Below, piece after piece: positions 1 through 64,000 of a stretch of 64,000 bases of DNA. Source of the stretch: Candidatus Multivorans sp. (GTDB lineage Bacteria > Acidobacteriota > Thermoanaerobaculia > Multivoradales > Multivoraceae); contig OZ245033.1 of assembly GCA_965224025.1 (NCBI GenBank), positions 418,763 through 482,762 of the forward strand, in the 5' to 3' direction. The position numbers and the translations under genes were made by a program. The notes under the pieces were generated by a model. The model did no database searches. It saw nothing but the letters and a program-made list of their open reading frames with translations, and had not been told where the DNA came from. Each line of letters opens with the position of its first letter. Within the stretch, counting starts at the first letter, position 1.

Positions 1-1630
<1,630 letters not shown>

Positions 1631-1633
1631 CGG

Positions 1634-3490
1634 CTAGCTCCCCTCTCGGCCGGTCACGGCGAGGTCGCCGTGCGGAATCACCAGAGTCTCGATCAGCTCA
1701 TCATCAATCGAGTAGATCTGGTACGTCACCCGCGGGTCCTCGCGCGCGGTGTCGAACGTCAGCAAACCGAAGGAGTCCTTCAGGTTGTAGCTGAACAGCG
1801 CGCCCGGCTCTACGGGGTGCGTGTGGATGTTGGTCAACTGGCCGCTCAGGAGGTCGTGGAAGGCGTAGCCGCTGTCGCGTTCGATCGCCCAGGCTTCGGA
1901 GCGGTGGCGGTCGGACGAGAGCAGGATCACGCCGGAGATGTCGCTCGCCTCGATGAAACCGAGGATCTCCTCGCGTTCTTCGGGGAAGCCCGACCAGGTG
2001 TCGCGGCTGCCGGGCTTGGCGCCGTCGGCCCAGGCTACGGGGCTTGCGATCACCTTGAAGGTGGCCTGGGAGTCGGCCAGCGAGTCGAGCAGCCAGGCCT
2101 TCTGCACCGGACCCAGCATGGTGGGCTCTTCGGCGAAGGGGTTGGTCCGGTAGGTGCGGCCGTCGAGCAGGAAGAAATCGACGTCCCCCAAGGGGAACCG
2201 AAACCAGACGCCGGGGTGGGACTCCGAAACGTAGGCCGGGTTGTTCCAGTTGCGGCGGAACAGGTCGACCATCGGTTGCTTCCACGCGGGACGGTCGACG
2301 TAGGGGCCCAGCCAGATGTCGTCGACGGCCGCGTCGTGGTCGTCCCAGATGGCGTAGACGGGGGTCGAGCTCACGAGGCGCCGGAACTCGGGGCGCGACT
2401 GGCGCTGGTAGTAGGTGTAGTCGTGGAACGGGCCGGGCGGCTCCGGCAGGTCGATGTAGACGTTGTCGCCGAGGAGGAGCAGCGCCAGCGGGGCATGGGC
2501 GGCGATCGTGTCCCACATGCGCTCATTGTCCGGCGTGTAGCCGGCGCAGCCGCCGAAGGCGACGACAAAGGTTCCGGGGGTGCCGGCGGGGGGAGAGGTG
2601 CGGAGTGTGTAAGTGGGCGACCGGGATTGCGGCGGCGGCCGGGACTGTGGCCTGTTCCGGTCGACGACGACCTGGTAGGTGTAGGTCGTGTCGGGCGAGA
2701 GGCCCTTGAGCGTTGCCGTGCCGGTGTAGTCGCGGTCGGCGGCGGTGGCGGCGGTGGCGGTGTGGCGTTCGCCGGCGGCTGTCGCGACGACTTGGAAGGG
2801 GGTCGGGACGGCGGTGCGGATCCAGATGCGAGCGCTGGTGTCGGTGACGGCGCCGAGCATGGGGCCGTGGATGATCGCGTTGTTCGGGCTCGCCGCCTGG
2901 AGCGCGAAGCCCTCGGTCGCGGCCAGGGGCGCGAGCAGCTCGCGCGGGCCGGCGAGGAAGCGGCCGAAGGGCATGCCGGCGTCGAGGGCGACGTGCATCG
3001 CCTCCTCGGCAGCGTCTATGCGATCGAGTTGGGAGAGCGCCACCGCCTTGATGAACCACGATTCGGCGTCGTCTCGGTCTTCGGCGAGCCGGGCGTCGGC
3101 AAGTTCGATAGCCCGCTCGGCGTTGCCGTCGAGGATCTCGAGGAGTTGCCGCTGCCCGCGGCGCTTGTAGTAGAGGTTCGCGGCCCGCTCCGCGAACATG
3201 CGGCGGCTCCACTCGTTCTCGGCACCGTAGTAAGGGTGCGGGGAGTCGCCTTCGTAGGCGTCGGGCGGGCCGAACTCGCCGAAGTTCTCGCCGCCGGGGT
3301 TGCCGACTTCGCGGGCGGCGAGCTCGGCGGCACGGTCCTCGGTGGGGGTGCAGGCGAGGGCTGCGGTTAGCAATGCGGCCGCCGGCCAAAGGCCGGCGAC
3401 GTTGTTTCCGCCGCCTGCGGCGGCAGCGGGCCGGAAGGCCCGCGCACCCAGAGATACGGCGTCGACCTGGCGGTGTTCTCTACTGGGCAT
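1634..3490 (-). CDS. phoD: PhoD-family alkaline phosphatase/phosphodiesterase with an N-terminal helical (TPR-like) region
   Basis: 618-aa ORF with metallophosphatase/PhoD-type motifs LLLGDNVYID, AIWDDHD, FFLLDGRTYR and LLSSDRHRSEAW, plus a lipobox LTAALAC. The first ~35 codons are encoded by a REP-A copy, so the true start is uncertain. Confidence 0.85.
   Translation of the reverse strand: MPSREHRQVDAVSLGARAFRPAAAAGGGNNVAGLWPAAALLTAALACTPTEDRAAELAAREVGNPGGENFGEFGPPDAYEGDSPHPYYGAENEWSRRMFAERAANLYYKRRGQRQLLEILDGNAERAIELADARLAEDRDDAESWFIKAVALSQLDRIDAAEEAMHVALDAGMPFGRFLAGPRELLAPLAATEGFALQAASPNNAIIHGPMLGAVTDTSARIWIRTAVPTPFQVVATAAGERHTATAATAADRDYTGTATLKGLSPDTTYTYQVVVDRNRPQSRPPPQSRSPTYTLRTSPPAGTPGTFVVAFGGCAGYTPDNERMWDTIAAHAPLALLLLGDNVYIDLPEPPGPFHDYTYYQRQSRPEFRRLVSSTPVYAIWDDHDAAVDDIWLGPYVDRPAWKQPMVDLFRRNWNNPAYVSESHPGVWFRFPLGDVDFFLLDGRTYRTNPFAEEPTMLGPVQKAWLLDSLADSQATFKVIASPVAWADGAKPGSRDTWSGFPEEREEILGFIEASDISGVILLSSDRHRSEAWAIERDSGYAFHDLLSGQLTNIHTHPVEPGALFSYNLKDSFGLLTFDTAREDPRVTYQIYSIDDELIETLVIPHGDLAVTGREGS
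3377..3486. repeat. REP-A family copy
   Basis: GCCGCCGGCCAAAGGCCGGCGAC ... GGGCCGGAAGGCCCGC GCACCCAGAGAT ... GTTCTCTACTGGG. Confidence 0.8.
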
Positions 3491-3518
3491 GCAGGGCTAT
3501 CGCTGCGGCACCCGAAGA

Positions 3519-4832
3519 TCACCGGTCGACGAAGGCGCCATCTTCGGTGGTCAGGGTGCTCCAGTCCTTCTCCTGGAAGGGGTACTTCGCGGCCACTTCC
3601 TCGTCGAGGTCGATGCCGAGACCGGGGCGGCTGGGGAGCGGGGCAAAACCGCGGTCGTAGGAGAAGTGGCCGCCGTAGAAGAGGTCCTGCCAGAACGGGT
3701 CCTGGCCGCTGCCGATCTCGAGGATGGTGCAGTTCGGGGTGCAGGCGCAGACGTGCATCGACGCCAGCGTGCTGACCTCGCTCTGCGGGTTGTGCGGCGA
3801 GACGTCGACGCGGAAGCCCTCGGCCATGATCGCGATCTTGCGCAGTTCGGAGATGCCGCCGACGTGGACGACGTCCGGCATGATCACGTCGACGAGCCGT
3901 TCGGAGCACAGCGGCGCGAAGTGGTAGCGCGAGGTGAGGCGCTCGCCGGTCGCCAAGGGCACGCGGGTCTGGGCGCGGATCTGCCGCACCTCCTCGATCA
4001 CCTCGTTCTCGAGCTGGGTGACTTCCTCCACCCAGAACGGCCGAAACTCCTCCACCCGGTTGCAGAACTCGACCGCGGAGAGCGGGGTCGGCTTGCCGTG
4101 CGCCTCGACGATGATGTCGAAGTCCGGGCCCACGATGTCGCGCACCTTGGCGAGGTGTTCGACGCCGCGGCGGATCGACACGCGGTGGTTGATGGGCCGG
4201 CCGCCCGGGTAGAAGCCGCCTTTGACGCAGGTCCAGCCGGCTTCCTTCTTCTGCCGCCAGAGGTCGAGGGCCTCCTCTTCGTCCGCGGCGCGGCGTTTCT
4301 CGCGGTGGCTGATGCGCTCGAGGTAGCCCTCGTGGCAGTAGAGCCGCACCCGGTCACGCGCCTTGCCGCCGAGGAGTTGCCAGATCGGCTGGCCGAGGGC
4401 CTGGCCGAGGATGTCCCACATGGCGACCTCGACCGCGGAGAGCGCCGACATGAGCACCGGGCCGCCGCGGTAGCGGGGGCCGATGAACATGCCGCGCCAG
4501 TGGCGCTCGATCTCGGTCGGGTCCTTGCCGACCAGGTAGCGCTTGTGGTTCTCAATGGCGGCCGCGACGACTTCGCCCTTGTTGGAGAGGGTGCCTTCGC
4601 CGAGGCCGGTGATTCCCTGGTTGGTGTAAAGCTTGACGAAGACGAAGTTCTCGTCGTTGCCGGCGTCGACGAGGAAGGTGCGGAGGTCGGTTATGCGGAG
4701 GTTGAGGGGCTTGGCGTCTTCGAACGTCTTCTCGAGGGGGCCGGGTTCTTGGGCCGGCAGGACGCGGGCGGTGGCGGCCGTGGCCAGGCCGAGCGCGGCC
4801 GTGAGGAGGGTCCTGCGATCGAGGTCAGTCAT
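3519..4832 (-). CDS. Enolase-superfamily enzyme (mandelate racemase/muconate lactonizing, galactonate-dehydratase-like) with a twin-arginine signal
   Basis: The track ORF 3519..5039 reads through a REP element. Internal ATG 4832 gives MTDLDRRTLLTAALGLATAATARVLPAQ (a Tat-type RR motif). This is followed by VKLYTNQGITGLGEGT and AVEVAMWDILGQALGQPIWQLLGG, typical of MR/MLE-family dehydratases. Confidence 0.85.
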   Translation of the reverse strand: MTDLDRRTLLTAALGLATAATARVLPAQEPGPLEKTFEDAKPLNLRITDLRTFLVDAGNDENFVFVKLYTNQGITGLGEGTLSNKGEVVAAAIENHKRYLVGKDPTEIERHWRGMFIGPRYRGGPVLMSALSAVEVAMWDILGQALGQPIWQLLGGKARDRVRLYCHEGYLERISHREKRRAADEEEALDLWRQKKEAGWTCVKGGFYPGGRPINHRVSIRRGVEHLAKVRDIVGPDFDIIVEAHGKPTPLSAVEFCNRVEEFRPFWVEEVTQLENEVIEEVRQIRAQTRVPLATGERLTSRYHFAPLCSERLVDVIMPDVVHVGGISELRKIAIMAEGFRVDVSPHNPQSEVSTLASMHVCACTPNCTILEIGSGQDPFWQDLFYGGHFSYDRGFAPLPSRPGLGIDLDEEVAAKYPFQEKDWSTLTTEDGAFVDR

Positions 4833-4864
4833 GCGGGGTTGGCTCTCGGCGAAGACGTGACGGT

Positions 4865-5079
4865 TGCAGTAGAGAACCGCATCGACACGACGGCGGTGCT
4901 CTGGGTGCGCGGGTCTTCTGACCCGCTCTCGGGCGAAGCCGCGAAGCGGCCAAGCCCGGAAGAACAGGGCCGCCGGCCGAAGGCCGGCGACGTTGCTTCT
5001 GGCCGCCTTCGGCGGCAGCGGGTCAGAAGACCCGCGCACCCAGAGATACGGTGCGGCGTGGATGAAACGCCCTGCTGCA
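4865..5079. repeat. REP-A family full-length palindromic element (~215 bp)
   Basis: The left arm is TGCAGTAGAGAAC..GCTCTGGGTGCGCGGGTCTTCTGACCCGC. The centre carries the hairpins GCCGCGAAGCGGC and GCCGGCCGAAGGCCGGC. The right arm is GCGGGTCAGAAGACCCGCGCACCCAGAGAT..CCCTGCTGCA. Confidence 0.85.
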
Positions 5080-5088
5080 AGTGGGGTC

Positions 5089-6609
5089 TCACCTTGCGTC
5101 GCCTCCGTGTTCGTCGACGAAGCGCCAATCGTGGCGGGCCTTCTCGTAGCCGGGGTTGATCGTCATTTCGCCGGCGCCGATCTGCTGGCGCCAGGCGACG
5201 AGTTGCTGGAGGAGGCTGTCGGAGAGTTCGGGTTTCTCCGCCGCGAGGTCGGCCGTTTCGCCTGGGTCGGCGTTGAGGTCGAAGAGGCTGACCGCGGGGC
5301 CGACGCCGGCGATGGAGCCTTCGAACCACTCGATCAGCTTGTGGTCGCCCTGCCGGATGGCGCCCGCCGGCATGTAGCCGAGGTGGTGGTAGTGCGGGTA
5401 GTGGAAGAAGAGCGTGTCGCGGTCCAGTGAGCCGCTTCCGTCGAGCACCGGCAGGAGGCTCAGACCGTCGATGTCGGCGGGCAGGTCGGTGACGCCGAGG
5501 ATGCCGGCGATCGTCGGGAAGAAGTCGTCCGAGGTGATCAGCTCGTCGTTGACGCTGCCGGGCGCCACCACGCCCGGCCACTTGACGGCCATCGGCACGC
5601 GGACCCCGCCTTCCCAGATCATCGCCTTGCCGCCGCGGAACGGGTCCTGCTCCTGGAGCTGCTCGAAGCCGCCGTTGTCGGAGTAGAAGATGACGATCGT
5701 GCGCTCGGTCAGGCCGTGCTCCTCGATGCGGTCGAGGATCTGCCCGAAACCGGTGTCCATCGTCTCGATCATCGCGCCCATGACCGGGTTGTTCACCGGG
5801 TCAGAGGCTTTGGGCTTCCCCTCGTACCTGGCGATCAGCTTCGGGTCCTCCAGCAGCGGACGATGGACCACGTGGTGCGAGACGTAGAGGAAGAACGGCT
5901 GCTCCCGGTTCGCGTCGAGAAACGCGAGCGACCGTTCGGTGATCTCGCGGGCGTGGTGGGCGTCGGCTAAGGGGTCGTCCTCGTACTCCGGCTTGACGGT
6001 GGTCAGGATGTCGTCGAAGCCTTGGGAGCCCGGGTCCATCGGTCGACCGGGCACGTACTCCTTGTCGACGTTCAGGTGCCACTTGCCGAAGTGGCCGGTG
6101 GCGTAGCCCTGGGACTTGAACAGCTCGGCGATGGTGACTTCCTCGAGCGGGAGTCCGGGCACTTCGGCGGGTCGGAGAAGGCGGGCGTAGGGGTAGGGGC
6201 TGCCGGGGATGTAGTCGGTGATCTGGAGGCGGGCCGGGTTCTTGCCTGTCATCAGGCTGGCCCGGGTCGGTGAACAGACGGGGTTCGCGGAGTAGGCGTT
6301 CGAGAACTGCATGCCGGCCGCGGCGACGGCGTCGATGTTCGGGGTCTCGTAGAAGGTCGTGCCGTGGTAGCCGACCTGGTTCCAGGCGAGGTCGTCGGCG
6401 AGGAAGAGAACGACGTTCCAGGGGGTTGGCGTGTCGGCTTCAGGCGCCGGGTCGGGGGCCGGGCCGCAGGCCGCCAGGAGGAGGGTCGCTGCAACTGCAG
6501 TAGAGAACCTGGCTACGCCGACGGCCGTTCTCTGGGTACGCGGACCCTCTGGTCCGCTTGCCGCCGAAGGCGGCGTCAGAATCGCCGCCGGCGAAGCCGG
6601 CGACCGCAT
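5089..6609 (-). CDS. Arylsulfatase (formylglycine-dependent sulfatase family), lipoprotein
   Basis: Shows the sulfatase signature CSPTRASLMTG, LADDLAWNQVGYHG and GKWHL, with a lipobox LLLAACG. There is no ATG/GTG/TTG directly before the signal peptide. The in-frame ATGs at 6609 and 6720 both lie inside the REP-A copy, so the 5' end is uncertain. Confidence 0.85.
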   Translation of the reverse strand: MRSPASPAAILTPPSAASGPEGPRTQRTAVGVARFSTAVAATLLLAACGPAPDPAPEADTPTPWNVVLFLADDLAWNQVGYHGTTFYETPNIDAVAAAGMQFSNAYSANPVCSPTRASLMTGKNPARLQITDYIPGSPYPYARLLRPAEVPGLPLEEVTIAELFKSQGYATGHFGKWHLNVDKEYVPGRPMDPGSQGFDDILTTVKPEYEDDPLADAHHAREITERSLAFLDANREQPFFLYVSHHVVHRPLLEDPKLIARYEGKPKASDPVNNPVMGAMIETMDTGFGQILDRIEEHGLTERTIVIFYSDNGGFEQLQEQDPFRGGKAMIWEGGVRVPMAVKWPGVVAPGSVNDELITSDDFFPTIAGILGVTDLPADIDGLSLLPVLDGSGSLDRDTLFFHYPHYHHLGYMPAGAIRQGDHKLIEWFEGSIAGVGPAVSLFDLNADPGETADLAAEKPELSDSLLQQLVAWRQQIGAGEMTINPGYEKARHDWRFVDEHGGDAR

Positions 6610-6709
6610 TTTCCGGGCTACGCCGCTCCGCGGCTTCGCCCGGGAGCGGACCAGAAGGTCCGCGCACCCAGAGAACGGGCGGTGCCGTGGGCGCGATTCT
6701 CTACGCAAC
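6495..6709. repeat. REP-A family full-length palindromic element (~215 bp)
   Basis: CTGCAGTAGAGAAC..CGTTCTCTGGGTACGCGGACCCTCTGGTCCGC .. GCCGCCGAAGGCGGC .. GCCGGCGAAGCCGGC .. GCGGACCAGAAGGTCCGCGCACCCAGAGAAC..GATTCTCTACGCAAC. Confidence 0.85.
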
Positions 6710-6735
6710 CTAAGGGTCATCGTCTATTCGCCTCC

Positions 6736-8295
6736 TCACGCCTCGCTTCGCTTTCGGTCTTTCCAGCCAGCATAGGTCAAGTTGCGGTCCACCTCGCGGG
6801 CCGGGAAGAAGTAGCTCGCCGCCCAGGCGACGACGAAGAGCACGATGTGACTGTAGACGCCGAGCATGTAGTTGTGCTGCGTGTAGTTGAGCGGGCCCAA
6901 GTCGAGCAGAATGCGCGGCTCGCCGCCGAGGCTGAACTCGGTGGACGTCAGCAGCGCCGCCGCGGTGAAGAGCACGCAGACGCCGACGCCGACGTAGAGG
7001 CCCTGCTTGTTCACGCGCGGCACGAAGATGCCGAGCAGGAACATGCCGGCGATGCCGCCCGAGAAGATCGCGTAGAGGGCGAACACGGTCGCCAGCACGC
7101 CCGCGTCGCCGACGGCGGCATAGATGAGCGCGACCACGATGGAGCCGACGCCCGACAGGACGACGACGATCTTCCCCACGCGGACGCGCTGGGCCTCCGT
7201 GCTCCGCGGCCGGAGCTTCTTGTAGTAGTCGTCGACGGCGACCGCGGCGAGGCAGTTGAGGTCCGAGTCGAGCGACGAGATCGCCGCGGCGAGCAGCGCC
7301 GCGATGATGAGCCCGATGACGCCCACCGGCATCTCGTTCAGGATGAAGTGCGGGAACACGGCGTCGGCGCGGAGGCCGTCCGGCAGCGTCGCGGACCCCT
7401 GGTAGAAGGCGTAGAGCGCCGTGCCGATGAACATGAACATCACCCACACCGGCACCACCATCAGCACCCCGCCGATCGAGGCTCGGATCGCTTCCTTGTC
7501 CGACCTGGCGGTCAGGTAGCGCTGCACCATCGTCTGGTCGGTGCCGTACTTCTGGACGGCGTAGAAGATGCCGTTGATCGCCATGACCCAGAAGGTCAGT
7601 TCGACCAGGTTCCAGTCGAACGAGCCGAGGCTCACCTTGTTCTCGGCCGCCGCGATGGTGAACACCTGGCCCAGGCCGCCGTCGAGCTTGACGGCGATGA
7701 CGAGCAGGGTCACGAGGCCGCCCAGGATGAGCAGCACCCCCTGGATCACGTCGAGCCAGATGACCGCCTCCATCCCGCCGAGGAGCGTCAGGACGGTCAC
7801 CACCAGGCCAAGGACCACGATCACCGTGACGACGCCGATGCCCGTCATGCTGGAGACCGCCAGCGCGAGCAGAAAGAACACGGAACCCATGCCGGCGAAC
7901 TGCGCCAGCACGAAGGCCAGCGAGGCGTAGAGCCGCGCGAGGTAACCGAACCGCCGCTCGAAGTACTCGTAGGCGCTGAGCCCGATGACCTTGCGGTACA
8001 TCGGCACGATGAAGCCGATGCCGGCCAGCACGACGACCGGCACCATGAGCCCCTGCACCAGGCGCACCCAGTTGCCGGCGAAGCCGTCGCCCGGGTAGGC
8101 CAGGAAGGTGATGCTGCTGATCAGCGTCGCGAAGATGGACAGGCCGATCGCCCATACCGGGACGTTACGGCCGGCGGCGAAGTACTTCGAAGTCGTCGAC
8201 TGGGCCTTCGCGAAGCGGAGGCCCACGCCTAACGACAGGACGAGGCTCGCCCCGATGATCAGGTAGTCGAGGAGGTGGAGGGATGGGGTGTCCAT
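6736..8295 (-). CDS. Sodium:solute symporter (SSS) family transporter
   Basis: 519-aa polytopic hydrophobic ORF. The N-terminus YFAAGRNVPVWAIGLSIFATLISSITFLAYPG is typical of SSS permeases. Confidence 0.9.
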   Translation of the reverse strand: MDTPSLHLLDYLIIGASLVLSLGVGLRFAKAQSTTSKYFAAGRNVPVWAIGLSIFATLISSITFLAYPGDGFAGNWVRLVQGLMVPVVVLAGIGFIVPMYRKVIGLSAYEYFERRFGYLARLYASLAFVLAQFAGMGSVFFLLALAVSSMTGIGVVTVIVVLGLVVTVLTLLGGMEAVIWLDVIQGVLLILGGLVTLLVIAVKLDGGLGQVFTIAAAENKVSLGSFDWNLVELTFWVMAINGIFYAVQKYGTDQTMVQRYLTARSDKEAIRASIGGVLMVVPVWVMFMFIGTALYAFYQGSATLPDGLRADAVFPHFILNEMPVGVIGLIIAALLAAAISSLDSDLNCLAAVAVDDYYKKLRPRSTEAQRVRVGKIVVVLSGVGSIVVALIYAAVGDAGVLATVFALYAIFSGGIAGMFLLGIFVPRVNKQGLYVGVGVCVLFTAAALLTSTEFSLGGEPRILLDLGPLNYTQHNYMLGVYSHIVLFVVAWAASYFFPAREVDRNLTYAGWKDRKRSEA

Positions 8296-8357
8296 GGGCT
8301 AGTTACCGCCCGACGACCGTTGATGCTCGGGCTCGCCGCTTCGCGACTGTTCTTCCT

Positions 8358-8535
8358 CCCGGGCCAGAAGACCCGGGCTACGTGCGGACCAGAAGGTCCG
8401 CGCACCCAGAGAACGGTCGTCGATGCGGCGTGACTCTCTACTGCAACTGCGTCCTCCGAAGACCCGCGGGCGAAGCCGCGAAGCGGCGAAGCCCGAACGA
8501 AACGGCCGCCGGCCGAAGGCCGGCGACCTTGTTCC
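8358..8535. repeat. REP-A family copy (rearranged module order)
   Basis: GGGCCAGAAGACCCGG .. GCGGACCAGAAGGTCCGCGCACCCAGAGAAC .. CTCTCTACTGCAAC .. GCCGCGAAGCGGC .. GCCGGCCGAAGGCCGGC. Confidence 0.8.
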
Positions 8536-8565
8536 ACCGCGCAGCGAACACGCCGCGGCTACTCC

Positions 8566-11334
8566 CTAGAACGACCAGCGCATGCCGGCGTTGAAGGTCC
8601 GGCCCGTGATGTCGTACTGGGAAGCCCGGCTCGCGATGCCCCGGTAGAGGTAGACCACCTCTTCCGTGATGTTGTTCGCCTGCAGGAACAGCTCGAGACC
8701 GCTGTCGAAAAGATAGGTGAACGAGTAGTCGAGGTACATCGCCGAGTCGTTCCACTCGTCCGAACCGGCCTCCTCGCCGACCTCGCTCAGCCACCTGCCG
8801 CTCGTGTTGAGGGCGAGCCGGGTCAGGATCCGGTTCTTCTCGTAGATGAGCGCCAGGTTGCCCATGGTCTCCCTCTGTTCCGGCAGCACGTTGATGTCGT
8901 CGCGATCGCTCTGCTCACCGAGATCGATGCTCATCACGTCGGTGTACGTGAAGTTCGCGTAGATGCCGAAGCCCGAGTCCCAATGCTGCTGCCAGGCGAC
9001 CTCGATGCCCATCAGGTCCGCGTTGCCGCCGTTGACCGGTTCCTCCACGTCGAAGCCGTCGAACTCCCCGCCGCGCTGGGTCGTCGCGGCGACGAAGTTG
9101 AAGTCGTCGATGCTCTTGAAGAACACGCCGCCGGAAATGATGCCGACGTTGTCGAAGAACCGCTCGACCAGGAAGTCGAGGTTGTTCGAGAGCGCCGGAT
9201 CGAGGTGCGGGTTGCCCCGCACGATCTCCTCGTCGTCCGTGTGGGTGTAGGAGAACGGCATCGAATCCCAGAAGTTGGGCCGGGCCATGCCGCGCGTGAA
9301 GGCGGCTCGCAGGAGGGTCTCCTCCGACAGGGCGTAGCGGAACTGAAGGTTGGGATAGACGAAGTCGTAGGACCGCGACACGCTTTCCTGCGTGTTCCCG
9401 AGCACGTCGTCGTCATTGACCACGAGGTTCGCCGCCGAGTAGTCCAGGTCGTTGAACTCGCCCCGGACGCCCACCAGCATCGTCAGCCGTCCGTACTCCT
9501 GGGTGGTCATCGCGTAGACGCTGGTGATGTCCTCCTCGGCGTTGTACGGCTCGCCCAGGTTCACGTCGTTACGCACCTCCTCAACGAACCCGCCCGGGCC
9601 CTGGTTGGCGTAGAAGAAGGAGCGGAAACCCGAACGGTTGTACTCCTGGCCGAGGTTGTAACCGCCCTCGGTGATGTTCGTGCCCCCGGCCTCGAACTGG
9701 TTGAGGAAGAGGTCGTCATCGCCCTTCCACTTCCACTTCGAGCGCAGGTCGGCGCGCTCCTTCTGCAGCGCGCGGAGCTTCACGCCCAACTTGAACTCGC
9801 CGGTATCGCTGCCCCACTGCATCGGCCTGGTCAAGTCCAGCTTGGCGGTGTCGATCGTGCTGGTCGTGTTCTCGAACTTCTCGTCCACGGCGTCGAACTC
9901 GAAGACACCGCTGTCATGGATGTCCCGCCGGGTCGAATCCCAACCCGGCGCCTTGCCGCCGATGTCGGTCACGCTCAGGTCGAACCCGCGGGCCTGGAAC
10001 TCCGGCTTGAGCTGCCCTTCCGGCTTCTTGGTGAAAGCGGCGCTCGTCGACAGCGAGAAGTCGAGCACGGACAGACCCAGCCGGTGCTCCCCGCTGACGC
10101 TGTAGGCCGTGATCTCCTGCTCCTCGAGGCGATCGTGCAGGGACTTCACCAATCTCAGGCCCTCGACCTCCGTGGGGCTGATGTAGTCGCCCTTGTCCCA
10201 GCGGATCCGCGTGATCTGGCGGTCCTGGTCGTCTTCGCGGTAGTTCTGCACCACGCTGAAATCGAGCTTGTGGTTGTCGTTGAGGCGGACCTCGAGTCGC
10301 GCGTTGGCGCCGTACCGGTCACGATCGTTGGCCGAGAACTGTGCCTCCGTGTTCCTGAGCGCATAGGGAATCTCCGCGCCGCCGACGGTCTCCCGGTCGC
10401 CCCACTTGTGCTCGTTGTTGTGGCGCTCGGCCGCGGTGCGCGCGAAGTTGACGCCGATCGAGAACCCCAGGTTCTGGTTCGTGCCCACCACGGTCGAGTA
10501 GTTGAACGCCGAGCGCGAGTGGGTGCCCTCGGCGATCGAGTTGTCGCCCATGCCCAACGTGAAGTTCGTCACGCCGTCCGGCTGGTCGAACGCGCTCCGC
10601 GTCTTCAGGTTGACCGCGCCGCCGACCGAGTCGGCGTCCATGTCCGGCGTCAGGACCTTCGTCACCTCGATGCCGGTCAACTGAGCGGCCGAGATGACGT
10701 CGAGCTCGACCATGCGATTCGCGCTGTTCGAGTACGCCACCTGCTGGCCGTTGATCGTGATGTTCGTCATCGCCGAGGGCGTGCCGCGCATGGAGACGAA
10801 ACGGCCCTCGCCGTTGTCGCGGGTGATGGCGACGCCGCTGACGCGCTGCAGCACCTCGGCCGTGTTCAGGTCGGGGAAGCTCTGGATCTGCTCCTCGGAA
10901 AGGACGTTCTTGATGTTGATCGCCTGCTTCTGGTCGTTCAGCGCCTTGCTCTGCCCGAACCGGACGGCCTGCACGACGATCTCGTCGGCGAACTCGTACC
11001 GGGCGTCGAGCGCGATCGGCAGGGTCACCGTTTCCGACGCGGTCACCGTGACGCTGGCCTCGAAGTCCTCGAAGCCGACGTAGTTCACCACCAGCGTGTA
11101 GTCGCCGGCGGGCACGCCGTCGAGGCGGTAGCGGCCGTCGCTGCCCGAGCGCGTCTTGTACTGCGTGTCCTCGAGCGCGACCTCGGCGCCCGGAAGCAGG
11201 GCGCCGGATTCCTTCTCGGTGATCGTGCCCTGTACGGACGGGCCGGCCTGTGCCCAGGCCGTGCCCAGGCAGAAGAACACAGCCAGGGCCGTGATGCCGG
11301 CAAAATTCAGAAGGTTCGCGAGTCGCTGTTTCAT
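8566..11334 (-). CDS. TonB-dependent receptor with an N-terminal carboxypeptidase-regulatory-like domain
   Basis: Internal ATG 11334 is preceded by GGGGGAGA and gives the signal peptide [31 protein letters not shown] plug region ([28 protein letters not shown]) follows, and the protein ends in a C-terminal beta-barrel motif, FNAGMRWSF. The track ORF 8566..11883 is a read-through from an upstream gene remnant. Confidence 0.9.
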
Positions 11335-11501
11335 GGCGCAGTCTCCCCCAAAGAAGTAGATATGAGTTAGACCACCCCCGCTCACGACAGCAGGGGTGTT
11401 GATCGGTTCCCTGGGGGCGCTATCGGGCCGATAGCCGCCACAAACGCTGTTGGAGCAAGCTAGCACACAGGGCCGCCACCAAGTGGTCCAACGGCTGGGA
11501 G

Positions 11502-11796
11502 ATCCGGCGTCCCACTCTTCGAACGTCACCTCACGGACGCCGATGGCGAAGGGCTGGGCGATCGTTACCTGGTGCGCGGGGGATTCATCGTCGTAGCGGC
11601 CGGGTTCGTCCGGGGGCGAGCCCATGAGGAAGGAGCCCGCGGGGACGACGACCATCTCGGGGCAGACGTCGCAGTCGCGGAAGGTGGTGCCGGGGTCGGG
11701 CGGGGCTTGTGCTGCGGCTGCGGCGGCGGTGCTGAAGATCGACGCAGTAGCGACGAGCAGCAGGCTGAACCTTGGGTGCGCACCAGGGGACCGCAT
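11502..11796 (-). pseudogene. Truncated formylglycine-generating-enzyme (SUMF1/FGE-sulfatase domain) gene remnant
   Basis: Signal peptide [21 protein letters not shown] is followed by [57 protein letters not shown]. Similarity then stops, and the frame stays open into the TonB-receptor gene with no stop. Confidence 0.6.
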
Positions 11797-11892
11797 CGTT
11801 CTCCCGAGTCGGCGGGGTGTGGTCGGAGTTGCCTTGGGATCGTAGCGCCTGGAGAAAGGAGCGAGGCCTGCGGCCTCGCGCAACTTCGCCCC

Positions 11893-11965
11893 GGAAGCGG
11901 ATCAGAAGGTCCGCGCACCCAGAGAACGGCCTTCCCCGGAGCGGGACTCTCTACTGCAAACCTAC
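11893..11965. repeat. REP-A family copy (half element)
   Basis: GCGGATCAGAAGGTCCGCGCACCCAGAGAAC..CTCTCTACTGCAAAC. Confidence 0.8.
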
Positions 11966-12243
11966 CGCTCGAAGTGACACCCCGACGGTTGCAGAACAGA
12001 GGCTGCTCCCATCGCGGCGTATCTCTGGGTGCGCGGACCCTCTAACCCGCTGCCGCCGAAGGCGGCCAGAAACACGCGCGAGGCGTCAGCCTCGCTCCTT
12101 GCCCAACGCTCGAAGTGACGCAACAACGGCTGCAGAAGAGAGGCGCGCTCCCATCGCGGCGTATCTCTGGGTGCGCGGACCCTCGAGTCCGCTGCCGCCG
12201 CAAGGCGGCCAGGAACACGCGCGAGGCGTCAGCCTCGCTCCTT
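11966..12243. repeat. Tandem duplication (2 x ~137 bp) of a REP-A-derived unit
   Basis: Unit 1 (~11966-12100) and unit 2 (~12107-12243) share CTCGAAGTGAC..ACGG(T/C)TGCAGAA.AGAGGC..CTCCCATCGCGGCGTATCTCTGGGTGCGCGGACCCTC..CCGCTGCCGCCG.AAGGCGGCCAG.AACACGCGCGAGGCGTCAGCCTCGCTCCTT. Confidence 0.85.
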
Positions 12244-12247
12244 CACC

Positions 12248-14824
12248 TCACCAGCGGTAGTTCAACCGCACGTAGTAATACCCGCCGCTCAGGCCCCACG
12301 GCGTGACCGGGCTGTACCTGGAACCCACGACGTCGACCAGCGGCGCCGGCGCGGACGCCAGCACATCGAACATGTTCTGCGCGCCGATAGCCAGGCTCGT
12401 GTCGGCGGCGACCGGGATGCTGGCCTCGAAGTCGAAGATGAAGGCCGTGTCCTGGACCGGCGGCGCGGGGTCTACCCACAACCGCGTGTAGTAGTAGTCG
12501 ATCCAGGAGCCGTAGTAGCTGAGCCGGCCGAGAAGATCGACCGGCCCCACCTGCTGGCCGACCGCGACGTTCCAGCGCAGACGGGGCACGCCGCGCTCGA
12601 TCGCCACGATGTCCGCGGCGCTCAACAGATCGGACTCCTTCGTTACCTCGGTGTCCGTGTAGTTCAGGGTGAAGCTGAACTCGGTGTCGCCGCCGAGGGC
12701 GATCGGAATCCAGGTCGAGACGAGGTCGATGCCCCGGGTGCGGGTCGAGAAGTCGTTGATGAAGAAGCGGAAGAACGACAGGTTCCGCGCCGACGTGATG
12801 CCCTGCGACAGGAGCAGCTCGCGCTCGTCGTCGGTCAGCGTGATGACCTGCGACAGCGACAGCCGGTCGTCGATGTCGACGTTGAAGAAGTCCGCCGTCA
12901 GCGTGAACGGTCCGGTGTCGATCACCAGGCCGGCCGTCGCGTGGACCGACTGCTCGGGTTCGAGCGGCTTGCCGCCGCGCAGCTCCGCCGCAACGAAGGT
13001 CGACGGCACGGTGGCGCTATCGACGAGTTCCAGGGTCACCGGATCGATCGTCGTCTGCACGTTGAGCGCGTTCTGCTGCCCGGGCGTCGGTGCGCGGAAG
13101 CCGGTGCTGACCCCTCCGCGTATCGCGGCGGTGTCGCTCAGCGCGCGCCGGAACGACAGCTTGCCGTTCGTCGTGTTGCCGAAGACGTCGTAGTCCTCGA
13201 CCCTGACGGCGGCGCCCAGGCCCCACCGGTCGTCTTCTCCGTGCAGCTCGACGTCGCCGTAGACGGCGACGTTGTCGCGGCTCCACGTCCCGGCCGTGTA
13301 GTCGGGGAAACCGGGGAAACCGTTCGAGGCGGGAATGAAGCCCTGCTCCGCGTAGGGGCCGACATCCCAGGACGGCCGCCCTCCGGCGCCGATCGTGAAG
13401 CTCTCGTCCCGCCACTCGGCGCCGGCCGCCACGCTGACCCGGTGGGAGACGGAGTACGAGATGTCGAAGTTCAGGTTGACGTCTTCCTGCTCGTAGAGAC
13501 CGGGGTCGAAGTCGCGCGGCGTGTCCGGGCCGAGCGACGCGTTCACGGTGTTCCGGAAGAAGAAGTCGGACTCGTGCGAGCCGAAGCTCGCGGAGAGGTC
13601 CCAGGCGAAGCCGCTGTCGAACTCCTTCCGAAGCCCCGCGACGATCGAGCTGTCGCTCACGATGCCGCCGAACTGCGGGGTGAAGCCGCCCGGAGCGATC
13701 TCCTGGAAGGAGAAGCAGTTCGGGTCGGCGAACACCTGGGCGAGGGCGTCCGGGTCGGGCACGTTGCCCGTCACCGTGACCACGGGACAGTTCGCCGAGC
13801 CGGCGCCCTGGGCCCGGAGGACGTCCCCGATCAGCAGCGTCTGGCCGCCGTCGAGGCTGTAGATGCTCTGGCGGGAGTTCGGATTCCGGAAGAAGAAGCC
13901 CTCGGTCATCGTCTTCTCGGCGTAGTTCGCGAAGCCGTAGAATTCGAGGCCGCCGTCGGAACGGCTGCCGATGTTGGCGAACAGCTTCACGTCGTCGTCG
14001 ATCGCCGGGTTGCCCCAGATCTGCGCCGGCTGGGCGACGTTGTGGTTGCCGGCGGCGATCAGCGCGGCCGCGTCCCGGCGCTGGACGCTGCGGTTGGTCG
14101 GGTCGGCGCCGCCGTACTCGAAGCTCAAGTTGGCGAAGCCGTTCGCGCCCATCGGCAGGCCGAAGTTGCCGGCGACGCTGTAGCCGGCGCCGTCACCACG
14201 GATGTAGCTGCCGCTGTTCAGCTCGATGGCGCCCCCGAAGGCGTCGTCCTTGAGCAGGAAGTTGATGACGCCCGCGATCGCGTCCGAGCCGTACTGCGCC
14301 GACGCACCGTCCCGCAGCACCTCGATCCCGCGCAGGGCAATCGCCGGGATGGTCGAGATGTCGGGTCCCTGCGCGCCGTCCGTCACGCCGCCGAACCAGG
14401 CGACGACCGACGATCGGTGGCGCCGCTTGCCGTTGACCAGGATGAGCGTGTGGTCGTGCGCCAGGTTGCGCAGGCTGGACGGCCGCACCAGCGTCGCCGC
14501 GTCGCTGATCGGGTGGGTCGCGACGTTGAAGGAGGGGATCAGGTTCCGCAACTGGTAGTCGAGCGTCGTGGCGCCCTGACGCACGATGTCCTCGACGGGA
14601 ATCGCGTCGATGGGGACCTGGGATTCGGTCACCGAACGCGGGTGCGCGCGGCTGCCGAGGACGACGATCCGTTCCTCGAAGTGAGCGTGCTCTTCGGCCT
14701 CCTCAGCGGCCTCGGACTCGTGGTCGTGGTCCTCCTCCTGGGCCGCCGCGGCGGCCGGCGCGAGCAGGATGAAGGCCGCGACGGCAGCCGCGGCCAGCGG
14801 GAGAGGTCTCGTCGTCCAGGTCAT
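12248..14824 (-). CDS. TonB-dependent receptor with an acidic His-rich N-terminal extension
   Basis: ATG 14824 follows AAAAGGAG and gives MTWTTRPLPLAAAAVAAFILLAPAAAAAQ, then EEDHDHESEAAEEAEEHAHFEE. A plug region (IVVLGSR, LRNLAHDHTLILVNGKRRH) follows, and the C-terminus is YYYVRLNYRW. The upstream part of track ORF 12248..15127 is read-through. Confidence 0.9.
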   Translation of the reverse strand: MTWTTRPLPLAAAAVAAFILLAPAAAAAQEEDHDHESEAAEEAEEHAHFEERIVVLGSRAHPRSVTESQVPIDAIPVEDIVRQGATTLDYQLRNLIPSFNVATHPISDAATLVRPSSLRNLAHDHTLILVNGKRRHRSSVVAWFGGVTDGAQGPDISTIPAIALRGIEVLRDGASAQYGSDAIAGVINFLLKDDAFGGAIELNSGSYIRGDGAGYSVAGNFGLPMGANGFANLSFEYGGADPTNRSVQRRDAAALIAAGNHNVAQPAQIWGNPAIDDDVKLFANIGSRSDGGLEFYGFANYAEKTMTEGFFFRNPNSRQSIYSLDGGQTLLIGDVLRAQGAGSANCPVVTVTGNVPDPDALAQVFADPNCFSFQEIAPGGFTPQFGGIVSDSSIVAGLRKEFDSGFAWDLSASFGSHESDFFFRNTVNASLGPDTPRDFDPGLYEQEDVNLNFDISYSVSHRVSVAAGAEWRDESFTIGAGGRPSWDVGPYAEQGFIPASNGFPGFPDYTAGTWSRDNVAVYGDVELHGEDDRWGLGAAVRVEDYDVFGNTTNGKLSFRRALSDTAAIRGGVSTGFRAPTPGQQNALNVQTTIDPVTLELVDSATVPSTFVAAELRGGKPLEPEQSVHATAGLVIDTGPFTLTADFFNVDIDDRLSLSQVITLTDDERELLLSQGITSARNLSFFRFFINDFSTRTRGIDLVSTWIPIALGGDTEFSFTLNYTDTEVTKESDLLSAADIVAIERGVPRLRWNVAVGQQVGPVDLLGRLSYYGSWIDYYYTRLWVDPAPPVQDTAFIFDFEASIPVAADTSLAIGAQNMFDVLASAPAPLVDVVGSRYSPVTPWGLSGGYYYVRLNYRW

Positions 14825-14975
14825 GGATGCGCTCCTTTTCGCATTCACGATGGCCGCGTTGCCGCGCAAACCTGCAACTTGCGGGGGCTTGCCAATCGAC
14901 CGGGCAGGTACGGCTATCCGATCAGGTTCGCGGGATACTACAGGGAGAACTGCCGTCCTGCGATAGTTTGCGTAG

Positions 14976-16454
14976 GTGCGCCGAGCTTTGCGCATCGTCC
15001 GTCGTGGCCGGGTCACGAGCCTGGAGGGGTTCGCACCCACCGAGACGCTGCTGGAGCATCTTCGCCTCCGCGAAGGAGCCATGGGCACCAAGGAGGGCTG
15101 CGCCGAAGGGGACTGCGGCGCCTGCACCGTTGCTGTCGGCCGCCTCCGCGACGGGCGCGTGGTCTACGAGCCGACGAACAGTTGCATCCAACTCCTTGGC
15201 TCCCTGGACGGGGCCGAAGTGGTCGCCGTCGACGACCTCGCGCCTCGCGCTTCGGAGCTTCACCCGGTGCAGCGAGCGCTCGTCGACCACCACGCTTCCC
15301 AGTGCGGGTTCTGCACGCCCGGCTTCGTCATGACCCTGTTCGCTCTCTACCACGCGAACCAGCATCCAGACCGCGCCGCGGTGAACGAGTGGCTCGCCGG
15401 CAACCTGTGCCGGTGCACCGGCTACCGTCCGATCGCCGACGCGGCTCTCGCCTCCTGCGGCGGCACGCCCCGGGACGAGTTCGCGCGAAACGCGGCTCGC
15501 ACGGCGGAGCAGCTCGACGCACTCGACGACGGTCAGGACCTCTTCGTTGGCAACGACGAGACGTTCTTCGCGGCGCCGGCCTCCGAGGACAGCCTCGCCG
15601 ACCTCTGCGCCCGACACCCTGATGCCGTGATCACGGGCGGCGCGACGGATGTCGGTCTATGGATCACGAAGGAACTGCGTCACCTGGCCCGGATCATTCA
15701 CACCGGGCGCGTCCCCTCCCTCCGCGCCGTCCGCGAAGAGCGCGACCGGGTGGAGCTTGGCGCAGCGGCGACGTACACCGAAGCGGAAGCGGCGCTCTCC
15801 GGCATCGACCCGGATGTCGGCGAAGTTCTCCAGCGCCTGGGTTCGAAGCAGGTACGGGCGGTCGGCACGGTCGGCGGCAACATTGCGAACGGCTCGCCGA
15901 TCGGCGACATGCCCCCGGTTCTGATCGCACTCGGGGCTTCCATCGAGCTCCGCCTTGGTGAACGTCGCCGGACTCTGCCGCTCGAGGAGTTCTTCCTCGA
16001 CTACGGCGTTCAGGACCGCGAACCCGGTGAAGTCCTGACTCGCATACGAGTTCCCCGCCTCGGCCCGGACGAGCGTTTCCGCGGCTACAAGATCTCGAAG
16101 CGCTACGACCAGGACATCTCGTCCGTGCTCGGGGCGTTCCGGTTTCACGCGGTCGGCGGACGCATCGTCTCCGCGAGGATGGCGTGGGGCGGCATGGCCG
16201 CGACACCCAGGCGCTCCCCGCGGACCGAAGAGGCCGTCATCGCGCTCAACCTGGACGACGCATCACTCCGTGACGCGGAGGAGGCGCTCCGCGCCGCGCT
16301 GGCCGCCGACTTCTCGCCGATCGACGATCATCGGGCAAGCGCCCGCTACCGGCTGCGGGTCGCCGGCGCCCTGGTCCTCAAGGCGCTTCGCGAGATCGCG
16401 GGCAGTCCGAGCTGGGAGACCCGAGTCCGCGGCCGCAGACAGGACGCGGCCTGA
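14976..16454 (+). CDS. xdhA: Xanthine dehydrogenase small subunit (2Fe-2S and FAD-binding)
   Basis: GTG start. Fe-S motifs CAEGDCGACTV and CGFCTPGF..CRCTGYRPI are present, followed by an FAD-binding domain (TVGGNIANGSPIGD). Confidence 0.9.
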   Translation: MRRALRIVRRGRVTSLEGFAPTETLLEHLRLREGAMGTKEGCAEGDCGACTVAVGRLRDGRVVYEPTNSCIQLLGSLDGAEVVAVDDLAPRASELHPVQRALVDHHASQCGFCTPGFVMTLFALYHANQHPDRAAVNEWLAGNLCRCTGYRPIADAALASCGGTPRDEFARNAARTAEQLDALDDGQDLFVGNDETFFAAPASEDSLADLCARHPDAVITGGATDVGLWITKELRHLARIIHTGRVPSLRAVREERDRVELGAAATYTEAEAALSGIDPDVGEVLQRLGSKQVRAVGTVGGNIANGSPIGDMPPVLIALGASIELRLGERRRTLPLEEFFLDYGVQDREPGEVLTRIRVPRLGPDERFRGYKISKRYDQDISSVLGAFRFHAVGGRIVSARMAWGGMAATPRRSPRTEEAVIALNLDDASLRDAEEALRAALAADFSPIDDHRASARYRLRVAGALVLKALREIAGSPSWETRVRGRRQDAA

Positions 16455-16461
16455 GAAGCCG

Positions 16462-18807
16462 ATGAAGGCAGTCGGGCAACCACTCCCCCACGACAGTGCG
16501 GTCCGGCACGTCCGGGGCACGGCGAACTACGTCGACGATCTGCCGGAGCCTCACGGCACGGTCCATGTGGCGCCCGGCGCCGCGGGCGCGGCCTGTGGCC
16601 TCATCCGCTCGCTGAACCTCTCGGCCGTGCGGTCCTTCCCGGGAGTCCTGGCGGTTCTCGAAGCGGGCGACATTCCCGGCCGAAACGACTGCAGCCCCGC
16701 GGCGGGGGATGATCCGATCCTGGCCGGAGACGCGATCCGCTTCCCCGGCGAGGTCGTCTTCGCGGTCGTGGCCGAGAGGCGCGACATCGCCCGTCGAGCC
16801 GCGAAGCGCGCCCGCATCGACGTCGAGTCCCGCCCGCCTCGAGTCGACGTCGACGACGGACTCGCCGCGGACAGCGATCTGCTGCCGCCCTACGGCTTCG
16901 AGCGCGGCGACGCGGCCGGGGCCGTCGCCGCGGCGCCGCACCACCTTGAAGGGCGTCTCCGGATCGGCGGCCAGGATCACTTCTACCTGGAGGGCCAGGT
17001 CGCGCTCGCGGTGCCCGGCGAGGACGACGAGATCCGGGTCTTCTCCTCCACCCAGCACCCAGCCGAGGTCCAGGGGCTGGTCGCGGGCATGCTGGACATC
17101 CCCGACGCGGCCGTCGTCTGCGAGTGCCGCCGCATGGGCGGCGCCTTCGGCGGCAAGGAGTCGCAGGCCGCTCAGTGGGCCTGCCTGGCGGCCCTCGCCG
17201 CCCGGAAGGTCGGCCGCCCGGCAAAGCTCCGGCTCGACCGCGACGACGACATGGCGATGACGGGCAAGCGTCACGACTTCCGGGGGGACTATCGCTGCGG
17301 CCTGGACGCTTCCGGCGTCCTGACGGGAATCGAGATCGACCTGGCGGCCCGTTGCGGTTGCTCGGCGGACCTGTCGACCGGCGTTTGCGACCGAGCGACG
17401 TTCCACGCCGACAACGCGTACTACTACCCCGCCGCGACAATCCAAACGCGCCGCCTGCAAACGGACACGGTCTCCAACACCGCGTTCCGGGGATTCGGCG
17501 GACCCCAGGGGATGATCGTCGCCGAGCGGGCGATGGACGCCGCGGCAATCACTCTGGGGCTCGATCCGCTCCTGGTGCGCAAACGGAACCTCTACCGTCC
17601 GGGCCGGGACACGACGCCCTACGGCATGACGGTGGAAGAGCACGTACTCCCGGACATCGTGGAGACGCTGGAGCAGACCAGCGACTACGCGGCCCGGCGG
17701 GAGACCGCGGCGCGCTTCAATCTTCTGGGAGGTCCCCTGCGCAAGGGGATCGCGCTGACTCCGGTCAAGTTCGGGATCGCGTACACGCTGCTGCCCCTGA
17801 ATCAGGCCGGCGCCCTCGTCCACGTCTTCGTGGACGGCTCGGTTCAGGTCAACCACGGAGGCACCGAAATGGGCCAGGGGCTCTACATCAAGGTCGCCCA
17901 GGTGGTCGCCGAGGAGCTGGGAGTCGACATCGACAAGGTGCACATCACCGCGACGCGAACGGACAAGGTGCCGAACGCCCCGGCCACCGCGGCGTCGTCC
18001 GGCTCGGACCTGAACGGCATGGCGGCGCGGCTGGCCGCCGGCAAGATTCGCCGGCGGCTCGCGGAACTCGCCGCCCGGCACTTCAGCGTCGAGCCGGACG
18101 CCATCTCCTTCGCGAACGGACGAGTCGGCGTCGCGAGCGGCGACGGCGAACGCCGCGACACGATTCCTTTCGGGGAACTCGCGGCAACCGCCTTCCAGCA
18201 ACGCGTGTCGCTGTCGGCTACCGGCTTCTTCCGCACGCCGAAGATCGGCTGGAACCGGGACCGGCGCAGCGGACGGCCGTTCCTCTACTTCGCCTGCGGC
18301 GCCGCCTGCAGCGAAGTCACCGTAGACACGGAAACGGGTGAGATCCGACTCGACCGGGTGGACATCCTGCACGACACCGGGAACTCGCTGAATCCGGCGA
18401 TCGACATCGGCCAGATCGAAGGCGGCTTCGTCCAGGGTCTGGGATGGCTCACCACCGAGGAGCTGGTGTTCGATCCGTCGGGACGGCTGCTGACCCACGC
18501 GCCGTCGACCTACAAGATCCCCACCTGTTCGGACGTTCCAGACTACTTCCGCGTGGATCTCTACGAGTCGGGCGGCAACACGGAGCCCACGATCTACCGG
18601 TCGAAGGCGGTCGGCGAACCCCCGCTCATGCTCGCGCTCTCGGCGTTCTCGGCCATCACCCACGCGGTGGCCAGTCTGGCCCCGGGCAGGGTGCCGACGC
18701 TCGACGCGCCGGCCACGCCGGAAGCCATCCTGCGCGCCGCGGACGCGCTGCGGCGCGAACACCGTCCGGCGCCCGCGCTGGCGGTTGAGGCGCCGGTCGC
18801 GAGCTGA
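16462..18807 (+). CDS. xdhB: Xanthine dehydrogenase large (molybdopterin-binding) subunit
   Basis: ATG 16462 lies 8 nt after the xdhA stop and gives MKAVGQPLPHDSAVRHVRGTANYVDDLP. Also shows GGAFGGKE, FRGFGGPQG and the GEPPL motif AVGEPPLMLA. Confidence 0.9.
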   Translation: MKAVGQPLPHDSAVRHVRGTANYVDDLPEPHGTVHVAPGAAGAACGLIRSLNLSAVRSFPGVLAVLEAGDIPGRNDCSPAAGDDPILAGDAIRFPGEVVFAVVAERRDIARRAAKRARIDVESRPPRVDVDDGLAADSDLLPPYGFERGDAAGAVAAAPHHLEGRLRIGGQDHFYLEGQVALAVPGEDDEIRVFSSTQHPAEVQGLVAGMLDIPDAAVVCECRRMGGAFGGKESQAAQWACLAALAARKVGRPAKLRLDRDDDMAMTGKRHDFRGDYRCGLDASGVLTGIEIDLAARCGCSADLSTGVCDRATFHADNAYYYPAATIQTRRLQTDTVSNTAFRGFGGPQGMIVAERAMDAAAITLGLDPLLVRKRNLYRPGRDTTPYGMTVEEHVLPDIVETLEQTSDYAARRETAARFNLLGGPLRKGIALTPVKFGIAYTLLPLNQAGALVHVFVDGSVQVNHGGTEMGQGLYIKVAQVVAEELGVDIDKVHITATRTDKVPNAPATAASSGSDLNGMAARLAAGKIRRRLAELAARHFSVEPDAISFANGRVGVASGDGERRDTIPFGELAATAFQQRVSLSATGFFRTPKIGWNRDRRSGRPFLYFACGAACSEVTVDTETGEIRLDRVDILHDTGNSLNPAIDIGQIEGGFVQGLGWLTTEELVFDPSGRLLTHAPSTYKIPTCSDVPDYFRVDLYESGGNTEPTIYRSKAVGEPPLMLALSAFSAITHAVASLAPGRVPTLDAPATPEAILRAADALRREHRPAPALAVEAPVAS

Positions 18808-18811
18808 CTCC

Positions 18812-19756
18812 ATGCGCCGCGTCTGGCCCGAAGTCGCCAGCCTCCTGGAGGCGCATGGCACGTGCGCCCTGGTCACGGTCGTAAACGTGCGCGGCTCCAC
18901 ACCGCGCGAGGCCGGGGCCCGCATGGTCATCGGACCGGGCGACACCGGCTTCTCCGGCACGATCGGCGGCGGCGAGCTCGAATGGCGGGTGCTCCAGGCG
19001 GCGCGGCAGGCGCTGGCCGCGGGTGCGCAGTCTGCCGCCCTCGACCGCTACTCCCTCGGGCCCGAACTCGCCCAGTGCTGCGGCGGCAGCGTCGAGGTGC
19101 TGTCCGAGGTCCTGGTGACGGAGCAGCTCGACGCCGTCCGCGCGCTCGCGGCGCGGGAGCGGGCCGGTCCGTTCACGGTCCGCGCCCGGATCGGACGACG
19201 AGCGGTGGACCGGACCCCTGCCGAGGATGGAGACGAGGGTGCCGGCGAGGCGGGAACGGACGGAAGAGTCGAAGTCGTGGAGCGCTTCGGCGACCGGCCG
19301 CAGGAGGTCTGGCTGTTCGGCGCCGGCCACGTCGGCCGGGCCCTCATGCTCGCCCTGGCTCCTCTCCCGTTCGCCGTCACCTGGATCGACGAGCGCTCTG
19401 ACGCGTTCCCACCCGTCCTGCCTCAGCCCATCCGGACCATCGAGAGCCCGGACACGGCGGCCGAGCTGGCCGCCGCCCCTTCGGGCGCCGCCATCGTCGT
19501 GATGACCCACAGCCACCCACTCGATCTTGCGATCGTCCATGCAGCTCTCGCGGCCCGCCGGTTCAGTTACGTCGGGCTCATCGGTTCCACCAGCAAGCGC
19601 GCCCGCTTCGTGCAGCGGCTGCGGAGCGCCGGCCTGCCGGATGACCTGACCGACGCTCTCGTCTGTCCGATCGGGCTGCCCCAAATCCGGTCCAAGACGC
19701 CCGCGGCCATCGCCACCGGCGTCGCCGCCCAGCTCCTGGAACGGTTCTCCACGTGA
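18812..19756 (+). CDS. xdhC: Xanthine dehydrogenase accessory/maturation protein XdhC
   Basis: VTVVNVRGSTPREAGARMVI, GGGELEW and a Rossmann-like VWLFGAGHVGRAL. Sits directly downstream of xdhB. Confidence 0.85.
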   Translation: MRRVWPEVASLLEAHGTCALVTVVNVRGSTPREAGARMVIGPGDTGFSGTIGGGELEWRVLQAARQALAAGAQSAALDRYSLGPELAQCCGGSVEVLSEVLVTEQLDAVRALAARERAGPFTVRARIGRRAVDRTPAEDGDEGAGEAGTDGRVEVVERFGDRPQEVWLFGAGHVGRALMLALAPLPFAVTWIDERSDAFPPVLPQPIRTIESPDTAAELAAAPSGAAIVVMTHSHPLDLAIVHAALAARRFSYVGLIGSTSKRARFVQRLRSAGLPDDLTDALVCPIGLPQIRSKTPAAIATGVAAQLLERFST

Positions 19757-21080
19757 CGAAGAGCGGGCGGGTGATCCTCGGCGCGGTCCTCACCTACCGC
19801 GCCGATCCGGCGGCCGCGGGCCCGGCGGAGGCCGTCGACTTCCACCCGCGGGGCGCCGTTGCGGTCGACGGGAAGGGGCGCATCGCTTTCTGCGGGGAAG
19901 CCGCGGCATTGCCGGAGCACTACCGGCAACTGCCCAGGCACGACTATGGCGACGCGCTGGTCCTGCCCGGCTTCATCGACGCCCACGTCCACTTTCCCCA
20001 GTACCGGATGCTCGCGGCGCCCGGCCGGGATCTGCTCGACTGGCTCGACCGCTTCACCTGGCGCGAGGAACTCCGCTACTGCGACCCGGCCCACGCCGCC
20101 GAAGCGGCCGGCGTGTTCCTGGAACGGCTGGTGCAGCACGGAACCACAGCCGCGGTCGTGTTCTCGTCGGTCCACCGGCAAGCCGCCGAAGCCCTGTTCA
20201 ACGCAGCCGAAGCGCGGGGCATGGCCATCGTCACCGGCAAGACGATGATGGACCGCAACGCGCCGGCCGGCCTCCTGGATGATCCGGAAACGGGGGTCGC
20301 CGACAGTGAGACGCTCGCCGATCGGTGGCATCTCCGGGGCCGGCTTCAGTACGCGATCACGGTTCGATTCGCCATCACCTCCAGCCGCGAGCAGCTTCAG
20401 CATGCGGGCGAACTCGCGGCCGCGCGCCCCGAGCTTCTGGTGCAGTCGCACCTCGGTGAGAGCCGGGCCGAGATCGCGCGCGTTCGGGAGCTCTTTCCGG
20501 AGGCGCTCGACTACACGGACGTGTACGAGCGGGCGGGACTCCTGAGGCCCCGCACCTTCCTTGCGCACGGTGTCCACCTTGGCGAGCGGGAATGCCATCG
20601 GCTCCACGAAACCGGCACGACGGTGGTCCACTGCCCAACCGCGAACTTCTTCCTGGGCTCAGGCGTCTTCGACCGGAGCCTGATCAACCGCCCGGAACGC
20701 CCGGTTGGAATCGCGGTGGGAAGCGACGTCGGCGCCGGAACCGGTTACTCGATGCTCCACACGCTCGCCGGGGCCTACCAGGCGGCCTGCTCCGAAACGT
20801 CCATCTCGGCGCCCACGACCTCTTCCACTCCGCCACCCGAGGCAACGCCAGGCTCCTCGGTCTCGAGGAGGAGATCGGGTCTCTGGAACCCGGCCACTGG
20901 GCGGACATCGTGGTGCTCGATCCGGCGGCAACACCGGTGATGCGCGATCGCCACGCCCTTTCCGAGAACCTCGAGGACACTCTGTACGCACTCGCCCTCC
21001 TGGGCGACGACCGGGCGGTGGGGGCCGCGTTCGTCGCCGGGCGCCTCGCCTGGGACCGGGACCGGGGCGCCTGGCCCTGA
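19753..21080 (+). pseudogene. guaD: Guanine deaminase carrying a single frameshift (or an assembly indel)
   Basis: The GTG start overlaps the xdhC stop (GTGA). Amidohydrolase motifs PGFIDAHVHFPQ and HLGES are present. After ..LAGAYQ (~20785) the expected C-terminus LLRNVHLGAHDLFHSATRGNARLLGLEEEIGSLEPGHWADIVVLD continues in another frame (track ORF 20592..21080). Confidence 0.8.
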
Positions 21081-21096
21081 CGGCCCGTCGACTGGT

Positions 21097-22149
<1,053 letters not shown>

Positions 22150-22164
<15 letters not shown>

Positions 22165-22394
22165 GGCGCCGGCCAGTTCTCGAACCGCTCCGGCTCCAGC
22201 ATCTCCAGGTCGCGGTTGCCCGCGATGAGGACGCCATCGACGCCCCCGAGCAGGGCCATCGTCTCGTTCGGCTGCGGGCCCGAGAGCACTGTGTCGCCGA
22301 GAAAGACCGTCGCGTCGGCGTCCCGTTCCTTGTCGAGCACCGCCGAGAGAGCCTCGGCGTTCCCGTGTACGTCGGCGATGACCAGGATCTTCAC
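22150..22394 (-). pseudogene. N-terminal fragment of a YfcE/MJ0936-type metallophosphoesterase
   Basis: MKILVIADVHGNAEALSAVL..FLGDTVLSGPQPNE..IAGNRD. Only ~75 homologous codons remain before the ORF runs into the transporter remnant. Confidence 0.55.
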
Positions 22395-22469
22395 GTCAAG
22401 ATCCGAGGAGACTCGCGACCTGCTCCCGACGTAGCCCGGTTCAAACCAGCTTCCTGAACTCTGCCTCGG

Positions 22470-22652
22470 TCAAACCGGCGTCCTGGACGATGCGTCCCAT
22501 CGTGAACGCATTGACGGGTTGTTGCGGGGCACGGTAACGATGCGCTGACCGTCCGTCAGGACGATGTGCTTGCCTTGCCGCGCGATGCGGAAACCGACCT
22601 TCTCCAGTGCACGTACCGCCCGGAGATGATTGACCCCAGGGATCTTTGGCAT
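22470..22652 (-). pseudogene. hicA: HicA-family mRNA interferase toxin with a 3' frameshift
   Basis: LRAVRALEKVGFRIARQGKHIVLTDGQRIVTVPRNNP is HicA-like. The expected tail NPVNAFTMGRIVQDAGLTEAEFRKLV* is encoded in a shifted frame just after the AACAACCCG run (~22515). Confidence 0.7.
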
Positions 22653-22657
22653 CGCCT

Positions 22658-22855
22658 CTATACGGCGACTTCGATTTCCCGGATCTTCATACCGGCCGCG
22701 TTTTCAGCAGCCACTTCCAGGTACTCCCGGACCGCCTCAGCGATGTTGGCCAGCGCTTCCTCTTCGGTCTCACCCTGGGACACGCAGCCGGGCAGGCCCG
22801 GCACCCAGACGCTGAAGCCCTCTTCGGACTCCTGAAGCGCTACCTGGTACTTCAT
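22658..22855 (-). CDS. hicB: HicB-family antitoxin (UPF0150 fold)
   Basis: MKYQVALQESEEGFSVWVPGLPGCVSQGETEEEALANIAEAVREYLE. Ends 6 nt upstream of hicA. Confidence 0.8.
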   Translation of the reverse strand: MKYQVALQESEEGFSVWVPGLPGCVSQGETEEEALANIAEAVREYLEVAAENAAGMKIREIEVAV

Positions 22856-22989
22856 TCTCGACCTCCACGCGAACTCTCATCCGCACCCGATCCCGCGGGG
22901 CATTGCAAACCTGACCGCCAGAGCCTACTACCGCGGGGGAAGGAGCGCCGTCCGCCAGCTCGACGTACAGCGCGGGAGCGTGCTCCAGA

Positions 22990-23925
22990 CCAGGAGTCCC
23001 CTTCGCTAGCCGACGTCGGCGGCCGCTGCACTGTCGGGCGTGTTGTGGGTACGGGCCGACAGGCGTGCCATAGAGCCGGAAGACACGTGCACCGCTCCCG
23101 AGCACCTTGGCCAGCCAGAGGACCGGGGGGCGGGAATCGCGCCTCCCGCTCCGTGCAACTGCGAACGCGTTTGCCGGAGGCCTCGGCCGGGAAGCGGACG
23201 CCCGCGACCTCGATCTCGAAACGGCCGGGCAGTCGGGGAAGTCCGGCAACAGCGACAGGCGGACGCAGCCGAGGCCGACGGCCGCTCCGAGACTGTGGCC
23301 GTAGTTCCCGGAGGTGACGTAGCCCGCGATTTCGTCCCCCAGCCAGATCGGACGTAGCGAGTCCAGGGCATGGTAGCCGGCCTGGACCAGACCGAACGCC
23401 TCGCCGGCGGCCAGGACCTCGTCGTAGACGCCGGCCGTGAACTCCGACGGAACGTAGAGCTCCCAACCGAATTCGCCGACGTAGGTGATGCGCGACCCCC
23501 GCCCGCGGACTGGATTCCGATGGAGTTCAGGCCGGCAGCGACGAAGCAGTTCCCGCACTCGGGCGCTTCGCCGACGTGGTAGCGGACATCCGGCGTGAAG
23601 CTCTCCGGGCCGCGGAAGAGCTGCAGGACGTCGGCCGACTGGAGGGCCCGCATGCGCTCCCTGGCGCCGCGCAGCAACGGCTCGAAGTGCTCGCGGTTGA
23701 CGGCGATTTCGTCGAAGCAGAAGTCCTCGGGGATGCCGTCCATGCCCCAGGGCCGCGCGTTCGGCTCGAAGACGCCGACCATCAGCTTGCCCGCGTCGTA
23801 CCGGTAGTACGAGATGGCGTCGTAGTCCCGCACGACGGGCAGGTTCGCGTCGAGCCCCTCGACGGAGTCGAAACGGACGTAGTAGTGCTCGCAGGCACGC
23901 AGCGGGACGTTGACGCCGATGGAGG
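22990..23925 (-). pseudogene. Fragmented dimethylglycine/sarcosine-dehydrogenase-family gene (FAD oxidoreductase with GcvT-like C-terminus)
   Basis: Homologous pieces are spread over all three minus frames. They include EHYYVRFDS..RDYDAISYYRYDAGKLMVGVFEP..FRGPESFTPDVRYHVGEAPE..FVAAGLNSIGIQSAGG, then ITYVGEFGWELYVPSEF..AGYHALDSLR, then IAGYVTSGNYGHSLGAAVGLG and FEIEVAGVRFPAEAS. Several deletions and frameshifts separate them. Confidence 0.7.
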
Positions 23926-23931
23926 CGGCGA

Positions 23932-23975
23932 GTAGTCGTCATCGGCGGTGGCGTGATCGGCTGCTCGGTCGCTAA
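23932..23975 (+). pseudogene. Isolated FAD-binding (GxGxxG) N-terminal motif fragment, inverted relative to the dehydrogenase remnant
   Basis: The plus strand reads VVVIGGGVIGCSVA and then loses similarity. It abuts the 5' end of the minus-strand dehydrogenase remnant. Confidence 0.4.
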
Positions 23976-23981
23976 GAGGAG

Positions 23982-24335
23982 TCAGGAAGGTTGCCGCGAG
24001 ACCCGGACTCGCTCACCTCGTATCGTGATCACCGCTCGCGCCTCCAGCTCGCGCCGATGGCGCGCCAACAGCTCATTCATCAACGCGATTCGCCGCTCCG
24101 CGGGGACATCGGGTAGCCGCATCAGACCGGCATGGGCTGCCGCTTGCCCGAAGATCAGTTCGCCGAAATCCGTGTCTATCGTGACCAGGATTCGGTCGTT
24201 CTCGGCCGCTCGATGGAGTAGCGCTCTGTCGCCCGGATCGGGGCCGAGTTCGAGCGATTCAACGACATCGCGTCCTTCTTGGCGTAGCCACTCGGCCAGC
24301 CGGCGGCCGGTACATCGGTCCACAAGGAACCGCAC
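23982..24335 (-). CDS. DUF5615 (PIN-like) protein, putative toxin partner of DUF433
   Basis: GTG 24335 gives (M)RFLVDRCTGRRLAEWLRQEGRDVV...DRILVTIDTDFGELIF. The start overlaps the DUF433 stop (TAGTG). Confidence 0.7.
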   Translation of the reverse strand: MRFLVDRCTGRRLAEWLRQEGRDVVESLELGPDPGDRALLHRAAENDRILVTIDTDFGELIFGQAAAHAGLMRLPDVPAERRIALMNELLARHRRELEARAVITIRGERVRVSRQPS

Positions 24336-24586
24336 TACCTGGCGACGGACACCGCGGACAGCGTGTCTCGGGCGATGACTGCGTGGGCGTACGCCGTGCA
24401 AGCCCGAATGTCGTCTGCTTCCAGATCCGGATAGTCCTCCAGAATGGCGTCGGGAGTCGCCCCCTGCGCCAGAAGGCTGAGGATCAACTCCACGGAGATC
24501 CGCATGTCACGGATGATCGGCTTACCGCCGAAGACATCCGGCCGGGCCGTGATGCGACCGAGTAGTTCCGCGTTCGTCGTGGACAT
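24335..24586 (-). CDS. DUF433 protein, putative antitoxin
   Basis: ATG 24586 gives MSTTNAELLGRITARPDVFGGKPIIRDMRISVELILSLLAQGATPDAILEDYPDLEADDIRACTAYA. Confidence 0.75.
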   Translation of the reverse strand: MSTTNAELLGRITARPDVFGGKPIIRDMRISVELILSLLAQGATPDAILEDYPDLEADDIRACTAYAHAVIARDTLSAVSVAR

Positions 24587-24691
24587 CGTCTTCAAGCTCT
24601 CAGGTTCTGAGTCTACTCCGCAACCGTCCCCGCAAGACGACCTGAGCAATCGCCCTGCCAAGCTCTCCGGCCGCTAAGGCGGCCCTTGCCT

Positions 24692-24815
24692 CGAACTCCG
24701 GCCAGTCGTCCGCACGAGCCCGGGTCGCGCCCACCAGGATGGATGTGACACAGGCGAGCAACGCCGTGAGCCGCCTGGCTACGCGCTGCCCGTTACCTGT
24801 TCGCCAACTCGTCAT
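24692..24815 (-). pseudogene. Signal peptide plus 'DWPxF' start of a PQQ-like beta-propeller protein (fragment)
   Basis: RRLTALLACVTSILVGATRARADDWPEF. Similarity then ends. Compare the second fragment at 27429. Confidence 0.3.
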
Positions 24816-25083
24816 AGATCGCTTCGATGTTCGCTCTCGCGTGTTCCATGCCGTAGTCCTTGTAGCGCTCAGGCAACTCCAGGGTCGCCGCCGCCTCCTC
24901 GACGCTCAGACCGGCCCGGAAGGCTTTTTCCCTGGCGGCCAGAAAGTCGCGGTTGAAGTCGGCGTACTCCTCAAGGTCTTCCCACGTCATCAACCCCCTC
25001 CAGGGTCGGTTCGCACCTGTTTCCAGGCGACCCCGTCCAGCGTACGTCACGGGAGGCTGGCCGTGGCCCGTGACGACACGGCT
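24793..25083 (-). pseudogene. C-terminal fragment of an MBL-fold hydrolase
   Basis: VVTGHGQP ... MTWEDLEEYADFNRDFLAAREKAFRAGLSVEEAAATLELPERYKDYG. This resembles the C-terminus of the MBL-like ORF at 51754. Confidence 0.4.
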
Positions 25084-25253
25084 CACGCCCGGGCTTCTGA
25101 AGCAGCGCCATGGCAAGCTAGCAAATGATGTCGTCAACACCCTGGCCGGAGCGGTCCACAGGTCCTTCGATGGATCGGCGCCGCTTCCTTGAAGGAGCGA
25201 TGGTGGCGGTCGGGGCCTGTGCCGCGTCCCGTCAAGGGCATGCACTACTAGGA

Positions 25254-25350
25254 GCCGCAGTATGGTCGCCGCTCCGGGGCGCATTTCTTCCCGCGGGTCA
25301 GAAGACCCGCGGCTACAGCCGGCGAGGGTGCCGGCGCACCCAGTCTGAAA
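25254..25350. repeat. REP-A family copy (partial)
   Basis: Contains the hairpin GCGGGTCAGAAGACCCGC followed by GGCGCACCCAG. The leader GCAGTATGGTCGCCGC is shared with the copy at 48612. Confidence 0.7.
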
Positions 25351-25375
25351 CGTCGTCGGAAGAGGGAGGAAACCA

Positions 25376-26443
25376 ATGAAGGCCACACATCTGACGCTCG
25401 GCATTGCATGCACGCTGCTGATTGGCGCTTGCACGACCGCCCCGGAGGGGGAGACTGAGCCCGCATCCGACACAGAAACGGCATCCTCGCCCGAACCCGC
25501 CCGGAGCTACTCACCCGAATCACGCGATCTCGCCCAGGCGGACATCGAGCGGTTGATGGAGGAGCTCTCCAACTGGGGCCGCTGGGGCGACGACGACCAG
25601 TTGGGGGCGGCCAACCTGATCACCCCGGAGAAGCGCCTCGAGGCTCTGGCCCTGGCGACGGAGGGCATCTCCGTCTCGCTCGCCCATCCTCTGATCACCG
25701 AGGAGGCCGTCGATGTGCCGCTGCCGTTCGAGCGCGCGATCCTGCGGCTTCCCGACCCCGACGAGGAGCCCGGGTTTCGCGACGGCGTCAGCGATCGCCA
25801 CGAGATCAGCTACCACGGCTACTCGCACAGCCACATCGACGCCCTGTGTCACATCCTCTACAAGGGGAAGATGTACAACGGCTACTCGCGGGACACGGTC
25901 ACCGAGGAGGGCTGCACGCGGTCTTCGATCTTCAACCTCCGGGGCGGCATCGTCACCAGGGGCATCGTCTTCGACATACCCCGTCTCAAGGGCGCGCCTT
26001 ATCTGGAACCGGGGACGCCGATCTACACCGAGGACCTCGAGGCCTTCGAGGAGATGGCCGGGCTCCGCGTCCGCGCGGGCGACGCCGTCTTCATCCGTAC
26101 CGGGCGCTGGGCGCGGCGAGCCGAGCTCGGACCCTGGGCCGTGTCGCAGAACGCGGCCGGCCTCCACGCCTCGACGATGCCGTGGGTTCGCTCCCGCGAC
26201 ATCTCGTTCATCGGCTCCGACGCGGCGCTCGACGTCGTTCCATCGCAGGTGGAGGGCGTCGATCTTCCGGTGCACATCCTCACGATCGTCGCCATGGGCA
26301 TCGACATCTTCGACAACCAGGACCTCGAAGCCGTCGCCGAGACGGCGGCCGAGCTGGGTCGCTGGGAGTTTCTGCTCGTGGCGGGGCCTCTGGCCGTCGA
26401 AACCGGAACCGGCTCGCCGATCAACGCACTGGCGATCTTCTGA
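25376..26443 (+). CDS. Cyclase-family protein (kynurenine-formamidase-like fold), lipoprotein
   Basis: Lipobox LLIGAC. Also NWGRWGDDDQLGAANLIT and HGYSHSHIDALCH, typical of the putative cyclase family. Confidence 0.8.
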   Translation: MKATHLTLGIACTLLIGACTTAPEGETEPASDTETASSPEPARSYSPESRDLAQADIERLMEELSNWGRWGDDDQLGAANLITPEKRLEALALATEGISVSLAHPLITEEAVDVPLPFERAILRLPDPDEEPGFRDGVSDRHEISYHGYSHSHIDALCHILYKGKMYNGYSRDTVTEEGCTRSSIFNLRGGIVTRGIVFDIPRLKGAPYLEPGTPIYTEDLEAFEEMAGLRVRAGDAVFIRTGRWARRAELGPWAVSQNAAGLHASTMPWVRSRDISFIGSDAALDVVPSQVEGVDLPVHILTIVAMGIDIFDNQDLEAVAETAAELGRWEFLLVAGPLAVETGTGSPINALAIF

Positions 26444-26751
26444 GGGTTCCCACAAGATCGACTTCGCGGTCGTTCTGCGACCGTTCCGTCGCGCAATCAC
26501 TGAACGAGAGACGAGGGCCGGACGAAGTCCATCGCTGGCGCACCGGCAAGAACGTCGTGCAGGCGTTCGAGGCGCACGGTACGTGTGCTTCCGCCTGCGG
26601 CGGCGATCTCCTTTGAGTCAGCGCTCGCTCTCCGGCGGCGGCCGCGGCTGCCGCGGCGCGGCCGTCCTCGTCACGTTGGACGTCGGCGGGATAGTTGTAA
26701 ACGTTAGGCATCAACCGCCGACAAGCAGGGCGCCGCGACGATCGGGTTGTC

Positions 26752-27006
26752 TCATTCTTCCAGCCGGTCTTCGGGATCTGGAGCTTGGCCGCCCGATCTG
26801 CGCAACAGCCGCCGCGCCGCTTCGATGTCAGCCCGAGACGCGCGCCCGGTGAAGAACTCGGCAGTCCGCATCGCCGAGACTTTCTCGGCCACCGCCGTCG
26901 TCACGAACTGGTTGATGCTCGTGCCGTCGGCTTGGCTGATCTCGGCGACCGCCGTCTTCAACGACGTAGGTAGCCGCAACGGATAGGTACTAAGCTGTTT
27001 CTTCAT
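26752..27006 (-). CDS. Ribbon-helix-helix/HicB-like antitoxin
   Basis: YPLRLPTSLKTAVAEISQADGTSINQFVTTAVAEKV. Has a 4-nt ATGA overlap with the upstream PIN gene. Confidence 0.7.
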   Translation of the reverse strand: MKKQLSTYPLRLPTSLKTAVAEISQADGTSINQFVTTAVAEKVSAMRTAEFFTGRASRADIEAARRLLRRSGGQAPDPEDRLEE

Positions 27007-27428
27007 GACGACAGTCTCCTCAGGGCCTCTTGGGGTGACAGCAGCGCGATGCCGAAGCGCTCGGGCGCCAAGCCGAAGTCCTTCCGGTTGAACGTCACCA
27101 GAGCGTCGGCCCCGCCGTTGATGGCGGTTTCGAGCACCATCTCATCGGCCGGATCGTGCAACTGTGGACGCCACAGAAACCAGGTTGCAACGGGCGCCGC
27201 AACGGCGCAAAGCGCCGAGACGATGATCTCGACCTCCGTCTCGCTCAGGCCCGACACGATCCGTTGGGCCGGATCCCGGCAGACCGCCTCGTACTCCAGC
27301 GCTAGAGGAACGGACAGCACCAACACGAACGTCGCGTTCAAGGCGTGGTCGATCAACGCCGCAGACGCGCCGGTCGGACTCCGCAGGCCGGCAACAATGA
27401 CATTGGTGTCCAGAACAAGCCGTATCAC
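27003..27428 (-). CDS. PIN-domain toxin (PIN_3 / TIGR00305-like)
   Basis: MIRLVLDTNVIVAGLRSPTGASAALI ... DPADEMVLETAINGGADALVTFNRKDF. Confidence 0.8.
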   Translation of the reverse strand: MIRLVLDTNVIVAGLRSPTGASAALIDHALNATFVLVLSVPLALEYEAVCRDPAQRIVSGLSETEVEIIVSALCAVAAPVATWFLWRPQLHDPADEMVLETAINGGADALVTFNRKDFGLAPERFGIALLSPQEALRRLSS

Positions 27429-27687
27429 ATGCGATATGGTATCAACAATTTGCGAAGCCGGAACTCCGCTCCTTTGAGTCGTCTAGCAGTCCCGATCCTG
27501 AGCGCCCTTGCCCTCCCGTGGCTCACCTGGGCCGAGACCGCCGAGTGGCCGCGCTTCCGGGGACCGAACGGCGGCGGCGCCATCGAGGCGGGCACCCTGC
27601 CGGTCGAAGTGGGACTCGACCGCAACCTCCTCTGGCGGGCCGGGATCCCGGCCGGCGACTCGTCGCCGGTCCTGAGCGCCGACCGCC
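27429..27687 (+). pseudogene. N-terminal fragment of a PQQ-like beta-propeller protein
   Basis: Signal peptide MRYGINNLRSRNSAPLSRLAVPILSALALPWLTWA is followed by EWPRFRGPNGGG..LLWRAGIPAGDSSPVL. Similarity ends there, and the rest of the ORF (to 27884) is Arg/Ser-rich junk. Confidence 0.5.
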
Positions 27688-27751
27688 ATCCGAGCGTGCT
27701 GACCGGAAAGGCGCTGCGCGACGCGGAGATCCGGATCTGGAACCTGGCGGA

Positions 27752-28060
27752 CTACTGGGTGGAACGCTGGAGGCCGTGGGCCTCGATGCAGTCAGCGAGG
27801 GCGCGATGGGCAGCCAGGAGTTCCTGCCGGGTACCGCCGCCCAGAATCGCCTCGCCGCGGATCGCGAGGAGGTCGGCCGTGTAGGCAGCCAGGGGCGCGC
27901 AGACTGGAAGTTCCGGGCGTGCGTCACCTTCGTCGGCCGGGACGGCGGCGCTGAGGCCCACTCCGACCAGGACGGTGAGGACGCCGATCACGAGGAAGCC
28001 GATTGAGCGGCGGTAGTCGGGCACTGGTTCGCTCCTTCCCAGGGGAGGCGCTAGGAACAC
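27752..28060 (-). CDS. Hypothetical small membrane-anchored protein
   Basis: One predicted TM segment (IGFLVIGVLTVLVGVGLSAA). No family recognised, and it overlaps the junk tail of the previous ORF. Confidence 0.3.
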   Translation of the reverse strand: MFLAPPLGRSEPVPDYRRSIGFLVIGVLTVLVGVGLSAAVPADEGDARPELPVCAPLAAYTADLLAIRGEAILGGGTRQELLAAHRALADCIEAHGLQRSTQ

Positions 28061-28185
28061 TTGGTCACAGTGACTTGTACGGTTGCGGATCGCAGACTGT
28101 CTAGCCTCCGGGATCTGGATTCATCCTGCGGACTGTCGTCTGGCCGGCGGCCGGCAGGGCCGGCGCTAGAATCGCCTCCACCGCC

Positions 28186-28501
28186 ATGAACGACACGCAG
28201 AGCGCAAGCGACCCGGTGACGGCGCCGACTCGGGCAGAGCACGCGGCCGGCATGGCGGCGTACCAGGAAGAGGGGCTGCGCCTCGCCGCCGAGATCGGCA
28301 ACCGGGGGCCGATTCGACTGACGGACCAGGGCAGGCTCCATCCGGACATCCTGGCGGCGTACTGGAAACACGGGTTCTACGTCTTCGAGGGACTCATCGG
28401 CGGCGACGAGCTGGCCGAGCTGTGCCGCGATGCCAACGAGATGCTGGAGCGCGCGCCGGTGGGTCCGGATGCGGACGTGGACGCGCGAGGGCGGCCGGCG
28501 C
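28186..28501 (+). pseudogene. N-terminal fragment of a phytanoyl-CoA-dioxygenase-like protein
   Basis: HPDILAAYWKHGFYVFEGLIGGDELAELCRDANEMLERAPV. The sequence then turns into Arg/Ser-rich junk. Confidence 0.4.
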
Positions 28502-28562
28502 CGCCGTACACGAGCAAGCGATCGGACAACGATCGCCATCGCGGCCGCGTTCGAAGCGACGC

Positions 28563-29339
28563 TCAGTTTCTGCCCGCGACGCCAAGCCGAGCGGGATCGT
28601 CGGATCGGCAGTCGATCCGCCGCCCGAATCCGGGCGGGAGGTGTTCCTGCATTGCCATCCGCAACTCGTCACTTCGGGCGCGGACAAGATTGAAGGTCTC
28701 GACCAGCGTCTCTTCATAGAGGTGCGGCAGCGGCACCGCCAGATCCCACCTAAAGTCCAGGTGATGGTCCTCCTCGACCCCGACGTACTCGATCCACACG
28801 TTGCGCATCGCCGAGGCCGCACGCCCTGCCATCGCAACGCCGGCCGACAGGCAGGTCTCGGCGCTGTCCGAACGGTAGTGGGAGCCGCAGTTCTTGAAGT
28901 TCCAGCGTTCCGGCAACGGACCGCCATCCAGGAGGGACACGCCCGGGCCACAAGCCTGAGGCGCACGTTCGAGGAGTCCGTCGTTCGTCCAGAGTCGATC
29001 CACCGCTTCAAGGTCGGATGCCGAGAACTGAAGACAACCTGTGGCCCCGCCGCCCGTCAAGTAGGTCGCCCGTCCGTCGGCGTCGATCAGGATCGCGAAG
29101 CTCTGAACTGGACTTCGGTCCAAAGGAGCGATCTTTAGCGTCAACCGCGTCCCGCGGTATCGCGACTCGGCCCCGTTCCCGGCCTTCCCACAACCGGCAT
29201 CTCCGCCCCATCTGAACTTCCAGGGAGTCAGCGCATAGGTACAGGCGCTAAACAGAAACACCAACACCAAGGCTACGAGCAACAGGCGATAGGACCTAGA
29301 CCCACAGACCATGGTCTGCTCAAGAAACCGAAGCGGCAT
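28563..29339 (-). CDS. Hypothetical Cys-containing lipoprotein (paralog 1)
   Basis: MVCGSRSYRLLLVALVLVFLFSAC (ATG 29312 is the more likely start). No family recognised. It is paralogous to the upstream ORF (CLQFSASDLEAVDRLW vs CQRFSEDQLDALRVLW; FRWDLAVPLPHLYEE vs FFWGLESSLPVELEE). Confidence 0.6.
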   Translation of the reverse strand: MPLRFLEQTMVCGSRSYRLLLVALVLVFLFSACTYALTPWKFRWGGDAGCGKAGNGAESRYRGTRLTLKIAPLDRSPVQSFAILIDADGRATYLTGGGATGCLQFSASDLEAVDRLWTNDGLLERAPQACGPGVSLLDGGPLPERWNFKNCGSHYRSDSAETCLSAGVAMAGRAASAMRNVWIEYVGVEEDHHLDFRWDLAVPLPHLYEETLVETFNLVRARSDELRMAMQEHLPPGFGRRIDCRSDDPARLGVAGRN

Positions 29340-29342
29340 CCC

Positions 29343-30010
29343 TCAGCAGCCGGCCTTCGCAGCCACCGCTGGCAGTCGCCGCCGGACGGTCCGTCTGAGC
29401 CGACCACTCTCTTCGCACAGGATCCGCAAAGTGCCCGAAAACGACTCCTCCAACTCCACGGGCAGCGAAGACTCTAGGCCCCAGAAGAACCGGACAGGCC
29501 CGAACTCAGCGTAGTAAGTCACGCGGGCATGTCGAAGGTGTTCCTGCCGACGCCTGACCTGTTCCTCCCAAGCCCCGTTGCACTTACGATCGTCTCCGTG
29601 CGACCCGTACCGACTGTACGCGTAGCCTCGGCCACACTCGCTACCTGCATGAAGCCCTGAACCAACTCAGTCCATAGGACCCGCAGAGCGTCTAGCTGGT
29701 CCTCGGAAAAACGCTGGCAAGCTGTGAAGCCCTCAACCAACTGAGAGTACTCTGAGCCACCGCCCGCCCCTATCCTGAACTCATCATGTCGCCAGTCCTT
29801 AGAACTCAGATCAAGTTGAAGCAGGGTACCGTTCCCCTTCCCCCTCAAGCTCGAACCAGGCAAGAACAGGCACTCTGGATCCACGAAGTGGCACCCAAGT
29901 CCGAGTGCTGCCAACGCCGCGATTAGGAACGATGACCAGCGAAACGCAGGTGTTTTGGACAACCTATGATATCCCAGTTGAGGGCGCGCCGCACCGCCGG
30001 CAGCCACCAT
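29343..30010 (-). pseudogene. Hypothetical lipoprotein (paralog 2), frameshifted
   Basis: Has a lipobox ALGLGC. Track ORF 29519..30010 ends early. The paralogous C-terminal half (YGSHGDDRKC..FGPVRFFWGLESSLPVELEESFSGTLRIL..) continues in another frame to a TGA at 29343, 4 nt before paralog 1. Confidence 0.5.
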
Positions 30011-30037
30011 TCACTCGACAATTGGGCCACCCCCAGG

Positions 30038-31286
30038 ATGCTCTGGACAATCGTCATCGCCACAGCAGGCGTTAGCCTCCTCTTCCTTTCAGAATCGTCT
30101 TCTTCATCTCAAGCCTCCCTTGTCCCTTTTGAGTTGTTGACCTGCCAACCAACCATCGCTCACCGTACACGGCTGGCCGCAGCCCGTCAAGGCCGCGCTG
30201 ACCGTTCAGAGCGGCACGCTTCCTCCCATCACCGACGAAAGCGGCGAAGCCACTGTCGGCGTGGCGCCGGACCAAGACGTGATTCTCGTGTTCGAAGGTG
30301 CTGACGGCGCGCATGCCGCCGTCGTTTCGCACGAGTGGGCCTCGGACAGAAACGAGGGCGAAGACTCGGTCGTTGACGTTCGTCTCAGACGCCCTGTAGC
30401 GCTTCGAGGCCGCATCGCCGAAGTCGGGTCGAACCGCGCCGTACGCGGCGCGGCGGTTTGGTTCCTTTCTGACCCGGGGCGCGGCGGGCGTCTTCGCCTT
30501 AAGATCTCACATCCTGAGTATGTCGATCTGACTGAGACCGTGGCGGACGTGCCTCACGGTGAAGGCTATCTCGACTTGGACGTGTTCACGCTGCCGGCCG
30601 GAACGGAGATTCTCGACCCGGGCCTGTCGGGCGAGCATCTGTTTCGCCGGGTCCGCACCGACAGCGACGGACGTTTCCGTCTCGACAACCTAGTGCCCGC
30701 TACATGGTCCGCCGAGGCGCGCGACGAGTCGAGATGTGCCAAACTTGAGGGAATCGAGCTAGTACGGGGAGAAACACGCGAGATCGAACTCCGGTTGCAG
30801 ACGCTGAATCGGTTGACAGTCCGCGTGACCAAGCACCCTAGCGAGCCGGTAGCGAACGCCAACGTCACGGTGAGCCTCGCGAGCTTCGCTCGGCCGCCTG
30901 TTGTCGGCCGGACCGACGCTGGCGGCCGCACCAGCCTCACAGTGGGCCTCGGCGCCGCGACCGCCGAGGTCGCCCATCCGGACCTTCTCGGCCAATCGCG
31001 CGAGATCGTGCTCAAACCGGGCGCCAACGAACTCCACGTGCGGCTCGATCCTGGCTGGGAGATCGGCGGAGCGGTCCGGTCGGTCGAAGGCGTTCCGATC
31101 CCTGGGGCCGCCATCGAGGCGAGGCAGCGCCCGCCGGACGAGGTCGGAAGCGACTGGGACGCTCGGGCGCGCGAGCTAGCCCGGCTGATGCAACCCTCGG
31201 CGCGGGCCAGGAACTCGAGCGGACCAGGCGTTGCTCGCCTTCGGGCCAACTGGCGCCAGTTAGTCCCGAGTTCTGTCGCGTCCTAG
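30038..31286 (+). pseudogene. Carboxypeptidase-regulatory-like (Ig-like) repeat protein, apparently frameshifted near the 5' end
   Basis: ATG 30038 gives a signal-like MLWTIVIATAGVSLLFLS in one frame. The repeat body (LTVHGWPQPVKAALTVQSG.., TDSDGRFRLDNLVPATW, TDAGGRTSLTV) is in another frame that opens after a TGA at 30138. The C-terminal part is low in similarity. Confidence 0.45.
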
Positions 31287-31355
31287 CCCTCGCCCGCGAT
31301 CGGCCGGTCGCCGCGTGTAGCGGGTCCTGACTACGCCACGGCCTTTGTTGCCTCT

Positions 31356-31704
31356 CCCCCCCCCAGAAGGGGCTCGACCACGCACGCTCGCAGTCGAGTT
31401 GGGTGACGCGAACGTAGTAGTAGTCGCCTTCTCTTCCCTGCTCCAGGCCGGTCCACTCGAGGCGCTGGTCGAGGGAGCCTTCGGGATCGACGAGGCCGAG
31501 GCTGACGCTGACGCTGTCGTTGTCGACACCGGTGGCGGGAGTCGGGCGATGGACCACGGCCGACTCGCGCGCGCCGGCGAGTCGCAGGTCGAGGTCTACG
31601 CCGGGTAGGACCCCTTCACTCCGTTCGATGCCGCCGGGCTCCAGAATCCCGGCGTTGGTCGGTACTGCGCGAACGGCGCGCTTCAAGTGCTCGCTTTCTC
31701 GCAC
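31356..31704 (-). pseudogene. C-terminal fragment resembling DUF3604/CehA-type metallohydrolases
   Basis: The GDYYYVRVTQLDCERAWSSPFW motif sits at the end of the homologous part. There is no N-terminal domain, and the tail reads into junk. Confidence 0.35.
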
Positions 31705-31774
31705 AGCTCAGGGGGGACGATGTCGTGTCCCCGGTCCTGGGCGATTGCAGCTGGTGGCGACCCCCCCAACAGGC

Positions 31775-32110
31775 TCACGGCTCCGAGAGATCGCGAAAGA
31801 GAGGCCCGGCACAGAAGTCGCGGAGAAAAGTCGAGCGCTGCACCAGGTGGACGGTGAAGGTGATCTCGTCGGCGCGAGCGATGAAGCGACGCCCCCGCGG
31901 CTGTTTGCGCAGCAACGCTTCGGCCTCGGCCTCCCAGGGGTCGATCTCGGCGATCAGGTGCTCGACTGTGGAAGGCTCGACCGCGTTCTCGAGCACGAAG
32001 AAGCCCTGCTCGCTCCATTGGCGGGCCTGCGCGGAAGAGATGCGCCGGTAAGGGCCGCCTCGCGGCTCCCAGCGAAAGCCCTGGTTGAGCGGATGGAGCT
32101 TCGGCGTCAT
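31775..32110 (-). pseudogene. N-terminal fragment of a phytanoyl-CoA dioxygenase family protein
   Basis: ISSAQARQWSEQGFFVLENAVEPSTVEHLIAEIDP ... ITFTVHLVQRSTFLRDF. Only ~110 codons are present before the stop. Confidence 0.45.
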
Positions 32111-32289
32111 GGCCGATCGGCAACAGACTGGTTCGGCACGGAGGCCACGATCAAACCGCCAATCGGCGTGCTGCGACCCGACTCCCGGCCGAGCGACTCG
32201 AAGTTCTCCACTTCCAGGCCGCGGACTCGCTCTTCCTCAAGAAGGTGCAGAATCATCCGTACCTGACCGGCGCAATCCGGCACGTGGCG

Positions 32290-32410
32290 GGAATCGGCCC
32301 GAGTGAGGGCGCCAGCCGGGTGCGGCAGGCGGAACTGAGGGGCCTGCGGGCGTTCGTCCAGGAACACCGTCCGCGCCGGGCCATCGTGGTGTGCAACGAG
32401 AGCGCGGCGA
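32290..32410 (+). pseudogene. C-terminal fragment of a DUF4143 AAA-ATPase, cut by the 95-bp repeat
   Basis: SRVRQAELRGLRAFVQEHRPRRAIVVCNE matches the conserved tail of DUF4143 ATPases as I recall it. Similarity ends ~20 nt before the repeat at 32427. Confidence 0.35.
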
Positions 32411-32426
32411 GCTGTTGGCGTGCGCC

Positions 32427-32521
32427 GGGCGGTGGATGGTCGCGACGCGTTCGTGGCACGTTCGATGACCCGTACAGACACTAGGTACCACTGCGAGAAC
32501 CCGCGCAAGCCGGGCGCCCCC
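32427..32521 (+). repeat. ~95-bp direct repeat, left copy (DR-95)
   Basis: GGGCGGTGGATGGTCGCGACGCGTTCGTGGCACGTTCGATGACCCGTACAGACACTA is identical over 57 nt to 35884..35940. The next ~38 nt are near-identical. Confidence 0.9.
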
Positions 32522-32635
32522 TCATGCGGGATGCGTCCCGTGGGACACGGCTCTTGCGGCGACGGGATGCGGTCGGCCCGACCTCCGTCTCGCTTTCGGT
32601 CCGAACGCTTCAAGAAGCACCCCACCAAAGCGGTA

Positions 32636-32659
32636 CGTCCCGCCGGTGAAGGCGGGACG
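32636..32659. terminator. GC-rich stem-loop (possible terminator downstream of the 32822 gene)
   Basis: CGTCCCGCC-GGTGAA-GGCGGGACG gives a perfect 9-bp stem. There is no clear U-tract. Confidence 0.3.
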
Positions 32660-32821
32660 AGAAGGGGCGACGACGGTAGGGAAGTCAATCTAGCGGGAAA
32701 CCACTCTCGCTCTTGGACAGACGGCCTACCTCTACCGCCGCCGCCGCGCCGCTGAGCAAGGAGAGGGGAAACTGATGAAGGAAACCCCGAGTTCGAACTC
32801 AGCGACGCATGTTCCGGTCAA

Positions 32822-33961
32822 TCAATCGGGATTCGTCGGGAACGGGTTCCCGGGAACCAGATTGTCGGGAACGAGTTCCCGACCCTGAATGGCCGACGCT
32901 GCTGCCGGTTCGAAGCAGGCCACCCAGATCACGAACTGGTCGATCTCATCAGGCACCGGCACGGCACCGAACGGATTAACCGGCGTCGCGGTGACGTAGA
33001 CGCCGATCTTGTCGTCTTTGTCCGCACTACTCGCGTGACAGCGCCCAGTCGAGCTATCAACTGCCATAATGGTGATTCCGTTGCCATTGATGTCCACGCC
33101 CGGCGTGTCAACCGGCTTATCCGGGTCTGCAACGCCGTTCATGTCCCAGGTAGCCGACAAGGTTCCGGTGCCTGTTGTCGGCAAGTGACCATCTCCCGTC
33201 ACCGAGAGATTCAGCTCAACCGTGTTCTCTCCAGTATTCCGGTGGACAACGCTGCCGTTGGCGACGTCGCCGTCGGGCCCCGTCGCCGTGATGCTGTACA
33301 TAGCGTCGAGAACGCAGTCGTTCTGAACCTTGTCTGCACAACGCCGCTTCGGTTTCATCGGGAGCAGATGGGACAGGATGCCTACGCGCCCGCTGTCCGC
33401 GTGCTTGACGAAGGTAGCTGCCGGCTCGTAGTCCTTACCCAGAACCGTGAACTCCTGGCTCTTGGCGGTCAAGATGCCTCCCGGCATGGTGGGCAGGGTA
33501 GGTTCGTTCCCGTACACGCTCAGCGGCAGCAACGAACCGACAGCCGAACTGATCTCGTCGTTGATCCAATACCAGCCACCGGGCATGATGCCTTGAATGA
33601 GGGCTGTGCCGGTTCCATCGTCACAAGCCAGATCGTCGTCACCGAAGTGGGCGCTGACCATGCCTTCGTCGTTCGGCGTCAACCTGCCGGCCTTCGCATA
33701 GCCGTCGCAGGCGACCGCTACCGTGACGACGCTCTCGTCTTCGTCCATCGTCTCGTCGTCGTCTTCGTTGGCCGCTTCAGCGACGAAACCGCCCGAAGCG
33801 TCCGTGAAGGCGGCGACGTAACACTCCTCCGCAGGGGCGCAGTTGACGTTGATGCTGACTTCGACGGCGCTGACGTCGACGGCGCTGTCTCCCACGCCGG
33901 CCTGGCCGAAGCCGACCGACGCTGCCAGCGCCATGCAAGTGAGTAGAAGAATCTTCTTCAA
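32822..33961 (-). CDS. Hypothetical secreted acidic protein
   Basis: 379-aa ORF with signal peptide MKKILLLTCMALAASVGFGQA. It is Asp/Gly/Thr-rich with several Cys, and no family was recognised. It is visibly more AT-rich than the flanks. Confidence 0.7.
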   Translation of the reverse strand: MKKILLLTCMALAASVGFGQAGVGDSAVDVSAVEVSINVNCAPAEECYVAAFTDASGGFVAEAANEDDDETMDEDESVVTVAVACDGYAKAGRLTPNDEGMVSAHFGDDDLACDDGTGTALIQGIMPGGWYWINDEISSAVGSLLPLSVYGNEPTLPTMPGGILTAKSQEFTVLGKDYEPAATFVKHADSGRVGILSHLLPMKPKRRCADKVQNDCVLDAMYSITATGPDGDVANGSVVHRNTGENTVELNLSVTGDGHLPTTGTGTLSATWDMNGVADPDKPVDTPGVDINGNGITIMAVDSSTGRCHASSADKDDKIGVYVTATPVNPFGAVPVPDEIDQFVIWVACFEPAAASAIQGRELVPDNLVPGNPFPTNPD

Positions 33962-34367
33962 CGTGTTTCTCCTCTTGGGCCTTGAGACCCTTTGACAGTT
34001 GGGCGGATAGCGACACCGCTACCCGTCCCGCGTTCTGATGCGCCGCTCAGAACAACCTTCGCGGCACTCCTTAGCGCGCTCGCATCACCTCCAGGCGAAA
34101 GACTTCAAGGCCGAAGTAGGGACAGGGCCCAGACTGACCGCCGCTGGCCGTACAAGACCCCACACGGGCTCGATCCAGCGAACTCCAAGCTTCAGTCCTG
34201 CCGTTCGGGAGGCACGTTACTGCTCTACAAGTCGGTTTAACGGGCGAAAGTACGGAAGCAAATACGCTCCGTGCTCTCCTCGAGAGCCATGGTTGTGGGC
34301 AGGCAGATCGCCGTACCGCTGCGACGGCAGGTGATACCTAGAACCCGTAAAAAGGAGGGGAATTCAG

Positions 34368-35375
34368 TTGACAGCCAAGAGAGCGTTGGCCGTGGAGAAT
34401 GGGATATCGGTTTCCGACGCAGTTCGGACATCGTTGTCCGAGAACACTCGTATCGCCTATCAGTGTGGATGGAAGCGGTTTACGACCTATTGCGATGAAG
34501 TGGGGAGAGATCCAATGACCGCGACTCCGGACGACATCACGGGCTTCCTGGTCTGGATGGCCTCCGTGCCCCGCTCGCCAGGTGCGACGACCAAGAAGGG
34601 GGAGCCGCTAGCGCTCGCGACGATTCGGCTCTACATCGCGGCGATCAACCGGAAGTACCGAGAGCACGGCCGCGAGTCCCCGGCGAACGACCTAAGGGTG
34701 GCGAACGTCCTTCAAGGACTTGGACGACTCTTGTCCCCCCGCCAGCGGCAGGTGAAGGCGCTACGGGAACACGAGATTGCGCGTATCCTGGACTACTGCG
34801 ACGAGCTTGCACAGCAGGAGAAACGGCAGGTGATTGCAACTCGGGACGCTGCCGTGATCGCGGTCGGCTTCGCTGCAGCGATGCGACGGTCCGAGATCTG
34901 CAGTCTCCGGTTCGCCGACGTCGAATTTCTCGGTGATGAGGATGACTTCCGGGGAATGTATCTGCACGTCCGGGAGTCCAAGACCGACCAGTTACGCCGG
35001 GGTCAGCGGATCGCAGTTCCCGATGGTGAACTGGTTCGTCCCGTACGACGACTGCGACTGTGGTTCGCCGCCTCCGGCATTGTCCGGGGGCCGGTGTTCC
35101 AGACGATGCGGAGCAACGGGCACATACAGGGACGGGCCATGCATCCGTCCGACATCGCTCGGACGGTGAAACGCTATGTGAGCGCCATCGGCCTAGATCC
35201 CGCCCACTATTCGGGACACTCCCTACGAGCGGGATTCGTGACCAGCGCAGCCGTCCACCGTGCCCGACTCGACAAGATCATGGAGGTCACCAGACACAGC
35301 AGCGCGGGCATGGTCCTACGGTACATCCGGCAGGAGGGTGCCTTTGAGGACCACGCTGGCGCGGCGTTCCTCTAA
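34368..35375 (+). CDS. Tyrosine recombinase with Cre-like architecture
   Basis: TTG start 7 nt after AAGGAGGGG. The N-terminal core-binding region is TRIAYQCGWKRFTTYC..DDITGFLVWM. Catalytic boxes are AMRRSEICSLRFADV, YSGHSLRAGFVTSAA and TRHSSAGMVLRYIR (R..HxxR..H..Y). Confidence 0.85.
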   Translation: MTAKRALAVENGISVSDAVRTSLSENTRIAYQCGWKRFTTYCDEVGRDPMTATPDDITGFLVWMASVPRSPGATTKKGEPLALATIRLYIAAINRKYREHGRESPANDLRVANVLQGLGRLLSPRQRQVKALREHEIARILDYCDELAQQEKRQVIATRDAAVIAVGFAAAMRRSEICSLRFADVEFLGDEDDFRGMYLHVRESKTDQLRRGQRIAVPDGELVRPVRRLRLWFAASGIVRGPVFQTMRSNGHIQGRAMHPSDIARTVKRYVSAIGLDPAHYSGHSLRAGFVTSAAVHRARLDKIMEVTRHSSAGMVLRYIRQEGAFEDHAGAAFL

Positions 35376-35489
35376 CGCCTCCGCCGCGTCCCGTCCTGAG
35401 AAGGGCTTGACAAACCGACTTATCGCTGACTTCCGCAGTCGGGGCAACTGGCGGCAGTCCAGCGAGCAACTGCGAATGCCACGATAGAC

Positions 35490-35538
35490 GCGATCCGGAC
35501 GACCGCATATTCGTCCGTCGCTCAATTACGTCCGTCGC
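35490..35538. other. Candidate lox-like recombination site
   Basis: GCGATCCGGACGA - CCGCATAT - TCGTCCGTCGC forms 13/11-nt inverted arms that differ only by a 2-nt indel, around an asymmetric 8-nt spacer. A third arm copy, ACGTCCGTCGC, lies 6 nt further on. Confidence 0.35.
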
Positions 35539-35585
35539 TGGAATACAGTACTGAAGACCGCCTCGCTGAGCCGGCCCACCGTCAT
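35526..35585 (-). pseudogene. Truncated toxin gene downstream of phd (19 codons left)
   Basis: The ATG overlaps the phd stop (ATGA) and gives MTVGRLSEAVFSTVFQRRT*. The position and coupling are typical of a YoeB/Txe- or RelE-type partner, but the family cannot be assigned from 19 residues. Confidence 0.4.
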
Positions 35586-35866
35586 TCTTCGGTGAGGCCG
35601 AACCGCTCACGGAGCTCGTCAACGTCCATCGCTATCCCTTCCCCAGCTTCGACCTGGGCGATCGCCTTCCGCAGCCTCTCGGCATTCTTCGGAGAGCGAA
35701 GCAGATAGTCCGTCTCCATCCACGAACTCAGATCACTCGCCGCGATCAGAGCGACGGGTTCCTTCCCGCGCCGCCGGATCAACACCGGCTCGTGCGTGTC
35801 CGTCACCTGGTCCATGAGAGTGGCGAGCTGCTCGCGTGCGCCGGTGTAGGTGGTTTCCCTGATCAT
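35582..35866 (-). CDS. Phd/YefM-family antitoxin
   Basis: ATG 35866 gives MIRETTYTGAREQLATLMDQVTDTHEPVLIRRRGKEPVALIAASDLSSWMETDYLLRSPKNAERLRKAI. Confidence 0.85.
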   Translation of the reverse strand: MIRETTYTGAREQLATLMDQVTDTHEPVLIRRRGKEPVALIAASDLSSWMETDYLLRSPKNAERLRKAIAQVEAGEGIAMDVDELRERFGLTEE

Positions 35867-35883
35867 GGCTTCACTCCCTGGTC

Positions 35884-35979
35884 GGGCGGTGGATGGTCGC
35901 GACGCGTTCGTGGCACGTTCGATGACCCGTACAGACACTATGTACCACTGCGAGAACCCCCGCAAGCCGGGGTGCCCGC
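35884..35979 (+). repeat. ~95-bp direct repeat, right copy (DR-95)
   Basis: See 32427..32521. Same orientation, 3,457 bp apart. Confidence 0.9.
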
Positions 35980-36012
35980 GTGCAATCCGTGCGCCCGATG
36001 ACGGGCGCACGG
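35975..36012. repeat. REP-B family copy (partial)
   Basis: The reverse complement reads GAACCACTCCGTGCGCCCGTCATCGGGCGCACGGATTGCACGCGGG, matching 43048..43095. Confidence 0.75.
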
Positions 36013-36448
36013 AGTGGTTCATGCCGGTGTCGATCACCAGGCGGCAGGAGATGAACATCTCCATGACCAGCCGGCCGTACAGGTCGTAGGCGTTCTCGTA
36101 GACGCCCATCTCCTTGCCGAGGTTAGCGGCGTACTCGGCCCAACCCTCCGTGAAGGCCCCGTAGCCGATCGTCTCGCGCCGGAACCGGGGCAGGTCCTCG
36201 CGCTCGTTCGCCAGCGCGAACTGGAAGTGATGCCCGGGATCAGCTCGTGTAGATCAGCCCCTGGGCCGAGAACAGGGACCGGTTCTCGAGGTCGGAGAGT
36301 TGTAGCGGTACTCGCCGCGCGGGTTCGCCGCGGCGTACTCGTCGCCGACCGACGCGATGAGTTTCGCATCGGCGCCGGTGCTCGACCCTCCGCAGGCCGA
36401 CAGCAGCGGAACAACGACTACGACTACACAGAACGATGCGGTCTTCAT
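36010..36448 (-). pseudogene. DUF885-family lipoprotein gene with an internal deletion, a frameshift and 3' truncation
   Basis: The ATG overlaps the cusA stop (ATGA) and gives MKTASFCVVVVVVPLLSACGG..GDEYAAANPRGEY. In another frame come ELIPGHHFQFALANE..GYGAFTEGWAEYAANLGKEMGVYENAYDLYGRLVMEMFISCRLVIDTGMNH. The sequence is then cut by REP-B/DR-95. Confidence 0.65.
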
Positions 36449-39400
36449 GGCTTCAGCGATCGTACATACAGCACCGGAACGACGACCAGGTTCAGGAACG
36501 TCGACGTCAAGAGGCCTCCGAGAATGACCTGCGCCATCGGACTCAGGATCTCGTTGCCCGGGGCGCCGGCAGCCAGCACCAGGGGCACCAGCGCCAGGCC
36601 CGCGGTCAACGCCGTCATCAGCACGGGCGCCATCCGCTGTCCCGAGCCGCGCCGCACGGCTTCGTCCAGCGGCAGCCCCTCGGCGAGCAGCCGCCGGTAG
36701 TTGCTGACCAGCAGCACGCCGTTGCGCGTCGCGATCCCGAACAGCGTCACGAAGCCGATCACGGTGGCAAGCGACAGGACGCCGCCGCCCAGAGCCACCG
36801 CGAGCACGCCCCCAACGAGAGCCAACGGGACATTGACGAGCATGATCAGGGTCTCGCGGTGGCTGCCGAACTCGATGTAGAGGAGTCCGTACATGGCGAT
36901 CAGGATGAGCACCACCAGCAGGGCCACGGTGGAGACGCGGCGGCCGGCTTCCTCGAACTGCCCGCCGAAGGTCACGAGGTAGCCGGACGGCAGGTCGACC
37001 CCGGCGTCGACGGCGGCTTGCGCCCGCCCCACCGTGCCGGCGAGGTCGGCGGCCGCCATGTTGGCGGTGACCATCGCCACCCGCTGCGCGTTTTCCCGCC
37101 GGATCAGCGACGGTCCGAGAGCGTGCCGGACCTCCGCCACGGCGCCCAGCCGAACCAGGTCCCCGGCCGGGGTCGAGACCGGAAGGGCCGCGATCTTCTC
37201 GGGCGAGGACCGGAGGCTCGGCGGCAGGCGGACGGCGACATCCGACGCCAGACCGTCCTCGACGATCTCGCCAACTACCACACCCTGGAAGAGTGCTTCC
37301 ACTCCCTCTCCAAGGCCCGCAAGGCCAAGCCCGTGCCGGGCGATCGTGGTGCGATCGAAGTCGATCACGAGTTGGGGAATCGCCGCCTGCTCCTGGTTCG
37401 ACAGGTCGACGATGCCGGGCACGGCGCCCAGAACCTGCTCGACCCGGGAAGCGAGCGTCCGCAGCACCGCCAGGTCGGGCCCGAACACCTTGACCGCGAG
37501 ATTGGTCCGGGACCCCGACATCATGTGGTCGATCCGGTGGCTGATCGGCTGCCCGAAGGAGACGGTCGTCCCCGGGATCGTCGCCACGGCGCGGCGCATC
37601 TCGGCGACCAGTTCGTCCTTGCTTCGGCCGTCCCCGAGCGGCGCCAGGACGACCTCCATCTCGGATGCGTTGACCCCCTGCACGTGCTCGTCTTTCTCGG
37701 CACGCCCGGTCCGGCGGCTGGTCGAAACCACCTCGGGGAAGGCGAGGAGCGCTTCCTCCACCTGGCTCCCCAGCCGGTCGCTCTCGGCGAGCGGAATCCC
37801 CGGCGGGCTGACGACGGCAACGGTGAGCGATCCCTCGTTGAACGCGGGCAGGAAGCCGCGGCCCAAACCGGGCACGAGCGCGGCCACGGGCACGACCACG
37901 ACGACCACCAGCAGGAGAACCGCCCAACGGTGCCCGAGGCACCAGTCGAGAGTCGGCGTGTACCCCGCTCGCAGAGCGCGCAGGAGCCAGGGCTCGCGGG
38001 CACGAAGCACCTTCGCCCGGCCCAGCAGAAGGAGCGCCAGCACCGGCGTGACCGTCAGCGCCACCACGAACGAGGCCGAGAGCGCCGCGATGAAGGCGAG
38101 GCCGAGCGGCCGGAGCAGCCGGCCCTCCAGGCCCGGCAGGAAGAAGATCGGCACGAAGACCAGAACGACGACCAGCGTGGCGATGAGGATCGGGCTCAGC
38201 ACCTCCCTCGTCGCCGCGGCGACGACCTCAGCCGCCGGCCGGCGATCGGCTCTCGGCAGACGGCGCTCCTCCTTCAGCCGCCGGAAGATGTTCTCGATCG
38301 CGATGATCGCGTCGTCGACCAGAAGGCCGACCGCGATCGACAGGCCGCCGAGGGTCATCGTGTCGATCTGAAGGCCGAGGGCCGCGATCACCAGGATCCC
38401 GGTGACCAGCGAGAGGGGAATGGCGAACGCCGAAATCAGGGTCGTCCGGACGCTGCCAAGGAACAACGCCAGGATCACGATGACCAGGATCGCGCCCCAG
38501 CCAAGCGCTTCGGAGACGTTCCCGATCGCCACCTCGATGAAGTCGGCCTGGCGAAAGTTCTCGCTCTCGAGAACCACGCCCTCGGGGAGCGTCTGCTGCA
38601 GCCTCGCCAGAGCCGCGTCGATCGCCCGGGTCAGCTCGAGCGTGTTGGCCTCCGGCTGCTTCTGCACCGACAGGATGACCGCTGGGCGGTTGCGGTACGA
38701 CGCCGTGCCGCGAGCCGGCTCGGCGCCCCATTCGACGGTCGCGACGTCGCCGACCCGCAGAGGGACGCCGCCCGCGACCCGCACCACGGCCGCGGCCACG
38801 TCCTCGGGGCTGCGCGCCCGGGTGAGCCCGCGGACGATGTGCTCCTGCCCGCCCTCGACGTGGAAGCCCGCCGCCAGACTGCGGCTCGCGGCGGCCACCG
38901 CCTCGATGACCTCGGTGAGGGGCAAGCCATTCTGGGCGAGAGCAGCAGGCCGAACCGTGACCTGGAGTTGACGCCGCTCACCGCCGATCGGGACCACCTG
39001 GGAGACGCCGGGAATCGAGAGGAGCGTGCGCCGGACGACCGTCTCGGCCACACGCCGCAGTTCCATCGCACTGACGCCGCCTTCCGTTGCCGGCGCCGCG
39101 GTCATCGCGATGAACGTGATCTCGCCCATGATCGACGAGATCGGGCCGAGTTCCGGCGGCTCGGCCTGGGCCGGGAGGTCGACCCGCTGCAGGCGTTCGC
39201 TGACGACCTGGCGGGCGCGGTAGATGTCGGTTCCCCAGTCGAACTCGACCCACGCCACCGAGAGCCCGTCGACGGAGACCGAGCGCAGCCGGCGCACGCC
39301 CGGCGATCCGTTGACCGCCGACTCGACCGGGAATGTCACCAGGAGTTCGACCTCTTCGGCCGCCATTCCCGGGGCTTCCGTGATCACGGTCACCGTCGGC

Positions 39401-39537
39401 GCGGAGAGGTCCGGGAAGATGTCCACCGGCAGGGTCGCGACAAAGAGAGCTCCGGCCAGGGTGAGGAGCACGGCGCCGGCGATCACCAGCCACCGGTGGC
39501 CGAGGGAGAAGCGAAGCAGTCTTTCGAGGGGTCCCAT
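36445..39537 (-). CDS. CusA/CzcA-family heavy-metal efflux RND transporter
   Basis: ATG 39537 gives MGPLERLLRFSLGHRWLVIAGAVLLT..PVDIFPDLSAPTVTV. The product is 1030 aa and contains LLVDDAIIAIENIFRRL. The upstream 167 codons of the track ORF are antisense of cusB. Confidence 0.9.
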   Translation of the reverse strand: MGPLERLLRFSLGHRWLVIAGAVLLTLAGALFVATLPVDIFPDLSAPTVTVITEAPGMAAEEVELLVTFPVESAVNGSPGVRRLRSVSVDGLSVAWVEFDWGTDIYRARQVVSERLQRVDLPAQAEPPELGPISSIMGEITFIAMTAAPATEGGVSAMELRRVAETVVRRTLLSIPGVSQVVPIGGERRQLQVTVRPAALAQNGLPLTEVIEAVAAASRSLAAGFHVEGGQEHIVRGLTRARSPEDVAAAVVRVAGGVPLRVGDVATVEWGAEPARGTASYRNRPAVILSVQKQPEANTLELTRAIDAALARLQQTLPEGVVLESENFRQADFIEVAIGNVSEALGWGAILVIVILALFLGSVRTTLISAFAIPLSLVTGILVIAALGLQIDTMTLGGLSIAVGLLVDDAIIAIENIFRRLKEERRLPRADRRPAAEVVAAATREVLSPILIATLVVVLVFVPIFFLPGLEGRLLRPLGLAFIAALSASFVVALTVTPVLALLLLGRAKVLRAREPWLLRALRAGYTPTLDWCLGHRWAVLLLVVVVVVPVAALVPGLGRGFLPAFNEGSLTVAVVSPPGIPLAESDRLGSQVEEALLAFPEVVSTSRRTGRAEKDEHVQGVNASEMEVVLAPLGDGRSKDELVAEMRRAVATIPGTTVSFGQPISHRIDHMMSGSRTNLAVKVFGPDLAVLRTLASRVEQVLGAVPGIVDLSNQEQAAIPQLVIDFDRTTIARHGLGLAGLGEGVEALFQGVVVGEIVEDGLASDVAVRLPPSLRSSPEKIAALPVSTPAGDLVRLGAVAEVRHALGPSLIRRENAQRVAMVTANMAAADLAGTVGRAQAAVDAGVDLPSGYLVTFGGQFEEAGRRVSTVALLVVLILIAMYGLLYIEFGSHRETLIMLVNVPLALVGGVLAVALGGGVLSLATVIGFVTLFGIATRNGVLLVSNYRRLLAEGLPLDEAVRRGSGQRMAPVLMTALTAGLALVPLVLAAGAPGNEILSPMAQVILGGLLTSTFLNLVVVPVLYVRSLKP

Positions 39538-39548
39538 GCCCCAAGCCC

Positions 39549-41234
39549 TTAGTGGACGTGACCCTCGGCCTCGCCGCTGGCCATCAAGGACGAGCGGCGG
39601 ATCGCGTCGCCGCCGCGGGTCACCAGGCGCTGGCCGTGCATCAGGCGCTCGACGCGCGCCCGGTCTCCCTGCCGCTTGAGCACGGTCACCCTCTGGCGTA
39701 CGAAGCTCTCCCCGGAGAGCTGCAGGAACACGACCGGTACGCCGCCGTCGTCGACCAACGCCGACTCGGGAACGACGATGCCGGTCTCCTCCTCGTCGAG
39801 GAGGATCTGCGCCGCGACAGTCGATCCCAGTGCGATGCCGGCGCCGGCAAGGCCCGGTGCCTGCAGCAGAACGGTGACGGTACCGGTCCGCGGCGAGACT
39901 TCCGGCGCGATCGAGACGAGGGAGAGCCCCTCCTCGACTCTCACCGGCTCGCTCTCCGGATCCTCGATAACGAGGCCCCGCACACCCGAGGCGGCGAGCC
40001 GGCGCGCTCCCTGAGGCGGCAACGCGACCTCGATCCACGCGAGGTCCGTTCGGACCAGACGGGCGAGGGAGTCGCCGGCGGCCACCGTCGCGCCGGGCGT
40101 TGTGCTGACCTCGGCGATCTGGCCGGCGAACGGGGCCTTCAGGGAGATGCCGATGCCGTCCGCTCCACCCTCGCGGGAGGAACGGGCCGACTCGAGGTCG
40201 CGTTCCGCCGCCCGGTGTCGCGCCTCGAGTGTCCTGACCCGAACCCGAGCCTCCTCCGCCTCGCGCTCGCTGGTCGCTTCGAGAGCCAGAAGTTCTTCCA
40301 GGCGCAACCGCCGTGCATGGGCGCTCTCCAGCTCGGTCGCCAGCGTCTCGAGCTCCGCTTCGAGCGTCGCCAGACTCCGCTCGGCCGCGACCAGCGGGAC
40401 CACGCGGAACAGGCGGGAGTCCCGCTGCACGCGGCGGCCGACGAACGGCCAGGCGCTTGAGGCGCCCGGCGGCTGCACGACGCCGTCAACCTGTGCGGTC
40501 ACCGTGCTCTCGCCACCCGCCGGCGGACGGAAGGTCGCCAGGCCGGCCACGCTCTCGGCCAACCGCCCCTCCTCGACCCAGGCGGTCGCGAAGGAACTCT
40601 GCCACTGCTGCTCCTTGAGGAAGGAGACGGGCTCGCCCCCGTCGGACCCGGTCGGCGCCGAGGAAGCAACCAGGAGGCCACCCGGGTCGTCAGACGTCCC
40701 AACCCGGACCCGGCCGCCCCGGATCTCCTCGGTGCCTTCCGCATCGTGGATGCGAAACACCACATCGGCGTCGCCGGCCTGCCGCGGCGTCACCTGGATG
40801 TCGAAGATCCCGGGCCGGAGCACCTCATCCGCGCCAAACACCTGCTCTTCGGAAGCGTCTACGAGCACGATCTCCACTCTGCCGTCCACCACGGGCGTGA
40901 AGTCGGCGAGCCGCGTCACGTGGGTGTGAGCCTTCGCCGCCTGGCCCGCCACCAGAGCGTCGACCTCGGGGAAGACCTCGAAGCGCTCGCCCCAGGCGGT
41001 GACGGCCCAGGTTTCGCTCTCGGCGGGCGGCGGCTCGGCCGGCGGAGCGGCACCGCAGGCGAGCAGGAAGAGCGCGGGGAGCGCGCCAACCCAGCTCCGC
41101 CGCGAGCGGGCGCAGCACGGGCCAGGCACACGGCGCTTCGATCCTGGGAACGCGGGCATCCTGCCCGCATCCGGAGGGGTTCGGCTCCGGGCCTGCTCAC
41201 ACATCTTCGTCATCATCGTTCCACTCCACGTCAT
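39549..41234 (-). CDS. Efflux RND periplasmic adaptor (MFP, CusB/CzcB-like) with an extra N-terminal beta-domain
   Basis: Shows a coiled-coil (LEAELETLATELESAHARRLRLEEL) and beta-barrel/lipoyl-like segments. The start overlaps the cusC-like stop (ATGA). Codons ~20-32 are encoded by a REP-B copy. A lipobox LFLLAC lies at residues ~55-60. Confidence 0.8.
   Translation of the reverse strand: MTWSGTMMTKMCEQARSRTPPDAGRMPAFPGSKRRVPGPCCARSRRSWVGALPALFLLACGAAPPAEPPPAESETWAVTAWGERFEVFPEVDALVAGQAAKAHTHVTRLADFTPVVDGRVEIVLVDASEEQVFGADEVLRPGIFDIQVTPRQAGDADVVFRIHDAEGTEEIRGGRVRVGTSDDPGGLLVASSAPTGSDGGEPVSFLKEQQWQSSFATAWVEEGRLAESVAGLATFRPPAGGESTVTAQVDGVVQPPGASSAWPFVGRRVQRDSRLFRVVPLVAAERSLATLEAELETLATELESAHARRLRLEELLALEATSEREAEEARVRVRTLEARHRAAERDLESARSSREGGADGIGISLKAPFAGQIAEVSTTPGATVAAGDSLARLVRTDLAWIEVALPPQGARRLAASGVRGLVIEDPESEPVRVEEGLSLVSIAPEVSPRTGTVTVLLQAPGLAGAGIALGSTVAAQILLDEEETGIVVPESALVDDGGVPVVFLQLSGESFVRQRVTVLKRQGDRARVERLMHGQRLVTRGGDAIRRSSLMASGEAEGHVH
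41144..41173. repeat. REP-B sub-module (GCGGGCATCCTGCCCGC hairpin)
   Basis: CTGGGAACGCGGGCATCCTGCCCGCATCCGG is the reverse complement of 63507..63537 and is also present at 43085..43110. Confidence 0.75.
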
Positions 41235-42466
41235 GGCTGCGGCTCTCCTCCCGCCCGAGCAGCCGTGAGCAGCGCGGCCGCATCTCCGCCGGACCCCGAG
41301 AGTCGATCCAGCTCGCGGTGGGCGGCGAGCGCCGCTTCGTGCAGATCGAGCATCGCCAGTTCCGCTTCGGTCACCGAGCGGTGCGTTTCGAGCAGATCGG
41401 TCACGCCGATCTCGCCCTGGCGAAAGGCCGCCTCGGCGCCATCCAGCATCCGGTCGCTTCGGCTCAGTTCCTGTCGAGCCTCAGTGAGAGCCGCGGACAG
41501 CCGAGCGAAGTTGTCGCTGGCGGCGCCGCGGGAAACGGTCACTTCCCGCTCGATGAGTTCGAGCCGCGCCCGCGCGGCCTCCAGGCCGGCATTCGCGGTC
41601 TTGCGGGATGCCTGCCGGCGAGCGAAGAACGGCAGGGACCAGGCGAGTCCAAAGATGGGCCCGTCGACAGCGCCCGGCGTGAGATCCTGCCGCCGCCAGC
41701 CCACGGTGACCTCTGGGGAAGCAATGAACCGCCGCGTCGCTTCCCGAGCGAGTTCCGCGGCGGCAAGGTCCGCTTCGGCGGCGCGCACCCCGGTACCCAC
41801 CCCATCGAGCGACGGGGCGTCAGGCGGGTCCGGCAGAACCGGGTACGCAGCCGCCGGAAGATCGGGGCGCCAGGCGGCTGCCTCGGCTCGCGCCCCTTCG
41901 CTCGCCACCTCCGCCAGAACAACGCGGGACCTGAGCGTGGCGGCAGCCAGCCGGAGGCGATTCGCTTCCAGTCCCGAAGCTTCTCCCCGTTCGGCCCGCG
42001 CTGCCTCTCGCTCCGCCAGCGACTCGACGCGCTCCGCCTGAGCCGCCAGTAGCTGGCGGCGGGCATTGGCCACCGCCCAGCCGGCGTAGGCCTCCCTCAT
42101 CGCCAGCCGGTAGGTCCGGAACTCGTGCGCCAAACGCGTCCGAACGGCCTGTACCTCCGATTCGCGAGCCTCGATCTCCGGCCCCCGCTCAGCCCCCGGG
42201 ATCTGCCAGGAGACCAGGATGTCGGTCTGCCCGATCGGCCCAGCCGGATCCTCCCGAATGCCTTCCAGCACGGGGTTTGCGAACGTCCTGGCCGCAGTCA
42301 CGCGGGCCTCCGCGTGCGCCAGGGCCTGGACGCTTTCGCGCACGGCCGGGTGCTTCTCGTCGAGCGCCGAGAGGTACTCGGCCTCGGTGAGAACCCGCGG
42401 CTCCTGGGCCCCGCCGGCAGCGGCGATGAGCCACGCCAAGAGACTGATCAGACGGAAACGATGCAT
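41231..42466 (-). CDS. TolC-family outer-membrane efflux protein (CusC/CzcC-like)
   Basis: 411 aa with signal MHRFRLISLLAWLIAAAGGAQ. The Ala/Arg/Glu-rich helical repeats are typical of OEP family proteins. It is the first gene of the efflux operon. Confidence 0.8.
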   Translation of the reverse strand: MHRFRLISLLAWLIAAAGGAQEPRVLTEAEYLSALDEKHPAVRESVQALAHAEARVTAARTFANPVLEGIREDPAGPIGQTDILVSWQIPGAERGPEIEARESEVQAVRTRLAHEFRTYRLAMREAYAGWAVANARRQLLAAQAERVESLAEREAARAERGEASGLEANRLRLAAATLRSRVVLAEVASEGARAEAAAWRPDLPAAAYPVLPDPPDAPSLDGVGTGVRAAEADLAAAELAREATRRFIASPEVTVGWRRQDLTPGAVDGPIFGLAWSLPFFARRQASRKTANAGLEAARARLELIEREVTVSRGAASDNFARLSAALTEARQELSRSDRMLDGAEAAFRQGEIGVTDLLETHRSVTEAELAMLDLHEAALAAHRELDRLSGSGGDAAALLTAARAGGEPQP

Positions 42467-42526
42467 GCTGACTCCTTTCCACGTCGAGGTCTTGGGCTCG
42501 AGATGAGCCCGGCCACGAGCCGTGGA

Positions 42527-42892
42527 TCAGAGAAGCAGGGAGCAGTGGGATCGGAACAGCGGTGTCGGCGGTCCGCGTCTGGACGAGCCGTCGAAGCGCG
42601 ATCCCTCGGCGAGGGTTGCCGTCCGCAAGGCTGACGCGGGAAGCACGGCCGCGAAGGCGGGGCCGGGACCCGGGATCCGCGCCTGACCGTCGAACCACGC
42701 ATCGTGATCGTGGTCCGGCATCGCCTCAAGATCGTGGCGATGGCCGTGGGTGGCCGCCCTCGCCAAGTCGGCGAGTTCATGCTCGTGCGCAGCGCCGTGG
42801 GGGCCGTGATGTTCGACCGTCAGGTGCAGACCAACCCCGAGTGCGGCGGCGCCCGGCGCCATCCATCCCAACAGGATGGCGACTGCAACCAT
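42527..42892 (-). CDS. Small His-rich exported protein upstream of the efflux operon
   Basis: ATG 42892 gives MVAVAILLGWMAPGAAALG, then LHLTVEHHGPHGAAHEHELADLARAATHGHRHDLEAMPDHDHDAW (12 His in this 45-aa stretch). Confidence 0.5.
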   Translation of the reverse strand: MVAVAILLGWMAPGAAALGVGLHLTVEHHGPHGAAHEHELADLARAATHGHRHDLEAMPDHDHDAWFDGQARIPGPGPAFAAVLPASALRTATLAEGSRFDGSSRRGPPTPLFRSHCSLLL

Positions 42893-42987
42893 GCGCTTGA
42901 GCGGGGCGCTCACAAGAGGCACTGTGACAGAAGCGCCACGGTTGGTCAACGAAACCCGCAGTCCACGAACGGCGATACGCTTGCCGC

Positions 42988-45354
42988 TTGCACATGCCGA
43001 AACCAAACCTGGGAACCCGTGTGGCGCGACCTCGCGCCACACGCGAACCACTCCGTGCGCCCGTCATCGGGCGCACGGATGGCACGCGGGCATCCTGCCC
43101 GCATCCGGCCCAACGGGCCGGTCTGCTTGGCGTTGTCCCTTCATACCTGCGGACGCCCCTGCGTCTGTTCTGCGCCGCTCTGGCCTGCTCGATCTTCGCT
43201 GCCTGCGGCGGCGAGTATCCGCCGCCGCCCTCGACGGAGCAGATCCCCTTCACCGAGACGATCCACGGGGTCGAGTTCCAGGATCCCTACCGCTGGCTGG
43301 AGGACCAGGACAGCCCGGCAACCCGCGCCTTCATCGACCGGCAGAACGAGTACGCGGAGCAGATCCTGGGCCAGCCGCCGGAACGCGATTGGGCTCGACG
43401 GCGGCTACGCGAACTCATGGGAACGCCGGCCATCGGCTCGCCCAACAAGGCGGGCGACTACGAGCTCTTCACCCTGCGCCGGGCCGGCGAGGAACTGGCC
43501 TCGATCGTTCGCCGTGAGGCGCCGGAGGATGCGCCCGAGGGTGCACCCGGGCCGATCGACCCGGCGCGCGACTACGAGGTCGTGGTCGACCCGGCGGATC
43601 TCGGCGGCGACTACACGCACCTCGACGTCGTGTCCGTTTCGCCCGACGGGCGGCTCCTGCTCTACAACGTGCGAGTCGGCGGCGAGGACGAGACCACGGC
43701 CCGCTTGCGCGACCTCGAGCAGAACGTCGACCTCGACTTCGAGCTGCCCCGGGCGTTGAACGACCAGGCGTTCTTCGCGAAGGACGGCAGCGGCATCTAC
43801 TACACGGTCCGCGACCGCAGCGAGGGATCGCGCGTTCGTTTCCATACCTTCGGCACCGACCGGGCGGACGATGCTCTCGTGTTCGGCGAGGGAATCGGGC
43901 CGCGGAGCTTCGTCCGCGCCGAGCAGCTCGACGACGCGTTGCTGCTCGTCGGCGTTCAACACGGATGGGCCCGTAGCGACCTCCATCTCGTGGAGGTGGG
44001 AACCTGGAAGGCGACGCCGCTCGTCACCGACACGGAGGCGCGCTTCAACACCCACACCGCCGACGGCAGGCTGTTCGTGCGCACGAACCTGGACGCGCCG
44101 CTGAACCGGCTGATGGAGGTCGACCTCGACCGGCCGGCGGTCGCGAGCCCGGGTGGCGCGTTGTCGCGCCACACGCGAACCAGTCCGAGCGCCCGTCATC
44201 GGGCGCTCGGATGGAACTGGCGCGAGGTCGTGCCCGAAGCCGACGACGTGCTGCAAGGCGTCGCCGTCATCGACGGCAAGCTCTACCTGACCTACCTGCA
44301 CCATGTGGCGAGCCGCATCCGGGTGTTCGAGTTCGACGGCACGCCGGCCGGCGAGGTCGAAGTGCCCGAACACCACAGCGCCAGCATTCGCGCGGCTGGG
44401 GAGGGCAAGGCTCTTCTCTCGCTGGTCTCCTTCCTGCAGCCGCCCGTGACCTGGCTGCTCGATCTGGAGGCGGGCACGCGCGAAATCTTCCGCGAGCCCC
44501 AAGCGCTCTTTTCGGCCGACGGCTACACCGTCCAGCAGGTGCGCTACACCTCGAAGGACGGCACGTCCGCGCCGATGTACGTCGTCCACCGCGAGGACTT
44601 CGAATCCGACGGAAGCGCTCCCGCCCTGCTCAACGGCTATGGCGGCTTCAACGTCTCCCTCACCCCGCGTTTCAATCCGCTGGCGGCCCTGTGGATCGAG
44701 GCCGGCGGCGTGTACGCCGTCGCCACGCTCCGGGGCGGCAGCGAGTACGGCGAGGAGTGGCACCAGGGCGGGATGCTCCACAACAAGCAGAACGTCTTCG
44801 ACGACTTCATCTCGGCCGGCGAATGGCTGATCGCCGAGGGCTACAGCGACCCCGAGCGCCTGGCGATCCACGGCGCGAGCAACGGCGGACTGCTCGTCGG
44901 CGCCTCCTTGACTCAACGCCCCGATCTCTACCGCGCGGTGCTCTGCGGCTTCCCCGAACTCGACCTGATCCGCTTCTACACCTTCACCGACGCGAACAAC
45001 ATGCCCGCCCTGCTCGAGTACGGCGACGGAGAGATTCCCGACCAGTTCGAGTCCCTGCGCGGCTTCTCGCCCTATCAGGCGGTCAAGGACGGCGTCGCCT
45101 ACCCCGCCGTCATGCTGACCCAGGGCGACCGCGACACCCGGGTGCCGCCGCTCCAGGCGCGCAAGATGGCGGCCCGCCTCCAGGCGGCGACGTCTTCGGG
45201 CCTGCCGGTGATCCTGCGCTATCACCCGTACGCCGGGCACGCCGCGAGTCGGGGTCTGCCGACGTCGGAGCGGATCGAGTTCGTGGCGGCGGAGGCTGCG
45301 TTTCTGTTCACGCAGACGGGGTTGGGGGCGGCAGGGACGGCATCGGGTGACTGA
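42988..45354 (+). CDS. Prolyl oligopeptidase (S9A) family serine peptidase, lipoprotein
   Basis: [24 protein letters not shown], nucleophile elbow [21 protein letters not shown], and YAGHA. The first ~50 codons of the track ORF are REP-B sequence. A lipobox IFAACGG lies at ~43190. The nearest in-frame start-like codon is CTG 43147. Confidence 0.85.
43021..43110. repeat. REP-B family copy (full: two hairpins plus GCGGGCATCCTGCCCGC module)
   Basis: GTGGCGCGACCTCGCGCCAC ACGCGAACCACT CCGTGCGCCCGTCATCGGGCGCACGG ATGGCAC GCGGGCATCCTGCCCGC ATCCGG. Confidence 0.8.
44153..44214. repeat. REP-B copy inserted in frame inside the peptidase CDS
   Basis: GTGGCGCGTTGTCGCGCCACACGCGAACCAGTCCGAGCGCCCGTCATCGGGCGCTCGGATGG is translated as [21 protein letters not shown]. 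Confidence 0.8.
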
Positions 45355-45590
45355 CTGCAGATCGAAATGCGGAGCTATGCAAGACTTCGACATCGCTCCA
45401 GAGGCGGTGCCGAAGTTCGGCACAACGCCCGTTCCATCCCGAATCCGGGCAGTCTCCACCCGGACGAGGGGCGGTGCCGATCCCGCCATGCGGCGTGCTA
45501 GGTTCGCCACGCGGCATCTCTGTTCACGGAGTGGTCGTCGATGCTAAGCTGCACCGTTGCTCTTCCTGAACCACCGAGGAGCCCGATCCA

Positions 45591-45836
45591 ATGAGTGAAG
45601 CGCTTCTAGATGCCCCGCCCGGCAAGGAGAAACAGATCTTCTTCGAGTCCTTGGAAGCCGCCGAGGAAGCGGCTCGTCTGCGAAAGAGGGGCGCGACCGA
45701 GTCCGGCTTGGTGATTCGCGTTGAGCGTTCGCCATATGGTGCCGGATATGTCGTGCGCTCGGTTCCGCTTGGTTTCCTCAGCAGGCCGCGGCTCCGGCCA
45801 CTTCTCCGGCCGCTAGCGCGAAACTACGGCCAGTGA
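45591..45836 (+). CDS. Hypothetical small protein
   Basis: 81-aa ORF after GAGGAG, with no family recognised. A 26-codon ORF (GTG 45833..TAG 45913) overlaps its stop (GTGA). Confidence 0.35.
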   Translation: MSEALLDAPPGKEKQIFFESLEAAEEAARLRKRGATESGLVIRVERSPYGAGYVVRSVPLGFLSRPRLRPLLRPLARNYGQ

Positions 45837-45940
45837 CCGAAGAGAAGGAGTTGACCAGGCTCGGCGCGATAAGAGAGCTCATCGAACTCGAGCAACGCTG
45901 CGGACTCGTCTAGCTTGCCGCAGTAGCGTCGCTGCTTCGG

Positions 45941-46000
45941 CACGCGCCGCGCCACCTGTGAACCAGTCCGTGCGCCCGCCATCGGGCGCACGGATGGCAG
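45941..46000. repeat. REP-B family copy
   Basis: GCGCCGCGCCACCTGTGAACCAGTCCGTGCGCCCGCCATCGGGCGCACGGATGGCAGG. Confidence 0.75.
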
Positions 46001-46027
46001 GCCGGCACACCCAGTGGCTGGCGGGGG

Positions 46028-46566
46028 CTACGGCAGGGGGAAGTCCTCCAGGTAGTACTCGTAGTCGGGCTCGACGTCGGTGTCGAGCGTGTCGAGTACG
46101 CGGACGACGCCGTTGTAGAACGCGACGATGATCGTCAGTTCGACCAGGAGCTCCGCGTCCAGGTGAGGTCGCAGAGCGTCGAGATCTCGGCGCTGATGCC
46201 GGGGCCGAGCGTGGCCTCGTCGGTGGCGGTCAGGACCAGCCGCTCCATCTCGGTGAGCGCCTCGGCCTCCGGCCCCACGGCCACGGCCCGGATATCGTCG
46301 TCCGAGAGGCCGAAGTGGCGGCCGAGCTGGACGTGGTGGCTGTACTCGTAATCGGTCCGTGTCACTACGCCGACGCGGAGGATCGCCATCTCCCGTAACC
46401 GGGGGTCGGAGCGGGACTTGAAACGAATCCACGCGCCGAGCTGGCGAAACGCCCGCGTGCCGGATGGGCTGTAGACGAGGATCCGCGCCAGGTTGATCGG
46501 CGGATTGAGCAGGTCGCGGTCCGGTGGAGCGAGATCGTCGGCGTTCAGGTAGGGAAGTCGAGCCAT
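46028..46566 (-). pseudogene. Carboxymuconolactone decarboxylase (AhpD-like) family gene with one frameshift
   Basis: ATG 46566 gives MARLPYLNADDLAPPDRDLL..EYSHHVQLGRHFGLSDDDI..GPGISAEI. The expected tail DALRPHLDAELLVELTIIVAFYNGVVRVLDTL.. then continues in another frame (~46183). Confidence 0.7.
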
Positions 46567-46607
46567 GGAGGACCTTTCTCGGGGTTTGGTGGTTCGGCGA
46601 AGGCCGG

Positions 46608-47065
46608 TCAGCGGACGGGAGACAACACGGTGACGCCGCCGTCGACGACGAGCGCCTGGCCGGTGATGTAGCGCGCGTGTTCGGAGGCCAAGAACACGAC
46701 CGCGCGACCGATGTCCCAGCCGGTTCCTTCGATCCGCAGCGCCGAGGCGTTCTTGCGCCGTTCGCGGATCTCGGGCGTCATCGTCGGGCGCTGGACCATC
46801 GGCGTCCACACCTGCCCGGGGAGCCGCCTTCTCCCTCGATCATCTCGATGGTGCCACGGCCCGCTTCCTCGTTTCGGTCCACGACCACGACCTTGGCTCC
46901 ACCCCGGGCAAGGAGGATCGCGGCGGCGCGGCCATTCCCGATTCCGTCGCCTCGCGCTCCGCCTCCGATCACCACGGCTGTCCGGCCGCTGAAATCGATG
47001 CGATCTCCGCCTGACGAGGAGCTCTCTCCAGCCGTGCTCACCTGCCCAGCACCGCCTCCCTGCAT
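46608..47065 (-). pseudogene. Short-chain dehydrogenase/reductase gene with a large internal deletion and frame change
   Basis: The N-terminal Rossmann part is GRTAVVIGGGARGDGIGNGRAAAILLARGGAKVVVVDRN. It is joined at ~46800 to the C-terminal part VWTPMV..MTPEIRERR..GTGWDIGRAVVFLASEHARYITGQALVVDGG in a different frame. The catalytic middle is missing. Confidence 0.65.
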
Positions 47066-48591
47066 TCGAAGCTGGCCGCGTCCCTGGGATCGCCGCTGCC
47101 GGAGTAGACCGCCACCCGCGGATACCGACAGATCGGCCGCGATTCGGCGATCTCGCCGTCGCCCCCGTCATCCCGGCGGACTCCGTCCAGCGTCTCGGGC
47201 GCAACGCCCTCCTCGACCCAGCGGACAACGGCGGCGAAGGGGTTGTCCGGAGTACGACCCGGAATGTCGCGGCAATGCAACGCGCCGGGGGCCAGGAAGA
47301 GGCGCAGGAGGTCGCCGGTATCGCCCATGCGACGCTCGACGCCCTCGAACCAGTCGATCGTGCCCTGGGTGTAGATCAGCGGATCGGACCAGCCGTGCCA
47401 GACGATCGCCTTGCCGTCGCTGTCGCGAAAGCCCGAGAGATCGGCGCGGTCGGTGCCGAACACACGCCCGAACTCTTCGACGGACTGATCCCAGTAGTGC
47501 TCGTAGGAGGCCTGGGTCAGCGCGGTCCAGTCGAAGTCCGGGTCGCGGGCCAGGAAGTAGCGGAACCAGTCCAGGGTGATCCGCATCGGCCGGCCCGCGG
47601 GCGGATCGCCGGCCGTCCCGTTCAGAGGCATGAAGTCGGTCCCGAGCGCGAGGCCGTACCAGAGGAAGGAGCCGTCTCGTCTACGGGGGCCTTCGAGGAT
47701 CTTCCGGATGACGGCGATGTCGGCCTCGGTGACTGGCCCGCAATCTTCAGCCTCGGCGCCGAGGAGTTCCGCAGGATCGAACGGACACTGCCGCGGTTCG
47801 GGGATCACGCCGTCGGCGACGCCGTCCTGCAGGTCACAGGCTTCGACCGCCCCTGCCTGGGCTAGCCGGAAGGCGCACGGACGCACGAAGTGGCCGCTCT
47901 CGAGCATGACGAGTTGTCCCCACATCTGGGCGAGGTGCAACCGGTCCCAGTTGATCGCCGGCGCGCCGGAGAGGACGCCGTCGTAGTCGTCGGGGTAGCG
48001 CTGGATCTCCATCAACCCCTGGCGGCCGCCTGTGGAGCAGCCGCGGAAGTAGGAGTACTTCGGCGGCCGGTCGTAGAAGGCCGTGGTCAGTTCCTTGCCG
48101 ACCCGGGTCATCGCGTGGATGCCGAGGTAGGCGTTGTCGCGGATCAGCATCCACTCGAGAGCGCCGTCGGCACCGAGCGCGAAGCTGCCGCCGCCCTCGT
48201 GGCCCGTGTCCGTGGCGGCCGCCGCGAAGCCTTCCCGTACGGCGCCCGGGAGCGTGCGCGGACTGCCGCCGGAGAAGCCGCCGCCGCCGGTGCCGAGGAA
48301 GCGGCCGTTCCAGGCTTCGAGGGGAAGGGCTACCCAGATCGTGATGCGGTCGTTGGCCGGTGGGTGGGTGGCGGCGACGGTGACCCGGCTGTAGGGAGGG
48401 CCGCCGGGGCCGGCGGTTTCGACGACGGCCGAGTCGACGGTGGCGTCGGCGAGTTCAAGGCCGGCGAGGCTCTCGCAGGTTCGGGCAGGTTCGACGGAGG
48501 CGTAGACCGGCGGCGGAGTCCATTGCCCGGCCGCGGGGACGGCGAGGGCCGCCGTCAGGGCGAGGACGGCGGTGATCAGGGAGTACTTCAC
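47038..48591 (-). CDS. Tannase/feruloyl-esterase family hydrolase
   Basis: GTG 48591 gives (M)KYSLITAVLALTAALAVPAAGQ. Also NGRFLGTGGGGFSG, ATDTGHEG and YFRGCSTGGRQGLMEIQRYPDDYDGVLSGAPA. Upstream codons of the track ORF are REP-A. Confidence 0.85.
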   Translation of the reverse strand: MKYSLITAVLALTAALAVPAAGQWTPPPVYASVEPARTCESLAGLELADATVDSAVVETAGPGGPPYSRVTVAATHPPANDRITIWVALPLEAWNGRFLGTGGGGFSGGSPRTLPGAVREGFAAAATDTGHEGGGSFALGADGALEWMLIRDNAYLGIHAMTRVGKELTTAFYDRPPKYSYFRGCSTGGRQGLMEIQRYPDDYDGVLSGAPAINWDRLHLAQMWGQLVMLESGHFVRPCAFRLAQAGAVEACDLQDGVADGVIPEPRQCPFDPAELLGAEAEDCGPVTEADIAVIRKILEGPRRRDGSFLWYGLALGTDFMPLNGTAGDPPAGRPMRITLDWFRYFLARDPDFDWTALTQASYEHYWDQSVEEFGRVFGTDRADLSGFRDSDGKAIVWHGWSDPLIYTQGTIDWFEGVERRMGDTGDLLRLFLAPGALHCRDIPGRTPDNPFAAVVRWVEEGVAPETLDGVRRDDGGDGEIAESRPICRYPRVAVYSGSGDPRDAASFECREAVLGR

Positions 48592-48611
48592 GGGTCCGTC
48601 GCAGAGCTGAA

Positions 48612-48725
48612 GGCGCAGTATGGTCGCCGCTTCGCGGCGCGTCTTTCTGGCCGCCTTCGGCGGCAGCGGGCCAGAAGGCCCGCGCACCCAGAGACACACC
48701 GTGCCGCTCCAGCCTGCGCTACACG
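48612..48725. repeat. REP-A family copy
   Basis: GCAGTATGGTCGCCGCTTCGCGGCG...GCCGCCTTCGGCGGC AGC GGGCCAGAAGGCCCGC GCACCCAGAGA. Confidence 0.8.
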
Positions 48726-48783
48726 GGCAGAGGGTATCGTCGCCGGCACATCACCTCGGAGTCGTCCACAAGGAGTACTCAGA

Positions 48784-49875
48784 ATGACGAGATCGAGCGC
48801 CCGAACTTCCCCGGCTCTTCCGCTGACTCTGGCTCTGGCCCTGGCCCTGGCGTTGAGCCTCGGCGCCGGCTACCAGGCAGCGGCTCAGGAATCCGGCTCG
48901 GAGGGTTCATGGAACATCGGCGAGCGCACCGTACCGGCCCCGGCGGGCGCCAGCGACGAACTTCGGGCGGCGCTCGCTGCGATGCCCGCCCCCAACGTGG
49001 CTGCCTCCCAGGCGCAGACCCCTCAGACCGAGGAACAGTGGCTGGCAATCCAGGCGGGCTCCGCCAACGCCGATCTCGAACAGATGGCAAGCGGGTACGG
49101 CCTCAAGATCGAGAAGGACGAGATCGAGGGAGTCGCCGTGTACCGGGTGACGCCGAGCGAGATCGACCCGGCGCACGCGAGGCACATGTTCCTGCACGTC
49201 CACGGCGGCGCCTACGTCCTCGGCGGCGGCGACGCCTCGGCCACCGAGGCTGCCCTGGTTGCGGCCCGGGCCGGCATCCCTGCCCTCTCCGTCGACTACC
49301 GCATGCCGCCCAGGCACCCCTTTCCGGCCGCGGTCGACGATGTCGTCAAGGTCTACCGGCATCTCCTCGAAAGCCGATCCGCGAAGTCGATCGCCATCGG
49401 CGGGACATCCACGGGCGGCGGCCTGGCGCTGGCGTCCGTTCATCGCTTCCGGGCACTCGGCCTCGAGACGCCCGGCGCCATCTACGCGGGAACCCCATGG
49501 GCAGACCTGACCAAGACGGGGGACTCCCTGTTCACGAACGAAGGGCTGGATCGCGTCCTGGTGACCTACGACGGGCTCCTGGGGGCGGCCGCGCTGCTAT
49601 ACGCGGATGGCCACGACCTCAAGGACCCGCTCATCTCTCCTGTGTACGGAGACTTCTCGGGATTCCCGCCGACGTACCTGATCACCGGCACCCGCGACAT
49701 GTTCCTGAGCGACACCGCGCGCACGCACCGCAAGATGCGCGAGGCGGGAGCGGTCGCCGACCTTCACGTCTACGAAGGCGTCGCGCACGCTGACTACCTG
49801 ATCCTCACCGAATCGCCGGAGTCGGAAGATGTGTTCAGGGAGGTCGGCGCGTTCTTCAGGAAGCACCTGGAGTAG
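48784..49875 (+). CDS. Alpha/beta hydrolase (hormone-sensitive-lipase-like esterase), secreted
   Basis: Has a signal peptide, the oxyanion motif HVHGGAY, the nucleophile elbow GGTSTGG, and a C-terminal YEGVAHAD. Confidence 0.85.
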   Translation: MTRSSARTSPALPLTLALALALALSLGAGYQAAAQESGSEGSWNIGERTVPAPAGASDELRAALAAMPAPNVAASQAQTPQTEEQWLAIQAGSANADLEQMASGYGLKIEKDEIEGVAVYRVTPSEIDPAHARHMFLHVHGGAYVLGGGDASATEAALVAARAGIPALSVDYRMPPRHPFPAAVDDVVKVYRHLLESRSAKSIAIGGTSTGGGLALASVHRFRALGLETPGAIYAGTPWADLTKTGDSLFTNEGLDRVLVTYDGLLGAAALLYADGHDLKDPLISPVYGDFSGFPPTYLITGTRDMFLSDTARTHRKMREAGAVADLHVYEGVAHADYLILTESPESEDVFREVGAFFRKHLE

Positions 49876-49880
49876 GAGAG

Positions 49881-49950
49881 GTCGTCGCCGTTTCGCGGCC
49901 GTTGTTTCCGCGGGTCAGAAGACCCGCGGCTACAGGCCGGAATACCCAGC
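49881..49950. repeat. REP-A family copy (partial)
   Basis: CCGTTGTTTCC GCGGGTCAGAAGACCCGC GGCTACAGGCCGG matches 25291..25325. Confidence 0.7.
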
Positions 49951-50006
49951 AAGACGCCGTTGCCAAACGAGGCCTTTCTGCCTTGGACGTACGGCTCGGC
50001 CAGCTA

Positions 50007-50378
50007 CTAACTGCTGCGATTGGCCGTGAACTCGCGTTCGCCGCGGGGGGTGACCATCTTGCCGGTCATCGTGTCGCCATCGACCGTCGCCTCGAAGTTC
50101 AGATCGAAGGTCTGGCCGCCCCTGCCCACTTCGCGTCCGAACTTGAGCGTCTCGCCGTCCCAGGACACGTTCGTCAGGTCGCCGCTTCGGCGTGGGTTGC
50201 TCCAGGCGCCCTTGAGCTTGCCGTCCACCTCCGTGAACTCGTAGACGACCTCGAAGGCACCCTGTGGCGTTTGGGCCATCGACGTCCACTTGCCGAGGAC
50301 GGGGGCGTTGTCGGCGGCCAGCGCGGCCGGGGCCAGCGCCAGAAGGAGGGAAGCGGCGATCAGGATGGTCTGTCTCAT
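50007..50378 (-). CDS. Hypothetical small periplasmic protein
   Basis: Signal MRQTILIAASLLLALAPAALA. The product is 123 aa with beta-rich composition, and no family was recognised. Confidence 0.6.
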   Translation of the reverse strand: MRQTILIAASLLLALAPAALAADNAPVLGKWTSMAQTPQGAFEVVYEFTEVDGKLKGAWSNPRRSGDLTNVSWDGETLKFGREVGRGGQTFDLNFEATVDGDTMTGKMVTPRGEREFTANRSS

Positions 50379-50587
50379 GGCGGGCTCCTCAGGAGGTTCG
50401 GTGCTCGTGTGTTGGCGGCGGTCGCCGGGCAGCGACTGAACGTGCCGGTATCCGTAGCCGCTCGTAGGATGGGTTTGTCTTGGGTGTAAGGACGACCGTC
50501 GTTGCCGTTTTGTTCCTGTCGGCTGGGGTTGCGCCGGCGGGGAGCGCGTGCCTGTCCTTCTTCCCGAAACCGGCTAGAGGGGAACCG

Positions 50588-50650
50588 ATGAAGATTGAAC
50601 ATTTCAAGTGCGCGGTCGCCGACCTCGCCGAGGGAAGGTGGAAGCGATGA
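50588..50650 (+). other. 20-codon upstream ORF that duplicates the 5' end of the next gene
   Basis: ATGAAGATTGAACATTTCAAGTGCGCGGTCGCCGACCTCGCCGAGGGAA compared with ATGAAGATTGACCACTTCATGTACGCGGCCGCCGACCTCGACGAAGGAA shows 7 mismatches in 49 nt. Its TGA overlaps the downstream ATG (ATGA). Confidence 0.6.
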
Positions 50651-51396
50651 AGATTGACCACTTCATGTACGCGGCCGCCGACCTCGACGAAGGAATGGCG
50701 TTGGCCGAGGATGTCTTCGGCGTGGCGCCGGCGTTCGGCGGCGCCCACGAAGGGCTCGGAACGCGCAACGCGTTGCTTGCCTTGCGAGCTGGCGCCGCAG
50801 AACGCAGCGAAGCGAGTTCGGGGCGCAAGCTCGCAGGCGCGGACGGGATGGGCGGAAACACCGAGCCTGCGAGGGGTTTCGGGGCGCTGGGCGACACGTA
50901 CCTCGAGATCATCGCGCCGGACCCGGCGCAGTCGGTGGAGAGCCAGATGGTCGAGGGCATGGCCGAGCTGAGTGCCGGGGGGCTGGTGACGTGGGCGGCG
51001 CAGGGCGATCTCGTCGTCACGAAGGGCTTGCTCGAGGAGGCGGGGATCTCGTCGGCCGGCCCGGTGGAAACGCGGCGGCGCACGGCCGACGGCGAGCTGC
51101 TGGTGTGGGATCTGCTGTTTCCGCAAGGTAGCGGCTACGGGATGCCCTTCTTCATCGACTGGCGGGAGTCTCCCCACCCGGCCACGACGACGCCGGTGGG
51201 CGGGGAGTTGCGGTCGTTCGGGATCTCGACGCCGGACGCCGAACAGCTTGACGCGGTGTTGGCGAGTCTTGGGCTGGGCGTGGAGGTGTCGGATGGGGAG
51301 CCGGTGATGCGGGTCGTGATCGAGGGGGCGAAGGGTCCGGTGGAGTTGGTTTCTACGGAGGAGAGTCGGGGGCTGCAGCCATCGTCAAGGCGTTGA
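50647..51396 (+). CDS. VOC/glyoxalase-like domain protein
   Basis: MKIDHFMYAAADLDEGMA..HEGLGTRNALLAL..GDTYLEIIAPDP..MPFFIDW. It contains a ~35-aa segment (50785-50889) that looks inserted. Confidence 0.7.
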   Translation: MKIDHFMYAAADLDEGMALAEDVFGVAPAFGGAHEGLGTRNALLALRAGAAERSEASSGRKLAGADGMGGNTEPARGFGALGDTYLEIIAPDPAQSVESQMVEGMAELSAGGLVTWAAQGDLVVTKGLLEEAGISSAGPVETRRRTADGELLVWDLLFPQGSGYGMPFFIDWRESPHPATTTPVGGELRSFGISTPDAEQLDAVLASLGLGVEVSDGEPVMRVVIEGAKGPVELVSTEESRGLQPSSRR

Positions 51397-51464
51397 TGGG
51401 ATTCGGAGACAGCCGACGTCGCTGCGATGGAGGTTTCTGCCGTACCCGGCATCGTCTCACTGCG

Positions 51465-51672
51465 GGCGATGCGGGCCAGAAGGCCCGCGCACCCAGAGAT
51501 AAGGCGGTGCTGCGAGCAAAGCTCTGTTCTGCAAACGTCACCGCGTCACTGCGAGCGGCAAGAGTGCAGTAGAGACTCTCGCCGCGGCGAAGGCGTCGCT
51601 CTGGGTGCGCGGGCCTTCTGGCCCGCTGCCGCCGCAAGGCGGCCAAGTGACGCGCCGGCCTTTGGCCGGCAC
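51465..51672. repeat. REP-A family compound copy
   Basis: GCGGGCCAGAAGGCCCGC GCACCCAGAGAT ... TGCAGTAGAGAC ... GCTCTGGGTGCGC GGGCCTTCTGGCCC GCTGCCGCCGCAAGGCGGC ... GCCGGCCTTTGGCCGGC. Confidence 0.8.
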
Positions 51673-51753
51673 CGCTTGGGCGATAGGAGTAGGGTTGGCC
51701 GCTACAACAAACCTGATCACGACCGTCCTTCACAGCCTCGACGGAGGAACACG

Positions 51754-52239
51754 ATGACCGAGAACGTCCCGAAGAACCGTACTCGTCTGGCCCGCCCCTA
51801 CCTCGCGATCGCGGCCCTGAGCCTCGCCGCCATCCCGGCTGCCGCTCAGAACTACATCGACGATTGGGCCAAACGGGCGGGCGAACAGATCGTCTGGCAC
51901 CGGACCCGGTTGAGCGACACGGTCTACCTGCTCCTGCCCGAGCCGGCCCTGGCGGGCAATCTCGCGGTCTCCGCGGGAGAGGACGGCATCCTGATCGTCG
52001 ACGACGAAACGAAGATCATCCCCGGCCACGGGCCGCTGGCGACGAAGGCCGATCTGCAGAGGTACCACGACTACGTCACTGAGACGATCGACCACATCGA
52101 CAAGCAGAAGAGCGCAGGCAAGTCGCTCGAGGACGTCCAGAAGGACGGCCTGCCGGAGAAGTTCGCGCCGTACGGCAATGGCCCGCTGTCGCCGGAGCCG
52201 GTCTGGATCGGCTACGTCTGGGCCAGCCTCGACGACTGA
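51754..52239 (+). pseudogene. MBL-fold hydrolase gene with an in-frame internal deletion (intact 161-aa ORF lacking the HxHxDH region)
   Basis: GGAGG precedes ATG 51754. After a signal peptide comes VYLLLPEPALAGNLAVSAGEDGILIVDD, joined directly to ETKIIPGHGPLATKADLQRYHDYV. No metal-binding His motifs are present. Confidence 0.55.
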
Positions 52240-52283
52240 GAACGTCCCTGGAGAATCCAACCTCTCCGTCGGGCGCGGCGACG

Positions 52284-53042
52284 ACCAACGACGTCGTCAT
52301 CGACGTCCGGGACCTGCGAAAGAGCTACAAGGACATTGTGGCCGTCGACGGGGTCTCGTTCCACGTCCATCGCGGCGAGATCTTCGGCATGCTGGGCCCG
52401 AACGGGGCCGGCAAGACGACCACCGTCGAGATTCTGGAGGGACTGCGCGAGGCGGACGGCGGCGAGGCGTTCATCGACGGCGTCGGCGTGAAGAAGAACC
52501 GCCGGCGCGTCAAGGGCATGATCGGAGTCCAGCTCCAGCAGAACGCCTTCTTCGACAACCTGACGCTCCGCGAGACGGTCCAACTGTTCGCGACGCTCTA
52601 CGGCGCGGACACCTCGCCGGACGAGATGCTGGCCAGGGTCGACCTGGCGGATCGGGCGAAGTCGCGGTACAAGCACCTGTCCGGGGGCCAGAGACAGCGC
52701 TTCTCGATCGCGGTCGCCATGGTCAACGAGCCGGTGGCGATGTTCCTGGACGAGCCGACGACCGGCCTCGACCCCCAGGCCCGCCGCAGGATGTGGAAGC
52801 TGATCGACGGCCTGCGGTCCAACGGCATGGCGATCATGCTGACCACCCACTACATGGAAGAGGCGGAGGTGCTCTGCGACCGGGTGGCGGTCATCGACCG
52901 CGGCTCCATCGTCGCGGTGGACGCGCCGCAGGCGCTGATCCAGCAGTTGGCGCGCCGCGGCGGCCAGTCGGTCCGCCGGGACGGCGCCCTGACGCTGGAA
53001 GACGTCTTCCTCGATCTGACCGGGCACCAGCTCGTCGAGTAG
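52284..53042 (+). CDS. ABC transporter ATP-binding protein (ABC-2/DrrA-like)
   Basis: Walker A GPNGAGKTT, signature LSGGQRQR and Walker B MFLDEPTTGLD. Homology (VVIDVRDLRKSYKD) starts ~52284, upstream of the first GTG (52338). There is no ATG/GTG/TTG in frame, only CTG 52248. Confidence 0.85.
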   Translation, partial: TNDVVIDVRDLRKSYKDIVAVDGVSFHVHRGEIFGMLGPNGAGKTTTVEILEGLREADGGEAFIDGVGVKKNRRRVKGMIGVQLQQNAFFDNLTLRETVQLFATLYGADTSPDEMLARVDLADRAKSRYKHLSGGQRQRFSIAVAMVNEPVAMFLDEPTTGLDPQARRRMWKLIDGLRSNGMAIMLTTHYMEEAEVLCDRVAVIDRGSIVAVDAPQALIQQLARRGGQSVRRDGALTLEDVFLDLTGHQLVE

Positions 53043-53052
53043 GGGTCCCACG

Positions 53053-54186
53053 GTGAAGATCTACACAGCGTTCATCGTCGCCGAGTTGAAGATGTTCTTC
53101 CGCGACCGGGCGGCGCTCTTCTGGTCGTTGGCCTTTCCGACCGTGATGATGGTCGTCTTCGGCCTCTTCGACTTCGGCAGTTTCGTCCCGCCGAGCGTGG
53201 GCATCGTCGACCAGGCGAAGAACCAGACGTCGGCCCTCCTGGTGTCCGTGTTGAAGGGCGACCTCGGCGGCGAACCGCTCTTCACCGTCCCCGAGTCCGA
53301 GGACGCCGAGGTCCTGCGAGCCGAGGTCCTCGCCGGCGACATCACCGCGGTGATGGTGATCCCCGAGGGCTTCGGGGAACTCGGCTTCGGCGAACTCGGC
53401 GCCTCCTCGACAATCGACCTCACGTTCGATGGCAGGAAGGCCCAGGAGGCGGAGGCGGCCCGGTCCATTCTGGCTCAGGTGCTCGAAGGGGTCTTCAAGT
53501 CCGTCGCGGACGTCCCCGCGGAGTACCGGGTCGAGAACTGGGCGACGGTCTCCGCCACCGAAGTCGCGGGCCGCGGCCAGGGTTACAAGGGGTTCATCGT
53601 GCCCGGGATCGTCTCGCTGGCCATCATGCAGAGCGCGCTCTTCGGCGTCGTCTTCACGCTCGTGCGGCTGCGCAACCAAGGCGTGCTCAAGCGGCTGCAC
53701 GCCACGCCCATCGGCCCGAATCATTTCCTGGTCGGTTCACTCACGACCAGGCTCCTGCTGCTCGTTCTGCAGACGAACGTCTTGCTGCTCGTCGGCATCC
53801 TCGTGTCCCGCGTCGACGTGGCGCCGGGCTATCCCCTGTTCTGGCTGGAGGTCATCCCTCTGATCTTCCTCGGCGGACTCGTGTTCGCCTCATTGGGCCT
53901 GGCGATCTCAGGCATCGCGAAGACGGAGAACACGGCGGCGCCCCTCGCGAACATCGTGTCGCTGCCCCTGATGTTCCTGTCCGGCGTGTTCTTCTCCCAG
54001 ACCGCGCTGCCGGACTGGCTCCTGGGGTTCGCGAAGTGGCTGCCGCTGACCTTCCTGGCCGACGCGATGCGAGCCATGGTGAACAGCGGCGAGACGCTGT
54101 TCAGTCAGGGCGGGCCGATCCTGGGGTTGGCCGGGTGGGCCGTCGTCTGCTTCGGGCTTGCCGTGTGGGCGTTCCGGTGGGAATGA
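53053..54186 (+). CDS. ABC-2 type transporter permease
   Basis: GTG start 10 nt after the ATPase stop. The product is 377 aa with an N-terminal TM, a large loop and five C-terminal TM segments (GFIVPGIVSLAIMQSALFGV). Confidence 0.85.
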   Translation: MKIYTAFIVAELKMFFRDRAALFWSLAFPTVMMVVFGLFDFGSFVPPSVGIVDQAKNQTSALLVSVLKGDLGGEPLFTVPESEDAEVLRAEVLAGDITAVMVIPEGFGELGFGELGASSTIDLTFDGRKAQEAEAARSILAQVLEGVFKSVADVPAEYRVENWATVSATEVAGRGQGYKGFIVPGIVSLAIMQSALFGVVFTLVRLRNQGVLKRLHATPIGPNHFLVGSLTTRLLLLVLQTNVLLLVGILVSRVDVAPGYPLFWLEVIPLIFLGGLVFASLGLAISGIAKTENTAAPLANIVSLPLMFLSGVFFSQTALPDWLLGFAKWLPLTFLADAMRAMVNSGETLFSQGGPILGLAGWAVVCFGLAVWAFRWE

Positions 54187-54234
54187 TCGGCGGTGCCGCG
54201 GAACGTGCGAGAGCAACGCCGCTCCAGTAGCGCT

Positions 54235-54739
54235 TCAGAACTCGATCGGAAAGACGTTGGGGGTAGTGTCGATCCGAATCAACCTCCGCTCGCTAACGCC
54301 CGGGGCATCGACTTGGAGGCGGTAGTTGCCGGTAGGAATACGGCCGGTCCAGAGCGTCTCACCCGTTGAATGGCCGTTGTCACATGGTTCTACTGCGTGG
54401 CCCAAATGAGTGACGTCCCCACAGGGCGGCGCGAGGAGGGCGTCCGGGATGCTGCCCACGGTCGCGGCGTCGTGCCGTCCGACGTTGAGTTGAACGACTG
54501 CGTCACCGTCCGATCGTGCAGCAACAACCTGAAGCGCTGGCCGCCAGACCAGAGGGTCCGCCGTTTCACCCACGCGGGGCCAAACGACGACATGATTCGG
54601 TTGATCCGCGACGCTGCGCCCGCACTGTCACCCGCGTCGGGAGCGAACTCGTGTGCCGGCCACTCGCCCAGTTCAACTCGACCGAGCAACGCCGCATCTT
54701 GCGCCTTCGCCGTAACGCTCGCGAAAGACAGCACGCAAA
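54235..54739 (-). pseudogene. 3' part of a small secreted-protein gene split by the IS insertion (also frameshifted ~54600)
   Basis: Removing 54740..57604 joins GTG ~57638 (M)FRSARVSAAAVCV to LSFASVTAKAQDAALLGRVELGEW.., which restores a signal peptide. The C-terminal part (LVWRPALQVV...TTPNVFPIEF*) lies in a second frame. Confidence 0.55.
54732..54739. repeat. Target-site duplication, left (CACGCAAA)
   Basis: Identical 8-mer at 57597..57604, directly abutting the inverted repeats. Confidence 0.9.
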
Positions 54740-54763
54740 GGGGATTATATCCGTAGGTTGACA
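54740..54763. repeat. IS terminal inverted repeat (distal to the transposase)
   Basis: See the mobile element entry. Confidence 0.9.
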
Positions 54764-54771
54764 GAAACCGA

Positions 54772-54906
54772 TCACGCCTCGGCCTTCTTGGTGGCCTTGA
54801 CCGGCTTCGCCCGGTCCTTCATCAGCAGCCAGTGCGCCACCTGCTTCGGAGTCGCGCCGTTGTAGTTGGCCTTCAATCCCTTGCGGCGAGGCTTCTTGAT
54901 CTTCAT
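54772..54906 (-). CDS. Small basic protein (44 aa) inside the IS
   Basis: MKIKKPRRKGLKANYNGATPKQVAHWLLMKDRAKPVKATKKAEA*. Too short for the ORF track. It lies downstream of the methyltransferase and within the IS boundaries. Confidence 0.4.
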   Translation of the reverse strand: MKIKKPRRKGLKANYNGATPKQVAHWLLMKDRAKPVKATKKAEA

Positions 54907-54949
54907 AACAGCGCCGCTCACCTAGGCCCGCCGTAGATGGAATGCTCCC

Positions 54950-56536
54950 TCAGAACAGTTCCTGCTGCGCCATCGGCTTGCCGCTGTACGGATCGTTCAT
55001 CGTCGGCAAGCGTGGCAGTCTCCCGTCGAAGTACTCGCTGATCGGCCATAGCTGCATTCTCCTGTAGGGCTGACCGGACACGCTGATCGTGCCAGCCTCT
55101 GCCGCTTCCGCCCGCGCTGCACGCGAGCCGACTGGTTCCAGTGTGACGAAGCAGCCGAGAGCCGCTTCGTCGCGGTCTGTGACATGGCGGAAGTCCCGCA
55201 ACGCTCCGAGATGGAATCCACCGCCCTTGATCTGCGCCAGCGCGAGACGGGAATCGTAGTCGTCCGGCTGAGCGGCGATCACGGCGCGACCGTCCACGCC
55301 GCCGTCCGCAACCTGCTTCATGTTCGGCGCGAAACCGGGGAGCCGCGTCACCGCCCACGATTCAAAGCTGAACGGCTGCTCGGTTGCCAGCTTGCGCGCC
55401 GATGCGAGATCGACCGGGATCCCCTTCGTCGGGATCGTCCGGTTCTTCAGCCGCTTCTCACGGATCAGGTCGATAGCGAATGACGAAATGTCGATCCCGG
55501 CCCACTGTCGGCCGAGACGCTGCGCCGCTTCAATGGTCGTACCGCAACCGCAGAACGGATCGAGAATCAGGTCGTCAGGGTTACTGCTCGCTTCGATGAT
55601 CCGCTCCAGCAACGCGCGGGGCTTCTGGGTCGGGTAACCCATCCGTTCCTTCGCCTGGGCGCCGATCGGCCCTATGTCCGTCCATAGGTCCTGCAACGGC
55701 CGGCCCTTGGCCTCGTCCAAATAGCGCTTGTAGGCCGGGACGCGGCCCGGCGCTGTTTGTACAACCCGTCCTTCGTCGATCATCCGCTGCATCCGCTCGC
55801 GGGAGTAGGCCCAATAGCGCGTTACGCCCAGTACCTCGTACTGCGGGTTGCCCTTCGCTGCACCGCCGCGCCCAGTCATATCGCTGAGTCGATAGCGCCG
55901 TCCAGTGTCTTCTTCGACATAGCGGTAGAAACCGTCGACGTATTGGTCATCGTATGGCGTGTACAGCGGATTCCAAGCCCAACCGTCGCCCCTCGAGTAG
56001 TAGAGGACGCGATCCAGTACACGTCCAAATTGTCGTCTTCCCTGCGCGCCGTCGTTGTGGCTGCTGGTTCGCTTCCATCCGATTTCGGATCGGAAATTCG
56101 GCACACCGAAGATCGCGTCCATGACGATTTTGAGATAGTGGCTCGCGGTCGGGTCACAGTGCAAGTAGATCGAACCTGTTGGCTTGAGGAGCCGGTGCAT
56201 GTGCTCCAAGCGCTCCGCCATGTAGGTCAGGTAGGCGAGCATCCCGGACGGGCCGATGGCGTGCCGTAGGCCCACTATCGCGTCGTGGGCGCGTCGTGCG
56301 GGCGCACCCTCGTAGGCCGCGTAGCGGTCCGCCGCGGCTTCGTCCCACGCCCATGTGTCGCTGAACGCCCGGTACTGCGCGTCAGCGCCGCCGCGAGCCG
56401 AGTAGAGGATGTTGTAGTCGGCCTTCGAGTTGAATGGCGGATCGAGGTAAATCAGGTCTACGGACTGATCGTCCCATCGCTGCATCCAGTCGAGGCAGTC
56501 ACCGTAGTACAGCGTGCCCGCGTCCGGTGGGTTCAT
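54950..56536 (-). CDS. Beta-class N6-adenine/N4-cytosine DNA methyltransferase with a C-terminal nuclease-like (Mrr/PD-(D/E)xK-like) domain
   Basis: Motif IV (IYLDPPFNS) precedes motif I (ILDPFCGCGTTIEAA). The C-terminal ~150 aa contain ADGGVDGRAVI..LAQIKGG. The ATG overlaps the transposase stop (ATGA). Confidence 0.8.
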   Translation of the reverse strand: MNPPDAGTLYYGDCLDWMQRWDDQSVDLIYLDPPFNSKADYNILYSARGGADAQYRAFSDTWAWDEAAADRYAAYEGAPARRAHDAIVGLRHAIGPSGMLAYLTYMAERLEHMHRLLKPTGSIYLHCDPTASHYLKIVMDAIFGVPNFRSEIGWKRTSSHNDGAQGRRQFGRVLDRVLYYSRGDGWAWNPLYTPYDDQYVDGFYRYVEEDTGRRYRLSDMTGRGGAAKGNPQYEVLGVTRYWAYSRERMQRMIDEGRVVQTAPGRVPAYKRYLDEAKGRPLQDLWTDIGPIGAQAKERMGYPTQKPRALLERIIEASSNPDDLILDPFCGCGTTIEAAQRLGRQWAGIDISSFAIDLIREKRLKNRTIPTKGIPVDLASARKLATEQPFSFESWAVTRLPGFAPNMKQVADGGVDGRAVIAAQPDDYDSRLALAQIKGGGFHLGALRDFRHVTDRDEAALGCFVTLEPVGSRAARAEAAEAGTISVSGQPYRRMQLWPISEYFDGRLPRLPTMNDPYSGKPMAQQELF

Positions 56537-57537
56537 GCCGAGCGAGCGCCGGACGGCAGGCCGTTGTCGGCGATCAGGTCACGGTACTGGAGCCGCTTGC
56601 CCGCCAGCCCCTCGGTGACGGACGCCATTTGCGCCAGCGTGTCGAGATCGCGGAAGTTGTGACGGCCCGCGAACTGGTTGACGTAGCGCTGTAGATGCTT
56701 CGGTGAGAGCTTGTGGTACACGCCCTTGTGGGCGCGCTTGAGCATCGACCAGAAGCTCTCGATCGAGTTCGTGTGAACCTTGCCCGCAACGTACTCGCCG
56801 ACCGAGTGCTTGACGGTGCCGCGCTCGTACTCGGTCAAACCGCTGTACGCCCCCGTATCGTCCGTGTAGACCGTTGCGCCGGGTTCGACGTGCTCACGGA
56901 CGAACGCTTGCAGGGTCTCGCCGTCGGTCGAACGGACGACACGCGCCGCCACCATGCCGGTCTCGCGGTCCTTGACGCCCACCACCGCTGTCTTGCCGAC
57001 AGAGCCACGGCCTTCGAGGGTCTTGCGCTTCTTCGCGTGCATATTCTTCCGCAGACCGCCGAAGTACGCCTCATCGGCTTCTGCCGGTCCCTCGAAGCGC
57101 ACGGTCGGCCCCGAGTCGCTGAACTCGCGGATGCGCTGGAGCATGAACCACGCGGTCTTCTGAGTGACGCCCAGGTCACGGTGGATCTTCATCGACGACA
57201 CGCCCTTGAGGCTCGTTGTGTCGAGGTAGATCGCGTACAGCCACTTGAGCAGAGGCAGCTTCGACCGCGCCATCACGGTGCCGGTCTTCACCGAGAAGTA
57301 CCGCTTGCAGTCGCGGCAGCGGTACGGCATCTTCGCGTGGCTGCACTCGTGGTTGTTGTCGGTGCCGCAGTGCGGGCAGTAGCGCTCGCCGTCCGGCCAG
57401 ACGATCGCCTCGAACCACTGCCGCGCCGCTTCCTCATCGGGGAACATCCGCTGCAAGTCGAACAGCGTGATGCCCTTCCGGTGAGCCTTGCCGGGTGCCT
57501 TGAGTTCTGTGTCGTTCATCGCTTCTCCCTCCGTCAA
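56533..57537 (-). CDS. IS1595-family (ISXO2-like) DDE transposase
   Basis: An N-terminal zinc ribbon (CPHCG..CRDCKRYFSVKTGT) is followed by EADEAYFGG, VYTDDTGAYSGL and HTNSIESFWSMLKR. Confidence 0.9.
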   Translation of the reverse strand: MTEGEAMNDTELKAPGKAHRKGITLFDLQRMFPDEEAARQWFEAIVWPDGERYCPHCGTDNNHECSHAKMPYRCRDCKRYFSVKTGTVMARSKLPLLKWLYAIYLDTTSLKGVSSMKIHRDLGVTQKTAWFMLQRIREFSDSGPTVRFEGPAEADEAYFGGLRKNMHAKKRKTLEGRGSVGKTAVVGVKDRETGMVAARVVRSTDGETLQAFVREHVEPGATVYTDDTGAYSGLTEYERGTVKHSVGEYVAGKVHTNSIESFWSMLKRAHKGVYHKLSPKHLQRYVNQFAGRHNFRDLDTLAQMASVTEGLAGKRLQYRDLIADNGLPSGARSA

Positions 57538-57572
57538 CCGTGAGGTATACCCTACCGGACGGAGAGCCAGTT

Positions 57573-57596
57573 TGTCAACCTAGAGATATAATCCCC
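57573..57596. repeat. IS terminal inverted repeat (transposase-proximal)
   Basis: See the mobile element entry. Confidence 0.9.
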
Positions 57597-57604
57597 CACG
57601 CAAA
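57597..57604. repeat. Target-site duplication, right (CACGCAAA)
   Basis: Identical to 54732..54739. Confidence 0.9.
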
Positions 57605-57718
57605 CTGCCGCCGCTGAAACCCTCGCGGATCTGAACACAGGACAGCAGGTCCAATCCAACCGCACGGTCTCTGGAGTGGTACCGCGCTCTGCGCGGCCCT
57701 AGAAGCCCGACTTCCGCT

Positions 57719-58792
57719 CTACTGACCGCCCGAACTCTGCGGCTGGTCGTACTCCGACTCGAGCAGGCGAGCGCCGCGCAGGACGTTGCCCATCGCGTAG
57801 TTGCCTTCGTGACAGGCGTACTCGTAGACGCGGCTGTCCTTGCCCTGCCAGGAGTACTCACCCGCCCAGGGCGCAGTCCACGAGTTCGGATCCTCGACCC
57901 GGAAGTGGTAGAGCAGATTCCCGTCCTCGGTCCGGGTGAAGCGCTCCTCCACGTGCATGGTCTCGCTGCCTCCGGGGAGACCGGTCTGGTTGCGGAAGTT
58001 GCGCGTATTGACGACCAGGGTGTCGCCATCCCAGTGGCCGACGCCATCACCGAGCCACCAGTTGACGCCATCAGGACCGGGCTCGCCGTCGATGGGCACG
58101 ATCCGGGCGTCGTGGACCATCTCCGCCATGATGACGACATGGTTCTCGGTCTGGACGATGCGCGCGTAGTTGTTGTACAGGCTGGGCAGCAGCGGAGGTC
58201 CGCCGACGAAGCCGAGCAGGCAACGCTCGGCCAGGGCCAGGGTCTCGGGGCCATCGAACGGGCCGGGGCCGTCATGGTCGAGCCAGGATGCGGTGCCGTC
58301 GTTGTTGTGGATGAACGAGGCGAAGTTCGTGGCCATCCGGCGCATGGCCGCGGGCGTCATCATCGGCCGGCGACCGTTCGGCGGGTCGTAGATGATCGAG
58401 GTGCGGAACTTGCCGTCCACCACCACGGCCTCGGAGCCGGGGTCGATCCAGAACGCGTTGTAGCCGCCGACGCCGCCGCCGCCGAAGCGGTTGTCGCCAT
58501 CGCCGCCTTTCTTGGGCGCTCCGCGGTCGGCGCCGCCACCCTTGTCCTCTTCGATGTTCTGCCAGAACGCCTCCCTCTCCTCTTCGAGCGCCTGCCCTTG
58601 CTCGGGGGTCAGGTAGAGGTTCTCGCCGTACTGCTGCGGACGATCGACCGGGGTGACCGTTCCGGCGTCATACACCCCGGAGAGGTCGGGTTTGCCGTTC
58701 GGCAGCCGCTTGATGCCGTCTCCCTCCTCGGCCAAAGCCGGCACAGCGATGAGGACGAGAATGGCGAGCGAGGCGAGGATGAGCTTGCGCAT
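57719..58792 (-). CDS. Hypothetical secreted protein
   Basis: 357 aa with signal MRKLILASLAILVLIAVPALA. It has a Gly-rich segment and a C-terminal YEYACHEGNYAMGNVLRGAR. No family name can be assigned from memory. Confidence 0.7.
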   Translation of the reverse strand: MRKLILASLAILVLIAVPALAEEGDGIKRLPNGKPDLSGVYDAGTVTPVDRPQQYGENLYLTPEQGQALEEEREAFWQNIEEDKGGGADRGAPKKGGDGDNRFGGGGVGGYNAFWIDPGSEAVVVDGKFRTSIIYDPPNGRRPMMTPAAMRRMATNFASFIHNNDGTASWLDHDGPGPFDGPETLALAERCLLGFVGGPPLLPSLYNNYARIVQTENHVVIMAEMVHDARIVPIDGEPGPDGVNWWLGDGVGHWDGDTLVVNTRNFRNQTGLPGGSETMHVEERFTRTEDGNLLYHFRVEDPNSWTAPWAGEYSWQGKDSRVYEYACHEGNYAMGNVLRGARLLESEYDQPQSSGGQ

Positions 58793-58931
58793 GGCTTGAG
58801 TCCTTCCGTTGGGGAGCTCGTATCGGTGAATGCGACCGGGTCAGCATGCTAGCACTGACCGACCCCTCAGGAACTCGCGTCGTTCGCGGCGTTCGGCGGC
58901 TACAGTGGTTGCCGGAAGCTTGGACCGGTTG

Positions 58932-59597
58932 ATGAGGACGGGGGAGAAAGACGCTCCGGTGGGTTGCCCGAAGGGCCCGGACCGCGCCCCACTCGCGGCT
59001 GCCGGCCTTTGCGCCTTGCTCCTGGCGCTCCCGGCGGGGGTTCAGCCGCAGGATCCGGCCGGGCCGACGGTCGAACGGGTTGAACTGAACGGCACCCCCT
59101 ACGACGTGCCGCCGCCTTGGCGCGGGAACCGCATCGAAGCGGCCGCCGACACCTCCACCCTGGTCGCGGTGCCAGCCGAACTGAGCGGAGAACTCGGCAT
59201 CTACGTCACTCCCGAGACGCGGGACGCTCTGGTGGCGATGGCCTCCGCGGCGCGGGAGGAGGGACTTCAGTTGCAGGTGGACTCGGGGTTCCGCAGCTAC
59301 GGTTTCCAGAAGCGGGTCCTGGAAGACCTCCTCGCGGACGGCAGACCGTTCCTGAACGCGGTGCGCTGGACCGCGCCGCCGGGCTATTCGGAGCACATGA
59401 CGGGTCGCGCCGTCGACTTCGTTCCCAGCGACGCGGACTTCAAGGACGTGGCGGCCTACCGATGGCTCCAGGACCGCGCGGCGGACTTCTGCTTCACCGA
59501 GAGCTACCCGCTCGGCAACGCCGGCGGCTTCGACTGGGAACCGTGGCACTGGCGCTACGACGACTGCGGCGAGTACCTTCGCCCGCCGGGCGAGTGA
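58932..59597 (+). CDS. M15B (VanY-like) D-alanyl-D-alanine carboxypeptidase family protein
   Basis: VDSGFRSYGFQ, PPGYSEHMTGRAVDF and WEPWHWRY (Zn ligands H-x6-D ... H). Confidence 0.8.
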   Translation: MRTGEKDAPVGCPKGPDRAPLAAAGLCALLLALPAGVQPQDPAGPTVERVELNGTPYDVPPPWRGNRIEAAADTSTLVAVPAELSGELGIYVTPETRDALVAMASAAREEGLQLQVDSGFRSYGFQKRVLEDLLADGRPFLNAVRWTAPPGYSEHMTGRAVDFVPSDADFKDVAAYRWLQDRAADFCFTESYPLGNAGGFDWEPWHWRYDDCGEYLRPPGE

Positions 59598-59774
59598 CCT
59601 GCGGACTACTGCCCTTGAGCAGGAGGACCGGAGCTTCCGCGGCGCTCCGGAGGGCCTCCGAGGGATTGTTCGTGAACTCGCCAACGGTGATCGATCGCAG
59701 GGAGCCTCCGCACAGGAAGTATCCTAGGATCTTGCGTGGGTCAAGCCCGCTCGGTGCCCGCACCGCGGTAGGGT

Positions 59775-59872
59775 GAGGCTGCGTAGCCTCGTCGCTTCGC
59801 GTCTGCGTTGCCTCGCGGGTCAGAAGACCCGCGTTACAGCTCGGCCAGAAGGCCGGCGCACCGACACTCGGC
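59775..59872. repeat. REP-A family copy (partial)
   Basis: GAGGCTGCGTAGCCTC ... GCGGGTCAGAAGACCCGC ... GGCCAGAAGGCCGGCGCACC. Confidence 0.65.
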
Positions 59873-59900
59873 GGCGATGGGCTGCCGAGGAAACTTCAAG

Positions 59901-61388
<1,488 letters not shown>

Positions 61389-61421
61389 GCACGCGGCAGT
61401 TCCTCCCCGGAGGCGGCCGGA

Positions 61422-61733
61422 TCATGCTGGCCGGGCCTCGTAGCGTTGGACGTCGATCTCCCCTGCGCGAGCGCGTACGCGCGAAGCGTCGTACCAAGCC
61501 TGCATCCTCAGCAACGTATCCATGCTCACGCCGAAGGCCTTCTCGATACGCAGGGCCATTTCCGCCGAAAGAGCCGAGTTTCCGTTCAACAGATCCGAGA
61601 GCGTAGCCCTGCGCACGCCGAGAATCTCGGCAGCCTTCGTGACGTTCAGGCCCAGCTCCTCGATGATCTCTGTGCGAATGAAATCGCCAGGGTGGGAAGG
61701 CGTCATCTTCACGTTGACTCCGGTGCTCGCCAT
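61422..61733 (-). CDS. higA: HigA-family antitoxin (XRE HTH)
   Basis: ATG 61733 gives MASTGVNVKMTPSHPGDFIRTEIIEELGLNVTKAAEILGVRRATLSDLLNGNSALSAEMALRIEKAFG. Confidence 0.85.
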   Translation of the reverse strand: MASTGVNVKMTPSHPGDFIRTEIIEELGLNVTKAAEILGVRRATLSDLLNGNSALSAEMALRIEKAFGVSMDTLLRMQAWYDASRVRARAGEIDVQRYEARPA

Positions 61734-61850
61734 CAGTGGCAGTCCTCCAGATTCAAGCGGTCTACGTAGTCGTCCGTTTCTTCGAACGTGATGCGCCAGT
61801 TGCCGGAGACCGAGACGCTCCATGGGGTTCCTTGCCCTCTTCGGGATGAA
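61733..61850 (-). pseudogene. higB: C-terminal remnant of a HigB (RelE-fold) toxin
   Basis: RRGQGTPWSVSVSGNWRITFEETDDYVDRLNLEDCH*. The stop overlaps the higA ATG (TGATG). The N-terminal ~60 codons are missing. Confidence 0.6.
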
Positions 61851-62187
61851 CCTCGCGGACGGTCACGGACGGGGATTCACCTGCCTCGTACGTGAACGCG
61901 TACTTCAGGGCCTTGCGGTTCTCCTCGGGCACCGGGTCCACGTGTGTGGCAAGTTCAGGCCCGTCGAAGACGTTGATCTTGCAGAACTCCTCGCCCTGGC
62001 ACACGCGCTTCCCCATCTGAACCCAGTCCTCCATCTTCGTGTCGGGCCGAATCCAGGCGCCCCAGGCGAGGCCCGTCAAGCCGACCGGATTGAGCGGCGG
62101 CGGGGAACCGCCCTGTTGCTGTCCGAAGGCCGCAACGGACAGGAAGAAGATCGTGCTGATGGCCAGAACGTGAGTGCGTCGGTTCAC
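61762..62187 (-). CDS. Hypothetical small secreted protein whose 3' end now reads across the higB remnant
   Basis: Signal MNRRTHVLAISTIFFLSVAAFGQ. The last ~25 codons overlap the higB fragment in another frame. Confidence 0.5.
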   Translation of the reverse strand: MNRRTHVLAISTIFFLSVAAFGQQQGGSPPPLNPVGLTGLAWGAWIRPDTKMEDWVQMGKRVCQGEEFCKINVFDGPELATHVDPVPEENRKALKYAFTYEAGESPSVTVREVHPEEGKEPHGASRSPATGASRSKKRTTT

Positions 62188-62407
62188 GGAGAGTCACCTC
62201 ATCGGGCCGAAGTCTGTCGGTAGAAGAGTTCCTGCCTCGCAACTCTACCCGGGCCGTGCTAGGGGGTCTCCCGCCGTGGCCGGCGACCGCTTCTGAGCAT
62301 CGGTCGCGTCGTCCTTTCGCAGTTTGCTGGCTGGATGGCCGCGCAGGAGCCTCGCCGAGCGGTACAGTGCGGCGCACCGGTAGGACGAGGCACGGAGGAG
62401 CACGGCC

Positions 62408-63475
62408 ATGGAGTTCTGGACTAAAACCGTCGCCGCACCGACCCGCGGCGCCGAGTTCGCCCTCGAGGCCGAGGACCGGGGCTGGGACGGCATCGACGTC
62501 GTCGACTCGCAGAACCTCTCCGGCGACCCCTACGTTTCTCTCGCCCTGGCGGCGACGACGACCAGGAAGCTGGGGGTCGCGACTTCGGTGACGAACCCGG
62601 TCACGCGGCACCCGGCGGTTACGGCATCCTCGGCCCTCTCCGTGCAACTGGTGTCACGGGGCCGGATGGTGCTCGGCATCGGCCGCGGCGACAGCGCGCT
62701 GGCGCACCTCGGCCGAGCGCCCGCGCGCCTGGGATGGTTCGAGAACCACCTCGTCAACCTGCAGGCGTACCTGCGCGGCGAGGAAGTGGCGTTCGAGGAC
62801 ACGAGCATTGCGGACGAAGCCGCGCCGCTTGCCGAGAAGCTCGGATTGGCGCACGGTCCCTCGGCCAGCTCGATCCGCTGGATCGGCGACTGGCCCAAGG
62901 TGCCAGTCGAGGTCGCGGCAACCGGTCCGAAGGTGATCGGGATCGCCGCCCGCCAGGCCGACCGGGTCATGCTCGCAGTCGGCGCCGATCCGAAACGCGT
63001 TGCGTGGGGCATCGAGACGGCGCGCAACGCCGCCGCGGAGGCTGGCCGCGATCCGGACTCGCTCCGGTTCGGCGCCTATGTGAACCTCGTCTGCTGCGAC
63101 GACCCGGCAGTCGGCCGCGAACTCGGTCGGGCGACCACCGGCCTGTTCGCCCGCTTCTCGGTCATGTACGGCGAGATCGCCGGGCCCGCCGACGAGCGTG
63201 AGGCGGACGTGTTCCACAAGCTCCACGACAGCTACGACATGAACGCCCACGGTCGGGCAGGCGGACAGCAGACGGCCGCGCTGACCGACGAGTTCATCGA
63301 CGGTTACGCGATCATCGGCCAGCCCGATCACTGCGCGGCGCGGATCGAGGCGCTGCTCGAGCTCGGAGTCGACAAATTCGCGGTCACCGGACCCAACTTC
63401 GCGTCGCCGAGCCCGCCGGCCCGGGAGGCCGCGGAGCGGTTCACGGAGGACGTCCTGCCCCGGTTGCGGGGGTAG
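62408..63475 (+). CDS. LLM-class (luciferase-like) flavin/F420-dependent oxidoreductase
   Basis: AEDRGWDGIDVVDSQNL, TSVTNPVTRHPAVTASSALSVQLVSRGRMVLGIGRGDS, and a C-terminal GVDKFAV. Confidence 0.8.
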   Translation: MEFWTKTVAAPTRGAEFALEAEDRGWDGIDVVDSQNLSGDPYVSLALAATTTRKLGVATSVTNPVTRHPAVTASSALSVQLVSRGRMVLGIGRGDSALAHLGRAPARLGWFENHLVNLQAYLRGEEVAFEDTSIADEAAPLAEKLGLAHGPSASSIRWIGDWPKVPVEVAATGPKVIGIAARQADRVMLAVGADPKRVAWGIETARNAAAEAGRDPDSLRFGAYVNLVCCDDPAVGRELGRATTGLFARFSVMYGEIAGPADEREADVFHKLHDSYDMNAHGRAGGQQTAALTDEFIDGYAIIGQPDHCAARIEALLELGVDKFAVTGPNFASPSPPAREAAERFTEDVLPRLRG

Positions 63476-63506
63476 GCGCCGCCGCCGGCCAAACCGTCGG
63501 TTCGCG

Positions 63507-63537
63507 CCGGATGCGGGCAGGATGCCCGCGTTCCCAG
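63507..63537. repeat. REP-B sub-module
   Basis: CCGGATGCGGGCAGGATGCCCGCGTTCCCAG is the reverse complement of 41144..41173. Confidence 0.75.
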
Positions 63538-63559
63538 GAACGGAGCACCGGCCGGCGGT

Positions 63560-64000
63560 TCACGCGTTCCGCTTGATGTCCCGGAACGGGCCCTTGTCGG
63601 CGCGGAATCCCTTCGGCATCCCGAGGACGCGCTCGGAGATGATGTTGCGCTGAATCTCGTCCGTGCCGCCGGCGATCGAGATCGCGGGCACGGAGACCAG
63701 GATCTCGGCGACGATGCCGTCCGCCGCCGATTCGGGGCCGCTCAGCATGGCGTCAGCGCCCGAGATCATCGTGTGGACCAGCGACGCCTGGCGGGCGATG
63801 ACGCTGGCCGCGAGCTTGCCGATCGACCCGGCGGGGATGATGTCGGTCGTCCCGGCCTTGCGCTTCGCCTCGGCGCTGTCGGACGCGAGTCGCGCCCCGG
63901 TGGACAGGCAGATCAGCTTCGCGATCTCCTGCCGCACCGCCGGATCCTGGATCGCGCCGGTCTCTCGCGCGCGCGGCAGCACGAGATCGACCCGGCCCTC
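63560..64000 (-). CDS. Acyl-CoA dehydrogenase, C-terminal part (5' end beyond the window)
   Basis: IAGGTDEIQRNIISERVLGMP is the conserved ACAD C-terminal motif. The frame is open to the window end. Confidence 0.8.
   Translation of the reverse strand, partial: EGRVDLVLPRARETGAIQDPAVRQEIAKLICLSTGARLASDSAEAKRKAGTTDIIPAGSIGKLAASVIARQASLVHTMISGADAMLSGPESAADGIVAEILVSVPAISIAGGTDEIQRNIISERVLGMPKGFRADKGPFRDIKRNA

Follow-up and report, generated by a model that had tools for sequence, protein, structure and literature searches.

The Rickettsia palindromic elements (RPEs; Ogata et al. 2000, 2002) are, according to a review (PMC10969869), AT-rich palindromic repeats of about 100-150 bp, restricted to Rickettsia and its relatives, that occur as in-frame insertions in unrelated housekeeping genes and also in non-coding DNA, with nearly half of the copies being intragenic in some families. 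The same review mentions small mobile sequences of enterobacteria, ERIC among them, that form in-frame fusions within genes (Delihas 2007, cited in PMC10969869). Beyond Rickettsia, in-frame intragenic REPs or MITEs have been described in Opitutus terrae, Thauera, Xanthomonas, Stenotrophomonas and other bacteria (Di Nocera 2013, PMC3733652; review PMC10969869). The GTAG/CGTC REPs are mostly intergenic stem-loops, but some lie wholly within known genes, where REP dimers typically encode 20-30 amino acids; the authors suggested that REP inserts located in loops are neutral and that copies at the N-termini of ORFs are often mis-annotated (PMC3733652). Given that intragenic REPs have already been catalogued in several non-Rickettsia genomes (PMC3733652), the sequence-only reading of the locus described here overstated the novelty of such behaviour outside Rickettsia. 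Two further systems are relevant: REPIN-RAYT, in which the repeats are high-copy, palindromic, non-autonomous, vertically persistent and well conserved and are thought to be moved by a HUH tyrosine transposase present in single copy (Bertels and Rainey 2011, PMC3116915; bioRxiv 10.1101/2021.07.10.451892), and the IS200/IS605 family, which is transposed by the Y1 enzyme TnpA via single-stranded DNA (PMC6006769).

The repeat analysed here, REP-B, was detected in a window of 64,000 nucleotides (the whole stretch of DNA that was analysed) from Candidatus Multivorans (Acidobacteriota, Thermoanaerobaculia), a taxon for which no mention was found in the accessible literature. REP-B is a discrete unit of 68-69 nt with about 75% GC that contains two unlike hairpins with stems of 11 and 15 bp. 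Similarly to the RPEs, it occurs within unrelated housekeeping genes, in frame and at fold-compatible sites (a prolyl oligopeptidase gene, hereinafter POP, and the glutamate synthase small-subunit gene, GltD), as well as in non-coding DNA, encodes a peptide compatible with the fold, and is present in some and absent from other related species; however, because its size, base composition and host phylum are different, REP-B is treated as analogous to the RPEs and not as a member of that group, and the two unlike hairpins are a further difference. A relationship between the two at the sequence level would not be expected. ERIC resembles REP-B as a small palindromic mobile sequence found in frame inside genes but is about 127 bp long, has terminal inverted repeats, and belongs to another sequence family and host phylum.

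With the GTAG/CGTC REPs, REP-B shares short stem-loops that lie mostly between genes and sometimes within them, loop positions and peptides of comparable length (20-30 aa), but it lacks a terminal GTAG or CGTC (the only CGTC in the consensus is found at a stem-loop junction), carries GAACC 5' of each hairpin, has longer stems, and consists of different hairpins in direct order instead of a head-to-head dimer. Like the REPINs, REP-B is high-copy, palindromic, non-autonomous, vertically persistent and well conserved; however, in a REPIN, one REP is repeated in inverted orientation to make a long hairpin, whereas the hairpins of REP-B have different stems (GGGTGGCGCG vs GTCCGTGCGCCCG) and follow one another head-to-tail, with GAACC in front of each. 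The ends of REP-B, ACCCGGGTGG... and ...CGGATGGC, are not mutually inverted and there is no target duplication in GltD, so that the element is not a classical MITE either. REP-B shares with the IS200/IS605 type the absence of TIRs and target duplication, a subterminal hairpin at each end and exact empty sites; IS200/IS605 elements insert beside a short motif, and their seamless excision would give empty sites such as those in POP. Nevertheless, the IS200/IS605 target is usually a defined motif of 4-5 nt, compared to only A (mostly GA^A) for REP-B, and no tnpA or tnpB partner of REP-B was identified in the sequence sampled.

Table 1. Coordinates of the POP gene and the REP-B copies in the window.
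Feature	Position	Strand	Details
Prolyl oligopeptidase (S9A) lipoprotein gene	42988..45354	+	ORF from TTG 42988; true start uncertain
REP-B insertion in POP, 69 nt, 23 codons	44149..44217	+	codon alignment: 69-column gap, 3 empty-site and 7 filled orthologs
Hairpin 1, intragenic copy	44150..44175	+	CGGGTGGCGCG / loop TTGT / CGCGCCACACG; computed fold
Hairpin 2, intragenic copy	44180..44214	+	CCAGTCCGAGCGCCCG / loop TCAT / CGGGCGCTCGGATGG; computed fold
Second full REP-B, 69 nt, nested in REP-C	43015..43083	+	junction CCTGGGA^ACGCGGGCATCCTGCCCGCATCC
Third REP-B copy	45941..45998	+	3' of POP, between convergent genes
Partial REP-B, GAACC and hairpin 2 only	35983..36026	-	abuts truncated DUF885 gene fragment

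An in-frame REP-B insertion in the POP gene

The POP ORF matches the Pfam profiles Peptidase_S9_N (PF02897, E 5e-59) and Peptidase_S9 (PF00326, E 1e-49) and the PDB entry 2bkl (E 1e-113), and shows the complete S9A architecture, with a seven-bladed propeller at the N-terminus (28 propeller strands in an AlphaFold model with a mean pLDDT of 90), an alpha/beta-hydrolase domain and a Ser-Asp-His triad. The triad residues S562 (within GASNGG), D647 and H682 occupy invariant columns among 91 aligned sequences, in agreement with the earlier observation that the catalytic motifs are intact. The lipobox Cys codon was located near 43195 by alignment of the N-termini. GC3 is 0.90 and 0.87 on either side of the insert. 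The gene is still under purifying selection with the insert in place: dN/dS (0.17-0.22 overall) is 0.18-0.21 between orthologs that contain the insert (filled), which is similar to the values of 0.165-0.18 between filled orthologs and those without it (empty).

The reading frame continues through the insert without a stop, which adds 23 codons to POP. The sequence-only reading recognized this copy at 44153, inside the coding sequence and in frame, and estimated its length at 62 nt; the exact extent is 69 nt, with boundaries that are ambiguous by 1-3 nt given the AA/AAC on both flanks. The 23-aa segment is present in 9 of 70 close homologs and absent from the others; about 59 of the 70 have a gap of 23 aa in the protein alignment, and at the DNA level the indel between filled and empty orthologs is exactly 69 nt. 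Orthologs with 85-89% identity from genomes that contain REP-B elsewhere (OZ253534.1 and OZ244152.1) have a clean empty site, and the empty alleles L001, L003 and L006 are of exactly the ancestral length. Thus, a repeat element has indeed been inserted in frame into POP; the insert is lineage-specific and within the predicted range of about 20-23 aa, and the empty orthologs contain no homologous segment of equal length. On the gene tree, filled and empty alleles are interleaved: the empty L003 is the sister of the filled L004 (89% bootstrap), and the empty L006 is nested in a clade of filled alleles (100% bootstrap). Deletion via the 7-nt microhomology TGGCGCG (44154, 44218) was considered and rejected since, with a spacing of 64 nt, it would shift the frame and does not recreate the empty allele.

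As judged from the alignment with 2bkl, which breaks exactly at the insert, and from the AlphaFold model, the inserted segment is the loop between strands 3 and 4 of propeller blade 5. It was previously placed at the transition between the propeller and the catalytic domain, but blades 6 and 7 (about 100 residues) separate the two. Residues 318-337, between strands 305-309 and 343-346, have pLDDT below 50, i.e., the insert is modelled as a low-confidence loop; the sequence-only reading had asked whether it forms a surface loop. The 23-residue loop, rich in Arg, His, Ser and Thr, is probably disordered.

The REP-B family and indications of mobility

The window contains 4 REP-B copies (Table 1). 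A repeat finder aligned the segments 43013-43085, 44145-44217 and 45928-46000 at 88% and 73% identity, and the 38-nt core 44177-44214 recurs at 43045-43082 and 45960-45997 with 3 mismatches each, where shuffled sequences lead to an expectation of 0. The proposed recurrence of the element at 43021 and 45941 therefore holds, but not the identity of both copies as two-hairpin sequences: at 45941, only hairpin 2 has stayed intact, hairpin 1 being degenerate (z = -2.1 over the whole 78 nt), whereas the 78-nt segments of the upstream copy (z = -8.0) and the intragenic copy (z = -5.6) both fold into two GC-rich hairpins. Likewise, of the two copies taken to be intergenic, the one at 45941 is, whereas the one at 43021 lies between the TTG-CAC start region conserved in orthologs, upstream of this copy, and the h-region of the signal peptide, with no in-frame ATG, GTG or TTG between it and the lipobox. 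The candidate start codons of POP are TTG 42988, ATG 42994 and a CTG near 43126. It may belong to the 5' UTR or may be translated as 22 residues, possibly within the signal peptide coding sequence. At this upstream site, REP-C is empty of REP-B in L120, and L122 has neither repeat. The DUF885 fragment next to the partial copy corresponds to positions 398-443 of 532 of the Pfam profile, and the match stops at the repeat.

A genome scan identified at least 113 stretches with REP-B, most of them in MAGs of Candidatus Multivorans or Thermoanaerobaculia; the isolate names of several of these MAGs (names only) suggest host-associated samples. Alignment of some 89 oriented copies, drawn from about 20 genomes, gives the consensus ACCCGGGTGGCGCG-ATC-CGCGCCACCCGYGAACCAGTCCGTGCGCCCG-TCAT-CGGGCGCACGGATGGC, flanked by GA and A; each hairpin is preceded by GAACC, and hairpin 2 is followed by ATGGCA. 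In accord with a REP-type element, the copies are numerous, dispersed stem-loops with compensatory changes in the stems: 97.9% of the stem cells are paired, 6 pairs are changed on both sides (4 of these in the helix of hairpin 1), and 0 of 500 shuffles match this. Because the search pattern fixed most of the hairpin-2 stem, this signal comes mostly from hairpin 1 and the pair 52-71 (UA 32, AU 6, CG 2, UG 9 in the family alignment), and in hairpin 2 of the intragenic copy, A...T replaces the usual T...A of the family. No Rfam family matches the region (the sole entry, Actino-ugpB at 25 bits, is below the threshold), and no terminator-like T-run follows the hairpins. With Y = C, the consensus is free of stops in five of six frames, and the length preserves the frame in about 40% of the copies, a form of pre-adaptation to coding sequence. 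Only 2 intragenic sites were found among the approximately 89 copies sampled.

The second of these sites is in GltD of L012 and P0121, which contains the in-frame segment NP(R/G)GADPRH(T/A)RTSPCARQRAHGW, with the element in the same frame as in POP; the insert is missing in P0122-P0159. Comparison of filled and empty alleles gives unambiguous junctions, CCCA^GCGAC, without target duplication. REP-B is also nested in the loops of REP-A hairpins (e.g., L102 and L069) and in REP-C, of which empty versions are known (L120 and the second unit in L006). The four resolved targets, CCAGA^AGG, TGGGA^ACG, GCCA^ACT and CCCA^GCG, have only A^ in common; the motif, an A that most often stands in GA^A, is weak. 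A tblastn search with sequences of an E. coli RAYT and the IS608 TnpA as queries yielded no match better than E of about 2 in 1.04 Mb, which amounts to about 1-2% per genome, and the weak IS608 matches in L097 and L044 were rejected as transposase candidates since they fall inside a long ORF that is not transposase-like by sequence. In L011, an inverted pair of REP-B flanks an ORF that, by its sequence, resembles sulfatases and not a transposase. When metagenomes were scanned for the variant of hairpin 1 with the TTGT loop, only two unrelated low-GC hairpins came up, a result with no bearing on the existence of a master copy. A profile of the doubled 48-aa REP-B peptide found nothing at E <= 1 in a set of 5.8 billion proteins, and the REP-B profile had 4 matches, all apparently spurious or read-through ORFs over intergenic copies, among 1.84 billion representatives clustered at 50%, a clustering that hides internal inserts.

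Conservation of the insert and its possible explanations

Among the seven filled orthologs, which come from different species (dS 0.3-0.4), 3 of the 69 columns of the insert are variable, compared to 26% gene-wide (P about 3e-6), and 1 of the 23 third-codon positions, compared to 47% gene-wide (P about 9e-6). No other 69-nt window of POP is as conserved as the insert: its 3 variable sites compare with a mean (and expectation) of about 16, a minimum of 6 elsewhere, 10 in the window of the catalytic serine, and 19 and 17 in the adjoining windows. The loops and the linker are invariant as well, and the insert is near-identical between species with 11-14% divergence at coding positions. Hairpin 1 has a single substitution, from A to C in L121, which restores pairing at a G.A mismatch. 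The copy in L005 is only 77% identical and retains the stem through a two-sided change (GCCCG/CGGGC to GCCGG/CCGGC); it is treated as diverged, and its origin from a separate subfamily was rejected, because no other GCGCCGG...CCGGCGC copy of the REP was found in 1.04 Mb. The upstream copies of REP-B at orthologous sites likewise vary far less than the sequence around them. In the GltD copy, 2 of 69 nt differ, compared to 7% gene-wide, so that its evolution is not clearly slower. A purely neutral passenger would be expected to drift; the POP insert does not.

The in-frame copy in POP is likely to be explained by REP-B being a mobile element, one copy of which was inserted in POP, tolerated, and translated as a loop, with the peptide as a passenger. 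The filled and empty alleles, the discrete ends, the nesting in other repeats, the maintained pairing, the loop position, the second in-frame case in GltD and the precedents in other bacteria favour this reading; the lack of drift, the weak target motif and the lack of a transposase match in the 1.04 Mb sampled speak against it. REP-B would be a small non-autonomous element of the Candidatus Multivorans/Thermoanaerobaculia lineage, and a 69-nt copy with a stop-free frame and a length divisible by three would have entered POP, where the enzyme could tolerate it because it landed in a peripheral loop, that between strands 3 and 4 of blade 5. From the reading frame, POP is predicted to be translated now with an extra loop of 23 residues, and this peptide would be a passenger and not an adaptation. 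Mobilization might proceed via single-stranded DNA, with an enzyme of the HUH/Y1 class (IS200/IS605 or RAYT type) as the transposase. Insertion by these transposases causes no target duplication, and their precise excision would explain the exact-length empty alleles interleaved with filled ones.

The conservation of the insert might also mean that the intragenic hairpins are kept by selection at the nucleic acid level, with the peptide as a by-product, a possibility that is compatible with origin by transposition but appears doubtful on balance. As RNA or DNA structures or protein-binding sites, the hairpins might influence mRNA stability, pausing of the ribosome, folding of the propeller during translation, or supercoiling. 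The low variability with sharp edges, the repaired mismatch in L121, the two-sided change in L005 and the persistence of the upstream copies beyond that of their flanks all fit such selection; however, the unpaired loop and the linker are frozen too, so that pairing alone is insufficient, the insert is dispensable in at least five close lineages, the L005 copy has diverged substantially, a slowdown in GltD is not clear, and there is neither a T-run terminator nor an Rfam match. A broader version of this idea, which we consider unlikely, is that the REP-B copies belong to a long-lived, host-integrated system, in which a HUH transposase that has been domesticated, or some other protein that binds hairpins, reads both sequence and structure, and the intragenic copy is a functional nucleic-acid site, doubly constrained by codons and hairpin, and not merely tolerated junk. 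If true, this would account for near-invariant orthologous copies that can vanish seamlessly.

The near-identity of the insert across divergent species and the interleaving of filled and empty alleles could, instead, indicate that the insert is young, i.e., that a filled allele recently spread by short-tract recombination or that a master copy repeatedly hit a preferred target. This, too, seems improbable: the flanks diverge up to the junctions, with no filled-specific haplotype, the TTGT loop is common to all seven POP copies and was not seen in any of the roughly 85 others sampled, which favours a single origin over repeated insertion, and the inferred target of only 1-3 nt is too weak for repeated insertion at one site. 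Finally, long spurious ORFs arise in high-GC DNA and the start codon of POP is uncertain, so that POP could in principle be a pseudogene or a mis-called ORF in which the repeat is effectively non-coding. This reading, already disfavoured, is extremely unlikely in view of the full-length Pfam and PDB matches in a single frame on both sides of the insert, the GC3 values, the invariant triad, dN/dS of about 0.2 in filled lineages, and the confident AlphaFold model.

In-frame insertion of REP-type elements is already known from other bacteria, and what is unusual here is the strong conservation of the copy. The POP and GltD cases extend the range of repeat-decorated proteins to Acidobacteriota (Thermoanaerobaculia), and the clean filled/empty pairs at four kinds of target define the ends of REP-B and show insertion without duplication. 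For genome annotation, it is relevant that REP-B can mimic N-terminal extensions, provide start codons and split domain matches. The frozen insert amid drifting synonymous flanks provides a test of whether REP hairpins are held by selection or by a homogenising mechanism.

The REP-B copy in the prolyl oligopeptidase gene

The REP-B sequence within the prolyl oligopeptidase (POP) gene is a real repeat and not a chance match, in agreement with the sequence-only reading: its 38-nt core recurs twice in the window with 3 mismatches each, with no copies expected by chance, and its inner palindrome appears again on the opposite strand. In-register alignment of the three copies gives 88 % and 73 % identity. 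Folding yields two GC-rich hairpins per full copy (z-scores of -8.0 and -5.6 for the upstream and intragenic copies, respectively); in the downstream copy, the first hairpin is gone (z = -2.1).

In the POP product, Peptidase_S9_N is matched at residues 51-472 of 757 (E 5e-59), together with Peptidase_S9 (E 1e-49); the product also resembles solved prolyl endopeptidases (best, 2bkl, E 1e-113). The phmmer alignment to 2bkl is interrupted precisely at the insert, so that query residues 318 and 341 both correspond to chain residue 309. A segment at this site is present in 9 of the 70 aligned homologs (P0001-P0008 and, in a diverged version, P0012); the "empty" P0009-P0011 and P0013 are 88-89 % identical to the query in a full-length alignment, no more distant than the "filled" homologs (P0015, also empty and counted among the near homologs, was left out of this alignment). 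In nucleotide alignments, filled and empty sites differ by exactly 69 nt: in the empty locus L003, GTCGGCAAC is followed directly by TGGCGCGAG, and the filled site reads GCCA[ACCCGGGTGG...GGATGGA]ACTGG. Thus, these close empty-site orthologs carry no homologous segment of the same length, and the insertion is upheld. Two empty-site genomes, OZ253534.1 (5,438,760 bp) and OZ244152.1 (4,979,003 bp), contain REP-B at other loci; the absence is therefore specific to the POP site. The gene appears to be alive, as judged from low dN/dS (0.18-0.21 for filled vs filled and 0.165-0.18 for filled vs empty) and from the catalytic triad, which had been taken to be intact: Ser562, Asp647 and His682 are invariant among the aligned homologs.

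An AlphaFold model (91 input sequences, residues numbered from window position 43195; mean pLDDT 90.1, pTM 0.91) supports the general idea of a surface loop: the insert, residues 318-337, is the sole internal stretch with pLDDT below 50 and is flanked by predicted strands 305-309 and 343-346. The proposed location at the propeller-to-catalytic transition is wrong because, in the model, the insert is the loop between strands 3 and 4 of blade 5 (from the count of 28 propeller strands), and blades 6 and 7 intervene until about residue 433, with the hydrolase domain starting near 444; the Pfam domain limits are consistent with this layout.

The repeat at 43021 is likewise genuine but its description as intergenic is doubtful, given that the conserved POP start region lies upstream of it. 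In the ortholog L122, the signal peptide starts with TTG-CCT-GTG-CCG-CAG-CCT-CTG-CCT-CCG-ATC-CTG immediately 5' of the hydrophobic core. The window, L002 and L123 share a homologous start region, TTG-CAC-..., which a repeat of the REP-C family with a nested REP-B separates from the hydrophobic core and the lipobox. An in-frame TTG is present 3' of the repeats in L002; in the window (42988-43200), CTG takes its place, and from the REP-C/REP-B composite to the lipobox there is no ATG, GTG or TTG. Thus, either the upstream copy belongs to the 5' UTR and a non-canonical CTG start is used, or the copy is translated. If translated, REP-B would contribute 22 residues, in another frame, to a long n-region, and the repeats together would add about 50 residues to it.

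Conservation and distribution of intragenic inserts

Conservation was compared in seven filled orthologs (the window, L002, L004 and L120-L123). Their POP coding sequences are 86-92 % identical (third positions 75-84 %; dS 0.31-0.41), and their inserts are identical at 66-69 of 69 positions. Variation affects 3 of the 69 insert columns vs 26 % gene-wide (binomial P about 3e-6) and 1 of the 23 third positions vs 47 % (P about 9e-6); every other 69-nt window of the gene contains at least 6 variable sites (19 and 17 in the neighbours of the insert, 10 in the catalytic-serine window). The loops and linker are likewise frozen, and the sole change within hairpin 1 restores pairing at a mismatch. This nucleotide-level conservation is striking. 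The POP ortholog P0012 belongs to a different, more distant clade; its insert, also 69 nt long and at the corresponding site (L005:4030-4100), is 77 % identical, roughly as diverged as third positions of the gene (70-76 % identity). Most REP-B sequence features are lost from this insert, and the stem GCGCCGG/CCGGCGC is retained by change on both sides. Orthologous upstream REP-B copies are also far better conserved than their flanks. From this stem and these copies, the constraint seems to belong to the REP-B family rather than to the POP gene.

In a bootstrapped tree, filled and empty POP alleles are interleaved: the empty L003 is sister to the filled L004 (89 % bootstrap), and the empty L006 is nested in a 100 % clade of filled alleles. 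A TTGT loop common to all seven POP copies is found in no other sampled REP-B copy, indicating a single origin. In the flanks, no haplotype is tied to the filled alleles. On the simplest interpretation, the insertion is old, was seamlessly lost several times and is under nucleotide-level constraint wherever it persists; recent lateral spread of the insert is the main alternative.

The POP insertion is not a one-off. All sampled REP-B copies were screened for an ORF running through the element and flanked on either side by GC3 of the coding type; this returned the POP site and one more, L012:5729, in a gene whose product is a small subunit of glutamate synthase, GltD type (PDB 7mfm, E 6e-170). 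The insert there, NPRGADPRHTRTSPCARQRAHGW, uses the element frame that is also read in POP and lies in a variable linker immediately before the GGGDTG nucleotide-binding strand; it is shared by P0121 and missing from P0122-P0159. Comparison of filled loci (L126/L012) with the empty locus of a sister genome (L127) reveals unambiguous junctions, CCCA^GCGAC, without target duplication. In L012, a 15-nt deletion directly follows the insert.

REP-B as an element

The family was collected by a pattern scan of species-representative genomes; among the matches listed, MAGs with the labels Candidatus Multivorans, Thermoanaerobaculia and Holophagales account for most. The consensus of about 89 oriented copies is GA|ACCCGGGTGGCGCG-ATC-CGCGCCACCCGYGAACCAGTCCGTGCGCCCG-TCAT-CGGGCGCACGGATGGC|A. 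Pairing is kept in 97.9 % of cells, with six pairs changed on both sides, a value reached by 0 of 500 shuffles, with most of the hairpin-2 stem preset by the search pattern. At pair 52-71 of hairpin 2, T...G is common (9) and G...T absent, an asymmetry that would fit folding of one strand or may reflect a single subfamily. With Y = C, five of the six consensus frames are open, and the length preserves the frame in about 40 % of copies; therefore, occasional in-frame survivors are expected.

By its sequence contexts, REP-B behaves as a discrete insertable unit: in addition to the clean GltD junctions, it is often nested in the AGAA loop of the hairpin of REP-A, another repeat family, in related genomes (GCGGGCCAGA^AGGCCCGC, e.g., L102 and L069), and in REP-C (CCTGGGA^ACGCGGGCATCCTGCCCGC), which occurs without it in L120 and L006. 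REP-B lacks terminal inverted repeats, a GTAG/CGTC tag and the inverted REP doublet structure. Elements moved by HUH/Y1 transposases likewise have hairpins close to both ends, cause no duplication and leave exact empty sites, and by analogy we infer that an enzyme of the IS200/IS605 or RAYT type may move REP-B; no transposase was found within 1.04 Mb of sampled sequence.

Two variants were observed. L112:4360-4540 contains two tandem REP-B-like units with hairpin 1 swapped for an unrelated segment, CCCGTTTTGGGAGGAGACGAGCAAGACGCG, which suggests that hairpin 2 can join other left halves. At L097:4314-4400 (ortholog L044:6761), a variant fills the gap between two putative acyl-CoA dehydrogenase genes; its beginning overlaps the stop codon of the upstream gene, and its terminal GGATGG contains the apparent true ATG start of the gene downstream.

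In the window, REP-A (GCGGGCCAGAAGGCCCGCGCACCCAGAGA...) is more abundant than REP-B, with at least 11 copies. The 89-nt direct repeats (98 % identical) enclose about 3.4 kb with a GC content of 58-64 % vs about 69 %, which looks like an integrated element. The DUF885 fragment, which spans positions 398-443 of the 532 in the Pfam profile, stops abruptly at a half REP-B copy beside an 89-nt repeat; the remainder of the gene was not found past the other repeat.

Coordinates of the features (window positions unless a locus is named)
Feature	Position	Strand	Remark
POP gene	42988-45354	+	
REP-B in POP	44153-44214		
REP-B 38-nt cores	44177-44214, 43045-43082, 45960-45997		
REP-B, in-register alignment	43013-43085, 44145-44217, 45928-46000		
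REP-B inner palindrome	35991-36008	opposite	
GltD gene with REP-B insert	L012:4859-6421 (OZ242222.1)		insert 69 nt, 23 aa
REP-A	1533-1612, 3405-3484, 4997-5049, 6625-6704, 8378-8442, 11876-11955, 48645-48724, 51450-51529	+	
REP-A	4865-4943, 6496-6574, 12005-12209, 51565-51643	-	
89-nt direct repeats	32426-32514, 35883-35971		
Unannotated secreted protein	32822-33961	-	between 89-nt repeats
Phage-type integrase	34368-35375		between 89-nt repeats
Phd/YefM antitoxin gene	35582-35866	-	just inside upper 89-nt repeat
DUF885 fragment	36020-36157	-	

Relation to known intragenic repeats

In-frame palindromic repeats inside genes are established; a recent review treats the RPEs of Rickettsia as well as intragenic ERIC (PMC10969869). 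The expectation that coding-region palindromes would be notable beyond Rickettsia goes too far: a survey of GTAG/CGTC REPs catalogued copies inside known genes of Opitutus terrae, Thauera, Xanthomonas, Stenotrophomonas and others, with intragenic REP dimers encoding 20-30 aa, and its authors considered inserts in loops probably neutral and N-terminal cases often annotation artefacts (PMC3733652). Functionally, REP-B fits in with these repeats, but its sequence family is another one and its phylum lies outside that survey; a literature search on the genus Candidatus Multivorans found nothing. The POP insertion is real and well characterised, in-frame intragenic palindromic repeats being already known; what it adds is the clean definition of the element ends, the second intragenic case, and the nucleotide conservation combined with seamless presence and absence.

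Follow-up and report, generated by a model that had tools for sequence, protein, structure and literature searches.

IS1595 subgroups with passenger genes, 'ISNwi1' and 'ISNwi1+', were reportedly described by Siguier, Gagnevin and Chandler in 2009. The element analysed here resembles the passenger-gene subgroup in its single transposase with a zinc ribbon and a DDE(K) domain, in its terminal inverted repeats (IRs) of ~24 bp, in its 8-bp target-site duplication and in the presence of extra genes inside the element. MTnSag1 from Streptococcus agalactiae and tISCpe8 from Clostridium perfringens are IS1595 cargo elements with 25-bp IRs and 8-bp direct repeats, and they likewise combine an IS1595 DDE transposase with passenger genes located inside the element (PMC5704250). 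They are mobilisable by conjugation and carry lincosamide resistance and mobilisation functions, whereas the cargo found in the window, i.e. the whole 64-kb stretch of DNA that was analysed, is a putative DNA-modification/nuclease enzyme. Comparable units have also been described among restriction-modification (RM) systems: in transposon-like RM units imperfect IRs surround the RM genes and an 8-bp duplication is present (Furuta, Abe & Kobayashi 2010, PMC2853133). The unit from Neisseria gonorrhoeae comprises 26-bp IRs, a homologue of a Type IIG RM enzyme and a transposase-like ORF (COG3677), and the units of this kind are isolated instances in which the RM gene is truncated or an active transposase cannot be recognised (PMC2853133). 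In contrast, the element in the window has an intact transposase, occurs as identical copies at two loci and has dozens of sister elements.

Type IIG/IIC enzymes, such as MmeI and BcgI, contain a methyltransferase and a nuclease in one chain, and in the classical Type IIG layout an N-terminal PD-(D/E)xK nuclease is followed by a gamma-class methyltransferase and a TRD. The cargo protein is similar to these enzymes in that a methyltransferase and a predicted nuclease share one polypeptide, the product of a self-contained solitary gene. It is not a canonical Type IIG enzyme, because its methyltransferase is beta-class and N-terminal, with CcrM and Type III Mod as the closest folds, and its predicted nuclease (Mrr-type, or HNH in relatives) is C-terminal. 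To our knowledge, no described element carries a methyltransferase::nuclease fusion as cargo or a conserved small ORF beside the inverted repeat distal to the transposase gene (IRR).

Results

Boundaries and gene layout of the element

The element measures 2,857 bp from IR to IR, and its features are listed in Table 1. When three mismatches were allowed, exactly two IR sites were found in 64 kb, both being the arms of the element, and the number expected by chance was zero (100 shuffles). Each arm is bordered immediately on its outer side by one of the two identical 8-bp copies. All coordinates given in the first-pass annotation were correct on re-checking, including those of the 24-bp arms (22 matching positions), of the perfect duplication and of the overlap between the transposase and methyltransferase genes. 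The termini, GGGGATTAT, appear to fit the ISNwi1 end consensus (ggnnatTAT), and a length of 2.9 kb presumably falls within the size range of the ISNwi1-type cargo subgroup.

Between the IRs, three genes are arranged on the minus strand. The transposase ORF (56533-57537) encodes 334 aa if translation starts at TTG; an ATG start at 57519 gives 328 aa, and public gene calls record this shorter form. The methyltransferase ORF (54950-56536) encodes 528 aa, and its start overlaps the transposase stop in the four bases TCAT of the plus strand at 56533-56536, which read ATGA on the coding strand. The small ORF (54772-54921) encodes 49 aa with a GTG start or 44 aa with an ATG start at 54906. A sigma-70 promoter scan within the element and an Rfam search of the window gave no match, and the element showed neither an oriT nor a mobilisation gene.

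Table 1. Features of the IS1595-family element in window coordinates.
Feature	Position	Strand	Remark
8-bp target-site duplication CACGCAAA, small-ORF side	54732..54739	.	Identical to 57597-57604
IRR, terminal inverted repeat distal to transposase gene, GGGGATTATATCCGTAGGTTGACA	54740..54763	.	22/24 vs IRL
44-aa basic ORF MKIKKPRRKGLKANYNGATPKQVAHWLLMKDRAKPVKATKKAEA	54772..54906	-	Motif conserved among related elements
Predicted Mrr-type PD-(D/E)xK nuclease fold, C-terminal domain of cargo protein, residues 371-528	54953..55426	-	
Beta-class N6/N4 DNA methyltransferase, N-terminal domain of cargo protein, residues 1-370	55427..56536	-	
IS1595-family transposase, Zn-ribbon + DDE	56533..57519	-	328 aa from ATG
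IRL, terminal inverted repeat adjoining transposase gene	57573..57596 (reverse complement GGGGATTATATCTCTAGGTTGACA)	.	
8-bp target-site duplication CACGCAAA, transposase side	57597..57604	.	

Transposase

The annotation of the 334-aa ORF as an IS1595-type zinc-ribbon and DDE transposase proved well founded. The Pfam models Zn_ribbon_IS1595 (PF12760; 3.7e-8) and DDE_Tnp_IS1595 (PF12762; 1.2e-39) both matched above their gathering scores, and the NCBIfam model transpos_IS1595 (NF033547) matched with an E-value of 8.5e-56 and a score of 189 bits, the cut-off being 75. D149, D220, E254 and K261 (E+7), as well as the zinc-ribbon cysteines C48, C51, C68 and C71, are invariant across 28 homologues that are 66-93% identical. 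The element has the domains, the DDE+K residues, the short terminal IRs and the 8-bp duplication of an IS1595 member. The nearest transposases in plasmids of cultured organisms are at most 45% identical, and the relatives in viral contigs are distant as well (at most 48%).

Cargo protein

The protein encoded downstream of the transposase had been annotated as a DNA methyltransferase. This part of the description holds, as PF01555 matched residues 26-359 (2e-40), but it understates a two-domain fusion with a predicted nuclease. The motifs DPPF (D32-P33-P34-F35) and DPFCGCGT (326-333) are invariant across homologues, and motif IV (DPPF) precedes the SAM-binding motif (FxGxG class). Sequence matches in the PDB were CcrM, MboIIA and RsrI, and Foldseek matches were EcoP15I Mod, CcrM and M.BceJIV. 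The methyltransferase belongs to the beta-class N6/N4 enzymes, and its target is probably N6-adenine.

The earlier suggestion of a 'restriction-like module' gained support from the Mrr-type nuclease domain predicted at the C-terminus of the same protein. The Pfam model Mrr_cat (PF04471) matched the window protein weakly (E=0.003; 18.1 bits, under the 21-bit cut-off) and, among 60 homologues, detected the domain in 57 at E<=0.01, with a best value of 3.2e-7. The AF2 model of the domain (pLDDT 88.7) has an alpha-beta-beta-beta-alpha-beta core, for which the top Foldseek matches, not significant (best E=0.05), were the restriction-endonuclease folds of EcoO109I, Can2, Ecl18kI, EcoT38I, AgeI and BglII; a sequence-profile search of the domain against the PDB found nothing. 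E392, D411, D415 and Q435-x-K437 are invariant across the 60 homologues, which are 58-77% identical, and the domain is predicted to hold acidic residues and an (E/Q)xK motif on a restriction-endonuclease-like alpha/beta fold.

It is possible, but rather unlikely, that the fusion is an orphan, epigenetic or anti-restriction methyltransferase whose nuclease fold is dead or only binds DNA, and that the IS spreads modification. Such a protein would fit the Mrr_cat score under the curated cut-off, the weak fold matches and the PADLOC search, which reported methyltransferase models only and no REase model. Moreover, 13 of the 60 homologues also match NA-iREase1, a model of inactive REase folds, and for this reason cleavage activity is not assured. 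However, the invariance of the acidic and QxK residues would be unexpected in a dead site, and sister elements carry, in the position equivalent to that of the Mrr-type domain, an HNH domain whose H-N-N motif is intact and which has CxxC pairs. The occurrence of Mrr-type and HNH domains in equivalent positions suggests that what is selected is the presence of a nuclease, of whichever type. Because of its Mrr-type C-terminus, and because the slot of the closest elements holds a methyltransferase::HNH fusion, the cargo looks like a candidate single-chain RM-like enzyme. The restriction role is proposed by analogy, since no characterised enzyme sharing this domain order was found in PDB sequence searches.

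Second copies, relatives and mobility

Within the 64-kb window the element occurs once. A copy 100% identical over 2,113 bp, up to the end of its contig, was found in the same sample in a different gene neighbourhood (L095). It begins exactly at the IR, at base 57596, and includes the methyltransferase. Together with the perfect duplication, this copy bears out the proposed recent insertion and the movement of the methyltransferase along with the transposase, and no IR-to-IR segment of this element that lacked the methyltransferase or had other ends was encountered. Genes other than those of transposition lie within the IRs and move together, as is characteristic of a transporter IS. Two Logan contigs (L093 and L094) are also 100% identical to the element; both end 2 nt past IRR, and in the assembly graphs of these two other runs the IR end is a branch point.

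Three related elements (L001, L002 and L003) share their ends with the window element and differ in their 8-bp duplications (TTCGGGAA, GAAAATTG and CAGCGCTG, respectively); a perfect 8-bp duplication of its own was seen for each of four related insertions. L002 and L003 lie in one genome and are two copies of a sister element; they match at 100% identity along precisely 2,697 bp, from IR to IR, a stretch that includes a methyltransferase::HNH gene. Intact IRs with a perfect 8-bp duplication were present at 50 of 86 related loci (sizes 1,364-5,438 bp), each element having its own, different duplication, as results from independent insertions. The duplications average 26% GC compared with 59% in the flanks, position 2 being A/T in 50/50 and position 7 in 49/50. 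A relative with 71% transposase identity, carrying methyltransferase::HNH, was found in the same metagenome sample (ERZ25067264), on contigs whose transposase is shared with the 5.05-Mb contig of the window. One related element is inserted in a phage-like contig (L011); beyond this case, the viral contigs and plasmids searched yielded no phage or plasmid carrier of the clade.

The single copy in the window might suggest an immobile relic, i.e. an old insertion with decaying genes. No empty site was recovered either: the 35-mer of the joined flanks was absent from JGI metagenomes, and a search with the flanking 357-aa protein returned only L004, a low-coverage contig that ends ~110 bp before the element. 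Such a relic is very unlikely, however, as all three ORFs are intact, the catalytic residues are conserved, the duplication is perfect, an identical copy occupies a second locus and the graphs branch at the IR end. The interval 54740-57596 is very probably an intact, recently active, cargo-carrying IS1595 element ('transporter IS') with a putative RM-like fusion as its cargo.

Modularity of the cargo slot

The nucleotide similarity between the window element and L001-L003 amounts to ~85% in IRL and the transposase gene and to 75-81% in the small ORF and IRR, and it breaks down between them. Residues 22-368 of the methyltransferases show 43% identity between the two groups, and the C-termini bear no relation to each other (Mrr-type in the window, HNH in L001-L003). 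The order of transposase, methyltransferase-nuclease and small ORF recurs in L001-L003, L011, L012, L018 and L041. When the cargo ORFs were surveyed with Pfam, N6_N4_Mtase was the most frequent cargo that could be identified (11 ORFs); HNH was found in 5 ORFs and Mrr_cat in 2, several of them accompanying N6_N4_Mtase, and the other cargo included C5 methylase, GmrSD, SNase and HTH proteins. The sister elements have the backbone in common but carry swapped cargo, and many of the cargo genes are of unknown kind.

In JGI metagenomes, the methyltransferase::Mrr family is a solitary gene, accompanied by an IS1595 transposase at 1 of the 47 loci with enough upstream DNA; among 247 neighbouring ORFs no conserved partner gene was found. 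Since the family is mostly solitary elsewhere, these comparisons indicate that methyltransferase::Mrr is true cargo. A part of the fusion in the transposition machinery itself (target choice, donor cleavage or homing), to which the translational coupling and the recurrent gene order could point, is most improbable and was rejected, as most of the sister elements whose IRs and duplications are intact hold unrelated cargo or, in the smallest ones (1.36-1.5 kb), barely any, some elements carry the methyltransferase on the opposite strand, the family is solitary in 46/47 loci outside the clade, and L005-L010 retain the fusion without transposase or IRs.

Small basic ORF

The motif (N/A)-x-Y-x-G-A-T-P-x-x-V-A-x-x-L-L is conserved in the small ORF of ~20 of the 86 related elements, where the ORF lies on the transposase strand, just inside IRR, next to unrelated cargo. 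It is missing from most of the elements and, being found in only these ~20, is not essential for the whole clade. No family for it was found in Pfam, NCBIfam or PADLOC, even at E<=10, and a large protein search with the small ORF returned solely the protein of the window itself. The 44-aa basic ORF listed in the first-pass annotation is present, and its description can be refined: judged by its conserved motif and position, it probably belongs to the core genes of the IS and not to the cargo, though it is not clade-wide.

Discussion

The proposed mechanism assumes that the zinc-ribbon/DDE transposase recognises the 24-bp IRs and integrates the complete 2,857-bp unit by a staggered cut of 8 bp, for which AT-rich octamers with A/T at positions 2 and 7 would be preferred. 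The backbone would have the order IRL, transposase, cargo slot, small basic ORF and IRR, and the slot would here be filled by a single gene, translationally coupled to the transposase, for a beta-class methyltransferase with a putative C-terminal Mrr-type nuclease. The fusion may methylate host DNA and cut unmodified DNA; the host would thereby gain a defence, and loss of the element could also become costly, as in addiction. The 44-aa basic protein may bind DNA at the neighbouring IR as an accessory factor or regulator encoded by the IS.

Cargo-carrying IS1595 elements and transposon-like RM units have already been described, and therefore the current picture of IS biology is unchanged. The element is a clean case of an IS moving a complete putative DNA-modification/nuclease enzyme as a 2.9-kb unit that shows signs of having been active very recently, and its clade lends itself to the study of cargo acquisition and exchange by ISs. 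Both types of beta-class fusion, methyltransferase::Mrr and methyltransferase::HNH, are uncharacterised candidates for single-chain restriction enzymes, and the conserved 44-aa protein is a candidate for a new transposition accessory factor.

The related cargo elements presumably come mostly from uncultured marine symbiont genomes, as far as can be judged from record titles that name the source and from bin prefixes. It may be suggested, tentatively and with less than even confidence, that a large, undescribed IS1595 clade acts as a cross-phylum shuttle of single-chain methyltransferase-nuclease and other defence-type cargo among sponge and coral symbionts, with a cargo slot that separates the transposase from a conserved small DNA-binding protein at the right end. 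The joint enrichment of transposases and RM genes in the genomes of sponge symbionts has long been noted, and such a shuttle, if real, would provide a concrete mechanism for it and would define a new IS-encoded accessory protein. Elements of this kind may help defence or epigenetic functions to spread from phylum to phylum within dense communities associated with hosts.

Structure of the element and its transposase

The element spans 2,857 bp from inverted repeat (IR) to inverted repeat. All coordinates claimed by the first-pass annotation were borne out on re-reading window positions 54600-57750, as were the perfect 8-bp duplication outside IR arms with 22/24 identical positions and the ATGA overlap (56533-56536) that couples the transposase stop to the start of the 528-aa gene. 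At up to three mismatches, the IR motif occurs in the 64 kb only at the two arm sites (0 expected, 100 dinucleotide-preserving shuffles).

Features of the element and the genes next to its insertion site (window coordinates)
Feature	Position	Strand	Description
8-bp duplication	54732-54739 and 57597-57604		CACGCAAA, abutting the outer side of each IR arm
IRR	54740-54763		GGGGATTATATCCGTAGGTTGACA
IRL	57573-57596		Imperfect reverse complement of GGGGATTATATCCGTAGGTTGACA, 22/24 match
Transposase ORF	56533-57537	minus	334 aa from TTG; 328 aa from ATG at 57519
Cargo ORF	54950-56536	minus	528 aa
Small ORF	54772-54921	minus	44 aa from ATG at 54906
ABC-2-type permease ORF	53053-54186	plus	One neighbour of the insertion
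Signal-peptide protein	57719-58792	minus	357 aa, without Pfam family; other neighbour

The proposed IS1595-type zinc-ribbon and DDE transposase was confirmed by Pfam matches to Zn_ribbon_IS1595 and DDE_Tnp_IS1595 (1.2e-39) and by the NCBIfam model transpos_IS1595 (189 bits vs a 75-bit cut-off). The 328-aa form is the version found in public gene calls. The four zinc-ribbon cysteines, D149, D220, E254 and K261 are invariant in 28 homologues (66-93% identity), and the enzyme looks intact. The nearest transposases (93% and 88% identity) belong to the closest relatives of the element, loci L001-L003, in contigs of 4.5-4.9 Mb; those of plasmids of cultured bacteria reach at most 45% identity and those of viral contigs at most 48%.

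A perfect TTGACA lies at the inner end of the IR, and a perfect TATAAT, outward-reading and on the opposite strand, is found 4 nt from the IR tip. Across the clade, the IR is best conserved in the blocks ATTATA and TTGAC. A promoter scan returned no promoter-like sites in the element, and the transposase-side TTGACA, followed after 18 nt by TAGGGT, is a possible weak promoter.

The methyltransferase-nuclease fusion

The cargo protein was correctly annotated as a DNA methyltransferase: residues 1 to ~370 form a beta-class N6/N4 enzyme (PF01555, 2e-40), whose DPPF and DPFCGCGT motifs are invariant among homologues. Among solved structures, the closest in sequence are CcrM, MboIIA and RsrI, and the closest in fold EcoP15I Mod, CcrM and M.BceJIV; the AF2 model of the whole protein has a pLDDT of 86.6. 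The restriction-like module suggested earlier takes the form of a predicted C-terminal nuclease domain. In residues 371-528 the window protein gives a sub-threshold Mrr_cat match (E=0.003), and the same family is matched in 57 of 60 full-length homologues (best 3.2e-7). E392, D411/D415 and Q435-x-K437 are invariant in this domain, and an AF2 model of the domain alone is confident (pLDDT 88.7), with EcoO109I, Can2, Ecl18kI, EcoT38I, AgeI and BglII as top, statistically weak, fold matches. We conclude that residues 371-528 form an Mrr-type nuclease domain with the PD-(D/E)xK fold, which is probably active. The main alternative, an orphan or epigenetic methyltransferase in which the nuclease fold is non-catalytic, appears less likely; to our knowledge, no methyltransferase::Mrr member has been characterised.

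JGI metagenomes, drawn from many environments, contain numerous full-length methyltransferase::Mrr homologues (41-57% identity). Of the 47 homologue loci that extend 1.1 kb or more upstream, only one has an IS1595 transposase, and no conserved neighbour gene was found among 247 flanking ORFs. These data mark the fusion as a self-contained solitary gene, captured by this IS clade on repeated occasions; participation of the fusion in transposition itself is unlikely. Solitary behaviour would be expected of a single-chain restriction-modification-like enzyme; the order of domains, with the beta-class methyltransferase first and the nuclease last, differs from the canonical Type IIG layout. A 71% identical copy of the fusion is found without transposase or IRs at a locus common to several strains (L005-L010) and could have been captured or domesticated. 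The six contigs share this one conserved locus (e.g. L005 4807-6575), in which a preceding 65-aa ORF overlaps the fusion start.

Cargo slot and conserved small ORF

At the nucleotide level, the window element resembles L001-L003 at ~85% over IRL and the transposase and at 75-81% over the small ORF and IRR; the similarity is largely lost between transposase and small ORF, which defines a modular cargo slot. In L001-L003 this slot holds a methyltransferase 43% identical to that of the window over the catalytic core, with an HNH nuclease fused in place of the Mrr-type domain. A methyltransferase::HNH fusion also follows the transposase on L256 and L257, low-coverage contigs of metagenome sample ERZ25067264; this transposase, 71% identical to that of the window element, is likewise recorded for the 5.05-Mb contig to which the window belongs.

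Cargo ORFs of 85 aa or longer (94 in 46 elements) were surveyed with Pfam, and most of them matched no family. The commonest identifiable cargo was N6_N4_Mtase (11 ORFs); HNH was found in five ORFs and Mrr_cat in two, and the remaining matches included C5 methylase, GmrSD, SNase, HIRAN, T5orf172, Clp protease, glycosyltransferase and HTH regulators. Methyltransferase cargo occurs on either strand.

The 44-aa basic ORF is present and intact (54772-54906 region), as first annotated, and is probably not cargo. Pfam, NCBIfam and PADLOC contain no family that its product matches. Its sequence is kept in L001 and L003, and an HMM built from 14 ORFs of this type matched strongly (E<1e-9) at about 20 of the 86 loci scanned, on the transposase strand and directly inside IRR; in several loci the stop codon lies inside the IR. 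These loci carry unrelated cargo, and one of them, L068, is a 1.5-kb element with essentially none. Being conserved beside IRR despite unrelated cargo, the small ORF behaves like one of the backbone genes in a subclade, and we infer that it encodes a small basic DNA-binding protein, an accessory factor or a regulator that would act at the neighbouring IR.

Several related loci show further features. The two identical sister copies are both surrounded by defence genes (L002 8493-12243; L003 1-5865 and 8839-11713): one adjoins GmrSD and AAA_15/21 genes, and the other lies within a Type I RM/SIR2/HicB/ApeA cluster. L011 (3954-6741) carries a related transposase/methyltransferase::Mrr/small-ORF element with the duplication CTTGTAAA, on a contig that also has a phage tail gene besides further small ORFs of phage-like character; the element could possibly pass from host to host by phage. 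In another member of the clade, 3.7 kb long, the transposase gene is surrounded by a perfect 268-nt inverted repeat (L066 4651-4918 and 6288-6555). At the right end of the L067 element (~7700-7870), tandemly repeated cargo DNA translates into GWTGGRVD units in several frames.

Mobility of the whole unit

One genome contains both L002 and L003, copies that are 100% identical across exactly 2,697 bp and unrelated outside. L001-L003 end in the same GGGGATTATATC.GTAGGTTGAC repeats as the window element, and every insertion is flanked by a perfect 8-bp duplication of its own (GAAAATTG and CAGCGCTG for L002/L003, TTCGGGAA for L001). These are independent insertions. The exact window transposase recurs on L095, a 19.7-kb contig of sample ERZ25067264, in which positions 4924-7036 correspond to window 57596-55484 at 100% identity, starting precisely at the first IR base. 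The DNA upstream is unrelated, and an aldehyde dehydrogenase gene is interrupted near its 3' end by the insertion. Other sequencing runs yielded two short contigs (L093, L094), likewise 100% identical to the element, and each stops 2 nt past the IR, which is how an assembly graph behaves when one repeat has several flanks. Identical copies at other loci and branching ends indicate that the whole unit, methyltransferase included, is mobile and has moved recently; an immobile relic is unlikely. The recent insertion proposed earlier is supported by the 100% identical copy at a second locus; a search of JGI metagenomes with the joined flanks recovered no empty site.

The insertion lies within ~660 bp (window 54187-54731 and 57605-57718) between two genes. 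The rebuilt empty site is spanned by ORFs of 147-155 aa, and the insertion may disrupt a small putative gene. A 31-nt palindromic REP-like repeat, CTGGGAACGCGGGCATCCTGCCCGCATCCGG, occurs at window 41144-41174 (plus) and 63507-63537 (minus), with 0 expected by chance, and again in L095 at about 1174-1225; this shared repeat suggests that L095 stems from the genome of the window or from a close relative of it.

Distribution, target preference and significance

A search of one genome per species yielded 594 transposase relatives, the best 80 of which show 54-74% identity. MAGs with relatives belong to Acidobacteriota, Alpha- and Gammaproteobacteria, Gemmatimonadota, Chloroflexota and Thermodesulfobacteriota. 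Where record titles name a source (Spongia_Bin9 and bins with the prefixes SB06xx, RHO, jk18x and Plut), they indicate a probable association of the MAGs with sponges or corals. IRs of the GGG(G/A)(A/C)TTA(T/C)A type with a perfect 8-bp duplication were found at 50 of 86 loci, and the sizes of these elements (1,364-5,438 bp) imply extra DNA in almost all of them. In these 50 related elements (L001-L092), which lie in GC-rich genomes, the duplications are AT-rich (26% GC vs 59% in the flanks), with A/T at position 2 in all 50 and at position 7 in 49. The target preference is therefore a symmetric N-W-N4-W-N, to which the window duplication also conforms.

In the proposed mechanism, the whole unit would be moved by DDE transposition, and the ATGA overlap would promote co-expression of the transposase and the methyltransferase-nuclease. 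The fusion would methylate a specific motif (m6A) and cut unmodified DNA, providing defence and possibly stabilising the element, while the small protein may have a regulatory role. Cargo-bearing IS1595 subgroups are listed in ISfinder. The published IS1595 cargo elements MTnSag1 and tISCpe8 have 25-bp IRs and 8-bp repeats (PMC5704250), and restriction-modification genes enclosed by IRs and flanked by 8-bp duplications have also been described, with a transposase-like ORF in one such unit from Neisseria (Furuta et al., 2010; PMC2853133). The window element is of the same kind, IR-bounded with 8-bp repeats and extra genes.

Summarizing, three features are apparently undescribed: the recurrent cargo role of methyltransferase::Mrr and methyltransferase::HNH fusions, the small ORF conserved at the right end, and the wide occurrence of the clade in uncultured marine symbiont genomes. 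Tentatively, and with somewhat more doubt than conviction, the clade may be seen as a shuttle that carries defence cargo throughout the holobiont, equipped with a defined slot and a novel accessory protein.
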